Assembly (NCBI GenBank): GCA_965248195.1
Contig: CBDFIQ010000002.1
Span: 576,001-640,000 of the forward strand
DNA: 64,000 nt
From: Longimicrobiales bacterium
GTDB taxonomy: Bacteria > Gemmatimonadota > Gemmatimonadetes > Longimicrobiales > Gaopeijiaceae
Direction: 5' to 3'
Under the pieces are notes generated by a model that was not told the origin of the DNA, ran no database searches, and saw nothing but the letters and a program-made list of their open reading frames with translations. Shown here piece by piece: positions 1 to 64,000 of the stretch (position 1 is its first letter; each line of letters begins with the position of its first letter). The position numbers were made by a program, and so were the translations under genes.

Positions 1-1388
1 AAGAAGCCGTCACCCGGATCGCGGAGTGGGCGGCTTCCGAAGGCTACCTGGAGCGGGTCGAGATCCTGGGGTTCGTGGACGAGCGCCGCAGTGTGGACTG
101 GATCGTATCTGCCGGGGGGCGCGTGATGAACCTGCTCACCAAGGGCAGCGAGCGCCACTGCCGCATGCAGTTGCGGCGAACCCTCGACCAGCATCTCGAG
201 GACATTCGCCGCACGGTGGAGTATGCACGTGAGCAGGAGCTGAAAGTCAACGTGTACCTGGAGGACTGGTCCAACGGGTACCGCGACAGCCGCGATTACG
301 TCTACGCCCTCGTGGAGGGACTGCGGGAAACGGGAGTCGCGCATGTCATGCTGCCCGACACGCTGGGCGTGATGACGCCAGACGAAGTCCAGGCGAGCCT
401 GGTGGACATGATCGCGAGGTTCCCCGAACAGACGTTCGACTTTCATCCGCACAACGACTACGGGCTGGCCACCGCCAACGCCATCATGGCGGTCGAGGCG
501 GGCATCCGTACCATCCATTGCACGGTCAATTGCCTCGGGGAGCGGGCGGGTAACGTGTCCCTCGCCGAAGTCGCGGTTGTGCTGCGTGACAAGATGGGAA
601 TGACTCTGTCGATCGACGAGACCAAGATCCTCGCCCTGAGCCGGATGGTGGAGAGCTTCTCGGGCAAGCGGGTCGCCGACAACGTGCCCGTGATCGGCGC
701 CGACGTGTTCACCCAGACCAGCGGCATCCACGCCGATGGCGATCACAAGGGTGAATTGTATCACACGCCATTGAGCCCGGAGCGGTTCGACCGCAAGCGC
801 AACTACGCACTCGGCAAGATGAGCGGCAAGGCGTCCCTGAAGAAGAACCTGGAGGAGCTGGGCATCAGCCTGTCGCCCAAAGACCAGGCGGAAGTGCTGA
901 AACGGATCGTGAGCCTCGGGGATTCCAAAACCACCATCACCGTGGAGGATCTGCCGTTCCTCATCGCCGACGTGTTGGAGCGCAAGGACTTCCGCCACAT
1001 CGAGTTGCTGACCTGCTCCGTCACCAGTGGGCTGGACCAAGAGTCGACGGCGAGCATCCGGGTTAAAGTGAACAATGAGGTGCACGAAGCGTCTGGATCG
1101 GGAAACGGCGGATTCGACGCTTTCATCGACGCGATCCGCAAAGTGTTCCCCCGCCAGTTCGAATTCCCGGAGCTGGTGGACTACGAGGTGCGCATCGCCA
1201 AGGGCGGCAACCCCAGCGCGTTGACCGAGGCGTTCATCACCTGGCAGGACGGCCCGCGCACGATGAGAACACGCGGCGTCAACGCCAACCAGGTGCTCGC
1301 CGGTGTCGGTGCGACCCTGCGCATGCTGAACATGAAGCTGCACCAGGCGGCGGAGTCGTCCGAGCCCGAATCACTGGCGCAAGGATAG
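1..1388 (+). CDS. cimA: (R)-citramalate synthase / alpha-isopropylmalate synthase family, 5'-truncated by window
   Basis: Frame is open from nt 3. HMGL-like TIM barrel motifs (LEDWSNG, LPDTLG, FHPHNDYGLA, LGERAGN, GIHADG) plus a C-terminal regulatory domain (GNGGFDAF); resembles Leptospira/Bacteroides CimA. Confidence 0.85.
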   Translation, partial: EAVTRIAEWAASEGYLERVEILGFVDERRSVDWIVSAGGRVMNLLTKGSERHCRMQLRRTLDQHLEDIRRTVEYAREQELKVNVYLEDWSNGYRDSRDYVYALVEGLRETGVAHVMLPDTLGVMTPDEVQASLVDMIARFPEQTFDFHPHNDYGLATANAIMAVEAGIRTIHCTVNCLGERAGNVSLAEVAVVLRDKMGMTLSIDETKILALSRMVESFSGKRVADNVPVIGADVFTQTSGIHADGDHKGELYHTPLSPERFDRKRNYALGKMSGKASLKKNLEELGISLSPKDQAEVLKRIVSLGDSKTTITVEDLPFLIADVLERKDFRHIELLTCSVTSGLDQESTASIRVKVNNEVHEASGSGNGGFDAFIDAIRKVFPRQFEFPELVDYEVRIAKGGNPSALTEAFITWQDGPRTMRTRGVNANQVLAGVGATLRMLNMKLHQAAESSEPESLAQG

Positions 1389-1400
1389 TCGACCTTGGAG

Positions 1401-2318
1401 CTAGTCGACGACCTCGACCCTTACGTACCCGTTCGTCCAACAGCAGTGAAACTCGAATCCGTAGGTGGGATTCCGCCCGGACTCCAGATCGTTGATCGCC
1501 TGGACCCGCACGACGTAGCTGCCCGGCTGGCTGAAGGTCACGAGGGTCGTGGCCGCACCCTCGGCGGCATCCATCCGAATCTCGGGCTCGCTGAACATGA
1601 CCTCGCCCGGACCCTGATGCTTCGTCCATCCGAGCCAGGTCCCAGGCTCCGCGTGTCGAATCCACGCGGTGAGGGGCAGGGGCTCGTTCGCTTGCACGGT
1701 GTGGGGACCCGCCCATAGGCCCCTCCGTCCCTGGAGCTCCGGCCCACCCTCCTCGAGCCTCAGGAACGGCGCGGCGGCGCCCCGACCGGATGAAGTCGGC
1801 TCGTCCAAGATGTATTCGGGGAGAGTCCACCCTGGGACCACCAGCTCGTCCCCCTGGCTCGTCAGCGTCCAGACGATGTCCCTCGTGCCGAAGTCGTCCG
1901 GCACGGTGACCGAGAAGACGCACCAGTGATGCCGGTATTTGGAGGTCAGAGTCGGGTCCGGGACGGGATCGAAGTGTGTGGGCTGCGCGCCGTCATACTG
2001 AGCCGGCTCGATTCGATTCTCCGGCCCTAGCGGAATGTCGAGCGACTGCTCGGTGTTCATGTTGAAGTAGCCGAAGCAGAGCGTGTAGCTACCGTCGGGG
2101 TTCTCGAACCAGCCGTCGTAGATAGGAATGACGTTCTGGCCCCGGGGGCGCAGGGGATCTTCGTTCAGAGGGTTCTGGCCGGGAATCTGCGCGGCGAGCG
2201 GGGATGATAGGGGTAGCCCGCCAAGGAATCCCCCCACGACCAACAGGGCCCATGCGAGACGCACGTCCTTCGCGTCGATGAAACGTCTAACGACCGCGTC
2301 CAGCGACGGCTCGGTCAT
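1401..2318 (-). CDS. Secreted hypothetical protein with C-terminal Ig/PKD-like segment; paralog of 39829-40821
   Basis: Likely start MTEPSL at 2318, 11 nt after the upstream stop. Hydrophobic signal ending LAAQ; shares GWxxNxDGS..FGYxNxN, QPTHFxP, VWTLTxQG and VTFxxPGxYV with the paralog. Confidence 0.75.
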   Translation of the reverse strand: MTEPSLDAVVRRFIDAKDVRLAWALLVVGGFLGGLPLSSPLAAQIPGQNPLNEDPLRPRGQNVIPIYDGWFENPDGSYTLCFGYFNMNTEQSLDIPLGPENRIEPAQYDGAQPTHFDPVPDPTLTSKYRHHWCVFSVTVPDDFGTRDIVWTLTSQGDELVVPGWTLPEYILDEPTSSGRGAAAPFLRLEEGGPELQGRRGLWAGPHTVQANEPLPLTAWIRHAEPGTWLGWTKHQGPGEVMFSEPEIRMDAAEGAATTLVTFSQPGSYVVRVQAINDLESGRNPTYGFEFHCCWTNGYVRVEVVD

Positions 2319-2329
2319 CGTCCGACGGT

Positions 2330-3685
2330 TCAGGGATCGTCTCGCGCCGCCATCCGGTTCCGCTCGGCGGATAGTCTCTCGAACTGCTCGTCGGTGAGAT
2401 ACGTCATTCCGAGCCATACGTGAGACATCTCGTCCACCCCACGCTGTCCGAACACTACCCATTGACGGGGATCGGGGTTGATCGGGTTATCCGCGGTGTT
2501 GTCCCAGATCGTAGTGATCAGGAGAACGGTGCCCTTCGGCAGTAGGGGCGTAATGTTGTCCTCGTACTCGTACGAGATCTGCCAGAAGTGGTTGTAGTTG
2601 TCCACCTTCACCAGCATCTCCCGCCGCCCGTCCGGGTAGATCGCTTCCAGGGACTGCTCCCTTCCGCGCATGTGCATGTGGGGCCGGAAGCTCGTGATCC
2701 TCGCAGGACCGTTCAGGACGTGGACGCCCTGCTGCGCCTTGATCGAGTGCGGAGGAATGACGATGTCGCCGGCCCAGGGCATATCGCCCCCGCGGTCTGC
2801 GGTGAACCGCTGCTCCCCGATCGTCTCGTACTCCGGTTGGTAGCCCTCCGGGTAGAGCCACACCGCGGCCGTCGTGCGCTCGTTCGCCACCTCTTCATCG
2901 ATGGGGAAGTAGTGGAGGTTCCAGTTCAGCTCGCCAGAGGGCTCGATGAGCATCCCGGTGTTCGCCGGAAAGAGATCCCCGCCCTTCCCGATACCTTGCC
3001 GGCCGAGCGGCCGCGATCGCCTTTGCCCATCTTCCCCCTCGAATCCGAGCGTAACGTGCCCGTGATGAAGGACTCTCACACCCAACGGGTAGGAGCCCTT
3101 CAATTCCGTGGCCCTCACGTAACGCGGTCCGTCGATGATCCCCTCGAAGGGTGTGGTCTGGACCCACCACTGGTCCTGACCATTGGCCGCGACCGTGAGG
3201 GGGGGAGCCTCGATCACGAAGTCCGGGGGGCCGAGCTCATCCTCGAGCTGCCATTCGCTACCGTCCGGTAGCTCCGGTAGCGTCGGGAGCTTTGCGGGAT
3301 CACCCTCGGGTGCACCCGCGTCGACCCAGCTCACGATGCTCTCGATCTCGGAATCGGACAGTGAGATGTCGTTCTTGTAAGCCTGGATCCCGATCGTCGG
3401 GTCCAGGTGCCAGGGGGGCATCACCCGCGCCTGCACGTTCCGTTTGATTCGCGACGCATAAGGCCGCACGTCCTCGTAGCTGAGCAACGCCATCGGCCCG
3501 ATGCCGTTCGGCTGATGACATCTAACGCAGCTATCATACAGGATCGGAGCGATATCTTCCGCGAATGTGGGGCTGGATTGCGCCTGGACGACGCCTGGCT
3601 TTGCAGCGCCGATGAGGAGAACCAGGGCCAGCGCACGCATCGCCGGAACCTGCGATGGACGGAACTGGGTGCGACTCCTCATCAT
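2330..3685 (-). CDS. Exported cytochrome c (CxxCH) fused to copper type II (PHM/DBH-like) monooxygenase domains
   Basis: Signal peptide (VQAQ); CVRCH heme motif; MPPW; HH, NLHY, PHMH and DEM motifs positioned like PHM CuH/CuM ligands. Confidence 0.75.
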   Translation of the reverse strand: MMRSRTQFRPSQVPAMRALALVLLIGAAKPGVVQAQSSPTFAEDIAPILYDSCVRCHQPNGIGPMALLSYEDVRPYASRIKRNVQARVMPPWHLDPTIGIQAYKNDISLSDSEIESIVSWVDAGAPEGDPAKLPTLPELPDGSEWQLEDELGPPDFVIEAPPLTVAANGQDQWWVQTTPFEGIIDGPRYVRATELKGSYPLGVRVLHHGHVTLGFEGEDGQRRSRPLGRQGIGKGGDLFPANTGMLIEPSGELNWNLHYFPIDEEVANERTTAAVWLYPEGYQPEYETIGEQRFTADRGGDMPWAGDIVIPPHSIKAQQGVHVLNGPARITSFRPHMHMRGREQSLEAIYPDGRREMLVKVDNYNHFWQISYEYEDNITPLLPKGTVLLITTIWDNTADNPINPDPRQWVVFGQRGVDEMSHVWLGMTYLTDEQFERLSAERNRMAARDDP

Positions 3686-4058
3686 GACTCGCTCCTGACT
3701 CAGGTGGGCGTCCGCACGGGTGCCTCAGCCTCAAACTGTGAACTGCGTCGCTATCGCGCAATGAGATGGTGTGGGCTCGGTTTGATGATTGAACGACACA
3801 CCCCGACGGCGGCCTTCGACAAAGCTGGGCATGGATAGTCAGGGTATGACCGACACGGTTCGCGAGCAAGGGAAACCGCAGTAGAAGGAGGTCCTCTAAA
3901 CTTATCGTGAACCCTCACTGGCGCGGCGCGGCTCGGGTGCGCATCATGCGGGAGACGTCCGAGGCGGGTCGGGATGCGACGACTTGCTCCAGCGGGTCGA
4001 CCCTCCGGCGGAGCGCGTGAGCGTGGTGATTTTCGATCCTTGGTTCAGGAGGGTTTTT

Positions 4059-6179
4059 ATGGACCCGAAACCCGAAGTCTGCAGTCTCTGCGGGAGCGAG
4101 ACTGAGGAACGCGGTCGAATCACCCGGCGGGGGCTTGTCGAGGGCAGGGGGGGCGCGCTATTTGTGGCGACCGCCGTTGTTGGCGTCCTGCTCGCCACGC
4201 CGGTGCCCGGTGCTACCCAGCATGTCAATGACCGGCCTGGATCCGAGCCTGGGGGCTGGCGCTACATCGGTGGAGACGCCGGACACACCCGATCCACGCC
4301 TCTGAATCAGATCGACGCCTCGAACTTCGCCGATCTCCAGGAGGAGTGGACTTGGAGCAATGCCAGCTTCGGGGCGACTCCCCCGCGCTCTACGCCCGTT
4401 TACGCAGGCGGGAAGTTGTTCACGGTAGCCGGGCCGCGCCGGCACGTGGTGGCGCTCGACCCCGCCACGGGAGAAACGTTATGGACGTTTAGCGAGCCCA
4501 ACACCTTCCGTTGGGAGTATTCCATGCGCGCTCCTTGGGGGAAGGGGATCGCGTACGCTGAGGTGGACGGTAGGGGCGTCGTCTATATCACGACCCCGGC
4601 ATTCTTCCTTCACGCCCTCGACGCGGAGACCGGCAGACCCCTCGAGGACTGGGGGACCCCGGTACCGTTGGAGGGATTTCCGCAGACCGGCGTGGTGGAT
4701 CTCCTGCCCGACCTCCTGGCCGACTGGGGTCCGTGGCAGGAGTGGGACGAGCCGTATGACCCCTATTACGGGATCCCGCTGGAACTCGGTTATATCACGA
4801 GCTCTTCACCGCCGATCGTCGTGAACGGCACGGTCGTGGTGGGCAACTCGGCCGAGCAGGGCTACAACCAGACGCGGATCGAGAACGTGCCCGGCGACAT
4901 TCTGGGTTACGACGCCAGGACGGGTGCGCACAAGTGGAAGTTCCACGTGATCCCGCGGCCGGGCGAGGTGGGCCACGAAACGTGGGAGAGCGACGCCTGG
5001 CAGTGGACGGGGGACGTCTCCTCTTGGGCGCCGATGTCGGCTGACCCGGAGCGCGGAATCGTCTACATCCCCACGAATCCGCCCACCATCGACTTCTACG
5101 GTGGCTTCCGGGCCGGTGACGGCCTGTTCGGCACGAGCCTCATCGCTCTCGACGTGGAGACCGGCGAGAGAGTGTGGCACTTCCAGATGGTTCACCACGA
5201 CGTCTGGAACTACGACACCTCTACGGCGCCGATCCTCATGGACGTCACTGTGGACGGGGAGAGGATTCCCGGGGTGTTTCAGGCCACGAAGCAGGCGATT
5301 CTCTGGTCGTTCAATCGGGAGACGGGCGAGCCCATCTGGCCCGTCGAGGAGCGTCCGGTGCCCCAGTCGGATGTGCCGGGCGAGCAACTCTCGCGCACTC
5401 AACCGTTCCCCACGAAGCCCGTGCCATACGATCTCCACGGGTTCACGGAGGACGACCTCATCGACTTCACGCCCTCGCTGCGGGAGGAGGCCCTCGAGAT
5501 CGCCTCGGATTACCGGCTCGGTCCGATCTTCAACCCGCCCGTGCACAGCGACAACCCGGAGGGATTGCGGGGCTCGATCTGGTGCCCCGGTGAGCTGGGC
5601 GGGACGAACATCTCCGGTCCCCCCGTGGCCGACCCCGAGACCGGAATCATTTATACCGTCTCACGGACGAACTGCGGCTGGCGCACCATCGTCCCGGGCA
5701 TCGAGCGAGATCAGCTGCTCGAGCGACCGACGGGGGTCGGGATCGCGGACTTCGCTGTCGGCCGGGGTACACCCAGCGGCGTACCGGGTCCTCAGGGGCT
5801 GCCGTTGGAGAAGCCGCCCTACAGCCGAATCACCGCGATCGACCTCAATACCGGGGAGCACCTGTGGTGGATTCCCAACGGGGGCACGCCGAGGTTCATT
5901 CAGGAACACCCGGCGCTCCAGGGATTGGACATTCCTCCCACTGGGAATTTGGGCCACTCGGCGATGATGGTGACCCCGACCATGCTTCTCCACACGGCAA
6001 TCGGCGACGACGGAAGAACCCCCTTCCTCTATGCAGTGGACAAGGCCACGGGCGAGCGCTTGGGGGGTCGGGAGACCCCGGGTCTTGTGAGGTACGGCAT
6101 GATGACTTACATGCACGAGGGTCGGCAGCACATCGTCCTTCAGGCTCCGGGCGCGCTGGTCGCGCTCACCTTGCCGTGA
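4059..6179 (+). CDS. PQQ-dependent dehydrogenase (glucose/quinate dehydrogenase-like beta-propeller)
   Basis: AGGAGG RBS before ATG 4059; repeated ALDxxTGxxxW propeller motifs; [12 protein letters not shown] and TQPFP motifs. Confidence 0.85.
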
Positions 6180-6233
6180 GGTCGATGCGGCTGGTCTTGG
6201 GGGCAGGGGAAGGAGACCGGTATTCGAGAGAAA

Positions 6234-6293
6234 GAAGGAAGGAGGCCGGTCTTTCGAGATGAGGAAGGAAGGAGGCCCGTCTTTCGAGACGAG
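6234..6293. repeat. 30-bp tandem direct repeat (2 copies, plus a degenerate copy near 6208)
   Basis: gaaggaaggaggccggtctttcgagatgag / gaaggaaggaggcccgtctttcgagacgag. Confidence 0.9.
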
Positions 6294-6321
6294 GAAGAAA
6301 TTGATTTTGTGAACACTTCAC

Positions 6322-7053
6322 GTGGGCAAGGCATCCATGGAAGGCAAGCGAGAGGACGGCGATATCGCCCGGAGTGAGGACACTTCCGGAGAGGAAGGCA
6401 CCTCCCGAGAGGAAGGCACTTCCCGAGAGATAGAGCAGGAGTGGACCGATCTCACGAGGCGCGATTTCTTGGAGGGCAGCGGGGCCGCGTTGGTGGTCGC
6501 GGGCGTACCGAGGCTCGGGTCGGCGGAGGTGGAGGACGGGGGCGTCTCCACACAAGTGTTGGAGGCCGTTCCTCAGACGGCGATCCGCGTCACGGTCAAC
6601 GGAACCGAGCACCGGATGGAGGTAGAGGACCGGTGGACGCTCAACGAATTCCTCCGGGACCACGTCGGGCTCACGGGCTCCAAAATCGGCTGCAACCGAG
6701 GCGAATGTGGTGCGTGCACGGTGCTGGTGGACGGCGAGCCGGTGTATTCGTGCAGCACGCTTGCGGTGTGGGCAGACGGTCGGAGGATCGTGACCGTGGA
6801 AGGGCTGGAGCAGGGCGGTGCCGTATCTCCGTTGCAGCAGGCCTTCATGGATCACAATGCGCCTCAATGTGGGTTCTGCACGTCGGGCCAGCTGATGACG
6901 GCGACTGCGCTGTTGGACCGTAACCCGCGGCCGACGGCGGACGAGACGCGTGAGGCGATGGTGGGCAATCTCTGCCGGTGTTCGAATTACAACGCGATCG
7001 TGGAGGCGGTGCTTGCGGCCGCCGGGACCTCGGAGTCGGGAGGCGCGCCATGA
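6322..7053 (+). CDS. Xanthine dehydrogenase family 2Fe-2S subunit with Tat signal (PaoA/YagT-like)
   Basis: TRRDFL twin-arginine motif; [18 protein letters not shown] and NLCRC clusters. True start may be ATG 6337. Confidence 0.9.
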
Positions 7054-9221
7054 GCCCGCAACAGGCGCCTGGGCAGGTCGGGCCGATGAACACGGTCGGG
7101 CACAATGTTCCGCGCATCGATGCCTACGAGCGTGTAACCGGGAGAGCCACTTATACGGGCGACGTTCGGCTCCCGGGGATGTTGTACGCACGGGTCTTGC
7201 CGAGCCCGCATCCGCACGCGCGCATACGCAGTATCGACACGTCGAGGGCCGAGGCCTTGCCGGGCGTGAGGGCGGTTGTCACGCATGAAACCCACGAGTT
7301 GATCTACAGCTCGGGCTCCATAGCGGGGGGGCGGCAGTACAACGACGCGGCCAAGGATATCACCACACACCTTCGGTACATGTTCGACAATCCCGTTCGT
7401 TTCGTCGGGCAGCCCGTGGCCGCTGTGGCTGCGGTCAACCGGCACGTTGCCGAGGAGGCGCTCCAGCTCATCGAGATCGACTACGAGGAGTTGCCGTTTG
7501 TCCTCGATCCTGAGGAGGCCCTCGAGCCGGGCGCTCCTCCCATCTGGCCCGAGGGCAACCTCGCGCTGGATTTCGCGAACCAAGCCAGACCCTCGGGGGG
7601 GACGAGCGGGGACCCCGAGGCGGGATTCGCGGAAGCCGATCAGGTGTTCGAGGATCGATACACGACGGCCTTCGTGCAGGACGCCCAGATGGAGCCCCGT
7701 TCCGCCCTGGCGCAGTGGGAGGGTGACAAACTCACGCTCTACACGCCGACCCAGGGCATCTCGAATTGCCGTCACGACAACGCGCGGGATCTGGGTCTGG
7801 ACGACCATCAGGTTCAGGTCATCTGCAAGTACATGGGCGGTGGGTTCGGTGACAAGAACGGCAGCTACTACTTCGATCTGATCGCAGCAATGCTGGCGAA
7901 AGAAGCAGACGCGCCCGTGCTGCTCGAGCTCACGCGCAAGGACGACTGGCTCGGCACACACGGCCGCTGGCACACCGTGCAGGACTTCAAGGTGGGCGTG
8001 GCCCAGGACGGCACGGTGATGGCGATTCAGCTGCACGGCTACAGCGGGATGGGTCCGTATCTGAGGCGATCCGGGGGCATCGGCGGGATCGACGTTTACG
8101 CCTGTCCCAACGTGGAGCGCGTGATCTACCCGGTGCACACGAACCGGATGGTGTCGGGGAATTTCCGGGCACCGTCGGATCCCCAGGGCTATTTCGCGAT
8201 CCAGTCGATGATGGACGACATCGCCTACAAGGTGGGCATGGACCCGGTGGACTTCGCGCTGAAGAATATGCGGAGGCCGACCGAGCAGGTCCGGTTCACG
8301 AACTACTCGCTCGAGGAGTGCATCGAGCAGGGCCGAGAGCTCTTCGACTGGGAGCGCCGCTGGCGTCCCGAGCCGGGCTCGGACCCCGGGCCGATCAAGC
8401 GTGGCGCCGGAATGGCGTTCATGATGTTCCGATCAGGTGTCGGCCCGAGCAGCGCGATCCTCCGGGTGAATTCCGAGGAGTTGTACACGCTGTTTGTAGG
8501 CGTGACAGACATCGGACCCGGCGCGAAGACCACGATGGCCATGATTGCCGCCGAGGAGCTGGGCGTACCGCTGTCGCAAGTGGAGGTCGTCTGGGGCGAT
8601 ACCGATCGCTGTCCGTATTCGGTGGGTGAGTCGGGGAGCCGGACCACGACGATGACGGGCTACGCGGTCGTTCAGGCTGCCCTGGACCTCAAGAGCCAGA
8701 TCGCGGAGAAGGGGATGCCGCGGGGAGACGACGTGTTGATCGCGTCGGCGACCCCGACACCCAGCACCCAGGGAAGGCGGCGTATGTGCTTCGGCGCGCA
8801 CTTCGTAGAGGTGGAGGCGGACGTTCAGCTCGGCCACGTGCGGATCACCAAGTACGTGGCAGTCCACGAGTCCGGTCGTATCCTCAACCCGCTGCCCGCG
8901 AAGGACCAGATCCGCGGCGCAGCGCTGCAGGGCGTAGGACAGGCCCTGCACGAGGATCTCCTGTATGACCCGCGGAACGGACATCCGCTCACGGCCGGAT
9001 ACTACGGGGCGCGACACCTGACGCATATGGATGTGCCGGAAATCGAGGTGACCTTCATCCAGACCGACGACGGCTACGGGCCCTACGGCGCGAAAACGGT
9101 CGGGGAGGCGGGCATCATTCTGGGTCCGGCCGCGGTGGCGAACTCGATCTTCAACGCCATAGGACATCGCATGAAGGACCTGCCCATCACGCGCGAAAAG
9201 ATTCTGGAGGCAACAGCATGA
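7050..9221 (+). CDS. Xanthine dehydrogenase family molybdopterin-binding subunit
   Basis: ATGA overlap with upstream stop; VTGRATY, MGGGFG, FRAP, GSRTT and GAKTVGE (catalytic Glu) motifs. Confidence 0.9.
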
Positions 9222-10228
9222 AAGCCTTTACGAACCAGAATGCGCGTACGCTCGATGAGGCGGTGGCGCTTGCCCAGGACGCGCTCCGTGACGGCCGGTC
9301 GGTCTCGTTCGTCGGGGGAGGCACCGATCTCCTTCAGCTGATGAAGGACAAGGTGGTGAATCGGCCGGGGTCGAGTGAACCGGACGTCCTCGTGAACCTC
9401 AAGACCGTGGACGGGCTGGATGGAGTGACCTCCAGGGGACGGGACGGTGTGACCGTAGGTGGGATGACCACCCTCGGCGCGCTCAGCGAACATTCCCTCA
9501 TCCGTGACCGGTTCACCGTGCTCGCCGAGGCGGCTGAGAGTGTCGCGACCCCCCAGATTCGGCATACCGGCACGGTGGCCGGAAACGTCGTTCAGCGGCC
9601 CTGGTGTTGGTACTATCGCAACGGCTTCCCCTGTTACAAGGCCGGGGGCAACCAGTGCTTCTCCGTCGCGGGTGAGAACCAGCTCCATGCGATCTTCGGT
9701 GGTGGCCCGAGTTACATCGTCCATCCTTCGGACCTCGCGCCCGCGCTCGTCGCTCTCGACGCGACGTTCCGGATCGTGGGGCCCGAGGGTGAGCGGACCC
9801 TGTCCGGATCGGACTTTTTCGTGCTTCCGCGCCAGGACGCAGAACACGAGAACGTTTTGGCGGACGACGAGGTGCTGGCGTCGGTCACGCTTGCAGCGCC
9901 CCGTGACGGCGTGCGGAGTACGTATCACAAGATCATGGATCGCGAGGCATGGACCCACGCCTTGGTGAGCGCCGCCGTCGTGCTCGACATGAACGGGGAC
10001 GTGTGCCGGGAGGCGCGGATCGTGCTCGGAGGCGTGGCTCCCGTTCCGTGGCGGGTTCCGGGAGCGGAGGGTCTGCTGGCCGGACAACGTGTCACGCCTG
10101 AGCTCGCCCGCGAAGTCGGCGCGGCAGCCGTGGCGGGAGCGAGGCCCCTCTCGAAGAACGCCTACAAGGTCCCGCTGACCCGGGGTGTGGTCGAGCGCAC
10201 CGTCTTGGCGCTTGCCACGTCCGCCTAG
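9218..10228 (+). CDS. Xanthine dehydrogenase family FAD-binding subunit (PaoB/YagS-like)
   Basis: ATGA overlap; GGGTDL, ATPQIRHTGTVAGN, HPSD and LGGVAPVPWR motifs; Cys-rich insert. Confidence 0.9.
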   Translation: MKAFTNQNARTLDEAVALAQDALRDGRSVSFVGGGTDLLQLMKDKVVNRPGSSEPDVLVNLKTVDGLDGVTSRGRDGVTVGGMTTLGALSEHSLIRDRFTVLAEAAESVATPQIRHTGTVAGNVVQRPWCWYYRNGFPCYKAGGNQCFSVAGENQLHAIFGGGPSYIVHPSDLAPALVALDATFRIVGPEGERTLSGSDFFVLPRQDAEHENVLADDEVLASVTLAAPRDGVRSTYHKIMDREAWTHALVSAAVVLDMNGDVCREARIVLGGVAPVPWRVPGAEGLLAGQRVTPELAREVGAAAVAGARPLSKNAYKVPLTRGVVERTVLALATSA

Positions 10229-10232
10229 GACC

Positions 10233-10625
10233 ATGAGTCCGCCTGAGACTGTGAGAAACAGGGCATCAACGTTCCGGCTCGCTATCGTAATCTGCGCCGG
10301 TGCCGTCGCAGGTCTTGGCGCCCCCGCCTCGGCAGCCGCCCAGACTCCAGCGGACTTGGCGCTCAAGGCGCGGGTCGAGGCGGCCCTGGTGAGCGCGTCC
10401 GACGTTCCCGCGGATTCCATTACCGTAGAGGTGAGCGACGGGGTCGTGACCCTCTCCGGCTCGGTCGTCTGTGAGGAGTGCGGAGGCCGCGGCACACCGC
10501 CCGGTTTCGGAACGGTTCAGCAGAGTCTCGGCGCCCTCGTTCGTGCATTACCCGGTGTTGAACGCCTAGAATTCGAGTTGCGGTATCAGCCCACGGCCGG
10601 ACAAGCCGGCGGCGCGGGCGCGTAA
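10233..10625 (+). CDS. Exported single BON-domain protein
   Basis: Signal peptide (AAAQ); D..LKARVEAAL...ITVEVSDGVVTLSG..ALPGV BON pattern. Confidence 0.7.
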   Translation: MSPPETVRNRASTFRLAIVICAGAVAGLGAPASAAAQTPADLALKARVEAALVSASDVPADSITVEVSDGVVTLSGSVVCEECGGRGTPPGFGTVQQSLGALVRALPGVERLEFELRYQPTAGQAGGAGA

Positions 10626-10773
10626 TCCGTCAGACACTCTTACTCTGAATTCTGGGCCCGAGCCGCACGCTGTAAACGAGCCTGCCAACGTGGTCTCTGA
10701 GAGGATGGTCCCGGCCCTGCGGGGGCGCTACAATGGACTCGGTTCCACCCTCGTAAACTGACGGAGGAGAGAG

Positions 10774-11727
10774 ATGGCACGAAGACTCGCACTCCTCGGG
10801 CTGGCAATCACGATTCTGATCGGTGTCGCCGCAACAGGCGGTCGGCAGGAGTCGCCCCAGTCCTACGAGCCGACGCGGATCAGCAAGGCGGTCGAGCTCC
10901 TCGAACAGGATCAGCCGATCTACTACACGCAGGTCAACGGCGGCGGGTACGACGAGGGGAAAAGACTCGCACAAACGTGGGCGGACTACATCACGTACAA
11001 CATGGAGCACAGTCCGTTCAACATGGCCGACCTCCGCGCGTTCATGCAGGGGCTGGTCGATGGCGGGCCGACGAAAAGCGGACATCGTACGCCGACCGTC
11101 ATCGCCGTCTTGCCACTCGGAGGGATCAACGAGACGGTCATGTGGTCGAACTACTGGATGGTCGAGCAGGTGCTCGGATCGGGTGTGCACGGCGTCCTCT
11201 TGGCACATGCCCGATCCCCTGAGGTCGTGAAGGTCCTCGTACAGGCTGCCCGGTATCCGCAGGCGCCCGAGGCCGAAGGGATCGGCGAGGGTCTACGAGG
11301 GAGCGGCGGCCAGGGGTTCGCCGCCCGGATCTGGGGCGTCACCCAACAGGAGTATCAGCGGCTCGCTGATCCCTGGCCGCTCAACCCGGACGGTGAGCTG
11401 TTGATCGGCTTGAAGATCGAAGATCGGCACGCGCTCGACAACGCCGAGGCGAGTACGGCCGTGCCTGGTGTGGGGTTCGCCGAGTGGGGTCCGGGCGACA
11501 TGAGGATGTCGTTCGACGTCGGCCGAACGGGGACGCCTCAGGATCTGGTCGACGCTCGAGCCCGCGTGCTCGCTGCCACCCAGAGAGCGGGTATCCCGTT
11601 CCTCAACCAGGTCAACGCCGAGAACATCGAGGAGATGATCGAGGAAGGTGTCAGGATCGGTGCCAATCCGGGTGCTGAGGTTGCGGACCAGGGTCGGCGC
11701 TATACGAGACGACAGATGCCCTGGTAG
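10774..11727 (+). CDS. HpcH/HpaI aldolase/citrate lyase family protein with signal peptide
   Basis: GGAGG RBS; hydrophobic N-terminus; MEHS, RYP...GLRGSG, KIE and GPGD motifs. Confidence 0.8.
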   Translation: MARRLALLGLAITILIGVAATGGRQESPQSYEPTRISKAVELLEQDQPIYYTQVNGGGYDEGKRLAQTWADYITYNMEHSPFNMADLRAFMQGLVDGGPTKSGHRTPTVIAVLPLGGINETVMWSNYWMVEQVLGSGVHGVLLAHARSPEVVKVLVQAARYPQAPEAEGIGEGLRGSGGQGFAARIWGVTQQEYQRLADPWPLNPDGELLIGLKIEDRHALDNAEASTAVPGVGFAEWGPGDMRMSFDVGRTGTPQDLVDARARVLAATQRAGIPFLNQVNAENIEEMIEEGVRIGANPGAEVADQGRRYTRRQMPW

Positions 11728-11841
11728 GCAACGGGAGGGCGACACGATTCGGCCAGCAAACATGGTGAAGCTGGTGGCGGTGGCGATGCTGGTGGCAGGA
11801 AGCTCCAGCGAAGAGGCGCGGGCCCGGGGGTTACGCCTCCC

Positions 11842-13461
11842 TTATGGCGTGCTCAACTCGGTGGTGTAGAACGGCTCCAAGGTGTCGATCGCGTCGAGCG
11901 GCTGACTGTTCACGTCCCACCGGAACAGGCTCAGCACCATCCGGTCGGGTAGAAAATCCACGAGAGTGAAGCCGTGTTGCTCGATGGGTGGCACGGTCTC
12001 GTCCAGATCGAGGTGCGAGGACGGTGAGGAGCCGACGCCGCGAACCACCGACGGGAAGCCTCCGGGAGACGTGCCGACCGGACCGCTCAGTACGGTCGTC
12101 ACGGGGTTTGCGGAAAGGTCCAGCGTCCCGGAACGGTGCATCCTGCCGGCGCCGATCGCGTGGAGGTCGCCGCTGATGACGAGCGGTGCGCGGTCCCGCA
12201 TGCCTGATATCGTGTCCACCAGCCGGTCGTGCTGCCTGAGCCAGCCGTCCTGCCAATAGGGCTTCGGGATGGCCGTCGTGAGTGCACCAGCTTCGAGGAC
12301 ATCAGGATACCATTCGCCCCACTTCCCGGCGCTCCAACCGAAGGGATTCGAAGGTGCGTGGACCACGTGGCGGACCCCGGGTGAGGTGGTGCGCGCGAGG
12401 AGCCACTCCTCGACGTTCGCGTCCACGAAGACCGCGGTGGGACCGAGCGTCATGGTGCGGCGAACGTCGTAGAGCAGGACCTCGGCCAGGCTTCCGTAGC
12501 GGATCGTGCCGAAGCTCTCGGAGAGGTCCCCCCGGTCGCTCGACGATGACCATGGTAGGCCGAAGGGCCGATTCGCCTCGGGTAGAAACTCCGGGTAATA
12601 AAGCTGCTGCGTCGCGCGGGCGAGCTGGAGCTGAAACCATGCGATCGGGAACGCGCCCGCCGCGTCGTTCTCCCAGTGGTCGTGATCGTCCTGTAGGAAG
12701 AAGACAGGCGTCGATCGGAAGTCCGTACCGTAGACGGGCACGATCTGAGGTCCCGCCGCCAGTATGAGCGCCGCCTCGTTGCTCGTGCCGAAGACGGACC
12801 CGGAGAAGTCGAAGCTCGAGGTCTCGGCTCTGGGGCTGAGCGCCCCCGTGAGCTGGCCACTCCACCGGTGGAGGTCCCAGTAGATGTGGTCGCCATTGGC
12901 GACGGCCGCGTCCGGGTTGAACGACAGCGCCCGTCGCAGCAGGCGGTTGCGGAGTGCGGTGGGGAGGTTCCCGCGACGCTGCCCTATCCCCGTGTAGGTG
13001 CCCTCTGGCCCGCCGGCACACGTGAAGAAGAGGAGGCGGAACCGGTCCGGGCGTGCATCGGCCGAAGGGAACGTCGACAGCGTCCATGGCTCGCAGAGAG
13101 AAGAGCCGTTCGCAGCCACGAGCGAGAGGGAGTGGGCGGCACCCGCATCGAGGTCTGTGGCAGAAAACTGCCAAAACCTGCCACCCGTATCATTCATCCG
13201 GCCGGGGAAGCTGCGCGCCCCGACTCGGAGTGTGGGAGTGGCGGGGAGGGCCTGTTCGAATGAGACCTTGAGTAGGATCCTCGACTCGCTGACCGTCGGG
13301 AGGAGGTGTCGCACCTGACCGGCATCCCAGGTTTGGGACTGCGGCGGCGCGATCTGACTCGTCAGGGCATCGAGCGGCGCGCCTCTGAAGAACGCAGCCC
13401 CCATCGCGCCGGCGCTGCCCGCGAGGAACTTCCTGCGGTCGACGAGCGGTCTCTTGGCCAT
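11842..13461 (-). CDS. Tat-exported PhoD-like metallophosphoesterase-fold protein
   Basis: DRRKFL Tat motif; NGDHIYWD, QDDHD, LYDVRR and SGDLH motifs. Confidence 0.7.
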   Translation of the reverse strand: MAKRPLVDRRKFLAGSAGAMGAAFFRGAPLDALTSQIAPPQSQTWDAGQVRHLLPTVSESRILLKVSFEQALPATPTLRVGARSFPGRMNDTGGRFWQFSATDLDAGAAHSLSLVAANGSSLCEPWTLSTFPSADARPDRFRLLFFTCAGGPEGTYTGIGQRRGNLPTALRNRLLRRALSFNPDAAVANGDHIYWDLHRWSGQLTGALSPRAETSSFDFSGSVFGTSNEAALILAAGPQIVPVYGTDFRSTPVFFLQDDHDHWENDAAGAFPIAWFQLQLARATQQLYYPEFLPEANRPFGLPWSSSSDRGDLSESFGTIRYGSLAEVLLYDVRRTMTLGPTAVFVDANVEEWLLARTTSPGVRHVVHAPSNPFGWSAGKWGEWYPDVLEAGALTTAIPKPYWQDGWLRQHDRLVDTISGMRDRAPLVISGDLHAIGAGRMHRSGTLDLSANPVTTVLSGPVGTSPGGFPSVVRGVGSSPSSHLDLDETVPPIEQHGFTLVDFLPDRMVLSLFRWDVNSQPLDAIDTLEPFYTTELSTP

Positions 13462-13639
13462 GAATTACCTCCCCGGTGAAAGGCACGCCATCCTCCAGCC
13501 GGCCCAACGTAGCCTTCGCATCTTTGTGAAAAAAGTCTGTCGCAAACCACAAGCCTACCGGCACGCGGCCCCGGCCGATCATGTGGGCCTCGTGGAGGCG
13601 TCGCTTCGGCTCCTGCCACTGTGTGGCCAAAGCCGTGTG

Positions 13640-14953
13640 TTACTCCGGGATCAGCACGACCTGTACATCCATCACGTTGGTGCCGGTGGGACCGGTGACA
13701 ATGAGGTCGTCCAGCGCTTCGAAGAAGGGGGTCGAGTCGTTGGCGGCCAGCGCGGCCCCGGCGTCCAGCCCGAGTGCCTGCGCGCGAGCGATCGTCGTCT
13801 GGTCCGCGAAAGCGCCGGCGGCGTGGCTCGCACCATCAATACCGTCTGTCCCCATCGACGCCAGCAACAGGGCGCCCCGACCGTGTAAGGCCAGCGCGGC
13901 TCCCAGCACGAGCTCCTGATTGCGCCCTCCTTTTCCCGCGCCGCGCACGTCGACCGTCGTCTCGCCGGATGCGATGAGACACGCCGGAGGTGTGATCGGG
14001 CCCCGACCACCCCTGATCTCCAACCCTCGGGCAGCGAGCATGCGTCCAACCTCGTTCGCTTCGCCGCTCAACGTCGTGGTGAGGAGCCGCGCCCGATATC
14101 CCCGGCTCTCGGCTTCCCGAAGCGCGGCATGAGCAGCCAACCGGTTGCTTCCCACGATGCGGACCTCCACGTCGGCAAAATACGGTGCCTCGGGACCCGG
14201 TGACTCTGGAACCGCGCCCCGTGCCCCGGACTCCAGATATTCGAGCGCCGAGGCGGGGATCCGGTCTCGAGCCTGGTGACGGTCTACGATGGCCAGAGCA
14301 TCGGCGAATTTCGTCGGATCGGGTGAGAGCGGTCCGGAAGCGATGACATCCGGGCGGTCTCCCAACACGTCGGACAGGAGCAGCGCCACCACCCTGGCCG
14401 GCGCGGCGATCTGGGCCAGACGACCGCCCTTGAGCCGGTCGAGGTGCTTACGAACACAATTGAGTTCATCTATGGTGGCGCCGGCTCGGAGCAACATGTC
14501 CGTCGTCTCGCCAACATCGCGCAGCGTAACACCGGATGGGGGGAAGGTCATGAGCGCCGAGCCGCCACCCGAGATGAGGCAGAGCAGCAAGTCATCCGCG
14601 CCGAGCTCGTTGGCGAGTTGCGCGACCGCGCGGGCACCCCGTTCGCTACCATCGGTGGGGACGGGGTGTCCACCACGAAAGGCCCGGAGGTTACCGGGTG
14701 TGGGCATCTCCGTATCGGTCGGGGCGATGACCACCCCGTCCGCGACTCGCGGGCCGAGCATCTCGCACGCCGCCCGCGCCATGGCGGCCGCCGCCTTGCC
14801 CACGGCAACAACGTGAACGGGGGGGGTGCCTGGGAGGGTCTCGGGATGTTGTTCGAACACCTCCGTGACCAGACGGGTGGGATCCACCGCACTAACCGCC
14901 GCGTCGAGACACGCTCGTGCGTCCTCGCGAAGCCGACGGCCGCTAGCCTCCAC
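13640..14953 (-). CDS. Glycerate kinase type 2 (DUF4147/MOFRL, TtuD-like)
   Basis: GKAA, GHPVP, ISGGGSAL, KGGRLA, IASGP, GGRNQE, TDGIDG and GPTGTNVMD motifs. Confidence 0.92.
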   Translation of the reverse strand: MEASGRRLREDARACLDAAVSAVDPTRLVTEVFEQHPETLPGTPPVHVVAVGKAAAAMARAACEMLGPRVADGVVIAPTDTEMPTPGNLRAFRGGHPVPTDGSERGARAVAQLANELGADDLLLCLISGGGSALMTFPPSGVTLRDVGETTDMLLRAGATIDELNCVRKHLDRLKGGRLAQIAAPARVVALLLSDVLGDRPDVIASGPLSPDPTKFADALAIVDRHQARDRIPASALEYLESGARGAVPESPGPEAPYFADVEVRIVGSNRLAAHAALREAESRGYRARLLTTTLSGEANEVGRMLAARGLEIRGGRGPITPPACLIASGETTVDVRGAGKGGRNQELVLGAALALHGRGALLLASMGTDGIDGASHAAGAFADQTTIARAQALGLDAGAALAANDSTPFFEALDDLIVTGPTGTNVMDVQVVLIPE

Positions 14954-15043
14954 CCGTGCCGCGCTATCCGCCGTGCCGCGCTATCCGGCGGCCGTGCGGC
15001 TCACGTTCGTCCGGACAGCAAATGACCTTTTACCGGCCCGGAA

Positions 15044-16720
15044 TCACGCGCCGCCACTCCCCGCCAGATCTCCGCTTCTCGCCGAACGAACCAGATGGTC
15101 CGCCGCACGGAACGCGAGCGCCTGGATCGTCATGGTCGGGTGATTGCGGCCACCGGTGACGAGATTGCTGCCGTCGACGACGAACAGGTTGGGCACATCG
15201 TGGGCCCGGTGGTACCTGTCAACCACCGAGGTATTCGGGTCGATCCCCATCCGGCAGGTGCCGCGGTTATGCGCGCCACCAGTGCTATCGCGGACCGGAC
15301 CCGCCCAAACCGATTTACCCCCTGCCGCTTCGAGGACCTCGATCGATTTCTGTCTGAAGAACTCCATGTTCTTGATGTCGTCGGGATGACTCGTGGACGT
15401 GATGCGCATCGCAGGCAAGCCCCACTCGTCCTTCACGTTGGGGTCCAAATCCACACGATTGGTCTCGAGCGGCAGCTGCGTGGTGAAACAGGAGATCGAC
15501 ATCTTATGCCGCGATTCGTCCCTGAGCGCCTGCTTGTAGCCCGCTCCCCAGCGCGGTGCGCCAGGGCTCAGCCCTCCGAGGCCGTAACTGATCGGCGTGG
15601 CGTAGCCGCGGGAGGTCATGCGGCCGCCGCCATAGAATCCCCGGCTGGGATCGGACGGGACGTAGTCCACGATTCCGGTGCCGGACACGACGCCCTTGTA
15701 GTCATTCAGCGGATGCTCGAAGAGCGCGCTCGCGCCGGCGCCGCCTCCAAGCATGAGGTACTTGCCGACGACACCGTTCGAATTCGCGAGCCCATCCGGA
15801 AAGCGGGCCGACGTCGACATCAGGAGCAGACGAGCCGACTCCCCCGCGTTCGCGGACAGCACGACCGCTTTGGCTCTCTGAAATACTTCCTGTTTCTGGG
15901 CGTTGAAATAGGTGACCCCGGTCACTTGGCCGGCGTTGTCCACCGTGATTTCGCGGACGTAACTTCTGACGCGAACCTCACAGTTTCCGGTCTCGATGGC
16001 GAGAGGGATGACGGTGACCGCGGAACTCGAGCGCGCGCGTACGTGGCACCCATAGCCCGAACACATCCCGCAATTAACGCACCCGAGGCGGCCCATGTAC
16101 CCTTCGGTAATGATGGCGAGTGGGCCGGGCACCACGCTCAAGCCGAGCTTGGCAGCCGCCTTATAGAACAGGGCGCCCGAGGATTTCATCGGCACCGGGG
16201 GCACCGGGTACTCCCTGGACATCGGCGCGACAAACGGGGAATCCACGCGCTGTCCCGAGATACCCATCTCCCACTCTGCCTGCGTGTAATAAGGCTCCAA
16301 CTCGTCGTAGGTGACCGGCCAGTCCGCCAAACCGGTTCCGGCGATCGTTCCCACGGTGCTGGCTTCGTTGAACTCCCACGGCAGGTGGCGCCAACTGCTG
16401 CCCCCGTACGTGACGGTCCCGCCCCCGACGACGCATCCGTACGAGTGCCTGCCCGGACGGGCCTCTTCCCGGTCGTTCCTGCGAAACGTGTTGCGCTGCC
16501 GCGTGGGGTCGCTAGTCAACCGGTCTTCGAGGCCCGCGTTTCGATTGAGCAACTCGTCCTTCGTGTAATCGCGTTCGTGCCCGTATTTACCCCAGCCTCC
16601 TTGCTCGAGAACCACCACCGAGAAGCCGGCCATCGACAGCTGCTTGGCCATGATGCCCCCGGCGGCCCCGGAACCGATTACGACGAAATCAACCTCTTCC
16701 TGCTGCCTGTACTGTCTCAT
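15044..16720 (-). CDS. GMC family oxidoreductase (gluconate 2-dehydrogenase flavoprotein-like)
   Basis: GSGAAG FAD motif; VGGGT; CxxCGxC..GC; HNRGTCRMG; NHPTMT. Confidence 0.9.
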   Translation of the reverse strand: MRQYRQQEEVDFVVIGSGAAGGIMAKQLSMAGFSVVVLEQGGWGKYGHERDYTKDELLNRNAGLEDRLTSDPTRQRNTFRRNDREEARPGRHSYGCVVGGGTVTYGGSSWRHLPWEFNEASTVGTIAGTGLADWPVTYDELEPYYTQAEWEMGISGQRVDSPFVAPMSREYPVPPVPMKSSGALFYKAAAKLGLSVVPGPLAIITEGYMGRLGCVNCGMCSGYGCHVRARSSSAVTVIPLAIETGNCEVRVRSYVREITVDNAGQVTGVTYFNAQKQEVFQRAKAVVLSANAGESARLLLMSTSARFPDGLANSNGVVGKYLMLGGGAGASALFEHPLNDYKGVVSGTGIVDYVPSDPSRGFYGGGRMTSRGYATPISYGLGGLSPGAPRWGAGYKQALRDESRHKMSISCFTTQLPLETNRVDLDPNVKDEWGLPAMRITSTSHPDDIKNMEFFRQKSIEVLEAAGGKSVWAGPVRDSTGGAHNRGTCRMGIDPNTSVVDRYHRAHDVPNLFVVDGSNLVTGGRNHPTMTIQALAFRAADHLVRSARSGDLAGSGGA

Positions 16721-16743
16721 GACGTTTTTCTCCAGTTCCGAGC

Positions 16744-17331
16744 TTATCCGCGGGCTTGGGGGAGCGCGTCGTAGTAGCCGAACGGCGCCTCGTGGTCGAG
16801 AGAGTCATCATAGCCAAGGAGCTGCCAACCGACCTTGTCGTGATTGCCGCCGTGCACGGGGCTGGCGAAGAAGCCGGTGATGGTATGAGTCCGGACCAGG
16901 TTGAAGAACGGCGTGTCCTCGATCGCCGTGAGTACCTGGATCTGCTGGTCGAAGGTCAGCTCCGAGAATTTGCTGGCGTTCGGGAAGCTCTGGTGAGCTT
17001 GCGCCGCGAGATCTTTGAGGCCTTGCGTGTAGTCCGCCTGGCGTTCGCGTTCGAAGGTCACGAGGGCTCTGTCGATGAAAGAAACCACTCGGGCCTCGCG
17101 TGCGCCCGGCGTGTGGTCGGTCGGGATGATCTGGGCGGCCATCTCCTCGACCTCGACGGCCTGCTCGGGGGTGAAGAATGCGAACTTGGCCGGTTGCTCG
17201 GACTCGGCCGCCTTCAGCACATACTCTTCAGCCGCCAGGATGCCGGAGTAGTTGACCGCGACCCAGGCCCCGCCCAGGCCGGAAACCGACTCGATGAGAA
17301 ACGAACGTCGTGACTTCTCTTGGGTGCTCAT
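16744..17331 (-). CDS. Gluconate 2-dehydrogenase subunit 3 family, Tat-exported
   Basis: SRRSFL Tat motif; IIPTD.TPGA, FIDRAL and GGN..VGW motifs; adjacent to the GMC gene. Confidence 0.88.
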   Translation of the reverse strand: MSTQEKSRRSFLIESVSGLGGAWVAVNYSGILAAEEYVLKAAESEQPAKFAFFTPEQAVEVEEMAAQIIPTDHTPGAREARVVSFIDRALVTFERERQADYTQGLKDLAAQAHQSFPNASKFSELTFDQQIQVLTAIEDTPFFNLVRTHTITGFFASPVHGGNHDKVGWQLLGYDDSLDHEAPFGYYDALPQARG

Positions 17332-17517
17332 GCTCCCTCCCTGGGATACAGTCCTGGTTACCTGGGTTGCGTTCGCCGTACCGCGCCCTGCTTTCCGATG
17401 GACCCGTACGGCTGAATGTCCCCCATGTCAAGGTGTGTCGACCGACACCGGCCTCGAGACGCGCTAGCGACCCGATGGTGAGTGCTTCATGAGAACGCGC
17501 TGTTGGCACTCGGCCCG

Positions 17518-18159
17518 CTAGCGTCGCGTGTCGAGGAAATGTTCAGCGCGATTCCGCTCCTGCACCGTATTCACGTTCAGGAAGTCGATCTTTGAATCCG
17601 CGACCCCGGCGACGGCGTCTTCATCGATGAAAACCGCCCCGATGGCTTGTGCCAACCCACGCATCGACCGGTCTTCGGAGTGGAGCCTTTGCTCGACCGC
17701 CGATGCACACGCCGCTCGGTAAAGCGCACAGAGGGGCTCCGGACCATCCGAGCCCAAGGGGACGACTGCGGGAGCGTCGTCGCTCCAGCCGAGGACCGTC
17801 CGAAGCAGTGCCTCACTCACGAGGGGCATGTCGCACCCGAGAAGGAGGACGCCATCGTCTCCTCTTTCCCTGGCCCATTGGAGCGCTGTCCACAACCCGC
17901 CGATCGGGCCGAGTCCGGGCTCAAGATCGGGCCGAACCGGAACACCCAGCATGGCTTCCACACTGTCCTCGTCCGATATGACGCCGACCGGCAAGCCAGC
18001 CGCCTGAAGCGCACGCACGCCCCAACTCGCCATCGGAGCGCCGCCGAGCGGTGCGAACACCTTCGGCCGGCCGAACCGGCGGCTCTTCCCGCCGGCCAGG
18101 ATGACGCCGAAGGTCCGCTCGGTGGCGGGGCTCCCCCGGCGAATCTCAGAGTTCGACAC
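17518..18159 (-). CDS. mobA: Molybdenum cofactor guanylyltransferase
   Basis: ILAGGKSRRFG..K, GPIGG, CDMP, EPLCALY and FLNVNT motifs. Confidence 0.88.
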   Translation of the reverse strand: MSNSEIRRGSPATERTFGVILAGGKSRRFGRPKVFAPLGGAPMASWGVRALQAAGLPVGVISDEDSVEAMLGVPVRPDLEPGLGPIGGLWTALQWARERGDDGVLLLGCDMPLVSEALLRTVLGWSDDAPAVVPLGSDGPEPLCALYRAACASAVEQRLHSEDRSMRGLAQAIGAVFIDEDAVAGVADSKIDFLNVNTVQERNRAEHFLDTRR

Positions 18160-18274
18160 TTTTCTCCGTCAGGGGGGAGCGTCGCGAGAGATACTCGATG
18201 GGTGTCCACCATACAGGAAATGAACACGTTCGGCACGTTGCCACCCAGTGAGGGTCACTGGCGTGCGGGTCCTT

Positions 18275-18306
18275 ACACTTGGTGGCCCTAACACTTGCTG
18301 GCCCTA
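18275..18306. repeat. 16-bp tandem direct repeat upstream of the TPR gene
   Basis: acacttggtggcccta / acacttgctggcccta (15/16 identical). Confidence 0.85.
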
Positions 18307-18597
18307 TTCCGGCGGGGTGAGGTCTCCAAAAAATTGGCAGGAGGGCGGCAGGAAGGCGCGGACAGTCGATCGGCGGCAAACCTCCGCCGCACAGTAGTTC
18401 TGACTCAAGAGCCCCCCCCAGGGTCATCAAAGCCAAGGCACCTGCCCGCACGTACCCTAAGTTCCAGTCTAGGCCCGCCGATACGATCGCGCAAGAGTTG
18501 GACAATACTAGCTTGTATGTCCCGATTCGTGAAATCGGGGGATCACATATTTCTGGGCGTCTTCCCCCCCGAGGGGTGGACTGCTTAGATTGGAAAC

Positions 18598-19977
18598 ATG
18601 ACACAGCAATTACATCTCTACTCCCACGATCCGATTCGGAGCCGCCTGGCACCGAAACTGGCGACCCTCATGCAGGAGGCGGGAGCCGCGAGCACCGGCC
18701 TGGTTTGGTCGTCCGGGGAGAATAGTGGAGTGCTTCACCCCTACCTGATGATTTGTGCCGAGGCAGAAGACGGATGTGGGTTCGAGAGCGTCCCGAAGGA
18801 ATTCATCGGGAGCAGCCGAAGGGAATCCGTGGTGGGACGGCTCCGCAGTGGCCAAACGAGGGCCAACACCTGGGCAGGTATCTTCCTGGCCGAGCGCCAC
18901 GGCCGATCCTGGTTCCTCGTCCTCCAAGGGGATCAGCGTTTGGAGGTCGGCAGGAGCTTGGGCCGTGCGGCGGAGATCGCCGCTTGGGTGGCGACGTGGG
19001 CGATCGGGCGCATCGAAGGCGCCGAGCCGACTACACACCTTTCCGTGATGGAGCTGATTGCCGAGGGTGAAGCCACGGAGGACGCCTCCGACTTCGAGGC
19101 GGCGATCACGCTGTATGGCCAAGCCCACGAGGCCGCTCTTTCCACCGCGAATGAGGCTTCGGCGCTCCGCACGGCCCGCTTCTTGGGTAGAGCGCTTCGC
19201 AAGCTGGGTCGATGGGACCAAGCCGTGGCTTGGTATGAGCAGACTCGTGATACGGCTCTTGCGCTCGGGAGGCTCGATGCCGCGGCCCACGTGGCCATCG
19301 GCCTGGCAAACGTCAGGCGGCACAAGGGTGCGATCCCAGCGGCCGAGGCTCTCTTCCGCTCGGCGATCGAGGAGGGAACCCAGTCCGGAGCCCGGCAGGC
19401 GGTCGCGCAGGGTTATTTCGGGCTCATGTTGATCCACCGCGATTCCGAAGCTTGGACGGAGGCCGCTCAAGCCGGATGGCGCGCCTTCACGGAAGCGCGT
19501 GGATTCTACGACGAGTGGGATATTCTCCATGCCCTCGGTGACTGCTTCCGCAGGCTGGGAAGATCGGAGGAGGCCTGGTGCTGCAACCTCATCACGATGA
19601 AGGGCTCGCCGCTTACCGAGACCCGACACCAGGCGGCCCAGAACCTCGCCGTGATGGCCGCCCTCGGAGGAGACGAAGCTTCCTTCGACTATTTTTCGTC
19701 CAAAGTCGACCTCACCGAAGTATCGGTGATGGGGCAAGGACAGATTCTCTTTGAGCGGGGTCAAGCCCTACTCGCCCTCGATCGCCCGGAGGGGCATGCG
19801 GCTCTGGAGGCAGCTCTCCGTTACGCCGAGGAGTTGAGGCTCGGTAAGCTCGTGTTCGACATTGAGGCGGCTCTCGAACTCGAGAGGCCCTGGGAGCCCT
19901 TGCTGGGCCCGACCCCCCTTGTTCGCGATACCGAAGAAGAAGAGATCCGGACCCAGCTCGAGCTGCTCGCTACCTGA
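18598..19977 (+). CDS. Tetratricopeptide-repeat protein with unknown N-terminal domain
   Basis: Several helical TPR-like units (LGRALRKLGRWDQAVAWY, LANVRRHKGAIPAAEALF, LGDCFRRLGRSEEA); no signal peptide. Confidence 0.8.
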   Translation: MTQQLHLYSHDPIRSRLAPKLATLMQEAGAASTGLVWSSGENSGVLHPYLMICAEAEDGCGFESVPKEFIGSSRRESVVGRLRSGQTRANTWAGIFLAERHGRSWFLVLQGDQRLEVGRSLGRAAEIAAWVATWAIGRIEGAEPTTHLSVMELIAEGEATEDASDFEAAITLYGQAHEAALSTANEASALRTARFLGRALRKLGRWDQAVAWYEQTRDTALALGRLDAAAHVAIGLANVRRHKGAIPAAEALFRSAIEEGTQSGARQAVAQGYFGLMLIHRDSEAWTEAAQAGWRAFTEARGFYDEWDILHALGDCFRRLGRSEEAWCCNLITMKGSPLTETRHQAAQNLAVMAALGGDEASFDYFSSKVDLTEVSVMGQGQILFERGQALLALDRPEGHAALEAALRYAEELRLGKLVFDIEAALELERPWEPLLGPTPLVRDTEEEEIRTQLELLAT

Positions 19978-19990
19978 GCTTAACCTACCG

Positions 19991-20116
19991 TCAATCGCAG
20001 TAGCTGTTCGGGTCCACCACGCCGTCGCAATTCGCCAAATCCGTCGGTGAACCCCCACATGCCGTCATGATTCCCGTGATCGCCAGGAACACCCACATCG
20101 TCACCAGCTTTCTCAT
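19991..20116 (-). CDS. 41-aa small lipoprotein/peptide, absent from the ORF track: MRKLVTMWVFLAITGIMTACGGSPTDLANCDGVVDPNSYCD
   Basis: Translated by hand. GAGGAGG RBS 6 nt before ATG; MRK + hydrophobic stretch + lipobox MTA-C; AT-rich segment upstream (about 20190-20227). Confidence 0.8.
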   Translation of the reverse strand: MRKLVTMWVFLAITGIMTACGGSPTDLANCDGVVDPNSYCD

Positions 20117-20223
20117 CCTGTGCCTCCTCTGAACCGAGCCAAGGGGCGGACATGGGGAAGCCATGACGCCCCCGCACAGGAATCAAGCTGGTAATGTACA
20201 AAAACACAATAATTAGTTTTATT

Positions 20224-21099
20224 TTAGTTCGTCTCTTCTCCCGTTTGCGGTTGCGATACCCGTGACAGAAAGGGGTCGATACTCAAGCCCCGGTCGTCGA
20301 GCCCGACTTCATCGGCACTCTCCGGGGCGTATCCCACGGCCCGCTTATAAGCCAGCCAGGCGATCTCGTCGTCGTAACGCACCAGCCGGAGTTGCCTGAG
20401 TTGCCGGATCGCGTCCTCGGTGATGGATATCCAACCTTGATTCGGGTAACGGTCACAGAACTCCTGATCATTCTTCCACTCCTCCGCGAACGCGATCAGC
20501 CCCTCGACCAGGGCGGGAAGCTCGCCCTCGTTCGTGGCCGCAGCCGTTCGCCGCTGGTCGTGGAGCTCCAGGAAACGCTCGATCTTGCCTTCGGTCGAGG
20601 CGTTCGGGCCGCGGGTCGGCCATCGGCCTTGGCGGTACTGCCGAACCGTCTCATGGTTCAGGTCGCAGATCCGCTCAACCTCCAGATCGCTGTATTCGGA
20701 AATTGCGGAGAGGAACCGGCGCCGTAGTGACTCGGGGTCGTGGGGAGCCGCCGGTCGACCTGGGCCGCCCGGCTGTGGTTCCCGGAGAATCCGTCGGATG
20801 GCGGAAAGCTGCCGTTCGTCTTCGTCAGGCGAGCCCCTAGGTCCGCCGGGATCCTCCTCGAAAAAGCTCGCCGGCGACGCCCGAAAGGCGCGGCATACGG
20901 CATCGACGTAAGCGATCGGGACTTTTTTGGTTCGTCCCTCCTCATACCCGCGCACGGCGGCGGGGGACACTTGAAATCCGGCGTCGCTCACCCGCTTGGC
21001 AAAATCATCCCACCCCAGTCTCGATCCAGAACGGAGCTCCCGTAGGATTTTTTGCACTCTCCGTTCTGAAGAATTTGGCCCACCCATGTCCGCCCCCAT
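20224..21099 (-). CDS. XRE-family helix-turn-helix regulator, apparently with two HTH domains
   Basis: N-terminal LRELR..GWDDFAKRV...VSPAAVRGYEEG..VP; second HTH-like segment SDLEVERICDLNHETVRQYRQG. Confidence 0.7.
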   Translation of the reverse strand: MGADMGGPNSSERRVQKILRELRSGSRLGWDDFAKRVSDAGFQVSPAAVRGYEEGRTKKVPIAYVDAVCRAFRASPASFFEEDPGGPRGSPDEDERQLSAIRRILREPQPGGPGRPAAPHDPESLRRRFLSAISEYSDLEVERICDLNHETVRQYRQGRWPTRGPNASTEGKIERFLELHDQRRTAAATNEGELPALVEGLIAFAEEWKNDQEFCDRYPNQGWISITEDAIRQLRQLRLVRYDDEIAWLAYKRAVGYAPESADEVGLDDRGLSIDPFLSRVSQPQTGEETN

Positions 21100-21113
21100 T
21101 TCCCCCGCGACCC

Positions 21114-22022
21114 TCAGGGAGCCCCGGTCAGCTCCTCGCTCAGCCTCCAGAGCTTCGCGCGAGCCTCCTCGTCGTATGACTGGGCATGCGCGCGCCCGGG
21201 CCGCTGGCCCACGAAATATCCGCCGCTCCCGATGTCCGGTGAGTTGACGAGCTGCATCACCGCGTCCGCTCCTTCGTCGACCGTGGTGCTCGGTGTGACG
21301 CCGGCTCTCCGCACCATCGGGGTGTCCATGTAGGTGGCCGGGTGCAGCGTGTTCACGATCACCTCTCTACCCTTGAGCTCTTCTGCTAGATCGAAAGTGA
21401 ACATGACTTGGGCGAGTTTGCTTTGGGCGTACGCCCGCCCACCGCTGAAGTTGTTCTCGAGCATCACGTCGTCGAAGTCGATCGGCGTCTGAGCACCCGA
21501 TGAAACGTTGACGAGGCGCGATGGTGCACTCTCGAGGAGCCGGGGCAGAAGCATGCGGGTGAGCAGGAAGTGCGAGAGGTGGTTCACTTGGAAGAGCAAC
21601 TCGTGGCCGTCCTCCGAAAGAGCCCGCCCGTTGGGGGCCGAGGCGATGCCAGCGTTGTTGATGAGGACGTCGAGTCGGTCGTAGTCGCGGAGAACCGCTT
21701 CACCGAATTCCCGAACTTGCTCGAAGGAGGCGAGGTCCGCACGGTAGAAGCGGGCGCCACCGATGCCCTGGCTCTCGATCGCCTCGACGACTTCCATTGC
21801 CCGCTCACGGTGGCGGCCGTGGACGATGACATGCGTGCCCATCGAGCCGAGCCGCAGCGCGAGCTCACGGCCCAACCCGCTGGTCGAGCCCGTGACGAGG
21901 GCGACCCGCTGACCGGGTCGGGGGGTCGATACCTGCGCGTCGGCCGAGGGGGCGGTTACGGCCGATGCGGACACGAAGGCGGCGACGAGCATTGCGACCA
22001 CCGGGGCGCGGGGGGAAGACAT
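21114..22022 (-). CDS. Short-chain dehydrogenase/reductase with N-terminal signal-like peptide
   Basis: TGSTSGLG, NNAG, VNVSS and YAQSK motifs; N-terminus ends ADAQ. Confidence 0.9.
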   Translation of the reverse strand: MSSPRAPVVAMLVAAFVSASAVTAPSADAQVSTPRPGQRVALVTGSTSGLGRELALRLGSMGTHVIVHGRHRERAMEVVEAIESQGIGGARFYRADLASFEQVREFGEAVLRDYDRLDVLINNAGIASAPNGRALSEDGHELLFQVNHLSHFLLTRMLLPRLLESAPSRLVNVSSGAQTPIDFDDVMLENNFSGGRAYAQSKLAQVMFTFDLAEELKGREVIVNTLHPATYMDTPMVRRAGVTPSTTVDEGADAVMQLVNSPDIGSGGYFVGQRPGRAHAQSYDEEARAKLWRLSEELTGAP

Positions 22023-22275
22023 TCCCTTTGATTAACAACACCACGCTTCGAAAAGCAAGCACACACTCCAGTCGCGCGGGCCGCACAAACCGCGGAGCGC
22101 CTGCGGCAGGTCGCCGTCCTCAACCCATATAGGCGAGCGGGGGGAGGTGGACCGCCCTGGCACAGGAGTCCGGGTTGTCTCACATTCTCCCGCCCCCAAT
22201 TTCGTGCAGCGATGACCTTGTACCATGACCTGAGGTGTTCGATGACCAAGGCGTGGAGGCTGACATCGAGATCCC

Positions 22276-23550
22276 GTGACCGTTGAGCTCAGTACCTTCG
22301 CGAAATCCCTGACCGCCGAGACGGCGTTCACCGTGCTGGCTACGGTCAAGCAGCTGCAAGCCGCAGGGAAGGATGTGGTCGAGCTGGAGATCGGAGACAG
22401 TCCCTTCGACTCCGCCGCTCCGGCCAAGGCCGCCGGTATCGAAGCCATCGAGCAGAACCACTCCCACTACTGCCCGTCACCCGGCCTGTCGGACTTCCGT
22501 GATGCGGCGGCGCGACAGGTCCGTGACGAATTCGGCCTCCCCGCCGAGCGGGAGAACGTGGTGGTAGCCCCGGGTGCCAAGATTTTCGAGCAATTCTTCT
22601 GCGAGGCGTTTCTGAACCCGGGCGATGGGGTGTTGGTCTTCAGTCCCTATTTTCCGACGTATGTGCCGAACATCGTCCGACGGGGCGGTCGGCCTGTGTT
22701 CGCACCCCTCAGTCAGGCGAACGACTTTCGGCCGGACACCACCGATATCGAGCGCTTCCTGGCGGAGGATTCGTCACCGAAGGCGATTTTCCTCAACTCG
22801 CCGCACAACCCGACCGGCGGAGTGGCGACCGAGGAGGACCTCCGGCGCATCGCCGACCTGATTCGAGGCGAGCAGATCGCTGTCTTCAGTGACGAGCCCT
22901 ACTGCCATATGGTGTGGAAAGGGCGGCACCACTCCTTGATGGCTCAGCCTGGCATGCTGGACCAGGGGGTCGCGGCGTACACCTTCAGTAAATCCTACAG
23001 CATGAGCGGGTGGCGGCTCGGGTTTGCGGTATCATCGCCGACCACCGCGGAGTCCATGAGCACGATGGTCAACACGACACTCTCCTGCACTCCGCCGTTC
23101 GTGCAGATCGCCGGCAAGGCCGCCCTGGACATGGACCGCGCCGAGCGAGATGCGGTGATGGACAAGTTCAGCGGGAAGGTGAGTTTGCTGACCGAGGGCC
23201 TCAGCCGTCTCGATGGCTTCCGCACTCTCGAACCACGTGCCACGTTCTACGTTTTTTCGGACGTGTCGAGCGTCTGCAATCGGCTGGGCATCACCAGCCA
23301 CGGCCTGGCGCTCTATCTCCTGGAGGGGGCCGACGACGAGTTCGGCGTGGCGTGTCTGGGCGGAGAGTGTTTCGGAGACGCGGGGGCCGGTTTCATGAGG
23401 TTCAGCTGTGCGGCATCGGACGAGCGGCTGCAAGAGGCGTTGGACTTCATTCCGACGGCGTTGAGCCGAGAGAGCAGGGTCCAGGAGTTTCTCGAGTCCC
23501 GCCCCGATTTACGTCTGCCTGCTCCGTATCCGGCGGAGGGCGAAGGATAG
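22276..23550 (+). CDS. PLP-dependent aminotransferase class I/II
   Basis: LNSPHNPTG, SDEPY and FSKSYSMSGWRLG motifs. Confidence 0.92.
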   Translation: MTVELSTFAKSLTAETAFTVLATVKQLQAAGKDVVELEIGDSPFDSAAPAKAAGIEAIEQNHSHYCPSPGLSDFRDAAARQVRDEFGLPAERENVVVAPGAKIFEQFFCEAFLNPGDGVLVFSPYFPTYVPNIVRRGGRPVFAPLSQANDFRPDTTDIERFLAEDSSPKAIFLNSPHNPTGGVATEEDLRRIADLIRGEQIAVFSDEPYCHMVWKGRHHSLMAQPGMLDQGVAAYTFSKSYSMSGWRLGFAVSSPTTAESMSTMVNTTLSCTPPFVQIAGKAALDMDRAERDAVMDKFSGKVSLLTEGLSRLDGFRTLEPRATFYVFSDVSSVCNRLGITSHGLALYLLEGADDEFGVACLGGECFGDAGAGFMRFSCAASDERLQEALDFIPTALSRESRVQEFLESRPDLRLPAPYPAEGEG

Positions 23551-23715
23551 GTTTGTTTCAGGACGCCTCTGATTGGGGGGCCGCAAACGGTGGGGCTGCC
23601 TGAGGACGGAGAGGCCCCTTCCGGAGGCTCCCCGTCGAGAGGCTACATACCCAGTTCATGGCCGCTTCACTTTCGACCTGGAGTAGATCCATTCACCGGT
23701 CGCGGGATTGTGAGG

Positions 23716-24210
23716 TCAGGGGCGCCCCCGCCCTCCACCGTCGGCGTCGGCCTCGATCCGGGTCGTCGTTACAGGCCCCATTCCCATGATCTGGACCGTC
23801 ACCTCCTCGTCCTTGGCCATGTCGTAGTGATGGCCGTAAGGCGGCTCGTAGATGAAGGTGCCAGCGTCAACCGGCCTCATGTAGTCGGGATCGTAGACAT
23901 CGGCTCGGGCGCCGGTCGACACCCACCACCTGCCCTTGATGACCGTGATATGCCGGGCCTGATCGTGGAAGTGGGGGCGGCTGCCCTGCCCCGGACCGAA
24001 AGTGATCCGGATCACGTAGAGCCCGGGCTCGCTGGGATTGCCGAGAATGACCGTCGATCGACTGCCCTCGGGGGGCTGGAGGTCTTGCGGTGTAGCGATG
24101 AAGAATCCCTCGGCGTCGGGCGTCACGCCCTGGCCCGACGCCGTGTTGGCCCAGAGCAATAGCGTGCTGGACACGCAGCAGGCCCACATAATCCCTCGCG
24201 ACCGTACCAT
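23716..24210 (-). CDS. Exported cupin-domain protein
   Basis: GGAGG RBS before MVRSRG; signal peptide; PHFH...HHYD cupin motifs. Confidence 0.8.
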   Translation of the reverse strand: MVRSRGIMWACCVSSTLLLWANTASGQGVTPDAEGFFIATPQDLQPPEGSRSTVILGNPSEPGLYVIRITFGPGQGSRPHFHDQARHITVIKGRWWVSTGARADVYDPDYMRPVDAGTFIYEPPYGHHYDMAKDEEVTVQIMGMGPVTTTRIEADADGGGRGRP

Positions 24211-24724
24211 GACTTCCTCCTCATTCTCATTTTCGAGTGGCCTGCTATCGTCCCGCAACTGCCATCTTCCGGGCGCAACATAGGAAGCCCGAACGGCGAC
24301 GGCAAACGACGCGGCCGACGACGGCGACGTGCGGGGAGCCGCCCCTAGGCGCGGCGATTGTGCGGACCATCGGCAGGCCCAGCGCAAAGAGCGCGGTCAA
24401 GCCGAGGCATGGATCACGGGATGTCCTCGCGTGCGTGAGTTGATTCCGTTTCCTCGATTAATGAATCGTTTGACGCCCCGACACGCTCGGTGGGAGCGCC
24501 GTCTCACTTCGTTTCGGGGCGGCTTGTCCGCGGTCCCGCCCCCTCCCACCACCCCTGGCCTCCCAGATACCCGCTCGACGGAGTAAGACGGTGATCCAGA
24601 GCCATCATATCGGGCTCTCTGAAGCTGCCCCCTAAGCGGAAGTTCCGGGAAAGGGAGGCGATCCCTCGGGTGGCGGTGCCCTCGTCCCGTCCGGCCATGT
24701 TGATGCCACCGGACTCGCCTCACC

Positions 24725-26026
24725 GTGCGCGATGCGCCCGACGTTTCGCCGTGTACGAGTCAGCCCTCAGTCACACCCACCCCGGCCGCCCACGGCGCCG
24801 AACGGTGGGCCCGTCACGTCTGTGTCATCGACGGCATGTTCTGCGAGGATCCCGAGGGCTCGGTCCAGTTCCACGAGGCCATCCATCTCACGGCCTCCGA
24901 CTGGGAGCAGCTACAGCAGACCGTTCGACACCGCGTGCTCCGTTACTTGCACCGCCACGCCTTGCTCGAACGCCACGTCACCGATGACATGCTCAGCTGG
25001 CAAGCGTCCGGTGGGTTCAGCATCGATGCCTCGGTCCACATCGCGGCCCGTGACCGTGCTGGGCTCGAACGACTCCTGCGCTACTGTGCCCGTCCTCCCT
25101 TCGCACTCGAACGGATCGAGGCTACCGGGTACGGTCTGCCTGGAGGCGAGCGCATCGTCTACCGCGTCCCCAATCCCGCGCCGGGCGGCGGCACCGCTCT
25201 CTCGCTCACCCCCCTCGAGTTCCTCGAGCGGCTCGCTCTGCTCATTCACCCGCCACGCATCCATCGCCACCGCTATCACGGGGTGCTGGCTCCCAATGCA
25301 AAGCTCAGGTATCAGGTCATCGCGTTCGGGCGTGAGCAGGATAATGTAGAGGAGCCGCCTCTAGGGCAGCTCGACGCTCAGTGCGTCGCGGGTTTGTCTG
25401 ACGGAGCCAGCCCAGGCCGCCGTACTTCCTCGAGATGGGCCGCCCTTATCGCTCGCATCTATGATGTCCTCCCGCTCGTGTGCCCCTCGTGCGGCGGATC
25501 CATGAGTATCATCGCCTTCGTCACCGATCCAACGCCCGTCCGCTCCATCCTCATCTGCCTCGATCTTCCCAGTCGGCCTCCTCTCCTGACTCCCGCCCGC
25601 GGCCCACCCCAGACCGAGCTCGGATTGAGCTCCGGTCGCCTTCGGCAATCCTCGCTCGTCTCGGCGGTGGGCGTCGCCTCAGCGGTTAACATTTCGGCGC
25701 CTCGGCTCGATCAGTCTTCCGGATTCGATCCCACTGATCCGCAGCCCCTTCCCGACCACGCTTCGCGCGGTCCCCTCGAGTTCGATCAGTCCGTACCCGA
25801 CTGAGATATAGCCCGACGGACCACGGACCCGCCCTCCCCGACTCGGGGGTCGGGTCCGTTCAGCTTCTCTTGCCCATCCACGCATCCGCTCGTCCGATCT
25901 TGCATGGGCGAACGGTGAGAGTGCACCTCGGGCTGGGCACGGCCTCGCAAGGGTAGGTCCCTGGGTGCCTCGGCTCGCTCAAGGAGCGTGCCGAACTTGG
26001 ACAAGGGCCTTTGAAACGCCTATCCC
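24725..26026 (+). mobile_element. IS91/ISCR-like rolling-circle transposon remnant (5'-truncated transposase to 25804, plus oriIS-like end)
   Basis: HVCVIDG, GFSIDA, LERLLRYCARPP, EFLERL, RYHGVLAPNA, WAALIARIY..PLVCPSCGGSM..IAF, PARGPP motifs; GCCTTTGAAACGCCTATCCC at 26007-26026. Confidence 0.8.
25824..25870 (+). terminator. GC-rich hairpin after the transposase stop
   Basis: cggacccg-ccctcccc..gggggt-cgggtccg followed by a T-rich tract (ttcagcttctctt). Confidence 0.5.
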
Positions 26027-26181
26027 TAGAGCGCGGTCGAGATGGACGCCCTGTTTGATCTCCTCCGAGACAACTGAGGATCTCGACGCAGTGGAGTTGC
26101 GTGGGGATCTCCACCGTGCTTCCTTTCCGAGAAATCGTGCGGTTAGAGGCGTAATCTTGGACCAGGAGTCAGAGGGTCTCG

Positions 26182-26670
26182 ATGCCACGAATTGGGGATC
26201 AAGAGGACCTCGAGCGCGACGCTGCCGCGCTCCAGCGAGCTCTGACAGATCTGATGCGCGTATATCAGTTCCGGGATCGGGACGCGATCTGCTGCTACGA
26301 CATTTCGACGGGCCAATGTCACGGACTGGAACGCTTGGCGAATTCCGGTCCGATGACCCTCAATGAGTTCGCCGCCTCGTTGTACTTGGAGAAGAGCAGC
26401 GCCAGCAGGCTCGCGGATGGCCTCGAACGAAAAGGATACATCACGAGGAAACCCCGCGTGGACGATGCCCGCTACCTACAGCTGAAGCTCACCCAACGCG
26501 GCGAGACGCTGCATGACCGAATCGAGCGAGATCTGATCGAGGAGCGCGCACTGGTTTTAGCCGACCTGACCGCGAAGGAGCGTAAGCTGGTCATCGAGTC
26601 GATCGCTCGTCTCTCTGGTGCCGCGGCGGCCCGAGTATCAACCGAAGCCGGCTGCTGCGTCCGAAACTGA
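26182..26670 (+). CDS. MarR family transcriptional regulator with vicinal Cys pairs
   Basis: LEKSSASRLADGLERKGYI.R...DAR...LT winged HTH; AICC..QCH and C-terminal GCC. Confidence 0.85.
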   Translation: MPRIGDQEDLERDAAALQRALTDLMRVYQFRDRDAICCYDISTGQCHGLERLANSGPMTLNEFAASLYLEKSSASRLADGLERKGYITRKPRVDDARYLQLKLTQRGETLHDRIERDLIEERALVLADLTAKERKLVIESIARLSGAAAARVSTEAGCCVRN

Positions 26671-26674
26671 CCCC

Positions 26675-28681
26675 ATGATCTCCATCTCGAACCTCGCCAA
26701 GACTTACGGCGACCGTACGCTCTTTTCCGGCGCGTCCTTCCAGCTCAACGCGGGCGAGCGCTACGGACTCGTGGGTGCCAACGGCTCCGGTAAGACGACT
26801 TTCCTCGACATCGTGAGCGGTGAGCTGGAGGCCAGTGAGGGTGCCGTGACCATTCCCAAGCGGCTGCGGCTCGGTGTTCTTCGCCAGGATCAGTTCTTAT
26901 ACGAGGACGAGGAGATCCTCGCGGTCGCCATGATGGGCAACGCGGAGCTCTGGGAGGCCATGGCGGAGAAGGAGGCGCTCCTGACGAAGGCAGAGGAATA
27001 CTTCGACGCGAACCGCTTCAGTGAGTTGGAGGCGACCGTGCAGCGCCACGATGGCTACACGGCAGAGGCCCGGGCCACCAAGATCCTGGAGGGGCTCGGT
27101 CTTCCGGGACACATTCATGGGGATCCGCTGTCCACGCTCTCGGGGGGTTTCAAGCTCCGCGTGTTGCTCGCTCAGGTTCTGGCCAGTGCTCCCGATGTCC
27201 TGCTCCTCGACGAGCCGACGAACCACCTCGACATCCTCTCGATCCGGTGGCTGGAGATGTTCTTGCGGGACTTCGCCGGGCCCGTGGTCGTGATCTCCCA
27301 CGATCACCGCTTTCTCGACAACGTCTGCACTCACATTCTCGACATCGACTACGAGTCCGTGCTCGTATATCACGGGGACTACACAACTTTTCTCCAGGCG
27401 AAGCAGGCCGAGCGCGAGCGGCGGGAGAAGGGGATCGCCGCCAGGGAACGCGAGATCGCGCATCACCAGAAGTTTGTGGATCGCTTCCGCGCCAAAGCGA
27501 GCAAAGCACGCCAGGCGCAGAGCAGGGTGCGCATGATCGAGAAGAAAGCGGAGGGGTTGACCGAGCTCGCTCCCAGCTCCCGCCGGTATCCGACGTTCCG
27601 CTTCGAGCAGGTTCGAGACAGCGGACGCGACGTCCTCGAGATTGAAGGGGTGAAGAAGGCGTTTGGCGACAACCAGGTGCTCCATGGTGTGGATCTCCTC
27701 GTGCAGCGCGGCGAACGGCTGGCGATCATGGGGCCGAACGGTATCGGCAAGTCCACCCTCCTCAAGATCATCACGGGCGAGCTCGAGGCCGATCAGGGCG
27801 AGGCCGAGTGGGGATACGAGACCCATCCCGCGTATTTCGCACAGGATCATCGGGATCAGCTCCACCCTCCGCACAATACGGCAGAGGGCTGGGTTTGGGA
27901 TTCCTGTCCGGACAGGGATATCGGCTACGTGCGAGCCCGTATGGCGCTCATGCTTTTTTCCGGGGACGACTCCAAGAAGCGATTGAGCGCGCTTTCAGGC
28001 GGTGAAGCGGCTCGGCTGGTGTTCACCCGCTTGTCGATCGCCCGTCCGAACGTGTTGGTGCTGGATGAGCCCACCAACCACCTGGACCTCGAGTCGATCG
28101 AGGCGCTCGTCGAGGGCCTCAAGGCGTTCCCGGGGACCCTCATCCTGGTGTCCCACGACCGCTGGTTCGTGAGCCGCTTGGCCACCCGTATCGTGGAAAT
28201 CAAGCCGGAAGAAATCCGCGACTATCATGGGACCTACGAGGAGTACGTGCACTTCTGCGGGGACGACCACCTCGACGCTGACCGCGTGATCCTCAAGGCG
28301 AAGACGGAGAAGCGGAAGAAGAAGGGGAAGGGGACCGGGAAGGAGACCGGGAAGGAGACCGGTCTCGGGACCGGGACGCGGACGGGTAGGGCGGCGGATT
28401 CGGAGGTCGAGAGAGGAAACGGGCGGAAGGCGACGCCTGCCGTGGGTATCTCGAAGGCCCGCAAGAAACAGCTCTTGAAACGTCAGGATGAGCTGACGGC
28501 TTCCATTGAAGAAGCGGAGGCTCGCGTGGCCGAGATCGACGAGGTGTTCTGCCAGCCGGCTTATTACGAACGAACGGCGCCGGACGAGGTGAAGGCGTTG
28601 GAGACTGAGCGCACTTCGCTACAGAGCGAGGTCGCCGACCTCATGTCGGAGTGGGAGCGCGCCGAGGAGGAAGTCGGGTAG
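26675..28681 (+). CDS. ABC-F family ATP-binding protein
   Basis: Two NBDs (GANGSGKT / GPNGIGKS, LSGG, LDEPTNHLD, SHD), inter-NBD linker, C-terminal coiled coil, no TM segments. Confidence 0.93.
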   Translation: MISISNLAKTYGDRTLFSGASFQLNAGERYGLVGANGSGKTTFLDIVSGELEASEGAVTIPKRLRLGVLRQDQFLYEDEEILAVAMMGNAELWEAMAEKEALLTKAEEYFDANRFSELEATVQRHDGYTAEARATKILEGLGLPGHIHGDPLSTLSGGFKLRVLLAQVLASAPDVLLLDEPTNHLDILSIRWLEMFLRDFAGPVVVISHDHRFLDNVCTHILDIDYESVLVYHGDYTTFLQAKQAERERREKGIAAREREIAHHQKFVDRFRAKASKARQAQSRVRMIEKKAEGLTELAPSSRRYPTFRFEQVRDSGRDVLEIEGVKKAFGDNQVLHGVDLLVQRGERLAIMGPNGIGKSTLLKIITGELEADQGEAEWGYETHPAYFAQDHRDQLHPPHNTAEGWVWDSCPDRDIGYVRARMALMLFSGDDSKKRLSALSGGEAARLVFTRLSIARPNVLVLDEPTNHLDLESIEALVEGLKAFPGTLILVSHDRWFVSRLATRIVEIKPEEIRDYHGTYEEYVHFCGDDHLDADRVILKAKTEKRKKKGKGTGKETGKETGLGTGTRTGRAADSEVERGNGRKATPAVGISKARKKQLLKRQDELTASIEEAEARVAEIDEVFCQPAYYERTAPDEVKALETERTSLQSEVADLMSEWERAEEEVG

Positions 28682-28733
28682 CGGAGGCCGGTTAGCGGAG
28701 GCCGGGTAGCGCAGGTGGCTTCGAGCGTCCCCA

Positions 28734-29453
28734 TTACTCCCTGGGCTCCCCGGCCCGCGTCCTGGCGATGGTATCCAGCCCGGGATATTGCCGGTCCAGG
28801 AACCCGTTGCCGACGATCATGATCGAGTCCTGGTACATGACTGGCGCCTCGCCGTGGCCGGCAAAAAGGGCGTCCACCACCTCCATACCGCTCACCACCC
28901 TCCCGACCGGAGGGAATCCACCGGAGCAACATGTATCGTAGATGGGGTTGTCCCGCCGATTTATGAACAACTGGGTATTGCGCGAGCCGGGACCGGCCTT
29001 GGCGAACGAAACGGTCCCGCGTGTGTTGTTCGCGACGAGTGGATCGTCCGATATCGTGAGGTCCGCCCATACCGAGTCGAGCGCGGGCTGCCCGCTAAGG
29101 CCGAACTGTACCACCGGGGGAATGATGCGAAAGAATCGAGCTCCCGCGTAGAAGTTGTAGCGGGTGAGGTGGTAGACACGATCGACCCCCAGGGGTGCCC
29201 AATCCCGATAGAACGCCACGACGAAGTCACCGGCACTCGTCTCGAACGTCGCCGTGAACGAATCCGGCGCCTGGACGGCGAGGTCCGCCGCCGAGGGCTC
29301 CCAGATCGCCAGGCGTGCGATTGCAGCGAACTCTTCGGGCGAAAGGGCCTCCAGACGGCTGGTCCCGTCGGAGGTCATCGAGTCGGACAGCCCGTTTCCG
29401 CCACCACATGCCAGTGTGGCAAGGACCAGGAAAGAAAACAGGGGACTACGCAT
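28734..29453 (-). CDS. Cyclophilin-type peptidyl-prolyl isomerase, lipoprotein
   Basis: Lipobox TLAC; FFRII..VVQFG, NTRGTVSFA, RNTQLFIN and GRVVSGMEVVD motifs. Confidence 0.88.
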   Translation of the reverse strand: MRSPLFSFLVLATLACGGGNGLSDSMTSDGTSRLEALSPEEFAAIARLAIWEPSAADLAVQAPDSFTATFETSAGDFVVAFYRDWAPLGVDRVYHLTRYNFYAGARFFRIIPPVVQFGLSGQPALDSVWADLTISDDPLVANNTRGTVSFAKAGPGSRNTQLFINRRDNPIYDTCCSGGFPPVGRVVSGMEVVDALFAGHGEAPVMYQDSIMIVGNGFLDRQYPGLDTIARTRAGEPRE

Positions 29454-29475
29454 TCGGCTCAACTCGAAATTGGAC

Positions 29476-29922
29476 TCAGGTGCCCGGCTTGATCCGGAAT
29501 CCGTCGCCGACTTCTTCGCGGAACTCGCTGTGGCAAGACCGGCAGACCGAGCGTAGATCAGACATCGCTTGAGTCGCCTGCGGTCCGCTCCTCGCTCGGG
29601 CCGCCAGGCGTATGGCGCTTGTTGCCGTGAGGGCCGCGGCACTGAAGTCTACCGCCGGTTGCACTTCCCGTGCGGTCCAAAACGTTTGGATCTGCTCGAA
29701 GAAACGGGTCATCCGGTCGGAGCTATCACTCAACTCGTCCCAGTACGTCGCGTCGATGTTCATTCCGACGTCGCCCAGCGTTTGGTCAATCCGCCTCATC
29801 ACTATCGCGTATCCCTCTTCGTTCAGAATCTCTTGGGGCGTCTGGTTCGACGGCTGAAACGCTCCGAGCACCAGAACGAAGGCGACGGTGACCGTGGCGG
29901 GGAGGATTCGATGAACTTGCAT
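29476..29922 (-). CDS. Class II cytochrome c (cytochrome c'-like)
   Basis: Signal peptide; helical protein with C-terminal CRSCH..FR. Confidence 0.8.
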   Translation of the reverse strand: MQVHRILPATVTVAFVLVLGAFQPSNQTPQEILNEEGYAIVMRRIDQTLGDVGMNIDATYWDELSDSSDRMTRFFEQIQTFWTAREVQPAVDFSAAALTATSAIRLAARARSGPQATQAMSDLRSVCRSCHSEFREEVGDGFRIKPGT

Positions 29923-29997
29923 GTTGATGCCCTTCTGGTGATCGATGAATAGGCCGAATTTCGCGGTGAAACTTGACCGCTTTTACCACCGCACACA

Positions 29998-30047
29998 CCA
30001 CGGATGGTGTGAAACGAACGGACCACGGATGGTGTGAAACGAACGGA
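29998..30047. repeat. Exact 25-bp tandem duplication
   Basis: ccacggatggtgtgaaacgaacgga x2. Confidence 0.95.
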
Positions 30048-30099
30048 ATCATGCGCGGTCGGGCCGGCCTCGGCAATAATGCAGGCCCCCTCGGGGGGG

Positions 30100-33000
30100 T
30101 TACACCCCCGTTTCGTCGGAGAGTAGACGGTGCTCCCTCGCGTAGTCGGCTAGCTCTCCCCGGGATCCGATCTCTAGCTTCTGGAAGGTATTCGAGAGGT
30201 GTGTACTCACCGTTCGCGGGGAGATTCCCAACTCCTTGGCGATGGCCTTGTTCGACTTTCGTCGAGCCACCAAGAGTGCGATCTCCAACTCTCGCTGCGA
30301 CAGGGCCTCCGCTCCCGAGCCTTTGGAGATGCTCGGCGGTCGGGTGTCCAACTCGCGGAACATCCCGCGGGTTTTCTTCAGCTCCGGCTCCGCGCCGATT
30401 CTTTTGAAGACGTCATGCACGTGGCGAAGCTCCTCGAGGGCGCCGTCTCGGTCGCCGAGGTCCGCGAGCCTGCCGGCCAGCTGTCTCCTCAGGCGAGCAG
30501 CGTCGTAGATCATGGGCACATTCTCGAGTTTCTCGGCGGCCTTGCGCAACAGCACGGTGGCTCGTTCGATATCGCCTCCGTACCAAACCTTGACTGCCGC
30601 GAAGGCGTCGAGCCAAGCCAGGCCGACTCGGGCGCCCGTCTTCTTGGCGTAACGCCTCATGCGTTGTTCGATGTGGAGGCCGCCCGCAGCGTCATGGAGC
30701 ATGAGGTATGCCTCGCCGATCAACGGCAGTAGACGATGTGCCGCCCAGATGATGAACCCGGTGTTCTCTGCGATCGCCAACCCGGCTTCACCAACCCGAA
30801 TCGCTTCCTCGTACTCTCCGGCGGCTATATGGTAAGCGGCCTTCCCGATATGGGCCGGTACCACGAGATGTACGCGGGGTGTGCCGTCGGTGCCCGCGCC
30901 GGACATCGTCCACGCTTCGTCCACGTAAGCTCGGCCGCGCTCGACCTCCCCGCGGCCCAGGTAGATCAGCGAAAGGAACACCAGAAGACGCGGCAAGAGT
31001 GCGTCTTGTCCAAGGGCCCGCGCCCGGGCCACCGCCCGCTCTCCGAGGGCGATTCCGTTGTTCCACTCCCCTGCGGCCATCGCGTGCTCGAGCGTTACCT
31101 CCGAGGTCCAGAGATCCAGGACCGGAGACCGTAACTCCTTCGCGATTTCACGACAGCGCTGAATGTGGCGGTCCATGACTTCGGTTTCGCCCAGGAAGCC
31201 CTCTGTGATCGCCAGCTGCCAGTAGATCCAGAACGTGACATGCCGGTCTCCGGCCTCCTCGGAGAGGGCGATGGCCTCGCGGCCGTGCTCGCGCACCTCG
31301 TCGGTGTCTCCAAGCCAGGTGTGAAGGATCATCAGCCCATGCCGGACCCTGGCCAGCAGGCTCGGGTCCGCCACCGTCTGGGCGACCGCCAGGGCTGCCT
31401 CCATCTCCTCACGAGCCTCGTCGGCGCTCCCCTGGGCTTGGAGAGCGATTCCTTTGTAAAGATGGAGGTGGGCTTCGATGGACCGATCGCCCGCTGCCTT
31501 GGCGTACGCCAGTCCTTCGGTGTAGGAGCTCACGGCCTCTCGGTACCGGCCGGGGAAATATGCAGCCTGTCCGATCCGGCGGTGGAGGGCGGCCGCGCGC
31601 GCGTTGTCCTTTCGCTCGATGGCGATCTCCAACGCTGCCTTCCAATGGTCCGCGGCGCGTCTGTATTCGCCGAGTCGTTGGAGCACTCGCGCGAGATCCT
31701 CCTTCAGAGAAAGTATCTCTACGCCCGTATCCTCTTCCGTGAAGGCCCCCGCCTCAACCCGCTCCGTCGCCTCCCTCAAAAACCCCTCGGCTTCGCGGTC
31801 TGCCCGGCTCTCCAGCGCGTCCCGGCCTGCGGCGGCCAGGTACCGGACGACCCGGGGGTCATCACCCCCGGCGCGGGAGAAGTGATAGGCAAGGGCATGG
31901 GCCGGGTCGTCGATCACCGCTGCCTCTCCGCGCTCCAACGCCTCCCCCATTCGCTGATGGAGCTTTCGGGCACGGGCGAGCCCCATCTCGGAGTAGATGA
32001 CTTCCGACACCAAGGGATGTACGAACCGATATACGATGTGGGTTCCGTCGGCCGCTTCCTCGATGAGCTGCCTTGTCCGCAGTTGATCCAGGCCCGCCAG
32101 AATGTCGGCCTCGGACTGCTCGACTACCGTGTTGAGGAGTCCGTGGTCTACCCTGGTGCCCGCCACCGCCAGGAGGTTCGCGACCTCTCGAGCCGCGGAG
32201 CTCAACTCGCCGAAGCGGGCGGAGACCGCCTCGGTGACCGATGCCGGGAGGTCCAGATCCACCACCTCCCACCCCAACCACCGTCCGTCCTGCACGAAGA
32301 GCTTTCCGGAATCCACGAGTGATTTGAGGATCTCCTCGACGAAGTAGGGATTCCCTCCTGTGCGTTCATGAACCTGCCGCGCCAACGGCTCCGCGATGCC
32401 CGGGTCAGTTTGAAACGTACGGAGAACCAAATCCACGGTTTCGTCGGCGGAGAGCGGCACGACGTCCAATGCCTCCGAGCCCGAAACAGACAGCAGCGGT
32501 CGCTCCATCTCTTGGAACGAGGGATTGTGAACGAGGTCCTCCGTGTTGTACACGCCAAGGAGCACGAGGGGAACATCCGCAAGTTGCCGCGAAACGAAGT
32601 GAAACAGGTCCAGACCTGAGGGATCGCTCCAGTGGAGGTCGTCGAGTACGACCAGAAGTGGAGTCCTCTTGCTCAGCCCCCGTAGCAATTCGGTGAAATT
32701 CCAATGGATCTGTGTGCGAAGCTCCCCGGAATCGGTCGAGGCAAAGACAGAATCCGGGGTGCCTCCGCTACGCAGCCCGGGTACTACGATCGAGAGTTCT
32801 TCTTCTCCGCCTCGGGTCAACACGGACAACGTGGCGTCGTCCATGCCCCGCAGCATCGGGAAAAAGGCGTTGGACCAGAGCCCGTAGGGCACCCCGGTGT
32901 CCATTCGATACGCCTGACCGGTTACGGTCTCGAAGCCGGACCGGGTCGCTTCTTCGGCGACAGCCGATGCCAGGCGAGACTTGCCCGTGCCCGTGTCGCC

Positions 33001-33114
33001 TTTGAGAAAGATCGCCGCTCCCGATCCTGCCTTGGCCGAGGATAGGGCTGTGGTGAGGATGTCGAGCTCGTGCGCTCGGCCCACGAGTGGTAGTGATGGT
33101 AGGATGTTCGACAT
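30100..33114 (-). CDS. Large ATP-binding LuxR-family regulator (AAA/STAND + TPR + LuxR HTH)
   Basis: LVGR..EL, GDTGTGKS, LDDLHWSD, GGNP and F.HPL motifs; TPR region; C-terminal LSQRE...SNKAIA..LGISPRTVSTHL. Confidence 0.9.
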   Translation of the reverse strand: MSNILPSLPLVGRAHELDILTTALSSAKAGSGAAIFLKGDTGTGKSRLASAVAEEATRSGFETVTGQAYRMDTGVPYGLWSNAFFPMLRGMDDATLSVLTRGGEEELSIVVPGLRSGGTPDSVFASTDSGELRTQIHWNFTELLRGLSKRTPLLVVLDDLHWSDPSGLDLFHFVSRQLADVPLVLLGVYNTEDLVHNPSFQEMERPLLSVSGSEALDVVPLSADETVDLVLRTFQTDPGIAEPLARQVHERTGGNPYFVEEILKSLVDSGKLFVQDGRWLGWEVVDLDLPASVTEAVSARFGELSSAAREVANLLAVAGTRVDHGLLNTVVEQSEADILAGLDQLRTRQLIEEAADGTHIVYRFVHPLVSEVIYSEMGLARARKLHQRMGEALERGEAAVIDDPAHALAYHFSRAGGDDPRVVRYLAAAGRDALESRADREAEGFLREATERVEAGAFTEEDTGVEILSLKEDLARVLQRLGEYRRAADHWKAALEIAIERKDNARAAALHRRIGQAAYFPGRYREAVSSYTEGLAYAKAAGDRSIEAHLHLYKGIALQAQGSADEAREEMEAALAVAQTVADPSLLARVRHGLMILHTWLGDTDEVREHGREAIALSEEAGDRHVTFWIYWQLAITEGFLGETEVMDRHIQRCREIAKELRSPVLDLWTSEVTLEHAMAAGEWNNGIALGERAVARARALGQDALLPRLLVFLSLIYLGRGEVERGRAYVDEAWTMSGAGTDGTPRVHLVVPAHIGKAAYHIAAGEYEEAIRVGEAGLAIAENTGFIIWAAHRLLPLIGEAYLMLHDAAGGLHIEQRMRRYAKKTGARVGLAWLDAFAAVKVWYGGDIERATVLLRKAAEKLENVPMIYDAARLRRQLAGRLADLGDRDGALEELRHVHDVFKRIGAEPELKKTRGMFRELDTRPPSISKGSGAEALSQRELEIALLVARRKSNKAIAKELGISPRTVSTHLSNTFQKLEIGSRGELADYAREHRLLSDETGV

Positions 33115-33399
33115 TTGTGTGTTAGATGGTTCGAGGGTTTCTCAAGGTTCCTTGGGAGGGGCTCGGGCACAAGTGGCTTGTCGGTTGCGGGTGTGTGAAA
33201 GGCGCACCGGCTGCCTGGCCAGCCGATGCCCACCGAGGACGGGGACTAGGCCGCACTGGATTTTTCCTCGATGCATCGCCACCCTCATGCAAACGCTCCC
33301 ACCTCGAAGCTCCCATTTCGAGAGCAGTCGGAAAGGACGTGAGTAACCGTCCCTTCCCTTCGGATCGGGACCCGTTCTGTTGAAGGATGACACCGGAGG

Positions 33400-34924
33400 A
33401 TGTTGCCGATGCGTAGTCCGATGCGTAGTCCGACGCGTGGTTCGATGCGTAGTCCGAGGGGTAGTTCCACGGACGAAGCCGTGGAGCGCGTTCGATTGGC
33501 GCCGGGCTTCACGGTGTCGCGGGTCTCCACCGGACTTGGGCAAATTGCGGACATGGAGCGAGACGGGGATCCGCTTGATCCCGACAGGACGTCGGCTGCT
33601 CTGGGTCGTTATCTCGATGCGGGCTTTACCACCTTCGCGATGGCGGACGACAACGGCTCCGCCGAAGTGATCGCCGGCCGATTCCAGGGGAGTCACCCGG
33701 GGTGGCGAGGCACAACTTCTTACCACTTGGGTGCCTGAGCCCGGGCCGTTCACGTTCGAGGATGTTCGTGCCGCCGTCCAACGATCTCTGGACCGCTTGG
33801 GAACCGACCGGATCCACCTTTTTCAGTTCGATGCATGGAGTTATGCGGACGCGACTTGGCTCGATTGCCTCTTCTGGCTTCAGGACCTGAAAGAGGAGGG
33901 GCTCATCGGCCATCTCGGACTCGTGAACTTCGATGCTGCCCATCTCCGCATCGCCTTGACAAGTGGCATCGACATCGTGTCCAACCAGGTTTCCTACTCC
34001 CTTATCGATCAGAGGGCCCGAGGCGGTATGGCCGATCTCTGTCTCGAGCACGGTATAAAACTTTTGGTGATCGGAACGCTGGCCGGAGGCTTGCTCACGG
34101 ACCGCTGGCTGGGGGAGCCCAGGCCCGAGCTGGCGGATTTGACCACCCGGTCGGAGGCGAAGTACTGGCGCTTCATCCAAGCAGCAGGTGGATGGGAGGC
34201 GTTCCAGCACATCCTCGAGTGTTTGGCGGGCGTGGCGAAGAAGCACAAGGTCTCCATTGCCAACGTCGCGTGTCGCTACATGCTCGACCTGCCTGCCGTG
34301 GGTGCGGTCATCATCGGAGCGCGGGTCGGGGAAAAGGAGCACATTCCGGACAACCTGAGAGTCTTCGGGTTTTCGCTCACGAAGAAAGATCGATCGGACA
34401 TCGAGTACGCTCTGACCAGACTCGATCCCCTCCCCGGCGACTGCGGGGACGAATATCGCAAGGCCCCGTTCCTTACGGCGACGGGTGACCCGGGGCGTAA
34501 CCTCGACGCCTTCCCTCGACCGTACGAGACGAAACGGAGCCGCAATCGTCGGGCCCTGGTTCTCACGGGCACGGCGTGGGAAGAGACTGCGGGGTTCAGT
34601 CGCGCGGTGCGCCACCGCGATCACGTGTGGATTTCGGGCACGACCGCGACGCACCGGTCACGCGTGATCGGCGGGACGGACCCTGAAGCGCAGGCGCACT
34701 TCGCGATCGACAGGATAGAGGGGGCGCTCCAGTCCGTTGGAGCATGTCTCGAGGACGTGGTCCGTACCCGGGTGTATATTCGAGATACCTCCATGTGGGA
34801 GGCTGTAGCCCGGGTACACGGAGAGCGGTTTGGTCACATCCTCCCTGCAAATACGATGATTCAGTCGGGTCTCATCGGAGATGAATACCTGGTCGAGATC
34901 GAAGCGGAGGCCATGGTAGCATGA
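33400..34924 (+). pseudogene. Aldo/keto reductase-RidA (YjgF) fusion, frameshifted near 33700
   Basis: AKR N-terminus lies in ORF 33400-33738 and continues in another frame (GEAQLLTTWVPEPG) into ORF 33731-34924; C-terminal RidA domain (GFSRAVR..ISGTTA..VEIEAEA). Confidence 0.75.
33406..33453. repeat. 12-bp tandem repeat, 4 copies
   Basis: ccgatgcgtagt ccgatgcgtagt ccgacgcgtggt tcgatgcgtagt. Confidence 0.9.
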
Positions 34925-35445
34925 TTACGATCACCAGTTACCACGAGGATTGGCCCAAGCGGTTTGGGGAAATCCGAGACTGCCTGCGCTCCGAGATGGC
35001 GGGTGAGGGTGGGGCCTTCGAGGTCGAGCATTTCGGGAGCACCGCCGTCCTGGGACTCGTGGCGAGGCCGTTGCTCGATCTTTGTGTGGTCGTTGCCGAC
35101 GAGTCTGACTTGCCCGCCCTCCTGGGCGGGCTCGACCGGTTGGGCTACGTCTACGAACCGGCTCAACGTGTGCCGGGGCTAGAGACCTTCCGGCGCAAGG
35201 GGCCGGATGTGCCATTTCTCGCGCACAAGAGGGACTTCTCGCCGCATCATCTCTACGCGTCAGTCAAGGGTGCTCCCGACCTTGGCCGACACCTGGCGTT
35301 CCGCGACCAGCTCAAGCACGACTCCAATGACAGAGCCGCTTACGCGAAGCTGAAAATCGATCTCGCTCCGCACGCCGATGCCGCCGGATACATACGGGCG
35401 AAGACCGAGTTCATCCAGTCCGTATTGGCCCGGATGGGCGGGTAG
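34921..35445 (+). CDS. GrpB family nucleotidyltransferase-like protein
   Basis: Y..DWP..F, EHFGSTAV.GL.ARP.LD, FRD.L....YA.LK and Y..AKTEFI motifs. Confidence 0.85.
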   Translation: MITITSYHEDWPKRFGEIRDCLRSEMAGEGGAFEVEHFGSTAVLGLVARPLLDLCVVVADESDLPALLGGLDRLGYVYEPAQRVPGLETFRRKGPDVPFLAHKRDFSPHHLYASVKGAPDLGRHLAFRDQLKHDSNDRAAYAKLKIDLAPHADAAGYIRAKTEFIQSVLARMGG

Positions 35446-35475
35446 CCCCCTCCGGATGGGCCGATAGGCCTTCTT

Positions 35476-36174
35476 CTAGGGGACGTCGAGAAGTTCGATC
35501 TCGAAGATCAGCGTAGCGTTGGGTCCGATGTCCCTTCCGGTTCCCTGGGGCCCATATGCCAGGTCGGAGGGAATGACGAAGCGGTAGTGGCTCCCCACGG
35601 TCATCAGTTGAAGGCCCTCGCTGAATCCAGGAATGACCCCCGTGACGCCGAATTGGGCGGGCGCGTTCCGCGAATAGGAGCTGTCGAACTCCGTTCCGTC
35701 GATGAGGGTCCCGCGGTAGTGAATCGAAACCTGATCAGCGGGTGCGGGCTGAGCGCCACCTGCCTCCCCCTCCCGAAGGACTTCGAACTGGAGCCCGCTG
35801 GCGGTAGTCGTCACGCCATCCTTTTCCGCGTTCGATGCGAGATAGGCCTCGCCTTCCACCCTATTGCTTTCCGTCATGGCCTCGAACTCCGCGTTTTGTT
35901 CTTCCCGGATCAGTGTCCCCACACGCTGCGTCACTTCGGCCAGTTGCTCGGGGGGGATCGCCGGATCGCGCCCGTCGAGGGCATCCTCGATGCCGCGAAG
36001 GAGGGCAGCCCGGTCGAGATGAGTCACGGTGGGCTCTAGGGAACGGCCGATATCCAGTCCGAAGCCGTAGCTCGCGATTTCGTCATCGGTCTCGAGGGAA
36101 GCCGTGCCGCCGGCCTGGCAGGCGGTCAGGGCCGTCAGGGCGAAGATCGCTGTCCATTTGCCACGGAGTCGCAT
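35476..36174 (-). CDS. FKBP-type peptidyl-prolyl isomerase, lipoprotein (FkpA/Mip-like)
   Basis: Lipobox LTAC; SYGFG; HYRGTLIDGTEFDSSY, VIPGF.EGL and IPSDLAYG motifs. Confidence 0.93.
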   Translation of the reverse strand: MRLRGKWTAIFALTALTACQAGGTASLETDDEIASYGFGLDIGRSLEPTVTHLDRAALLRGIEDALDGRDPAIPPEQLAEVTQRVGTLIREEQNAEFEAMTESNRVEGEAYLASNAEKDGVTTTASGLQFEVLREGEAGGAQPAPADQVSIHYRGTLIDGTEFDSSYSRNAPAQFGVTGVIPGFSEGLQLMTVGSHYRFVIPSDLAYGPQGTGRDIGPNATLIFEIELLDVP

Positions 36175-36270
36175 GTGTCATCCTTATGGTGGGTCGAGAT
36201 GGTGGGTCCAGGTTCGGAAAGGTCGAATCTACCGTGGATGCGGTGGATGTCCAACGGGCTCAAAAGGCCT

Positions 36271-36623
36271 CTATCGCCTCGTCACCGCTCCCGACCCGCT
36301 GGTGGCGTCGGCCACGGCCGCGGAAAACGAGTCAAAGGCCTCCGCCGGGACGGCGCCCCGGAACTCAACCCGTTCACCGTATGCCTCGGCTTCCACCACG
36401 ACCTCCATCTCCGTCATGATGCGGTGGAGGTCGTTAACGTGCCCGCGGCGAAGGCCCAGCAGTTATGGGTGGCGTCGGGGAACTCGTCTCGGATCTGCCT
36501 CACGAATTCATGGGCCACGGCCGCCCTGGGCGCGTGTGAAAGAGTGGTGATGAACCGGCTCCGTTGGATCGTCTCCTGCGCGCGGTGCACCCCGGCGGGA
36601 ATCGGATAGCGCGATTCACTCAC
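36271..36623 (-). pseudogene. yigZ: YigZ/IMPACT family gene with internal deletion
   Basis: N-terminus I.RSRFI...DATHNCWAF is joined out of frame at about 36441 to a C-terminal-type segment (EAYGERVEF...ADATSG); the central DGEP..TAG and RYFGG core is absent. Confidence 0.75.
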
Positions 36624-36632
36624 CGGACGTTG

Positions 36633-38150
36633 CTACTCCACGTGGCCCATCATTTTATTCACCCCTGGGCTCATGAGAAGAGCGACAATGCTCGCCGCCG
36701 CGAGAAGCGTTGCGACCGTACGGAAAAGGGCGAAGGGGGCGAGGGTTTCGAGGCTGCCCGCGACCAGTCCCGCGACCAGGGTCCCCAGGGCGGTTGCCAC
36801 GAACCAGATGCCCATCATCTGACCCACCCGGCCTTTGGGGGCCAACTTGGTGATGGACGACAATCCTACGGGGGACAGCGCGAGCTCTCCCATGGTGTGG
36901 AGGAAATACATCACGACCAGCCAGGCTGGAGAGACCGGCGTCGCGGCCGTGGCGTTCGCCGCCCCCCAAGCGATGACGAAGAATCCCGCCGCCAGGCCGA
37001 TGAGGCCGAACGCGAATTTCAGTGGGATCGACGGGTTGGCGTTCCGCGAGGAGAGCCATACCCAAAGGGACGCAAAAATGGGGGCGAAGATGATGATCAA
37101 GCCGGCGTTCACGGATTGGAGGAAGCCCGCCGGCATGAGCCAGCCGAAGATGTTGCGGTCGGTGAGATCCTGCGCAAACAAGTTCAGGGACGAGCCGGCC
37201 TGCTCGAACCCCGACCAGAAGATCGCCGCGAAAACGAACAGCCAGAGGATGACGAGCAGGCGTTTCTTCTCCTCCCGCGTATGGCCCCCCAGGATGAGAA
37301 CGTACGCAAAATAGATCAGCACGATGAGCAGGATGCTGCTGCCGAGCGCGGTCGCGATCTGCGTGAGCGTCAGTGGGATGACTCCTTGAGCCACCAGCCA
37401 CCCGAAGAGCACGATGGCGGCGGCGATTCCGAAAAAGCCGCCGAAGAACCACTGGGCCTTGTTGGCGAGCTCGGCCCTGGTGTCGTTGGTCTTGAGGTGC
37501 CCGGCGTCGCCCAGCAGACCCGCGCCCCGCTTATACTGGATGAGCCCGAGTACCATGCCGAAGCCCGCGGCGGAGAATCCCCAGTGCCAGTTGTACGTCT
37601 CCCCGAGAAATGAGCAGAGGAGCGGGCCTACGAGCGCGCCGAGGTTGATCCCCATGTAGAAAATCGAGAAGCCGGCGTCACGCGCTGCCCCACCTTGGGG
37701 GTAGAGATCCGCGACCATCGTGCTGACGTTGGGCTTCAGTAGGCCGGTCCCCAAGACGATGAGCACGAGACCGGCATAGAAGGTCGTCGTCGTGGGAGTG
37801 GCCATGCTGAAGTGGCCCGCCGCGATGATCCAACCCCCGACGTATACCGCTTTGCGTTGCCCCCATAGGTTGTCGGCCACCCAGCCGCCAGGCAGGGACA
37901 GCAGGTATACGAGGCCCGTATACAATCCGTAGATGGCTGCCGCCGTGCCCACGTTGAGTTCGAGTCCGGGATTCTCTCCGGTGCTGGCCGCCGTCATGAA
38001 AAGGATGAGGAGCGCCCGCATTCCGTAGTAGGAAAAGCGCTCCCACATCTCCGTGAAGAACAGGGTGGCGAGCCCTCTCGGCTGTCCGAAGAACGTTTTC
38101 CCGCCCGTCGATTGAGCCAGAGGTGCCGCGTACTCGGAGGTCGTACTCAA
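36633..38150 (-). CDS. POT/PTR family proton-dependent oligopeptide transporter
   Basis: EMWERFSYYGMR, GTGLLKPN, FSIFYMGINLG, EQAGSS and GEL.LSPVGLS motifs. Confidence 0.95.
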   Translation of the reverse strand: MSTTSEYAAPLAQSTGGKTFFGQPRGLATLFFTEMWERFSYYGMRALLILFMTAASTGENPGLELNVGTAAAIYGLYTGLVYLLSLPGGWVADNLWGQRKAVYVGGWIIAAGHFSMATPTTTTFYAGLVLIVLGTGLLKPNVSTMVADLYPQGGAARDAGFSIFYMGINLGALVGPLLCSFLGETYNWHWGFSAAGFGMVLGLIQYKRGAGLLGDAGHLKTNDTRAELANKAQWFFGGFFGIAAAIVLFGWLVAQGVIPLTLTQIATALGSSILLIVLIYFAYVLILGGHTREEKKRLLVILWLFVFAAIFWSGFEQAGSSLNLFAQDLTDRNIFGWLMPAGFLQSVNAGLIIIFAPIFASLWVWLSSRNANPSIPLKFAFGLIGLAAGFFVIAWGAANATAATPVSPAWLVVMYFLHTMGELALSPVGLSSITKLAPKGRVGQMMGIWFVATALGTLVAGLVAGSLETLAPFALFRTVATLLAAASIVALLMSPGVNKMMGHVE

Positions 38151-38258
38151 AACCGCTCCAGGTCTGTGGGCCGATATCGCTTTTCCCGGTGGAATGCTCT
38201 CTATCTCGGGGTTCTCGTCGTCGCTGGCAAGGGCAGATCTCGGCGTCGACGATTTTTT

Positions 38259-38288
38259 TTGACAAGGACCGCGAACATTCCCTACTCT
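38259..38288 (+). promoter_or_regulatory. Putative sigma70 promoter
   Basis: TTGACA-18 nt-TACTCT upstream of ATG 38372. Confidence 0.5.
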
Positions 38289-38371
38289 TAGCCATTCCCC
38301 AGAGTTGATATTACGCGCTTACGGCCGGCGTGAAGGTCCGGTTGTCCGCGCATCTGAAGGAGCGGCATACG

Positions 38372-39832
38372 ATGAAGATCACAACGAAGATCGAACTGGG
38401 ATCGGCCCCGCGAGGCGTGCTGGCTACCCTGGCGTTCGTCGCCCTACTGGTGCCGGGCAGCCTTGGTGCCCAGGAGGCGTCCCACGCCGACGTGACCTTC
38501 ACGCGCGACATCGCGCCCATTCTCCAGCGAAGCTGCCAGACCTGCCACCGGGAGGGTGGCGTCGCACCGATGACCCTCGTGACCTACCAGCAGGTGCGCC
38601 GTTACTCGAGCAGGATCGTATATAAGACGGGCCTCCGTGACGTGGCTGGAGCCATGCCGCCCTGGTACGTGGAAAAGGACATCGGGATCCAGCACTTCAA
38701 GAATGACCCGTCGCTGAACGACGAAGAGCTAGCCCAGATCGCGGCGTGGGTGGAGAACGGGATGCCCGAAGGGAACCCGGCAGACATGCCTCCGCCGAGG
38801 GTATTCCCCAACGACGACGTTTGGATCGCCGGTGAGCCGGACCTGATCGTCAAGACGAACGAGATCTTCGTCGAGGGTGGCTCGCCCGACTGGTGGGGCG
38901 AGATCGAGAGTGTGCCGGTCGGGCTTACCGAGGATCGTTATGTGGCCTCGGTGGAGATCAAGGAGGTCAACGACGTCGACAACCGCAGCGGGAACGACGA
39001 CCGGCAGACGGTTGGCCGACGCTACGTCTTCCATCACATGATCTGGAGCACCCGGGTCCTCGATGAGGGCGAGGACAGTGGACAGTTCGCCGAGAGAGGT
39101 GAGGACGCCGTGGGTTGGCCCGTCCACGAGGTCGGCCGTAATCCGGACATGTTCGCGCCCGAAGCAGGCCGGCTTCTCAGGGCGGGCTCGAGTGTCGTAT
39201 CCAACTCGATTCACTTGCACTCGAACGGCCAAGACACACGTGCCCACCTCGAGATCGGGTTCCGGTTCCATCCGAAGGGCTACGAGCCGGACTACCCGCG
39301 GGCGAGCTTGGGACTCGGAAACGGGGTCGACATCGACATCAGAGGAAACGAAAAGGATCAGGAGCTCCACGCCTACCGAACGCTGAGCGAGCATACCAAG
39401 ATTGTCACCTTCGAACCCCACCTGCACGCGCCGGGTGCCCGCATGTGCCTGGAGGCCATCTGGGGCTACAGTGTCGAAACGCTCTCATGCGTGGGTTACG
39501 ACCACAACTGGGTGCGGGGCTACGCGTATGCCGACGACGCGGCACCGCTTCTGCCGAAAGGCACCATTCTCCACATCACTGGCTATATGGACACCACGGA
39601 GGAGAACATCAACGTGCCGGATTCCAGAAACTGGCAGGGATCGGGCAATCGGTCCGTCACCAACATGTTCATCGACCTCGGGATGCGGGTCTCGATGACG
39701 GACGAACAGTTCATCGGGGAGATGGCGAAGCGGAGAGAGGTTCTCAATCTGACGGCGAACGATCATGTGATCGGGTGTCCGCTTTGTACGGTCCTGCCGG
39801 AGGAGCCGGCGGAAGAGGAGGGTAGCCGGTGA
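38372..39832 (+). CDS. Exported cytochrome c fused to copper type II monooxygenase-like domains; paralog of 2330-3685
   Basis: AAGGAG RBS; signal peptide; CQTCH; MPPW; FHH, IHLH, PHLH and NM motifs; C-terminal CPLC. Confidence 0.75.
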   Translation: MKITTKIELGSAPRGVLATLAFVALLVPGSLGAQEASHADVTFTRDIAPILQRSCQTCHREGGVAPMTLVTYQQVRRYSSRIVYKTGLRDVAGAMPPWYVEKDIGIQHFKNDPSLNDEELAQIAAWVENGMPEGNPADMPPPRVFPNDDVWIAGEPDLIVKTNEIFVEGGSPDWWGEIESVPVGLTEDRYVASVEIKEVNDVDNRSGNDDRQTVGRRYVFHHMIWSTRVLDEGEDSGQFAERGEDAVGWPVHEVGRNPDMFAPEAGRLLRAGSSVVSNSIHLHSNGQDTRAHLEIGFRFHPKGYEPDYPRASLGLGNGVDIDIRGNEKDQELHAYRTLSEHTKIVTFEPHLHAPGARMCLEAIWGYSVETLSCVGYDHNWVRGYAYADDAAPLLPKGTILHITGYMDTTEENINVPDSRNWQGSGNRSVTNMFIDLGMRVSMTDEQFIGEMAKRREVLNLTANDHVIGCPLCTVLPEEPAEEEGSR

Positions 39833-40821
39833 GACGGCTGCTTTTCGTTGCTCTGTTCATGCTGCTGAGCCACCAGAGCCTTGGTGCGCAGCTGAGCTAT
39901 TCTCGGGGCCAGAACGTCTCCCCCGGGTACGAAGGGTGGGAGCAGAACGAGGACGGATCGTTCAGCTTCCTGTTCGGCTACATGAACCGGAACTGGCTCG
40001 AAGAAATCGACGTCCCGGTGGGACCGGACAACACGATCTCGCCCGGCCCGGCCGATCAGGGCCAACCGACCCATTTCTTGCCGCGCCGTAACCGGTTCAT
40101 CTTCAAGGTGCGTGTTCCGGCGGACTTCGGCGATCAAGAGATGGTGTGGACGCTCACGACCCAAGGAATCACAGAGCGCGCGTACGCGTCGCTTCGTACG
40201 GATTACAAGGTCGACAACATGGTGATCGCGTCAGAGACAGGCGCGCTCGGCGCAGGGACGAGTAGCCCCGAGACGAGGTCGAACATGGCGCCGGTCCTCC
40301 GGATCATCGGGGACAGAGAGTTGACCGCTCGGGTCGGCCAACCGCTCACGCTGGCGGCGGAGGTGACCGACGACGGCCTTCCTAGACGGAGGAGACCCCG
40401 CGCGTCGCTTGCTGCTGCGGATTCGACTGATGCTGAGGCGGCCGCCGATAGTACGGAGGGTGCAAGAGGGCCGAAGCTGTCCGCGCGGGCGCTGCGCCCC
40501 CCGTCGAGGGTCACCGTGGGCAAGAGGGTGGGGTTACACCTCTCTTGGTTCGTTTACCGGGGCCCTGAATCCCTCGATCTTGGACATGAGAAGGTGGCCT
40601 TCGATCCCATCCAGGTGAAGGTATGGGAGGATACGCGGGCGGCGGCGAACTCTCCCTGGGGGCCGCTCTGGGTCCCGCCGGAGGTGCCCGAAGACGGGCG
40701 CTGGGAAGTGCAGGTAACCTTCGACGAGCCGGGCAGGTATGTGTTGCGTGCGCGTGCGGACGACGGCGGCCTGTACGCCGATGACGACGTGACCGTACGC
40801 GTGACGTCCCTGATTCCCTGA
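39829..40821 (+). CDS. Secreted hypothetical protein; paralog of 1401-2318
   Basis: GTGA overlap with upstream stop; signal peptide; GQNV.P.YEGW..NEDGS..FGYMNRN, QPTHFLP and VTFDEPGRYVLR motifs. Confidence 0.8.
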   Translation: MRRLLFVALFMLLSHQSLGAQLSYSRGQNVSPGYEGWEQNEDGSFSFLFGYMNRNWLEEIDVPVGPDNTISPGPADQGQPTHFLPRRNRFIFKVRVPADFGDQEMVWTLTTQGITERAYASLRTDYKVDNMVIASETGALGAGTSSPETRSNMAPVLRIIGDRELTARVGQPLTLAAEVTDDGLPRRRRPRASLAAADSTDAEAAADSTEGARGPKLSARALRPPSRVTVGKRVGLHLSWFVYRGPESLDLGHEKVAFDPIQVKVWEDTRAAANSPWGPLWVPPEVPEDGRWEVQVTFDEPGRYVLRARADDGGLYADDDVTVRVTSLIP

Positions 40822-40865
40822 CGAGGGATTCCCTGACCCACTGATCGAGCGTTCCTCCCTCAGGG

Positions 40866-41831
40866 CTAGAAACCGTCGCCGAGGATCGCACGGCCCTCGT
40901 TCGCCGCCTCGACCGAAGTGCGGATGATCTGCCAGCCCTCCCGCACCCGCCTCGCGACGTCCTCACCCGTGCTCGCCGAGATCGCGCAGGCGACATCGTG
41001 TCTGTTGCACGCCGCAAGGATCTGTTGGAAGGCTTCCTCGAGCTCGGGCGCACCTTGAGTGACGCCCAGCGAGCGACTCAGGTCGCCACCGGCGCCCGGG
41101 AAAAGGGCCCCGACGCCCGGAGTGGAAGCGATCGCATCGACGTTCCGCAAGCCTTCGACCGACTCGATCATCATCACGGCCAGCAGGTCCCCGTCGGGAT
41201 TGAGCGGCCACAGGTCGGCTCGCCGAGAATACTCTGCTGAACCCACCCCCCACGCCCACGCCGCGTTGCCGGCGCCCGAGCCCCGGATCCCCTTCGGCTC
41301 GGGATAACGCGAATCCCGAAGCTGTGGATAACGCATGGTGCTGACCGCGAACGCTGCCTGTTCCGGAATGTCCACGCCGTTGAAGATGATCCCGTACAGC
41401 CCGATGTCCAAAGCCTGCTTCACGACCCATTCGGATTCGTGGGGTGGCGGTGCGAAGCGCGCGAACAGTGCGAGGTTGGGCTGCGCGTTCCCCTTCCTGA
41501 GGATCATCTGCTTATCGGCCATCCCCAGGAGAAACATCCTCAAGGCGGGAAAATCCATGGGGCTGTGCTCCATATCCACGTATATGAAGTCTGCCGGTGC
41601 CCGCGCGACCTGGCGCGCGTAAGAGAGGGAGAGGTCCTGCGTGCTGAGTCCGTACACGATCTCGCCCGCTTCGAGCTTGGCGATCACCGGGTTCAGGTGG
41701 ACGCGCTCTTGGGCCGGCACAGCGCACGGAAGCAGGAGGAGCGCGGTCCAGGAGGCGACGCACGAGCTTCTACGGGCACGTGGAATTCGGTCGCACGTCT
41801 GCGGGAACGAAGGGTCGGTCGATCTGCTCAT
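40866..41831 (-). CDS. HpcH/HpaI aldolase family protein with signal-like peptide
   Basis: DMEHS, KQALDIG, MRYP..GIRGSG, MIES and GDL motifs; shares ADxWPLNPDGxLL with 10774-11727. Confidence 0.85.
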   Translation of the reverse strand: MSRSTDPSFPQTCDRIPRARRSSCVASWTALLLLPCAVPAQERVHLNPVIAKLEAGEIVYGLSTQDLSLSYARQVARAPADFIYVDMEHSPMDFPALRMFLLGMADKQMILRKGNAQPNLALFARFAPPPHESEWVVKQALDIGLYGIIFNGVDIPEQAAFAVSTMRYPQLRDSRYPEPKGIRGSGAGNAAWAWGVGSAEYSRRADLWPLNPDGDLLAVMMIESVEGLRNVDAIASTPGVGALFPGAGGDLSRSLGVTQGAPELEEAFQQILAACNRHDVACAISASTGEDVARRVREGWQIIRTSVEAANEGRAILGDGF

Positions 41832-42006
41832 CGCGCCATCTCCTTTTCGCGGCCAGCAAATACGTGTGAAAGCGGATGGGAACGTACGCGCGCCGACGCC
41901 AGTTGGCACGTGCCGACGAGTCCAGTATGGGCGCCCCTATGCCGCCCTAGAAGACTGATCGGAAAGGTGGTTTTCCGAGTCCGGGATGTTACGGAGGCCG
42001 GGCGAG

Positions 42007-42735
42007 CTACTCGGGCAGGGCTACGCGCACGAATCTCCGGAGGATCGCCTCGGCCTCCGGTGTTTCCGGCGTGGCGGCCGAGAATTCCTCGAGCGTGTCG
42101 TACCCGGTGAGCGGCAGATACGACGGATACTGGGCGATTCGCGCGATGATGCCGGCACGGTCCAGCTCCGGATGGAACTGGGCACAGTAGATGGGCTTGT
42201 CGGCGAAGCAGAACGCCTCGTTCTCAACGGTGGCGCTCGACGCCAGAAGCGTTGCCCCCTCAGGGAGCTTGGTCACGATATCCTCGTGGCCGATCAGGAC
42301 CTGGAAGCGGTCCCCCAGAGGACCGAACACGGGGTCCTTCTTACCCTCGGGTGTCAGCTTCAGCCAATGCGTCCCGACCTCCGCCTGACTCCGGTCCGTG
42401 ACCACCTCGCCCCCCATGGCTCTGGCCATGGCTTGAAACCCCCAACAAGACGCAAACGTCGGCTTGGACGTCTCGTGTAGCTGACGCATGGCTTCGAGGG
42501 CCGCGGACAGCCACGGACCGCCTTTGGCGACGGAGTAGTCGCCGCTCCCACCCAGCAGGACCACGTCGGCCTCGCCCAGCTCGGACTCGGTGGGCACACC
42601 GCTCAAGAGGTCGAAGACACGAATCTGATCTCGATCGCAGCGGAGCGAACGGGAAAAGCACTGGACCTCGTGCTCCCTCATGGGGTCGTCGGGATCACGG
42701 ACCTGAAGGAGCAGGAAATGGAGTGGGTGTGTCAT
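42007..42735 (-). CDS. Type 1 glutamine amidotransferase
   Basis: GGSG, SCWGFQ (nucleophile Cys), HED and QFHPE motifs. Confidence 0.9.
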   Translation of the reverse strand: MTHPLHFLLLQVRDPDDPMREHEVQCFSRSLRCDRDQIRVFDLLSGVPTESELGEADVVLLGGSGDYSVAKGGPWLSAALEAMRQLHETSKPTFASCWGFQAMARAMGGEVVTDRSQAEVGTHWLKLTPEGKKDPVFGPLGDRFQVLIGHEDIVTKLPEGATLLASSATVENEAFCFADKPIYCAQFHPELDRAGIIARIAQYPSYLPLTGYDTLEEFSAATPETPEAEAILRRFVRVALPE

Positions 42736-42782
42736 GGAAGGGTTGCTTATTGAGCGGGAAAGAGTGGGGCCGCGACGAGGGG

Positions 42783-42828
42783 ACCAACGAGGGGGGCGTG
42801 CCCGCGACGGGTACGCCCCCCTCTTGGT
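42783..42828. terminator. Strong intergenic hairpin (terminator or mRNA-stability element)
   Basis: accaa-c-gaggggggcgtgcccg-cga-cgggtacgcccccctc-ttggt. Confidence 0.6.
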
Positions 42829-42850
42829 GGATGCTGACGAGGTAACGTGC

Positions 42851-43678
42851 TCAGTGGCCCTGCACAACCTGGTTCCGCAGGATGCCGACGCCCTCGATCT
42901 CCACCTCGTAGACGTCACCCGGCTCCATCGCGCGGGTGCTGCCCATCGTGCCGGACCAGATCAGATCGCCCGGCTCGAGCGTGAAATATCTGGAGATGTA
43001 GCTGACCATATGGTTCATGTCGAAAATCAGGTCGGAGCTGTTCTCCTCCTGGCGTATTTCGCCGTTGAGGCGACCCTCGATCTGGAGGTGCGTATAGTCC
43101 AAGCCCGCGACCACGACCGGACCCACGGCGTTGAACCCGCGGGTGCCCTTCGCACGGACCCACTGGATGTCGGTACCCTGCCAGGCTCGCTCACTCACGT
43201 CATTCCCGGCCGCCACGCCGAAGATATAGTCCGGCGCATCTTCCGGACTCACATTCACGGCACGCCTGCCGATCACGATGACCATCTCCGCCTCGTAGTG
43301 GAGATTTTCGGATCCCGGAGGCCGTACGATGTTCTCACCGGGACCGATGAGCGAACTCGCGGGCACGGTGAACAGGCCCGGATACTCCGCCGGCTCGCCA
43401 CTGATATGGCTGCGGAAGTTGAAGGCGGTCATGAAGACGAGGGTCGGGTCGACCGGGGCCTTCATCGTCACGGCGGACTCCGTCGTCGTCCGCCCCGTAC
43501 GCTGACCCCCGAGGTAGGGAGCGTCGCTGAGCTGGCGAATCGTGGTGCCATCCAGCTCTCCCCACGAGATGTCTCCAGCTTGCTCGTACCTTACGTATCT
43601 CGTTTGGGCGTCGGCCGTGTCGCCCACCACCCCCGCCGCGATGACGCCAAGCACAAACAGTGTCAACATACGCTTCAT
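42851..43678 (-). CDS. Fumarylacetoacetate hydrolase family protein with signal peptide
   Basis: AGGAGG RBS; MKR-hydrophobic-ADAQ; HYEAE, NDVSER, WVRAKG and TLEPGDLI.SGT motifs. Confidence 0.9.
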   Translation of the reverse strand: MKRMLTLFVLGVIAAGVVGDTADAQTRYVRYEQAGDISWGELDGTTIRQLSDAPYLGGQRTGRTTTESAVTMKAPVDPTLVFMTAFNFRSHISGEPAEYPGLFTVPASSLIGPGENIVRPPGSENLHYEAEMVIVIGRRAVNVSPEDAPDYIFGVAAGNDVSERAWQGTDIQWVRAKGTRGFNAVGPVVVAGLDYTHLQIEGRLNGEIRQEENSSDLIFDMNHMVSYISRYFTLEPGDLIWSGTMGSTRAMEPGDVYEVEIEGVGILRNQVVQGH

Positions 43679-43753
43679 GAAAAACCTCCTGTCGATGAAT
43701 CCATCGCTACCGTAGGGCGCTGGCCCGGGGCCGTCAAGGCACCTCAGGCCGTA

Positions 43754-44374
43754 TCAACGGACCTCCGGCCCACCCACGCGATCATCGGGGACGAAGCGGT
43801 TTCGGGCGGGCATCACCACCGCCGGTAGGGTCTCGGCATTCATGACCGCGTCCTCCGGGATGATTTCATTGAGGAAGAGGATGTATGCGGCGACCGCGTA
43901 GACTTCGTCGTCCGTGAGCGACCCGGGGAACGTCATCGGCATCGCACGCTTGACGTAGTCGAAGATGGTGGTGGCGTACGGCCAGTAGTTTCCGACGGTC
44001 TTGCGGATGCCTCGGGTTTCGCCGAACGGAAAACCCTCCCGGGGCTCACGGCCCACGAGCCGATCGTTCGGACCCTCTTGCCCCGTGATACCATGGCAAG
44101 CGACGCACTTGACGTTGTAGACCGCCCTGCCCTCGGCGACGGAGCCGCTCCCAGGAGGGGCTCCTGCTCCGTCCGGTCCGAAGTCGATGTTCAGCACGTC
44201 AATCTCGGCTGGCGTGGCGTCCTGGCCGATCGCAAAAGAAGCGGGCCATTCGCTGGTTCCCGACCCCACCCCACTACTCCCTTGGTCCGCCGTGTCCGGC
44301 ACGCATCCGTACAGGAGGAGCGCCGTCGCCGCCACCAGCCCACAAAAGGGCCCTCCCGGGCTTCGCTGGCTCAA
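43754..44374 (-). CDS. soxD: SoxD-like monoheme cytochrome c
   Basis: PPGSGSV.EG, CVACHG, KTVGNYWPYATT.FDY..RAMP and MPARN motifs; 4-nt overlap with soxC. Confidence 0.8.
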   Translation of the reverse strand: MSQRSPGGPFCGLVAATALLLYGCVPDTADQGSSGVGSGTSEWPASFAIGQDATPAEIDVLNIDFGPDGAGAPPGSGSVAEGRAVYNVKCVACHGITGQEGPNDRLVGREPREGFPFGETRGIRKTVGNYWPYATTIFDYVKRAMPMTFPGSLTDDEVYAVAAYILFLNEIIPEDAVMNAETLPAVVMPARNRFVPDDRVGGPEVR

Positions 44375-45621
44375 AGCATCTCTCCCTGTGCGAAGAACAC
44401 GCGTCCGTCGGCTTCGACCTTCCAGGGCCGGATGTTGTTGTAGTGGTAGGAGGTGCCTTCGCCCCGCGCCGCTATCTGTGTTTCAAGATCCGGCTGCACG
44501 TAACCGGTTTCGTCGATTGCGCGGCTCATGAGAAGGGCCTCGCCGCCGTCCCAGTTCCAGATGTGCCGGAAGCGGGTGGCACACTTCGAGAGGACCGGCT
44601 CCTGAAGCTGAGCGGGTACCCACGTGCGCCCGCCGTTCGTGCTCACTTCCACCCGGGTGATGCGGCCCCGGCCACTCCACGCCAGGCCTCGGATCTCCCA
44701 CCAACCGCGCTCCGGAAGTACGAAGGGATAGGCCGGGAAGGTGATCGTCGACTTGGCGTCCATCACGAAGCTGAACTGCCGCACGGTCCCATCGGCGAGG
44801 GGGTCCGTGTACTTGGAGGTTTCGTCGCGCGTCATGGACGGCCGGTCGGAGGCCTCGAGGCGGCGGATCCATTTGACTTGGGCGTTGCCTTCCCACCCAG
44901 GAAGGAGCAGCCGCGCGGGAAAGCCCTGCTCGGGACGGATCGCCTCGCCGTTCTGCCCGTACGCGATCATGGCGTCGTCCAACGCCTTTTCGACCGGAAT
45001 GCTGCGGGACATGACCGCCGCATCGCCACCCTCGGCCAGCAGCCAGGTAGCGTCGGGGCTGATCCCGACCTCACGCAGGAGGGTCGAAAGTGCGACACCG
45101 CTCCATTCACTCGTGCTGAACAGTCCGTCGATCTGGCTGGGGGCACGCTCCCGAGGGGCGTTCCGGTTATAGGCGGCACCACCGTTGCCGGAGCACTCCA
45201 TGAAACAAATCCGAGACTCCGCTGGAAACCGCTTCAGGTCGTCGAGCGTGTACGTCATCGGTCGATCCACCATCCCGTGGATCAGGAGTTCATACCGATC
45301 CGGGTCGATCGCTGGAACGCCGGCGTGGTGGCGCTCGAAGTGGAGATCCGCCGGAGTGATGATGCCCCGAAGTTGCTCGAGCGGGCTCCTGGAGGACGCT
45401 GTCGGTGCGGGTGTGCCCATGACGCGCCGGGGCTGCTCTCCCGGTGCCCGTTGGCCCAGCACGCTGGTCGGCGCCCCGAGAAACTTCGTGGGATCCACCT
45501 GTGCGGTCTGCAGGGGGGCGGCTTCTCCCACCGTGACCGCATCGGCCTGGGTCTTCAACAGACCCCCAGCGATCAGCCCTCCCGTGGCTCCCAACATCGC
45601 GCGTCTTGAGATGTCGCCCAT
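44371..45621 (-). CDS. soxC: Sulfite oxidase family molybdoprotein SoxC (sulfane/sulfite dehydrogenase), Tat-exported
   Basis: ISRRAML Tat motif; GIITP..LHFERHHAG, ECSGN, RPEQGFP.RLLLPGWEGN, ETSKYTD and YHYN motifs. Confidence 0.88.
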   Translation of the reverse strand: MGDISRRAMLGATGGLIAGGLLKTQADAVTVGEAAPLQTAQVDPTKFLGAPTSVLGQRAPGEQPRRVMGTPAPTASSRSPLEQLRGIITPADLHFERHHAGVPAIDPDRYELLIHGMVDRPMTYTLDDLKRFPAESRICFMECSGNGGAAYNRNAPRERAPSQIDGLFSTSEWSGVALSTLLREVGISPDATWLLAEGGDAAVMSRSIPVEKALDDAMIAYGQNGEAIRPEQGFPARLLLPGWEGNAQVKWIRRLEASDRPSMTRDETSKYTDPLADGTVRQFSFVMDAKSTITFPAYPFVLPERGWWEIRGLAWSGRGRITRVEVSTNGGRTWVPAQLQEPVLSKCATRFRHIWNWDGGEALLMSRAIDETGYVQPDLETQIAARGEGTSYHYNNIRPWKVEADGRVFFAQGEML

Positions 45622-45717
45622 CGTTCGACTCCTGGAATTTGGTAGCCTGCATGTCACGGGACACAACCTTTGTCCAGAGCCATGCCGTCCGCAAGCCGTG
45701 ACAGGAAAATCGCGGCG

Positions 45718-45746
45718 TTGACACCCTATCCCTCTCCGCCTAGCGT
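45718..45746 (+). promoter_or_regulatory. Sigma70-type promoter
   Basis: TTGACA (45718-23), 17 nt, TAGCGT (45741-46); ATG at 45754 lies at the expected transcription start. Confidence 0.7.
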
Positions 45747-45753
45747 GCTAGGC

Positions 45754-46089
45754 ATGATAGGTACGAACGTGCGCATACGTGATCGTTTCATTGCCGTGTT
45801 GGCAATCTGGATCGTGGCTGTGGGCGCCCTCATCCCGTCCATGGATCGGGAGCTCCTCGGCTCGGACCTCGCGATCGAGTCAGGGCACAACGAGGCGTGC
45901 GCTCATCCCCATCACGATCACACGTTCTGCATGCAGCTCGGCAAGCAGCGCTGGTCCAAGGGCTCATCGATTCCGTCTCAGGTGTTTCCGCCTGTTGCGG
46001 GCGAGTCGGTCTCGGTGCGCCACGATGCCCCGGTCGAGGTCCTGCGCCGCATCCTCACCCGCTCCCGCGCCCCACCACACACCACCTGA
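45754..46089 (+). CDS. 111-aa His/Cys-rich leader protein with C-terminal RAPP arrest motif (CruR/DUF2946-like architecture)
   Basis: N-terminal TM/signal segment; GHNEACAHPHHDHTFC; ends SRAPPHTT*; directly upstream of metal-uptake genes. Confidence 0.75.
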   Translation: MIGTNVRIRDRFIAVLAIWIVAVGALIPSMDRELLGSDLAIESGHNEACAHPHHDHTFCMQLGKQRWSKGSSIPSQVFPPVAGESVSVRHDAPVEVLRRILTRSRAPPHTT

Positions 46090-46218
46090 GAACAACCTCT
46101 GCGTGCTGCAGAGGAACCATCGAGCGCAGCTCCCGAGCCCAGAACCGTCGGGGGCAGTGCTTTGCGGGTCGAGTGTTCCGGTCATAGCCCCGGCAGACCC
46201 GAATCTCAGGGAGTTGCC

Positions 46219-47568
46219 ATGCGAAACATTCCATATGGGTGCGTACGGTTTCTTGCGTTGGCGGGAATCCTGGCCGTTAGCCCGGTACGCGCGCAGGCAC
46301 AGGACGTGCCGGCGGCGCGGCTCGATTCCCTCCGGGTGGCCCTCGAGGTGCTGAGAGCTCGGCTCGACAGCCTCGAGGGCATCGTGGCTCGTAGCCAGGC
46401 GGGGCCGGAGGTTCGAGATCAAGAGGAGACGACGACGGACGCGATCGCCCGGCTCCGGGCGGCGGCCCAGGCTGCTGCGGGGGACGCCGCAGCAGACACG
46501 ATGGCCCGGGCCCAGGGCGCCCAGGAGTTCGTCGGTCGTGCCCGGTCGCTACAGGCGCTGAATCCGGAGATCAGCCTGAATGGTGATTTTTTTGCGTCCA
46601 TCCAGAGTGGGGAACCCGACGCGGAGAACTTCATTCCTCGCGAGTTCGAGCTGTCGCTCGTCTCGGCGCTGGACCCCTTCACTCGTGCCAAGGTATTCCT
46701 CGCCTCGGAGGAGCAGGGGGGTCGGATCGAAGTGTTTCCGGGTGGTGGTGAAGAGGAGGGCTCCGGGGCGGGCGTTTCTGTGGAGGAGGGCTACGTCGAG
46801 TGGGTTGCGTTGCCGGGCGGTGTCGGCCTCAAGGTCGGGCGGTTCTTCCAGCAGTTCGGGCAGCTCAACCGCTGGCACTCGCATGCGCTTCAGTTCCAGA
46901 GCCGGTCACTCCCGCACCTCGCCTTCATCGGAGAGGAGTCCTTGGCCCAGGACGGCGCCTCGGCTCACTGGCTGCTTCCGACCGGGGGGTCCGGAGCGTA
47001 TGAGGCCACCGTGGAGGTCACCCGGAGTCGTAATGAGATCCTGTTCGGGGAGTCGCACCGGCTCAGCTATCTGGGCCATATGAACGCGTTCTGGCAGCTT
47101 ACTCCATCCACGGATCTGGACCTGGGCGTGAGCGCTCTGTTCGGTGACTACGAGGATCCTTCTGGACGACACGGCAATCGCCTTTTTGGAGCGGAGATGT
47201 CGTTCAATTGGGCCCCGCCGGAGCGAGCGCTTTACCGCGGAGTCGTCGTACGAGGGGGAGTCATGCTCTCGGATCCCGCGGCCGTTTCCGGACTTCTCGA
47301 GCCGGATCCGGCGTGGGGTATCTGGTCGCTGGCAGAGGTCAAACTCTCTCGCCAGTGGATTGCCGGAGGGCGGTACGATTGGGTGGAAAATCCGGAGAAT
47401 CCCACTGAGTCCGCGTGGCTCGCCGGCCCCGCGCTGACCTATTGGCAGAGCGAGTACGTACGGTTGAGGGCGGAGTACGACATCCTGGGGAATCCCGGCA
47501 AGACCACGGGGCAGTTCACGCTCCGGATCACGTTCGCAATGGGTCCGCACAGACACGAAACATATTGA
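46219..47568 (+). CDS. Outer-membrane beta-barrel/porin-like protein associated with metal uptake
   Basis: Signal peptide, coiled coil, NPEIS, VEEGY, GRF...FG.LNRWHSH, amphipathic beta strands, C-terminal GPHRHETY. Confidence 0.7.
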   Translation: MRNIPYGCVRFLALAGILAVSPVRAQAQDVPAARLDSLRVALEVLRARLDSLEGIVARSQAGPEVRDQEETTTDAIARLRAAAQAAAGDAAADTMARAQGAQEFVGRARSLQALNPEISLNGDFFASIQSGEPDAENFIPREFELSLVSALDPFTRAKVFLASEEQGGRIEVFPGGGEEEGSGAGVSVEEGYVEWVALPGGVGLKVGRFFQQFGQLNRWHSHALQFQSRSLPHLAFIGEESLAQDGASAHWLLPTGGSGAYEATVEVTRSRNEILFGESHRLSYLGHMNAFWQLTPSTDLDLGVSALFGDYEDPSGRHGNRLFGAEMSFNWAPPERALYRGVVVRGGVMLSDPAAVSGLLEPDPAWGIWSLAEVKLSRQWIAGGRYDWVENPENPTESAWLAGPALTYWQSEYVRLRAEYDILGNPGKTTGQFTLRITFAMGPHRHETY

Positions 47569-47580
47569 GGGGGTGACACG

Positions 47581-48621
47581 ATGCTGAGAACCATCGCCGC
47601 AGTCACAGCTTTGGGTTTGATGGCGGGAGAGGGGAGCGCGCAAGCGGATCCCGTCCGGGTCGTTGCGACGCTTCCGGTCTATGCAGATCTCGTCGAGAAG
47701 ATCGGGGGTGCTGAGGTCGACGTGAGCGCCATCGCGGCACCGAATGAGGACGCTCACTTCGTGCGTCCCAAGCCGAGCTTCGCGCTGTCCATTCGGCGGG
47801 CCGATCTGTTCATCACGACGGGACTCGACCTCGAGCTTTGGGCTCCGATCGTGCTGGACCGGGCCGGAAACGCCGACGTGTCCGAAGGGGGAAGGGGGTA
47901 CGTGACGGCCTACACGAGGATCGAATTACTCGACATCCCCGTAACAGCGGACCGGAGCGGAGGAGACGTGCATATTTTCGGTAATCCGCACCTCACGACC
48001 GACCCCCTCCGAGCCCTCCAGGTGGCCCGCAACATCACCGTGGGGCTCGAACGGGTGGCGCCGGACCGGTCCCGGGTCTGGGACGCGGGACTGGCCCGCG
48101 TGACGGCGGAAATCCATCGGCGGCTATTCGGAGACAGGCTCGTGGAGCTCCTGGGCGGAGATCTGCTCGAACAGCTCGCACTCCAGGGGACTCTTCATGC
48201 CTTCCTGGAAGGGGAAGAGTTCGAGGGCCGTCCGCTCATCTCCGAGTTGGGTGGCTGGTTGGGCGTCGCGGAAGCGTTCCGAGGCCGTGACATCATTTGC
48301 TACCACAAGAACTGGGCATACTTGGAGGATCGGTTCGGTGTGCATTGCGCCGAGTTCGTCGAAGCGAGGCCCGGCATCCCTCCGACCCCGGGACACGTGG
48401 TCTCCCTTCTCGAGAAGATGACGAGTGAGGGGATCGGGGTGATCCTAGCCGCTTCCTACTACGACGAACGAAAGGTCGAGACGGTCGCCCGACGTGGGAT
48501 GGCCCGCTCGGTCGTGGTGTCGATGAACCCCGGGGGGACGGCGGGTGTCGACGACTACTTCGCCCTGGTGGACACGTGGGTGGACGGTTTGGCCGGGGCG
48601 TTCGCCGGGTCCGGGGGCTGA
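47581..48621 (+). CDS. Metal ABC transporter substrate-binding protein (ZnuA/TroA cluster)
   Basis: VVAT, DAH...KPS, GLDLE.W, HIFGNPH, YHKNW.Y and E.RPGIPPTPGH motifs. Confidence 0.9.
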   Translation: MLRTIAAVTALGLMAGEGSAQADPVRVVATLPVYADLVEKIGGAEVDVSAIAAPNEDAHFVRPKPSFALSIRRADLFITTGLDLELWAPIVLDRAGNADVSEGGRGYVTAYTRIELLDIPVTADRSGGDVHIFGNPHLTTDPLRALQVARNITVGLERVAPDRSRVWDAGLARVTAEIHRRLFGDRLVELLGGDLLEQLALQGTLHAFLEGEEFEGRPLISELGGWLGVAEAFRGRDIICYHKNWAYLEDRFGVHCAEFVEARPGIPPTPGHVVSLLEKMTSEGIGVILAASYYDERKVETVARRGMARSVVVSMNPGGTAGVDDYFALVDTWVDGLAGAFAGSGG

Positions 48622-48623
48622 AA

Positions 48624-49445
48624 ATGCTCGATCTCATGATCCCGCCGATCGTGGCCGGCCTGGTGATCCTTTCGATCCACACTTATCTGGGCCTCCACGT
48701 CATCGCCCGGGGGGTGATTTTTGTGGATCTCGCTTTCGCGCAGATCGCCGCGCTCGGTGCCACGGTGGGATTCTTGATGGGCGTAGCACACGGGACGCCG
48801 ACCGCCCTGGCTTTTTCGATGGGCTTTACCCTCGTGGGGGCGCTCATCTTCTCGTTCAGCCGTCTCGAAGAGACCGTCGTTCCCCAGGAGGCCGTGATCG
48901 GCATCACCTTTGTGGTGGCTTCGGCCGCGGTGATTCTGATCGCCGGGTTCACGGCGGAGGGTGCCGAGCACATCGCCGAAACGCTGACCGGGACGTTGAT
49001 CTGGGTCGGGTGGCCAGAAATTATCCGCATGGCCGTGGTCTACGTGATACTCGGCGTGATCTACTTCATCTTCAGGAAGCCCTTCCTGTCGGTATCCCTG
49101 GGAGAAGCCGACGTGCCACGGGCCCGTGGGTGGGATTTTCTCTTCTATGCGCTCTTTGGGATCGTCATCTCGTTCTCGGTGCCGGTCGCCGGGGTGCTCA
49201 TGGTGTTCAGTGCACTCGTCATTCCCGCGGTGGTCGCGTTCCTCTTCACGAGCCGGTTCCGTGTGGCCCTCGGGATCGCGTGGGCCGTCGGTGCGGTCAC
49301 GCTCGTGACCGGCGTTGTGGCGTCTTTCGCCTCGGACATCCCCACCGGTCCTCTTCTCGTATGCATGTTCGGCTTGGCCGTGCTGATCGCCCTGCTGATT
49401 CGATTCGTTACGGGTGTTCGCCCAGGCTCGGTCGTCAAGCCCTAG
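48624..49445 (+). CDS. Metal ABC transporter permease (ZnuB/MntB family)
   Basis: Multi-TM protein; LGLHVIARGVIFVDLAFAQIAALG, EA.IG, GVLMVFS.LVIPA and D.PTG motifs. Confidence 0.88.
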   Translation: MLDLMIPPIVAGLVILSIHTYLGLHVIARGVIFVDLAFAQIAALGATVGFLMGVAHGTPTALAFSMGFTLVGALIFSFSRLEETVVPQEAVIGITFVVASAAVILIAGFTAEGAEHIAETLTGTLIWVGWPEIIRMAVVYVILGVIYFIFRKPFLSVSLGEADVPRARGWDFLFYALFGIVISFSVPVAGVLMVFSALVIPAVVAFLFTSRFRVALGIAWAVGAVTLVTGVVASFASDIPTGPLLVCMFGLAVLIALLIRFVTGVRPGSVVKP

Positions 49446-49482
49446 CCCCAGTCGGATTCACGGGCTTCAGTAAAGGGGGACC

Positions 49483-50292
49483 TCACGTCCGCAGACCATC
49501 GAACAGATCGCTCTCACGCTCCCGCCCGCCGTTCACAGTGCTGAAAACGCGATAGAACGCCTGAGACCCCCAAAGCGCTTCGTGGAGTTCGGGCGGGAGG
49601 TCCTCGAGTTTCTCATAGGCCGAGATCTGTGATGCGTGGCAGGATATTGCTCTCCATACCTGCGGCCACCACCTCCGGGTGTCGATTCGGGTGGTGATCG
49701 CCCAATCCGGCCATGGAGTGGCTTGGCGCTCCACACCATCGACGGTCATTGTGAGCTTCTTGAAGGCGGCCTGGTAGGCGGCCCACTCGGGCGCCGACCA
49801 GCAAAAATAATACAGCTTCGAGAGAGCGTGGGGCGCCCCTTGGCCGGGGAGATACGCCGCGTCCGCCGCCGCGACCGCGGCCGCCGTGGTGAACTGGCAG
49901 ATCGCGATGTGATCCGCGTGGCCGTAGGCGCCCGCCTGATCGAACGTCAACACGACCTGCGGGCGTACGCGCCGCAGATGCTGGACGATCTTACCGATGG
50001 CTTCGGTCGGATCGGCCTGATCCAGGTCCCCGTCCACGTAGTCGAGAAAGCTGACCTCCTCGACCCCGAGGACGTCCGCCGCGTCCAGGAGCTCCTGTTC
50101 CCGGATTCGGCCCATGGCCTCAGGACCGGGGTGCTCGGTGCCGTCATGATACCGGCCGCGCTCACCACGCGTCGCGGTCACGACGTACGTCTTCACTCCC
50201 TCCGAAGCGTATTTGGCCAGGGAGCCTCCCGTCCCCAATGATTCGTCGTCCGGGTGGGCCAGAACGGCCATGAGTTTTAGCGGGCGCGTCAT
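49483..50292 (-). CDS. PIG-L/LmbE family N-acetylglucosaminyl deacetylase
   Basis: AHPDDE, TRGE.G, R..E, YGHADH and HASQ motifs. Confidence 0.92.
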   Translation of the reverse strand: MTRPLKLMAVLAHPDDESLGTGGSLAKYASEGVKTYVVTATRGERGRYHDGTEHPGPEAMGRIREQELLDAADVLGVEEVSFLDYVDGDLDQADPTEAIGKIVQHLRRVRPQVVLTFDQAGAYGHADHIAICQFTTAAAVAAADAAYLPGQGAPHALSKLYYFCWSAPEWAAYQAAFKKLTMTVDGVERQATPWPDWAITTRIDTRRWWPQVWRAISCHASQISAYEKLEDLPPELHEALWGSQAFYRVFSTVNGGRERESDLFDGLRT

Positions 50293-50437
50293 GTTTGCCG
50301 TGGGAAAATTGTCTTCATCGGGCGCCCCGGGGATGAGGCTCCTTAAGTGTTGTGTGTCGCAACTGTCGTGTGCCGCAACCTGACGGGCACTTCAAGCCCA
50401 TGCAAGAAGGCTATTGCAAGAAGGCTATTGAAGGAGA

Positions 50438-50533
50438 GTGACCTACTGGGCAGTTTCGTTCGTCTCGCCGAGCGCGGGATGGGCCGTAGGCCCGGCTAGG
50501 AGGATCACTCACTTGGCCTTTCTGGACCACTGA
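50438..50533 (+). pseudogene. Relic of the 3' end of a BNR/YCF48-like beta-propeller gene
   Basis: Hand translation VTYWAVSFVSPSAGWAVGPARRITHLAFLDH* resembles a terminal YCF48-type blade; an in-frame stop lies just upstream. Confidence 0.4.
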
Positions 50534-50717
50534 TGTTGAGCGAGTAATGACGAGTGAGGTTGAACGACTAAATTAATGGAACTTACGAGCCGGTTCGCGG
50601 GATTAAGAACTCACGCTACGGGCGGTTTGTACGCACGGGAGCCGCCCATGGCAGAGGGTTCTCCCACGGCGACGGGGCCACCCCCGCCGACTACCCGCAC
50701 AACTGGAGAAAGCGACC

Positions 50718-51707
50718 ATGCTGATCCGAAGGCCCGCCGACATTCCGTCGTCCGAGATCACACCCGAGCGCGTCTATATCAATCGCCGTGAGTTCATTGG
50801 GAAGAGCGCGGGGATCGCGCTTGGTGGGGCTACCGGAGGTGCGCTGATCGGCGGTGCCGCAGGGGGCGCGCTGGTGGGCAGGCCCGAAAGGGCGGCGGCT
50901 CAGACGTCGCCGGGTCGCCAGAGAGACTGGAGCAGTGTGCGCTCCGAAATGGGCGAGGAATTGACGCCCTATGAGGACGTGACCTCCTACAACAACTTCT
51001 ACGAGTTCGGGACCCAGAAGGACGACCCGGTCAAAAACGCACATACACTTCAGCCCCGCCCTTGGACGATCGAGGTGGGAGGGATGTGCGCCAACCCGGG
51101 CGTGTACGGGCTGGAGGACTTCATTCGGCCCGGGAGGATGGAGGATCGGGTCTACCGGCTGCGGTGCGTAGAGGCTTGGTCCATGGTGATCCCCTGGTAT
51201 GGCTTCGCGCTCAAAGATGTGATCGATCGGGCGGAGCCGTTGGGAAGCGCTGGTTTCGTAGAGTTCAAGACGCTCCACGATCCCGCGCAGATGCCCGGTC
51301 AACGTGGGAGGGTCCTGGACTGGCCCTATGTAGAGGGCTTGCGCCTGGACGAGGCGCGCCACCCGCTCACCATTTTGGTGACCGGTGTCTACGGTCGGGA
51401 TCTTCCTAATCAGAACGGTGCGCCCATCCGGCTTGTGATACCGTGGAAATATGGGTTCAAGGGCATCAAGTCCATCGTGAGCATGACGTTCACGGAGCAG
51501 ATGCCGTGGAACTCGTGGAATAGGGCTGCGTCGAACGAGTATGGCTTTTACGCCAACGTGAACCCGGAGGTCAACCACCCGCGGTGGAGCCAGGCGCGGG
51601 AGCGGCGGCTCGGTGAGTTCCGCAGACGTGAGACGCTGTTGTTCAACGGGTACCTCGATCAGGTGGCGGGTCTTTACGCCGGGCTGGATCTCCGAGTCAA
51701 CTACTGA
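50718..51707 (+). CDS. msrP: Protein-methionine-sulfoxide reductase catalytic subunit
   Basis: SEITPE..Y.NRREF Tat signal; YNNFYEFG, RLRCVEAWSMVIPW, QNGAPIRL..PWKYGFK and EYGFYANVNP.V.HPRWSQA motifs. Confidence 0.95.
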   Translation: MLIRRPADIPSSEITPERVYINRREFIGKSAGIALGGATGGALIGGAAGGALVGRPERAAAQTSPGRQRDWSSVRSEMGEELTPYEDVTSYNNFYEFGTQKDDPVKNAHTLQPRPWTIEVGGMCANPGVYGLEDFIRPGRMEDRVYRLRCVEAWSMVIPWYGFALKDVIDRAEPLGSAGFVEFKTLHDPAQMPGQRGRVLDWPYVEGLRLDEARHPLTILVTGVYGRDLPNQNGAPIRLVIPWKYGFKGIKSIVSMTFTEQMPWNSWNRAASNEYGFYANVNPEVNHPRWSQARERRLGEFRRRETLLFNGYLDQVAGLYAGLDLRVNY

Positions 51708-51721
51708 GCGGACCGAGCGGG

Positions 51722-52405
51722 ATGGGGTTGAGGCGTCGCCGCCTCCTACTCAAGGGGCTGGTCTGGCTCCTGGGGCTTGCGCCCGCCGTGTGGCTCCTGT
51801 GGCTCGGGTTCACGGACCGCCTCGGGGCCAACCCGATCGAGGAGGTACTGCACCGGATAGGCGACACCGCCTTGATCCTCCTCTTGGTTACGCTGTCCAT
51901 CACCCCCATTCGGCGCCTCACCGGCTGGAATAGCCTCGCTCCGCTCCGGCGCCCGGTCGGGCTCTTCGCGTTCTTCTACCTGACGATGCACTTCCTTTGG
52001 TATGCCGTCGTGGATCAGACGCTCGACCTCGAGTTCATCATCGAAGACATAATGGAGCGCCCGTATATTCTGGCTGGATTCACGGCTTGGTTGCTGCTGA
52101 TCCCCCTGGCCCTCACTTCGACCAAAGGATGGATCCGGAGACTCAGAAAGAACTGGCAAAGGCTCCATCGTTTGGTGTACGTGGCGACCAGTTTGGGCGT
52201 GCTGCATTTCTTCTGGCAGGTGAAGGCGGATACGTATTGGCCGGTCGTGGCTACGACCGTGTTGGTTGTCCTGATGCTCCTTCGTATTCGGCGGCGGCCG
52301 GTCTCAACAAGGCATCCGCTGCCCGAGGTCGATCCCCGAGGTCGATCCCCGAGGTCGATCCCCGAGGTCGATCAGAGCGCCCGCCCGGCCTTCAGACGCA
52401 GGTGA
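51722..52405 (+). CDS. msrQ: Protein-methionine-sulfoxide reductase heme-binding subunit
   Basis: LGANPIE, TL.ITP, RR.VGL.AF.Y..MH and W..LHRLVY......H motifs; adjacent to msrP. Confidence 0.93.
   Translation: MGLRRRRLLLKGLVWLLGLAPAVWLLWLGFTDRLGANPIEEVLHRIGDTALILLLVTLSITPIRRLTGWNSLAPLRRPVGLFAFFYLTMHFLWYAVVDQTLDLEFIIEDIMERPYILAGFTAWLLLIPLALTSTKGWIRRLRKNWQRLHRLVYVATSLGVLHFFWQVKADTYWPVVATTVLVVLMLLRIRRRPVSTRHPLPEVDPRGRSPRSIPEVDQSARPAFRRR
52322..52373. repeat. Exact 13-bp tandem repeat, 4 copies, in the msrQ 3' end
   Basis: cccgaggtcgatc x4. Confidence 0.95.
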
Positions 52406-52415
52406 GAGTGATCGC

Positions 52416-53933
52416 ATGAATCCACTCGAACGGTACCGGGCGATCATCCCCGATTGGGAGCGGTTTCAAGAAACCATGCTTCGTCGCGATCCGCCCACGC
52501 TCCGGGTTCGGACGGGACGGATCTCAACGGTGAGCCTCAAAGACCGGCTCCAGGCCCAGGGTTTCGTCCTCTCCGAGGTGGAGGGGTTGCCGGATTTCTT
52601 GCGTGTGATCGATGGCCCCCATGCTGTGGCCGACACGCTCGAGAACTGGCTGGGCCTTTTCTACATCCAGCAAGCCTCCACGGGGGTGGCCGCGCCCCTA
52701 CTCGGCCCGCGTCCCGGTGAGCGGGTGCTGGATCTTTGTGCGGCCCCGGGGGGGAAGACCACCCACGCTGCCGACCTCATGCAGGACCGCGGCTGCATCG
52801 TGGCCGTCGACCGGAACGAAGACCGCATACGGGCGCTCCTCGGCAATATGTACCGCACGGCCCACCCGAACGTACTCGTGGTGGCCGGCGACGGCAGGTC
52901 GCTGCCGGACGGGGCGCTCTTCGACCGGGTGCTGGTGGATGCCCCATGTTCGGCCGAAGGGACGCTCCGCAGAAAACGCGGGAAGGCGAGAGGGCAGACG
53001 GCCAAGTTCCACAAGCAGGCGCCCCGGCGGCAGGAGGCGCTGCTCCGGCGAGCCATCGACCTTACCCGGCCCGGCGGCGCGGTACTCTACTCCACCTGCA
53101 CATTCGCCCCCGAAGAGAACGAGGCCGTCGTCGATCGTGTACTGAAGGACGCTCCCGTCACCCTCGATCCGATCACGATCGAGGTTCCCCATGCCCCCGG
53201 GCTGACCTCCTTCGAGGATCAGACGTTCGACGCGAGTCTCGAGGGTGCCTGCCGGATCTACCCTCACCACTTCGATTCGGGGGGACTGTTCCTGGCACGT
53301 CTCACGCGGCTCGGCGGGGACCAACCCGCCGGCTCCGTCGTGGACGATGCGGTGGGCTTGTCCGGGTGGAGTCCGGTCCCGACCGCCTTTCCCGACGCGC
53401 GCACGGATCCCGAGGCCGCGGCTGAAACGATCGAGGCCGCCTTCGATCGGCTGGAATCGTTGTTCGGGATCGGAGCGGACGTTCGGAGCGACTTCGGGTG
53501 GATCGTGAGAGGCGAGGATCTTTGGGCGCATCGCTGCGGAACCTGGCCCTTGGGAAGCTGGGGCGAGAGTGACCGCTGGCGGGTGGTCTCGGTCGGTCTG
53601 CGGGCGATGGTGCCGGATTACCGGAATCGGCCGCGGCCCACCAACGATCTCTTTCGGCTCCTTGAGACGGCGATTCTGCCCAAACTGATCTCGCTCTCGG
53701 TGGATGAGTGGGCGAAGCTCCTGAACGGTGAGGACGTCCCGGTCCCGGGCGTCGAATCCGGGTTCGTGCCGTTGGGAATCCAAGGGCAGGTCGCAGGCCG
53801 GGGCCTCGTGCGGGGAGAAACCGTACGCCACGAAATTCCCAAGGTGCAGGCGCGCTGGCTGGCGAGAATCCTGGAGCTGATTTCGAGTCCCGCTGCGTCG
53901 GGCGTCAAAGACAGTTCAGCCGGGAACCCGTAG
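52416..53933 (+). CDS. RsmB/NOP (RsmF-like) RNA cytosine-C5 methyltransferase
   Basis: VLDLCAAPGGKT, FDRVLVDAPCS and YSTCT...ENE motifs. Confidence 0.92.
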   Translation: MNPLERYRAIIPDWERFQETMLRRDPPTLRVRTGRISTVSLKDRLQAQGFVLSEVEGLPDFLRVIDGPHAVADTLENWLGLFYIQQASTGVAAPLLGPRPGERVLDLCAAPGGKTTHAADLMQDRGCIVAVDRNEDRIRALLGNMYRTAHPNVLVVAGDGRSLPDGALFDRVLVDAPCSAEGTLRRKRGKARGQTAKFHKQAPRRQEALLRRAIDLTRPGGAVLYSTCTFAPEENEAVVDRVLKDAPVTLDPITIEVPHAPGLTSFEDQTFDASLEGACRIYPHHFDSGGLFLARLTRLGGDQPAGSVVDDAVGLSGWSPVPTAFPDARTDPEAAAETIEAAFDRLESLFGIGADVRSDFGWIVRGEDLWAHRCGTWPLGSWGESDRWRVVSVGLRAMVPDYRNRPRPTNDLFRLLETAILPKLISLSVDEWAKLLNGEDVPVPGVESGFVPLGIQGQVAGRGLVRGETVRHEIPKVQARWLARILELISSPAASGVKDSSAGNP

Positions 53934-53975
53934 AAAATACTCCGCTCAGCCGGGAACCCGTAGAAAATACTCCGC
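53916..53975. repeat. Exact 30-bp tandem duplication at a convergent gene junction
   Basis: tcagccgggaacccgtagaaaatactccgc x2. Confidence 0.95.
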
Positions 53976-54335
53976 GACGAAACGGGCGTCACACGGGGCG
54001 AGGCTGAGCGTCGGTAGCGAGTCGAGCTCGACCCAACTGATCTCTGTATGCTCGGTCGGCTCGGGCTTACCACGGATGCCAACATCGAAAAACCGAACCA
54101 GGAATGGCGATCCGGGGTCTCGACACTCGTACACGACCCTCCCGACCGACGTCGTCTCGACCCCGAACTCCTCCAGGAGCTCACGTGTCACCGCGTCGAC
54201 CTCCGTCTCCCCCTCGTCGATCTTTCCCCCGGGAAACTCCCACAAGCCCCCGTGACGTTTATGGTCGGGCCTCCGGCCCAACAGAACCTTGTTCTCCCTC
54301 CGGATGATCGCTGCGACGACGGAAATCTGAGTCAT
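53946..54335 (-). CDS. NUDIX hydrolase, MutT/NudG-like
   Basis: WEFPGGKIDEGETEVDAVTRELLEEFG Nudix box; start MTQISVVAA. Confidence 0.9.
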   Translation of the reverse strand: MTQISVVAAIIRRENKVLLGRRPDHKRHGGLWEFPGGKIDEGETEVDAVTRELLEEFGVETTSVGRVVYECRDPGSPFLVRFFDVGIRGKPEPTEHTEISWVELDSLPTLSLAPCDARFVAEYFLRVPG

Positions 54336-54496
54336 GCCACAGGGTAACTTTTGGTGACAGCCGTAGCGACCGGTTTGGCCGATCTGCTCCATCCTGAGAA
54401 ATGTCTTGGGTGCCGCGGGAGGCCGTCCATAATTTGGATCATGGATACGGTCTCGATCGTACTTGGCCGGCCTACACACTTTTCCCGAGGTGACTT

Positions 54497-55696
54497 GTGT
54501 TTGATTTATCCCCCCGGTGCTCTGTTTGGGCAAAGCAGGTGGCCGCCTGCTTTACGCTCTTCCTCCTATCATCGCCCGCCGATGCAGGGGCTCAGGGAAC
54601 GTCGGTACTCACCCTCCTCAGCACCGATGGACGGGAACTGGAGATCGGTGACGAGGTCGGAGGCGCGCTTTCTGCGTCGGACTTCGTCACGGCGAATGAG
54701 AACTATGTAGAGGCGTGGGCCTTGGAGGGAGAACCCGGGCAGGAGGTTTGGATTGATCTCGTATCTGACGACTTCGATAGTTATCTGTACGTGGTGGGTC
54801 CGGGTTTCGGGGAGACCCTTACGGACGACGACAGCGGTGGTGCCTGTCACGCGCGAATCAACTTTACGTTCCTTGATCGGGGTGTGTTTCGTGTGGTCGC
54901 GAGCTCCACCTCGGGGCGGCAGAGCGGCACTTATCGACTCCGGGTGTCAAGGGATCCCCGTCCCGCGGCGGAGATCTCCTGTGGCGGGGTCGATGGGTCT
55001 GCGCTGGTTGCGCTGCCGACCGACGGGGGAGAGTTGACCTGGGGCGAGCAGGCACGGGGACGCCTATCCGGCATCGAGGCTATGCTCGGGGACGGCAAGC
55101 CGGTTCAGGTTTGGACTTTGGAGGCCCTTGCGGGCGAGAGGGCTACGATTCGGCTCGAGTCCGACGACTTCGACGCATATCTCTTCGTCTACGGTCCCGG
55201 TATGGGTGAGGCCATGACCGACGACGACAGCGGTGGAGACTTGAACTCCGAGCTGACGCTTCGGTTTCCCGAGACCGGCACGTACAGGATAGGTGCGGGG
55301 GCGCTGAGCCTGGGGTCGACCGGGTCGTACTCCTTGAGCGTCGTGGATCCGATCGATATGAACGAGCTCGCCACCGATGGCCGGATACTTCGGAGAGGAT
55401 CGCCCCCCATGGGGAGGCTCACGGGGGCGGATCCGGTAATCGACGGCAAGCCTGTGCAAGCGTGGGCCTTTGAGGCTCGCGCTGGGGGTTTCGTGACGAT
55501 CGACCTGATGTCGGACGACTTCGACAGCTACCTGTACGTTGTCGGCCCGGGTCTGCCGGACCCGCTGACGGACGACGACGGCGGGGAGGGTTTGAACTCC
55601 CGTCTCGACGTCTCCTTCCCGTACGACGGCGTGTACCGAGTGGTCGCTTCGTCCCTCGGAGGAACACTGGGCACGTTCACTCTACGTGTGCGCTGA
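54497..55696 (+). CDS. Exported protein of three tandem PPC (pre-peptidase C-terminal)-like domains
   Basis: Three repeats of W..E...G....I.L.SDDFD.YL.V.GPG.....TDDD.G.....R....F...G.YR. Confidence 0.8.
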   Translation: MFDLSPRCSVWAKQVAACFTLFLLSSPADAGAQGTSVLTLLSTDGRELEIGDEVGGALSASDFVTANENYVEAWALEGEPGQEVWIDLVSDDFDSYLYVVGPGFGETLTDDDSGGACHARINFTFLDRGVFRVVASSTSGRQSGTYRLRVSRDPRPAAEISCGGVDGSALVALPTDGGELTWGEQARGRLSGIEAMLGDGKPVQVWTLEALAGERATIRLESDDFDAYLFVYGPGMGEAMTDDDSGGDLNSELTLRFPETGTYRIGAGALSLGSTGSYSLSVVDPIDMNELATDGRILRRGSPPMGRLTGADPVIDGKPVQAWAFEARAGGFVTIDLMSDDFDSYLYVVGPGLPDPLTDDDGGEGLNSRLDVSFPYDGVYRVVASSLGGTLGTFTLRVR

Positions 55697-55774
55697 CGTG
55701 AGCGCCGAGAGCCATCGTCGAGAGCCGATAACGTGGACGGTAGCCGCGAAGGAGTCCCCCTAACTTCGATTCGA

Positions 55775-57403
55775 CTATTGAATGATCGGCCTCTCCCTCA
55801 CCGTGGGATACTCGATGCCGAGCTGCTCCAGATACGTGTCGAATCGCGTAGGGTCGTAGTAGTAGGGCTCCATCAGGGGCCGGTACCTCTGCATGATCGC
55901 CTCGTTGAGGAAGATGGCCGGTTCGTCCGTGTCCGAGATGAAGGGGATGTATTCCTGTTCAGGGGTCTGGACGTCGTTGAAGTATGACCATGCATCTTCC
56001 ACGAGCTCGGGCCTGAGGAGAAGATCCAACAGGGTGAGCGCCTGTACCTTCGCACCCGCCAACGTGCCCTTGTGCGCGATTGGCGTGGCCATCGTGATGC
56101 CATTGGCCCAGTTGTGCCCGGGGCCACCGGGTATGTTGGCGGGATAACGCAGCGTCACCGTCGGCATGTTCCAGGAGACGTCGCCGATGTCGTCCGAGCC
56201 GCCCCCCAACGAGCGCGAGAGGTCGACGGGTCCCCGGAGCTCGGGGATCGAGTCCGGCAACCCCTGCTCCTCCTGACCCAACTCACGCTGGAGTCCGTTG
56301 GCCAGAGTCTGGTCGTCTTCGGACCAATCGGGCAAGCCCACGCGCTGAATGTTCTCGTGCGTGGCCTCGGCCACAGGCTTGTTGAAGTGGCGGCTCCAGG
56401 CCGAGCCCACGATCTGAATCGTGTCGATCTCCGTACCCGTCATGAGGGCGGCGCCCTCCGCCATGAGGATCGCGGCGTCGTATTGCTCCTTGGTCAGCGC
56501 GTAGTCGCGTTCTCTGAAGAAAAACCAGATCGTAGCCTGCTGAGGAACGACGTTGGGCTGGTCTCCGCCTTCGACAATGATGTAGTGCGAGCGTGCGGCT
56601 GGTCGGAGATGCTCCCGCTTGAACTCCCACGCCTGCGCCATCAACATCACCGCATCCAGCGCCGACCGTCCCCGCCAGGGTGAGCCGGCGGAGTGTGCGG
56701 TCTCCCCGGTAAAGCTGAATTGTGCCGAGATGAGTGCGTTGCCGCTGCTCTGGCCCCACGCCATGCTGAAGTTCGAATCGACGTGGGTGAACAGGTTGAC
56801 GTCAACGCCCTCGAAGACACCATCGCGCACGAAGAAGGCCTTGGACCCCAGTTGCTCCTCGGCGATGCCCGGCCAAATGAGCAGGGTGCCCGAGAGGCTC
56901 TCTCGCTCCATGATCTCCTTCACCGCCAGGGCGGCGACGATGTTTACCGCCTGCCCCGAGTTATGTCCCTCCCCGTGCCCCGGAGCCATGGAGAGGATCG
57001 GCTCGCGGTACCCCACGCCCGGCTTTTGATTGGACTGGGGAATACCATCGACGTCCGATCCCAAGGCGATCACCGGGCGGCCCGAGCCCCACCTCGCGGT
57101 CCACGCGCTCGGCATTCCGGCGACCCCCAACTCGATCTCGAAGCCATTGTCCTCCAGCAGTCCGGTCAGGTACCGCTGGGTCTCGAACTCCTGAAAGCCG
57201 AGTTCGCCGAACGAAAACAGTTGGTCGACGATTTGCTGCACCATTTTCGCGCGGCCCTCGACCGACTCCAGCGCCTCGACTTTCATAGCCTCGAGGCGCG
57301 GGTCCGCGTCCTGGATTGTCGCGGCGGCTGCGGCGAGGGGTATGCATGCAAGGGACGCCAGCGTGGCGGCGAAGGATCGTAGCGGAAAGCGGCACATCTT
57401 CAT
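55775..57403 (-). CDS. M20 family amidohydrolase (AbgB-like) with signal peptide
   Basis: ELGFQEF, GHGEGHN, AEE, FTH, AHSA..PW.GRSALDA and GSDD.GDVSW motifs. Confidence 0.9.
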   Translation of the reverse strand: MKMCRFPLRSFAATLASLACIPLAAAAATIQDADPRLEAMKVEALESVEGRAKMVQQIVDQLFSFGELGFQEFETQRYLTGLLEDNGFEIELGVAGMPSAWTARWGSGRPVIALGSDVDGIPQSNQKPGVGYREPILSMAPGHGEGHNSGQAVNIVAALAVKEIMERESLSGTLLIWPGIAEEQLGSKAFFVRDGVFEGVDVNLFTHVDSNFSMAWGQSSGNALISAQFSFTGETAHSAGSPWRGRSALDAVMLMAQAWEFKREHLRPAARSHYIIVEGGDQPNVVPQQATIWFFFRERDYALTKEQYDAAILMAEGAALMTGTEIDTIQIVGSAWSRHFNKPVAEATHENIQRVGLPDWSEDDQTLANGLQRELGQEEQGLPDSIPELRGPVDLSRSLGGGSDDIGDVSWNMPTVTLRYPANIPGGPGHNWANGITMATPIAHKGTLAGAKVQALTLLDLLLRPELVEDAWSYFNDVQTPEQEYIPFISDTDEPAIFLNEAIMQRYRPLMEPYYYDPTRFDTYLEQLGIEYPTVRERPIIQ

Positions 57404-57562
57404 TCTCCATCAAGAGCGTTCTGGGTCTGGTAGCTCGGGGACCCGCCTCGGAAAAGCCTGAGGCGTAGGTCGACGCTCCGGGCAGGATGGGCCGGAAGGT
57501 CGTGTCCCGCAACCTGACACGCCGCTGAACCTGATGCGTCGCTGAAGTAGGCGGGCTGTGTG

Positions 57563-58816
57563 CTATTCGGGCGGCGTGTGAAGGTAGACCTCGTTCAGGG
57601 TGGTCACCCCTTCACGTGCCACACCCAGGGCCATCGAGCGCAGGGTGGTCATGCCCTCCAGTACCGCTTCCGCCTGAAGCTCGCTTTCCGAGGCTTTTTC
57701 GATCACCAGTTGCTGTAGATGGTCGGAGAACGGCATCGACTCACACACGAGAATTCTCTCGTCCGTGTATCCGAGACCATGACAGGCGTCGCCCCCGACG
57801 GCCCGATGGGAAGCGAAGGGTTCGGGCGTGCTCAGGCCGGTTTGCTCGTCGGGCGAGGGCGTCCCCAGAACCACGGCGTGCTCTCGGCACTCGACGCACA
57901 GACGCCGTAGGAGCCGCTGCGCCTGAATCAGCGCGATGCCGCTCCCCACGAGCCACGGCTCGATCCCCAGATTCACGAAATGTGTTACGGCCGCCGCGGC
58001 ACTGGAGCTATGGAGGGAGGTGATCACGAGCTTTTGATGCTCGATCGCCGCGCTCAGCGCCAGCGTGGCGGATTCAACGCCGGAAAGGTCTTGCACATAG
58101 ACGACATCGGTATCTGTCCTCATGAGGGCCCGCAGCATCGTGTTTTTTTCGTCCACGTCCACAGCCTCCATCCGGTGCACGCCGGGGATCTGCCCTTGAG
58201 CGACCCTTTCGATCGTCGCCACGCTGCGAGCGCTACGGTCGATCCGAAGCAGCGAAGCGTAGGCGGTGGTGTCCAGGCCGCTGCCGGCGGGTCCGCACAA
58301 TACGATGAGTCCGGACCTCCGTTTGAGGGCGGACTTCAACGTGGTCAGCTGATCGTGCACCAGGCCTATCTCGTCGAGACGCCGGGGGTCCATGTGGGTC
58401 TCTCGGAGCACCTGAAGTATGGCCTTTTCGCCCGTGATGCTTGGCAACATCTGGGTGGCGAACCGATGCGTCTTACCCCCGTTCTGGAATTCGATGACGC
58501 CCCACTCCGGACCGAGGGGTGGCACCACGCTGAGGCCCGCCAACGTCCGAAGCCGCGTCATGACCGCTGAAATGTCGCGAGGCTCCCTCGCGAACTCCCG
58601 ATACTCACGCCCGACCCGATATCGCACGGCTACATCGTCATCCACCGGTTCGATATGGATGTGGGAGGCGCACTGCGTGATCGCCCCCTGCAGCGCCGAC
58701 TCGAGAAACGCGACTTCAGGGGCTTCGTCTGCGGGAATGTGTTCCATGCTCAATCCTGTGGCATGGCGGCCCGGTTGTGCAATGGTTCTGGTTTCCACTG
58801 GAGGTTTGGGCCGCAT
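57563..58816 (-). CDS. GspE/PilB-family secretion ATPase homolog with degenerate catalytic motifs
   Basis: ASHIHIEP...VRYRV, GEK, QRLLRRLC..C and GMTTLR...G.TTL.EV motifs; Walker A reads GPAGSGLDTT. Start may be 58747. Confidence 0.8.
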   Translation of the reverse strand: MRPKPPVETRTIAQPGRHATGLSMEHIPADEAPEVAFLESALQGAITQCASHIHIEPVDDDVAVRYRVGREYREFAREPRDISAVMTRLRTLAGLSVVPPLGPEWGVIEFQNGGKTHRFATQMLPSITGEKAILQVLRETHMDPRRLDEIGLVHDQLTTLKSALKRRSGLIVLCGPAGSGLDTTAYASLLRIDRSARSVATIERVAQGQIPGVHRMEAVDVDEKNTMLRALMRTDTDVVYVQDLSGVESATLALSAAIEHQKLVITSLHSSSAAAAVTHFVNLGIEPWLVGSGIALIQAQRLLRRLCVECREHAVVLGTPSPDEQTGLSTPEPFASHRAVGGDACHGLGYTDERILVCESMPFSDHLQQLVIEKASESELQAEAVLEGMTTLRSMALGVAREGVTTLNEVYLHTPPE

Positions 58817-59017
58817 GTTCTCTGCGTCCGCCCGTCCTCAATGGGCCACTCGGAGCCCAAGGAGATCTGAAATGACCCCGTCGTCCATGGTCCCCCGGTA
58901 CGCCAGGCGGCCGATCTGCCGTCGATCGCCGAGAAGACGGAGGGGACGGAAAAACTCATGGGTTTCTTCCTTTGTATTGGGATGAGGAGGAGGGTTGAAA
59001 ACACCCCGGAAAACCTG

Positions 59018-59046
59018 TTGACGCGACCAACCTCGAACGCTACGAT
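59018..59046 (+). promoter_or_regulatory. Putative sigma70 promoter of the susC/susD operon
   Basis: TTGACG-17 nt-TACGAT, about 195 nt upstream of ATG 59241. Confidence 0.65.
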
Positions 59047-59240
59047 CAGCTTTGAGCCATCAGCTTCGATTGCGAGGTTTCTTGGAGAGCTCGTACTTCG
59101 AGGTTGGTATCGAGAAGCTCGGCCCCAGTGGGGTCGCGTGGTTTTGTCGCATATAGTGGTTTTGTCCTAATAGGCGATCGGCACGTTGGGGCCCACTCCC
59201 GGGCCCTGTGCGGTGTGTAGTTCAACCAAAAGGGGGAGCT

Positions 59241-62200
59241 ATGAAAACAGGATTCCGTTCCAGAGTACTGGGCGGGTTCGGTGCCTTGGTGATGGCTCTG
59301 TTAGTAGTAGCGCCGAGTATCGGCGCGCAGCAGGGCGGTACCGTCACTGGTCGGGTGCTGGATTCGCAGACCGGGGCGCCGTTAGCGGCAGTCCAGGTCT
59401 TTATCTCCGCACTGGACTTGGGCGGCCTGACGCAACAGAACGGCCGCTATCTACTGCAAAACGTGCCTGCGGGCACCCACACGCTGAGCGTGGCCCGCAT
59501 CGGGTACCGGACAGCAGAGGCACAGGTCTCGGTCGGTGGCGGTCAAACCGTCGAGCAGAATTTCGCCATCGCCGAAGAAGCCCTGGCGCTCGATGAGATC
59601 ATCGTCACCGGAACTCCGGGAGGTACGCAGAGGCGGGCCATCGGGAACGCCGTGACCCGGCTGGACGCGTCGGCTGTTACCGACCGGATGGCGATCACCG
59701 GCATACAGGACCTGCTGACCGCCCGAGCCCCCGGCCTCCAGTACAACAGGCTGAGCGGCAACGTCGGCACGGGCGGGGGGATTCGGATCCGTGGTGTCTC
59801 GAGCCTCGAGCTCGGGGCGCAACCCCTCATCTACGTGGACGGCATTCGGGTCAACAACTCGAATGCGATCGGGCCCGACATTGGCCGGGACCGGCAGAGC
59901 AGCGCCTTGAACGACTTCAGCCCCGACGAAATCGAGAGCATCGAGATCATCAAGGGACCGGCGGCGGCGACGCTGTACGGCACCGAGGCCTCGGCGGGTG
60001 TGATCCAGATCATCACGAAGAGGGGTGAGGTGGGCGCCCCCGTGTTCAACCTCTCGGTGCGGCAGGGAACCAATTTCATGGTGGACCCGGCCGGTAAGCT
60101 GGGCACCAGGTATGGATGCATCACGACGTTCGCCCCGCCCTGTCCTGCAGCGGACGTCGTCAGCTACAACCCTTACGACGAAGCGAACGCCTGGCGGGCA
60201 AGGGAAGGCCTACCTGGAGATCTCTACCAGAACGGTCTCTCCTCCAATTACAACCTCTCCGTGCGGGGCGGCACCGAGGCGGTTCGCTACTTCGTGTCGG
60301 CTGACTATACCGACGACAACGGGATCGTCGACTACAACTTCAAAGAGCAGACCAACGTGAGGGCCAACCTTAGCCTGATCCTGGCTCCGACCCTGAACGC
60401 TGACATCTCGACGGGCTTTGTCTCGGGCACGATCAGGTATGCCGCGCCGGTCATATCAGACGGTGGAACCTGGCAGGATATGCAGTGGGGTAACGGCTTC
60501 TGCCTGTTGAGCACTCAGCAGACCCGCTTCGACCGGGGGATCAATCCGGTAGGAGAATCGGTTCCCATGTTCCCGGACCCGAACTGCGGTCTCGCGGGCT
60601 TTCAGGAGCACCTCCCCACGGACGTCGAGGAGGTCAATGCCTTCCGATACTACGATCGCTTCACCGGGAGCGCCACGCTGACCCACACGATAGGTGACAA
60701 CTTCACCCAGCGCCTCGTAGGCGGGGTCGACAAGGGTTGGGACACCAACAGCTACTTCATCCCGCTGGATGAAGACGGGATTTACACGGAGAACGTGTTG
60801 GGTGAAGTGAGGTTGGGCACGCCCGAAACGACGGTCCTCTCCGTCGACTGGTCCGGTACCTACCGATACGACGTGAACGACAACTTCAGGGTCACGTCGT
60901 CGGTCGGAACACAGTACTACTCCAGACTTTTCGAACAACAAGAGGTGATCGGAAAGGGATTCGCCTCGCCTGAGCAGAAGACGGTCAACCAGACCGCGAG
61001 AGACCAGCTCGAGGTTACCTATCTATTTAGAGAGAACAAGTCGCTCGGCGTCTTCGTGCAGGAGGAGATCGGCTACCAGGACCGGATCTTCTTGACGGGG
61101 GCCGTCCGCGCGGACGACAACTCCGCGTTCGGCTCCGACTTCGATCTGATCTACTACCCCAAGTTGTCGGGTACGTGGGTCCTCTCGGAGGAGGAAATGT
61201 GGAACATCGACTTCATAAACTCGTTCCGGATTCGCGGCGCGTGGGGCAAGGCCGGGCGCCAGCCCGATGTGCTCGCCCGGGCGACCCTCTACGCAGCATT
61301 TCCGGGACCGGGGGGAGCCCCCGCGTTGAGGCCGAGCCGGCCCGGTAACACGGCGGTCGGTCCGGAACAGAGCACCGAGCTCGAGATTGGCGCCGACTTC
61401 GCACTCATGGACGACCGCGTCTCCGGCGAGTTCACCTGGTACAACCAAAAAACAACGGACGCGCTCCTGGATCTGGATCAGGTGCCGAGTTTTGGATTTC
61501 CGGGGGACTTTCAAGGGAACATCGGCCGGATCGACAACTGGGGCTGGGAAGCGATCCTGAACACGCGGATCGTACAGACGCAGGATGTCGGGTTCGACAT
61601 CACCTTTTCGGCGGACCACACCGATAACCTGATCGTCGACCTCGCCGGCGTCGATGCGGGTAACAATTCCCAAGTCGGGCATCCCTTCCCGAACGAAGTT
61701 GACCGCATCCTCCGCAGCGTGGCCGGTCTCGATCCGGTTACGCAGGAACCGATCGACGCGATGTGCGACCCGGGTATCCCCCGGGAGGGCACGAACCCGG
61801 CCACGGGCGAGGCGTGGGCGGACTCAAACGTCCAGGGGGGCGTGCCAGTCGCCTGCGGTGGTATAAGGAGTGCGCAGTTGCTGATCGGGCCGGCGTTTGC
61901 CACATACACGTTCAGCGTGGCGCCCACGCTTTCGCTGCTCGGCAACACTCTCCAGATCTTCGCTATGGCGGAGGGCCAGTACGGCAAGACTGGCGACGAG
62001 GGCGACGTGGAATGGGGGATCGACTACAACAACAGCCTGCAGTCCCAGTTGAGGACGGATCCCCTCTTCGTGGCCTCGGAATCCGCTTTCATCGGAGACG
62101 ACACGCAACACGCTCACTTCGACGCGTCCTTCTGGAAGCTGCGGGAGATCGGAGCCCGGTATCAACTGCCGCAGTCCTTGACCTCGACGTTGGGGGTGGA

Positions 62201-62420
62201 TCGAGCCTCCTTCTCGCTGTCGGGGCGGAATCTAGTGACGATTTGGCAAAGGCAGAAGAGACTCGGCGCCTTCGGAGATGACGAAGGCCTCGTAATTCCG
62301 GATCCCGAGCACGGGGGAACGCAGGACGACTCCGGCAACAACGCCGGCGGCGGTAATAACACGCTCTGGGGGCTACCCGGCATCGCGAGCGTGCATGCTA
62401 CGCTGCGGGTCACCTTCTGA
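59241..62420 (+). CDS. SusC/RagA-family TonB-dependent outer-membrane transporter
   Basis: GGGAG RBS; signal peptide; carboxypeptidase-regulatory-like N-domain; plug motifs (IRIRG..S, PLIYVDG, IESIEIIKGPAAATLYG..AS.GVIQIITK); C-terminal F. Confidence 0.93.
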   Translation: MKTGFRSRVLGGFGALVMALLVVAPSIGAQQGGTVTGRVLDSQTGAPLAAVQVFISALDLGGLTQQNGRYLLQNVPAGTHTLSVARIGYRTAEAQVSVGGGQTVEQNFAIAEEALALDEIIVTGTPGGTQRRAIGNAVTRLDASAVTDRMAITGIQDLLTARAPGLQYNRLSGNVGTGGGIRIRGVSSLELGAQPLIYVDGIRVNNSNAIGPDIGRDRQSSALNDFSPDEIESIEIIKGPAAATLYGTEASAGVIQIITKRGEVGAPVFNLSVRQGTNFMVDPAGKLGTRYGCITTFAPPCPAADVVSYNPYDEANAWRAREGLPGDLYQNGLSSNYNLSVRGGTEAVRYFVSADYTDDNGIVDYNFKEQTNVRANLSLILAPTLNADISTGFVSGTIRYAAPVISDGGTWQDMQWGNGFCLLSTQQTRFDRGINPVGESVPMFPDPNCGLAGFQEHLPTDVEEVNAFRYYDRFTGSATLTHTIGDNFTQRLVGGVDKGWDTNSYFIPLDEDGIYTENVLGEVRLGTPETTVLSVDWSGTYRYDVNDNFRVTSSVGTQYYSRLFEQQEVIGKGFASPEQKTVNQTARDQLEVTYLFRENKSLGVFVQEEIGYQDRIFLTGAVRADDNSAFGSDFDLIYYPKLSGTWVLSEEEMWNIDFINSFRIRGAWGKAGRQPDVLARATLYAAFPGPGGAPALRPSRPGNTAVGPEQSTELEIGADFALMDDRVSGEFTWYNQKTTDALLDLDQVPSFGFPGDFQGNIGRIDNWGWEAILNTRIVQTQDVGFDITFSADHTDNLIVDLAGVDAGNNSQVGHPFPNEVDRILRSVAGLDPVTQEPIDAMCDPGIPREGTNPATGEAWADSNVQGGVPVACGGIRSAQLLIGPAFATYTFSVAPTLSLLGNTLQIFAMAEGQYGKTGDEGDVEWGIDYNNSLQSQLRTDPLFVASESAFIGDDTQHAHFDASFWKLREIGARYQLPQSLTSTLGVDRASFSLSGRNLVTIWQRQKRLGAFGDDEGLVIPDPEHGGTQDDSGNNAGGGNNTLWGLPGIASVHATLRVTF

Positions 62421-62448
62421 TCCCCGCGGCAAATCCGATCTGAGCGTT

Positions 62449-62518
62449 GAGAGAAACGGCCATAAGCGGCGGCGCGGGGCACGAAGAACCACCCGCGCCG
62501 CCGATCGGCCGCTCTCTC
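62449..62518 (+). other. Long intergenic stem-loop between susC and susD
   Basis: Perfect 12-bp core cggcggcgcggg/cccgcgccgccg extended by cggcc/ggccg and gagag/ctctc. Confidence 0.75.
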
Positions 62519-62557
62519 GACGAACCGACCATCGTATGTGAGAGAGGACGACATAAA

Positions 62558-64000
62558 ATGACGACACCACATAAGCTTAGGAGAGGGAGGACCGCTCTCG
62601 GACTCGCCTTCGCCTTTTTGTTCGGCGGCCTGATCGGCTGCGACAGCCTGTTGGAGGTGGACCTGCCCGACTCGGTCACCGATGCTGTGCTGCTGGATCC
62701 CAAAACGGCAGGGACTCAAGTGAACTCGGCTATGGGGCTGTTCGAGTGCGGGTTCTCGGACTTCACGTACGCCGAAGGGGGCTACTCGGACGCCTACATC
62801 GGGATCGCCGGTGTGGGCGGTAGTTATGCGCGTTACAATGAGCGTCCCCAGGACGGGGAGTGCGACACCGTCGTACAGAGCCGCAACTGGTACCAGCCCA
62901 TGCAGACCTCGCGCTCGATGGGGGAGAGCGTGTTCGCGCAGATGGACACGCTCTGGACGGACGCCGAGGTCGAGAACAGGCAACAGCTGATGGCCACGGT
63001 CGCCATTTACATCGCAGCGGTCTACGGCCATTTCGGGGAGCACCTCTGTGAGACCGCTATCGACGCAGGTCCCTTGTTGACGCCGGACGCGACGCTCGCG
63101 ATCGCCGAGCAGTGGGTCGACACCGCGCTGAGCATCATTGGGAACATCGGTGACTTCGCAATATTCAACGGCATCTCGACCAGCGCGACGACCATGGCGT
63201 ATGGGATCCGAGCCCACGCCCGCTGGGCCCGGGGGCCCGCGCAGTGGGCTGGTGCCCAGTCCGACGCGGAGCGGATTGCGCAGGGCTTTACGGCCTGGGT
63301 GAGCCGGGAGCCCGGGGAGTTTCGCAGGAACAAGCCTTACTCCCACTATATCCCGGCCTTCGGCTGGCTGCAGGGCCCCGTCGACTGGTGGCCGCCCGGC
63401 ACCAACCCGGTGACGGGTCAGGTCTGGCCCCAGCCGATTCCCTTCACGGGCTATCTGGACCTGGGTATCATGACCGCCACCGGACGGGCCATCTCCGCTC
63501 CCCCGCAGTACCCCATCCTGAATACTGATGCCGGGGCCGAGATGGACACTCGGATCACGCACGTGGTCAAGGGGGTTCAAGGGGGACTGGACGGCCCTAC
63601 TCCGCTCAAGTATCTGTCGGAGGCCGACGATATCCCCTTCATCAGTTGGGAGGACATGTTCCTCATCCGGGCCGAGATCGAGCTTGGGAACGGGAACGGG
63701 GCCAACGCAATCTCCCTGGTCAACAACATACGGGCTGCCGAAGGGTTGCCGCTTGTGACCTACCTGACCGGCGCCAGCGCCGTCACTGACATCGAGGACA
63801 TGATCATCGAGGAGCGTCGCCGGCAACTCTTCATGGAAGGCCGGTTCTGGTCGACGAAGATCCAGCACCTCGACAAGCTCTGGTTCCCTCGTAACGTCGG
63901 CATCAACCCTGGCAGCTACTCCATGGACGGTGCCATTCGCCTCGCCATGCCGGAGGACGAGTACATCCTCAATGAGAACTTCGGCGAAGACGACGCCGGC
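62558..64000 (+). CDS. SusD/RagB-family lipoprotein, 3'-truncated by window (not in ORF track)
   Basis: GAGG RBS; MTTPHKLRRGRTALGLAFAFLFGGLIG-C lipobox then DSLLEV; C-terminal SusD motifs (LIRAE, VN.IR, IIEERRRQLFMEGR). Confidence 0.9.
   Translation, partial: MTTPHKLRRGRTALGLAFAFLFGGLIGCDSLLEVDLPDSVTDAVLLDPKTAGTQVNSAMGLFECGFSDFTYAEGGYSDAYIGIAGVGGSYARYNERPQDGECDTVVQSRNWYQPMQTSRSMGESVFAQMDTLWTDAEVENRQQLMATVAIYIAAVYGHFGEHLCETAIDAGPLLTPDATLAIAEQWVDTALSIIGNIGDFAIFNGISTSATTMAYGIRAHARWARGPAQWAGAQSDAERIAQGFTAWVSREPGEFRRNKPYSHYIPAFGWLQGPVDWWPPGTNPVTGQVWPQPIPFTGYLDLGIMTATGRAISAPPQYPILNTDAGAEMDTRITHVVKGVQGGLDGPTPLKYLSEADDIPFISWEDMFLIRAEIELGNGNGANAISLVNNIRAAEGLPLVTYLTGASAVTDIEDMIIEERRRQLFMEGRFWSTKIQHLDKLWFPRNVGINPGSYSMDGAIRLAMPEDEYILNENFGEDDAG

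Follow-up and report, generated by a model that had tools for sequence, protein, structure and literature searches.

A micro-lipoprotein and a TPR protein form a candidate peptide-signalling cassette in Longimicrobiales

The window, i.e. the whole 64,000-nucleotide stretch of Longimicrobiales DNA analysed here, contains a three-gene cassette (18160-21099) composed of a TPR gene on the forward strand and of a micro-lipoprotein (peptide) gene and an XRE-type regulator gene on the reverse strand. As a unit the three genes are inherited together, and the peptide and the TPR protein are likely to be a signal and its receptor. The best reading of the cassette, to which we give slightly better than even chances, is Rap-Phr-like signalling in which the TPR protein controls the XRE protein.

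A three-gene cassette with a conserved micro-lipoprotein gene

All three open reading frames were confirmed where the first-pass annotation had placed them (Table 1). As it had described, the TPR and peptide genes are convergent (tail-to-tail), with their stop codons 13 nt apart. A Pfam search identified the flanking genes as mobA (PF12804) and an SDR gene (PF00106). The spacer preceding the peptide gene likely serves as that gene's own promoter and operator region, and a promoter scan found no match to the sigma-70 consensus in it. As to expression, two RNA-labelled runs had small shares (0.10 and 0.06), and each of the three genes is partly covered by relatives' contigs, a coverage from which strand and level are not readable and to which DNA possibly contributes.

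Table 1. Features of the cassette and its surroundings (positions in the window)
Feature	Position	Strand	Basis
TPR gene, receptor candidate	18598..19977	+	459 aa; Pfam TPR matches; model pLDDT 92.6
Micro-lipoprotein precursor gene	19991..20116	-	41 aa; translation, conserved residues, codon-position bias, RBS
Loop from Cys30 to Cys40 with core D-P-N-S, predicted mature signal	19997..20029	-	Core kept, linker length varies
AT-rich spacer, 107 nt, candidate promoter/operator of peptide gene	20117..20223	-	AT-rich block and RBS, both conserved among XRE-type loci
XRE-type regulator gene	20224..21099	-	291 aa; HTH by Pfam and fold; helical domains by model
Conserved non-coding block 5' of TPR gene	18358..18452	.	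Travels with cassette in this genus; 8 loci

Translation of the peptide gene, which is preceded by the ribosome-binding site GAGGAGG, gives a precursor with a signal peptide (residues 1-19), a lipobox M-T-A-C with Cys20, a short Pro-containing stalk and a loop between Cys30 and Cys40 around D-P-N-S. In an alignment of 16 rows, M1, A19, C20 and P36 were invariant and N37 was kept in at least 90%; the invariant Ala19-Cys20 lipobox (16/16 rows) points to signal peptidase II. The frame was open in 10/10 homologs compared, length differences were whole codons, and changes fell mostly on the third codon position (85/91/161). Because the frame is kept and changes are mostly third-position, the small ORF is real beyond chance, and the conservation on which its proposed role had been made to depend was borne out. 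A peptide profile search, run without a positive control, returned nothing in five genomes (G001, G004, G005, G006 and G009).

The core of the loop, [DST]-P-N-[SG], is kept while the linker length varies; it is repeated five times in one relative (L161) and three times in another (L170), both without the Cys pair. Across the family the tails are hypervariable, with tandem repeats in 31/142 (28 with period 7) and a C-terminal Cys pair in 67/142. Several signal copies in one propeptide are shared with the Rap-Phr systems of phi3T/phi105, and Phr propeptides with several pheromone copies are known (available text of PMC11343458). In those systems the targets are Bacillota regulators of sporulation and competence, whereas the partner is of XRE type in the window and of AraC type in relatives.

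The TPR protein and the XRE-type regulator

In the TPR protein, Pfam detected PF13424 (E 1.7e-9), and the structure model contains an alpha/beta N-terminal domain with four strands (about residues 1-138) followed by 7-8 TPRs (about 150-426). The N-terminal part had no Pfam match; by features, residues 1-142 were nearest to GAF clusters (score 0.93), which we treat as a lead only. As annotated, Pfam found no HTH; a signal peptide was not evident, and neither Pfam nor the structure model revealed a catalytic domain. Fold neighbours include the peptide-binding Rap proteins (Z 17-20.7), among which phi105 Rap was the best match (PDB 8rte; Z 20.7, rmsd 4.0, 272 aligned) and pLS20 Rap reached Z 19.1 (rmsd 4.1, 264 aligned). 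The fold match is not Rap-specific, as APPBP2 (Z 23.0) and MalT domain III (Z 22.8) ranked above Rap, and in a sequence-profile search pLS20 Rap (E 4.9e-8) was outranked by the generic TPR proteins LGN and OGT. Co-folding of TPR residues 140-459 with peptide residues 12-41, run without controls, scored 0.02 (mark 0.32) and speaks neither for nor against binding.

The first HTH of the XRE protein (about residues 12-82) matched PF13560 (E 5.4e-6; 27.1 bits at a cut-off of 27), and residues 5-84 gave Z 9.4-9.8 to XRE folds in a fold search whose results were filled by this domain. The model further contains a conserved helical domain with HTH-like helix spacing (120-188) and a C-terminal helical domain (192-280). 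For residues 120-188, some HTH clusters were near by features and one weak PHROG match (E 0.19) was obtained; Pfam, PDB and profile searches gave no support, and the profile match to domain 1 was only 1.65%. Of the double HTH that had been annotated, the first was thus confirmed, while the second is unconfirmed, with helix spacing in the model and no library support. Domains 2 and 3 are conserved as much as or more than domain 1 among divergent members, and domain 1 is absent in G606.

Linkage across the phylum and a probable exchange of the regulator

The TPR family profile matched 151 of 301 Gemmatimonadota genomes, and named relatives at 54-84% identity belong to Longimicrobiales or Gemmatimonadota. 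If the pairing were meaningful, TPR homologs should consistently be flanked by small secreted ORFs, and this is what we observed. Among kin loci selected by profile score, a convergent micro-lipoprotein gene follows the TPR gene in 121 of the 128 with a score of at least 200, in 18/28 at scores of 120-200 and in 3/10 below 120, versus 3/599 control ORFs of the window's own genome; a same-strand micro-lipoprotein occurred in 0/105 loci. The ratio of 121/128 to 3/599 excludes accidental grouping. Seven of the 128 strong loci have no peptide by our rule, and insertion sequences account for only two of them.

A regulator gene adjoins in 117/121 loci, being a divergent AraC-type gene in 102, an XRE gene in 11 and an upstream AraC gene in four. 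The first-pass annotation had counted the XRE protein as a member of the cassette. This is correct for one subfamily, in which it is the fixed partner (14 loci carry the TPR, peptide and XRE genes together), but it is a minority form, present in 7/401 genomes of the order. In a quick tree, the TPR proteins of XRE-type loci formed one branch among AraC-type relatives, and the regulator was therefore probably swapped; an XRE gene likely replaced an AraC-type gene once, within one family. The AraC-type cassette of Gemmatimonadota has a homologous TPR protein and the same convergent micro-lipoprotein. The window's cassette differs from it in the XRE gene on the strand of the peptide gene instead of a divergent AraC gene, and in the P-N core within the Cys loop; its TPR protein is also shorter than the roughly 600-aa form in its family.

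XRE-type cassettes occupy several unrelated genomic sites. A second one, with a different tail, is present in the same genome and is split by IS256; a single 8-bp target-site duplication, lying next to two IS256 ends, is common to its two halves. In another genome (G626), an XRE gene, two tandem peptide genes and a TPR gene are spread over contigs with a 114-nt overlap. Deleted or interrupted copies were found in three relatives, and G006 has kept the TPR gene, with IS5 at its stop, while peptide and XRE genes were not found. No relatives turned up in viral contigs, plasmids or phages, neither PADLOC nor NCBIfam had a family for the three proteins, and the fixed neighbours included no gene for a dedicated protease, exporter or importer and none for a modifying enzyme. 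A search of mostly open-access main texts found no publication describing this cassette; stray members may be present in RRNPP_detector tables.

We then compared receptor and peptide divergence. At 42 predicted groove positions, which we take from the general TPR register rather than from model coordinates, divergence tracked that of the tail (partial r 0.33 after overall divergence, 55-56 independent pairs), a value reached by 3/1000 random position sets; 20 cells were tested in all, of which this is one, and one control cell, helix-A core versus signal peptide, also had p 0.028. For three tail definitions, r was 0.29, 0.40 and 0.39, compared with 0.10 for the stalk and 0.16-0.19 (not significant) for the signal peptide; for repeats 1 and 7 the co-variation was negative. 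The predicted co-variation between TPR pocket and peptide tail is thus present, though modest.

Likeness to known peptide-signalling systems

According to the available text of PMC10075063, the RRNPP/RRNPPA signature consists of a propeptide of 10-100 aa and a TPR-containing receptor of about 250-500 aa encoded by direct neighbours, with Sec export and signal peptidase I at the strict level; hosts are Bacillota, their phages and plasmids, and the matured peptide is re-imported and bound in the TPR groove. In the cassette, a 41-aa propeptide and a 459-aa TPR receptor are encoded 13 nt apart and are linked in most homologs, as counted above. The precursor, however, carries a lipobox, which, judged from sequence, argues against signal peptidase I export, and the host is neither a member of the Bacillota nor one of their mobile elements. 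The N-terminus of Rap is a three-helix effector bundle, whereas residues 1-138 of the TPR protein are alpha/beta with four strands and nearest to GAF-like clusters. Because of the lipobox precursor, the GAF-like N-terminal domain and the diderm host, we describe the cassette as Rap-Phr-like and do not file it as RRNPP. The likeness that had been noted, a TPR gene beside a tiny exported propeptide, holds, but membership is unsupported on these three features.

The RappLS20-Phr*pLS20-RcopLS20 system of the B. subtilis plasmid pLS20 (available text of PMC7430634; PDB 6t3h, 6t46) also combines an HTH-less TPR protein, of similar fold (Z 19.1), with a short propeptide for export that is encoded next to it (44 aa, compared with 41 aa in the window) and with an HTH regulator as a protein of its own. 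The window's cassette differs in its lipobox precursor with a Cys loop, its convergent genes, the alpha/beta GAF-like domain in place of Rap's helical one, its diderm host and its chromosomal location, where conjugation genes were not seen nearby; the interactions measured in pLS20 are those we infer here. Enterococcal cCF10-PrgX (available text of PMC7117660) offers a lipoprotein-derived signal with an intracellular receptor, as likewise proposed here. There, cCF10 is the final seven residues in the signal peptide of a large unlinked lipoprotein and the receptor itself binds DNA, whereas the window has a tiny linked precursor with a variable tail.

Intracellular TPR peptide receptors have been reported from Bacillota and their mobile elements, and the rooting of RRNPP receptors is named an open question (available text of PMC10075063 and PMC12700828 for the former, PMC12700828 for the latter). 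A diderm version, if true, needs a route for the peptide out and back across two membranes from a lipoprotein precursor. In the XRE form, the same receptor-peptide pair is connected to a regulator of unrelated type; this form may serve as an outgroup in such rooting, and with over a hundred natural receptor-peptide pairs and short synthesisable cores, specificity is directly testable in the family.

Proposed circuit and alternatives

We infer the processing, release, import and targets of the peptide as follows. Sec would export the precursor, and after lipidation at Cys20 signal peptidase II would cleave it, giving a 22-residue lipopeptide in which a disulfide between Cys30 and Cys40 may close a loop in the periplasm. 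Lgt and signal peptidase II are both encoded in the genome, as are two solute-binding proteins of family 5. A protease would free the D-P-N-S core from the stalk, and the core would exit the cell, accumulate and re-enter via a peptide ABC importer. Its binding in the TPR groove would alter the hold of the TPR protein on the regulator, much as Phr*pLS20 frees RcopLS20 from RappLS20 (available text of PMC7430634), and the regulator would act on the peptide promoter and on distant genes. The GAF-like domain may contact the regulator or add a second input. Against this reading, the lipid anchor would tie the peptide to the cell that made it unless cut, and a diderm envelope requires two crossings by the peptide. 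At a little short of even chances, we extend this reading to peptide communication throughout the Gemmatimonadota, with lipid-tethered, disulfide-looped or tandem-repeat precursors, an intracellular TPR receptor and a swappable regulator module that went in one lineage from AraC-type to a new XRE-type, after which several signal types came to coexist per genome.

The same anchor favours self-monitoring, in which the tail would be set free in the periplasm and retaken by the same cell, reporting envelope protease or export status or acting as a timer, and nothing would pass between cells. Linked genes include no outer-membrane exporter, and every linkage and co-variation result fits equally; hypervariable tails, repeat expansion, two tails in one genome and repeated loss would, by analogy with RRNPP biology, mark kin-specific public signals, and we regard self-monitoring as unlikely. 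We find it improbable that the signal is the cleaved signal peptide and the tail a by-product: a lipoprotein-derived pheromone read by an RRNPP receptor has a precedent in cCF10 (available text of PMC7117660), and the hydrophobic stretch of the signal peptide is well conserved among close relatives, but repetition, and a core kept in distant members, are features of the tail, and groove divergence tracks the tail as well. Very little probability goes to a precursor of a modified natural-product peptide with enzymes elsewhere and the TPR protein and regulator only in control: the repeat peptide of one relative (L007) weakly matched the RiPP precursor model TigB (NF047709) at E 0.0058 and 16.6 bits, but this is well short of the cut-off of 70, the peptide of the window did not match this model and no modifying enzyme was seen as fixed neighbour. 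It is just as improbable that the genes are a mobile element's module for toxin-antitoxin, exclusion or defence functions, or that their grouping is accidental: the scattered sites and frequent loss of XRE-type cassettes would suit a mobile module, but the linkage counts, the lack of PADLOC, phage, plasmid or viral-contig matches and of a catalytic domain in the TPR protein, and the TPR gene kept in G006, where peptide and XRE genes were not found, all argue against it.

A conserved non-coding block

The block preceding the TPR gene showed 84% mean column identity with non-triplet indels. An Rfam search gave nothing above chance, folding z-scores ranged from -1.85 to +0.22, and a compensatory change was present in only 1/34 predicted pairs. 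The block may be an operator array or a structured RNA.

A conserved TPR-peptide-regulator cassette

The first-pass annotation had placed three ORFs between mobA and an SDR gene, and all were found as described: genes for a TPR protein (the receptor candidate, 459 aa), a convergent micro-lipoprotein (the peptide, 41 aa) and an XRE regulator (291 aa). The TPR and peptide stops lie 13 nt apart. The small ORF is also conserved. When it was compared with 10 homologs, its frame was kept in all, and changes numbered 85, 91 and 161 by codon position; this third-position excess, together with the kept frame, fits a coding sequence. The window corresponds to C2:576001-640000 of the source genome (G000). 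Where relatives with TPR proteins 54-84% identical are named, they are genomes of Longimicrobiales or Gemmatimonadota.

Genes of the cassette in the window
Gene	Position	Strand	Observations
TPR gene	18598-19977	+	ORF confirmed
Peptide gene	19991-20116	-	ORF confirmed; lipobox at Cys20; ribosome-binding site
XRE regulator gene	20224-21099	-	ORF confirmed

The SDR stop is only 14 nt ahead of the regulator start (window 21100-21113), and an upstream block present in L034, L035, L161 and L174 is absent here, so this copy of the regulator may be co-transcribed with the SDR gene. A conserved non-coding block with inverted ends (window 18358-18452) accompanies the cassette at its various sites within the genus; its structural support was weak, and a comparison with Rfam gave no match. 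By its sequence, a 359-aa ORF at 24725-25804 resembles an IS91/transposase-type remnant.

TPR and peptide genes are linked across the phylum

A TPR profile built from 82 homologs matched 151 of the 301 genomes of the phylum (E 1e-20 or better). We examined 30 loci returned by the profile search, 80 of the 120 further matches listed, and loci from additional homolog searches. A micro-lipoprotein was called by a fixed rule (25-100 aa with an early Lys/Arg, a hydrophobic stretch and a lipobox Cys) when encoded convergently at -60 to +300 nt from the TPR stop. Duplicates were removed, six loci with less than 300 nt downstream (L015, L077, L169, L172, L021, L022) were dropped, and L063, which comes from an unpublished genome, was left out of the count. 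Among loci scoring at least 200, the window included, 121 of 128 had such a gene, compared to 3 of 599 control ORFs (drawn at random from 2247 ORFs of at least 350 aa in the genome); these counts are descriptive and not independent trials, as the loci are kin and were picked by score. TPR homologs are thus regularly flanked by a small secreted ORF, as the first-pass annotation required. The lower-scoring loci gave 18/28 (scores 120-200) and 3/10 (below 120). An earlier pass had found the gene convergent in 99 of 105 loci and on the same strand in none of the 105. The seven strong loci lacking a peptide by the rule were L024, L032, L033, L036, L043, L126 and L226. Another TPR-peptide pairing was seen at L021:202-2142, where a protein with TPRs and an HD-type domain (PF13487) is preceded by a 70-aa lipoprotein gene on the same strand.

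The peptide carries a short, sometimes repeated core

In the peptides, the lipobox leads into a short stalk with proline, which a variable linker joins to a short core. Across 16 XRE-type peptides, P36 never varies and N37 hardly at all, linker length differs, and the core lies between two cysteines in most. L161 and L170 do not have the Cys pair and carry D-P-N-G five times and L-D-P-N-[SG] three times, respectively. Family-wide, 31 of 142 peptides contain tandem repeats (28 with period 7) and 67 a C-terminal Cys pair. The repetition of the core suggests that it is the working unit of the peptide; Phr propeptides with duplicated pheromones are known (PMC11343458). Two AraC-type cassettes are possibly signal-less copies: L045 (genome G034), with a 29-aa peptide ending at the stalk, and L226 (G618).

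The regulator was probably exchanged once

An XRE protein as partner holds for 14 distinct loci with TPR, peptide and XRE genes in the window's layout, but a divergent AraC-type regulator takes its place in most of the family. Where a strong locus had 1100 nt or more of downstream sequence (121 loci), the adjacent regulator was divergent AraC-type (assigned by PF12833) in 102, XRE-type in 11, an upstream AraC in 4 and absent in 4. Within the order, XRE-type regulators were found in 7 of 401 genomes, which all belong to one family. In one genome (G626) the layout spans two contigs with a 114-nt overlap, and two nearly identical tandem peptide genes each have a ribosome-binding site (L204:494-839). 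In a quickly built tree of 60 TPR domains, a branch with SH-aLRT 93 separates the 13 XRE-type rows from the rest, and they nest within a group (support 89) of long AraC-type receptors from their own family (root assumed). The simplest reading of this placement is a single swap from an AraC-type to an XRE-type regulator. A search of the source genome for an AraC-type partner of this family found none (best score 42). Genes neighbouring XRE-type cassettes differ from genome to genome; near the cassette in two relatives, one and the same XRE-PAS gene is present together with response-regulator genes (L033:12629-13360 and L161:5746-6462).

The regulator had been described as a double-HTH protein. 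Domain 1 is an XRE HTH, but domain 2 (residues 120-188) showed only HTH-like helix spacing in the model and found no support as an HTH in the libraries compared. Identities to the paralogous regulator are 0.24, 0.46 and 0.36 for domains 1, 2 and 3, and the G606 regulator (L194:8007-8633) lacks domain 1 and retains the others; proteins of 207-208 aa like it recur in the homolog search. In these sequences, domains 2 and 3 are the constant part, and they may hold the TPR contact or a shared DNA-binding function.

Predicted TPR groove positions co-vary modestly with the peptide tail

The model of the TPR protein (pLDDT 92.6) has an alpha/beta N-terminal domain, nearest GAF clusters by features (0.93) and without a Pfam match, followed by 7-8 TPRs. 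Its fold neighbours are mixed (Z: APPBP2 23.0, MalT domain III 22.8, phi105 Rap 20.7, pLS20 Rap 19.1, RapH 18.0, NprR 16.6), and Foldseek placed LGN at the top. The predicted structure is therefore a superhelix of a type that often binds peptides, which does not imply descent from Rap.

Co-variation was assessed in pairs of loci, every locus in one pair, at predicted groove positions assigned from the TPR register (helix A 2, 5, 6, 9, 12, 13). With overall divergence allowed for, groove and tail divergence correlated (r 0.33, p 0.014, 56 pairs), a value reached by 3 of 1000 random position sets. When the tail was defined in three ways (55 pairs), the groove gave r 0.29, 0.40 and 0.39, compared to 0.10 for the stalk, 0.16 for the signal peptide and -0.21 to 0.24 for other helix faces against the tail; one of the control cells, helix-A core versus signal peptide, had p 0.028 at r 0.30. 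When the pairs were redrawn 30 times, the groove mean was 0.34 (0.17-0.51) and the other faces' means -0.08 to 0.10. The signal was positive in repeats 2-6 and negative in 1 and 7. The pocket-tail co-variation looked for by the first-pass annotation is thus present and lends modest support to peptide-receptor pairing. Arg201, a predicted groove position, is invariant in this set.

Relation to known systems and proposed mechanism

The cassette is real and conserved, and apparently undescribed in print: we found no published description in the literature searched, supplements aside, and the passages of PMC12700828 consulted do not mention Gemmatimonadota or Gram-negative hosts. New from the window are the XRE-type branch with its P-N core, a second signal type within this genome, and evidence that the cassette is lost as a unit. 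The likeness to RRNPP systems holds in part. Of the five signature features given in PMC10075063, three are plainly present (small propeptide, receptor size with TPRs, adjacency). However, the precursor carries a lipobox and not a site for signal peptidase I, the receptor candidate's N-terminal domain is unlike that of Rap, and its host is diderm; for these reasons we do not class the cassette as a member, although it likely works like Rap-Phr.

Exported and lipidated, the precursor would be cleaved to a lipopeptide of 22 residues that carries a disulfide loop. Proteolysis would detach the core from it; taken back up by a peptide importer, the core would bind in the TPR groove and alter how the TPR protein holds the regulator. 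Genes for Lgt, signal peptidase II and two family-5 solute-binding proteins are present in the genome. For the last step, pLS20 offers a precedent: there, according to PMC7430634, Rco is bound by Rap and set free by the peptide. We lean towards a Rap-Phr-like circuit in which the TPR protein reads the freed core and controls the regulator. The same parts acting with no exchange between cells is the main alternative, which we consider rather unlikely. Three further readings fit worse: a pheromone derived from the signal peptide, as PMC7117660 describes for cCF10; a natural-product peptide that undergoes modification; and a function as a toxin or in defence.

A second, split cassette and losses in relatives

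The source genome also encodes a paralogous TPR protein (C2:1959968-1961413, 28% identity), with an IS256 beginning 8 nt past its stop. A second XRE gene (39% identity over residues 121-286) and a second peptide gene, with a P-S-S core (together C2:1539330-1540464), abut another IS256 at C2:1539309; the genome holds at least 40 near-identical copies. Reverse-complementary sequences of 8 bases adjoin the two IS ends and mark one target-site duplication. This second cassette (L032, L185, L193), counted as a miss, was therefore formerly contiguous, and recombination between IS copies likely parted its halves by 420 kb.

Three relatives in the genus have lost the cassette independently: by clean deletion in G009 (L231), where the upstream block runs directly into the first XRE codons and everything between is missing; by partial deletion in G001 (L182), where the XRE gene is reduced to its first third beside mobA; and by insertion in G006 (L033), where an IS5 sits at the TPR stop and a search for the XRE gene found none. 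Two more TPR genes of the source genome (C2:3227881-3231695) match the family profile weakly (scores 90-93).
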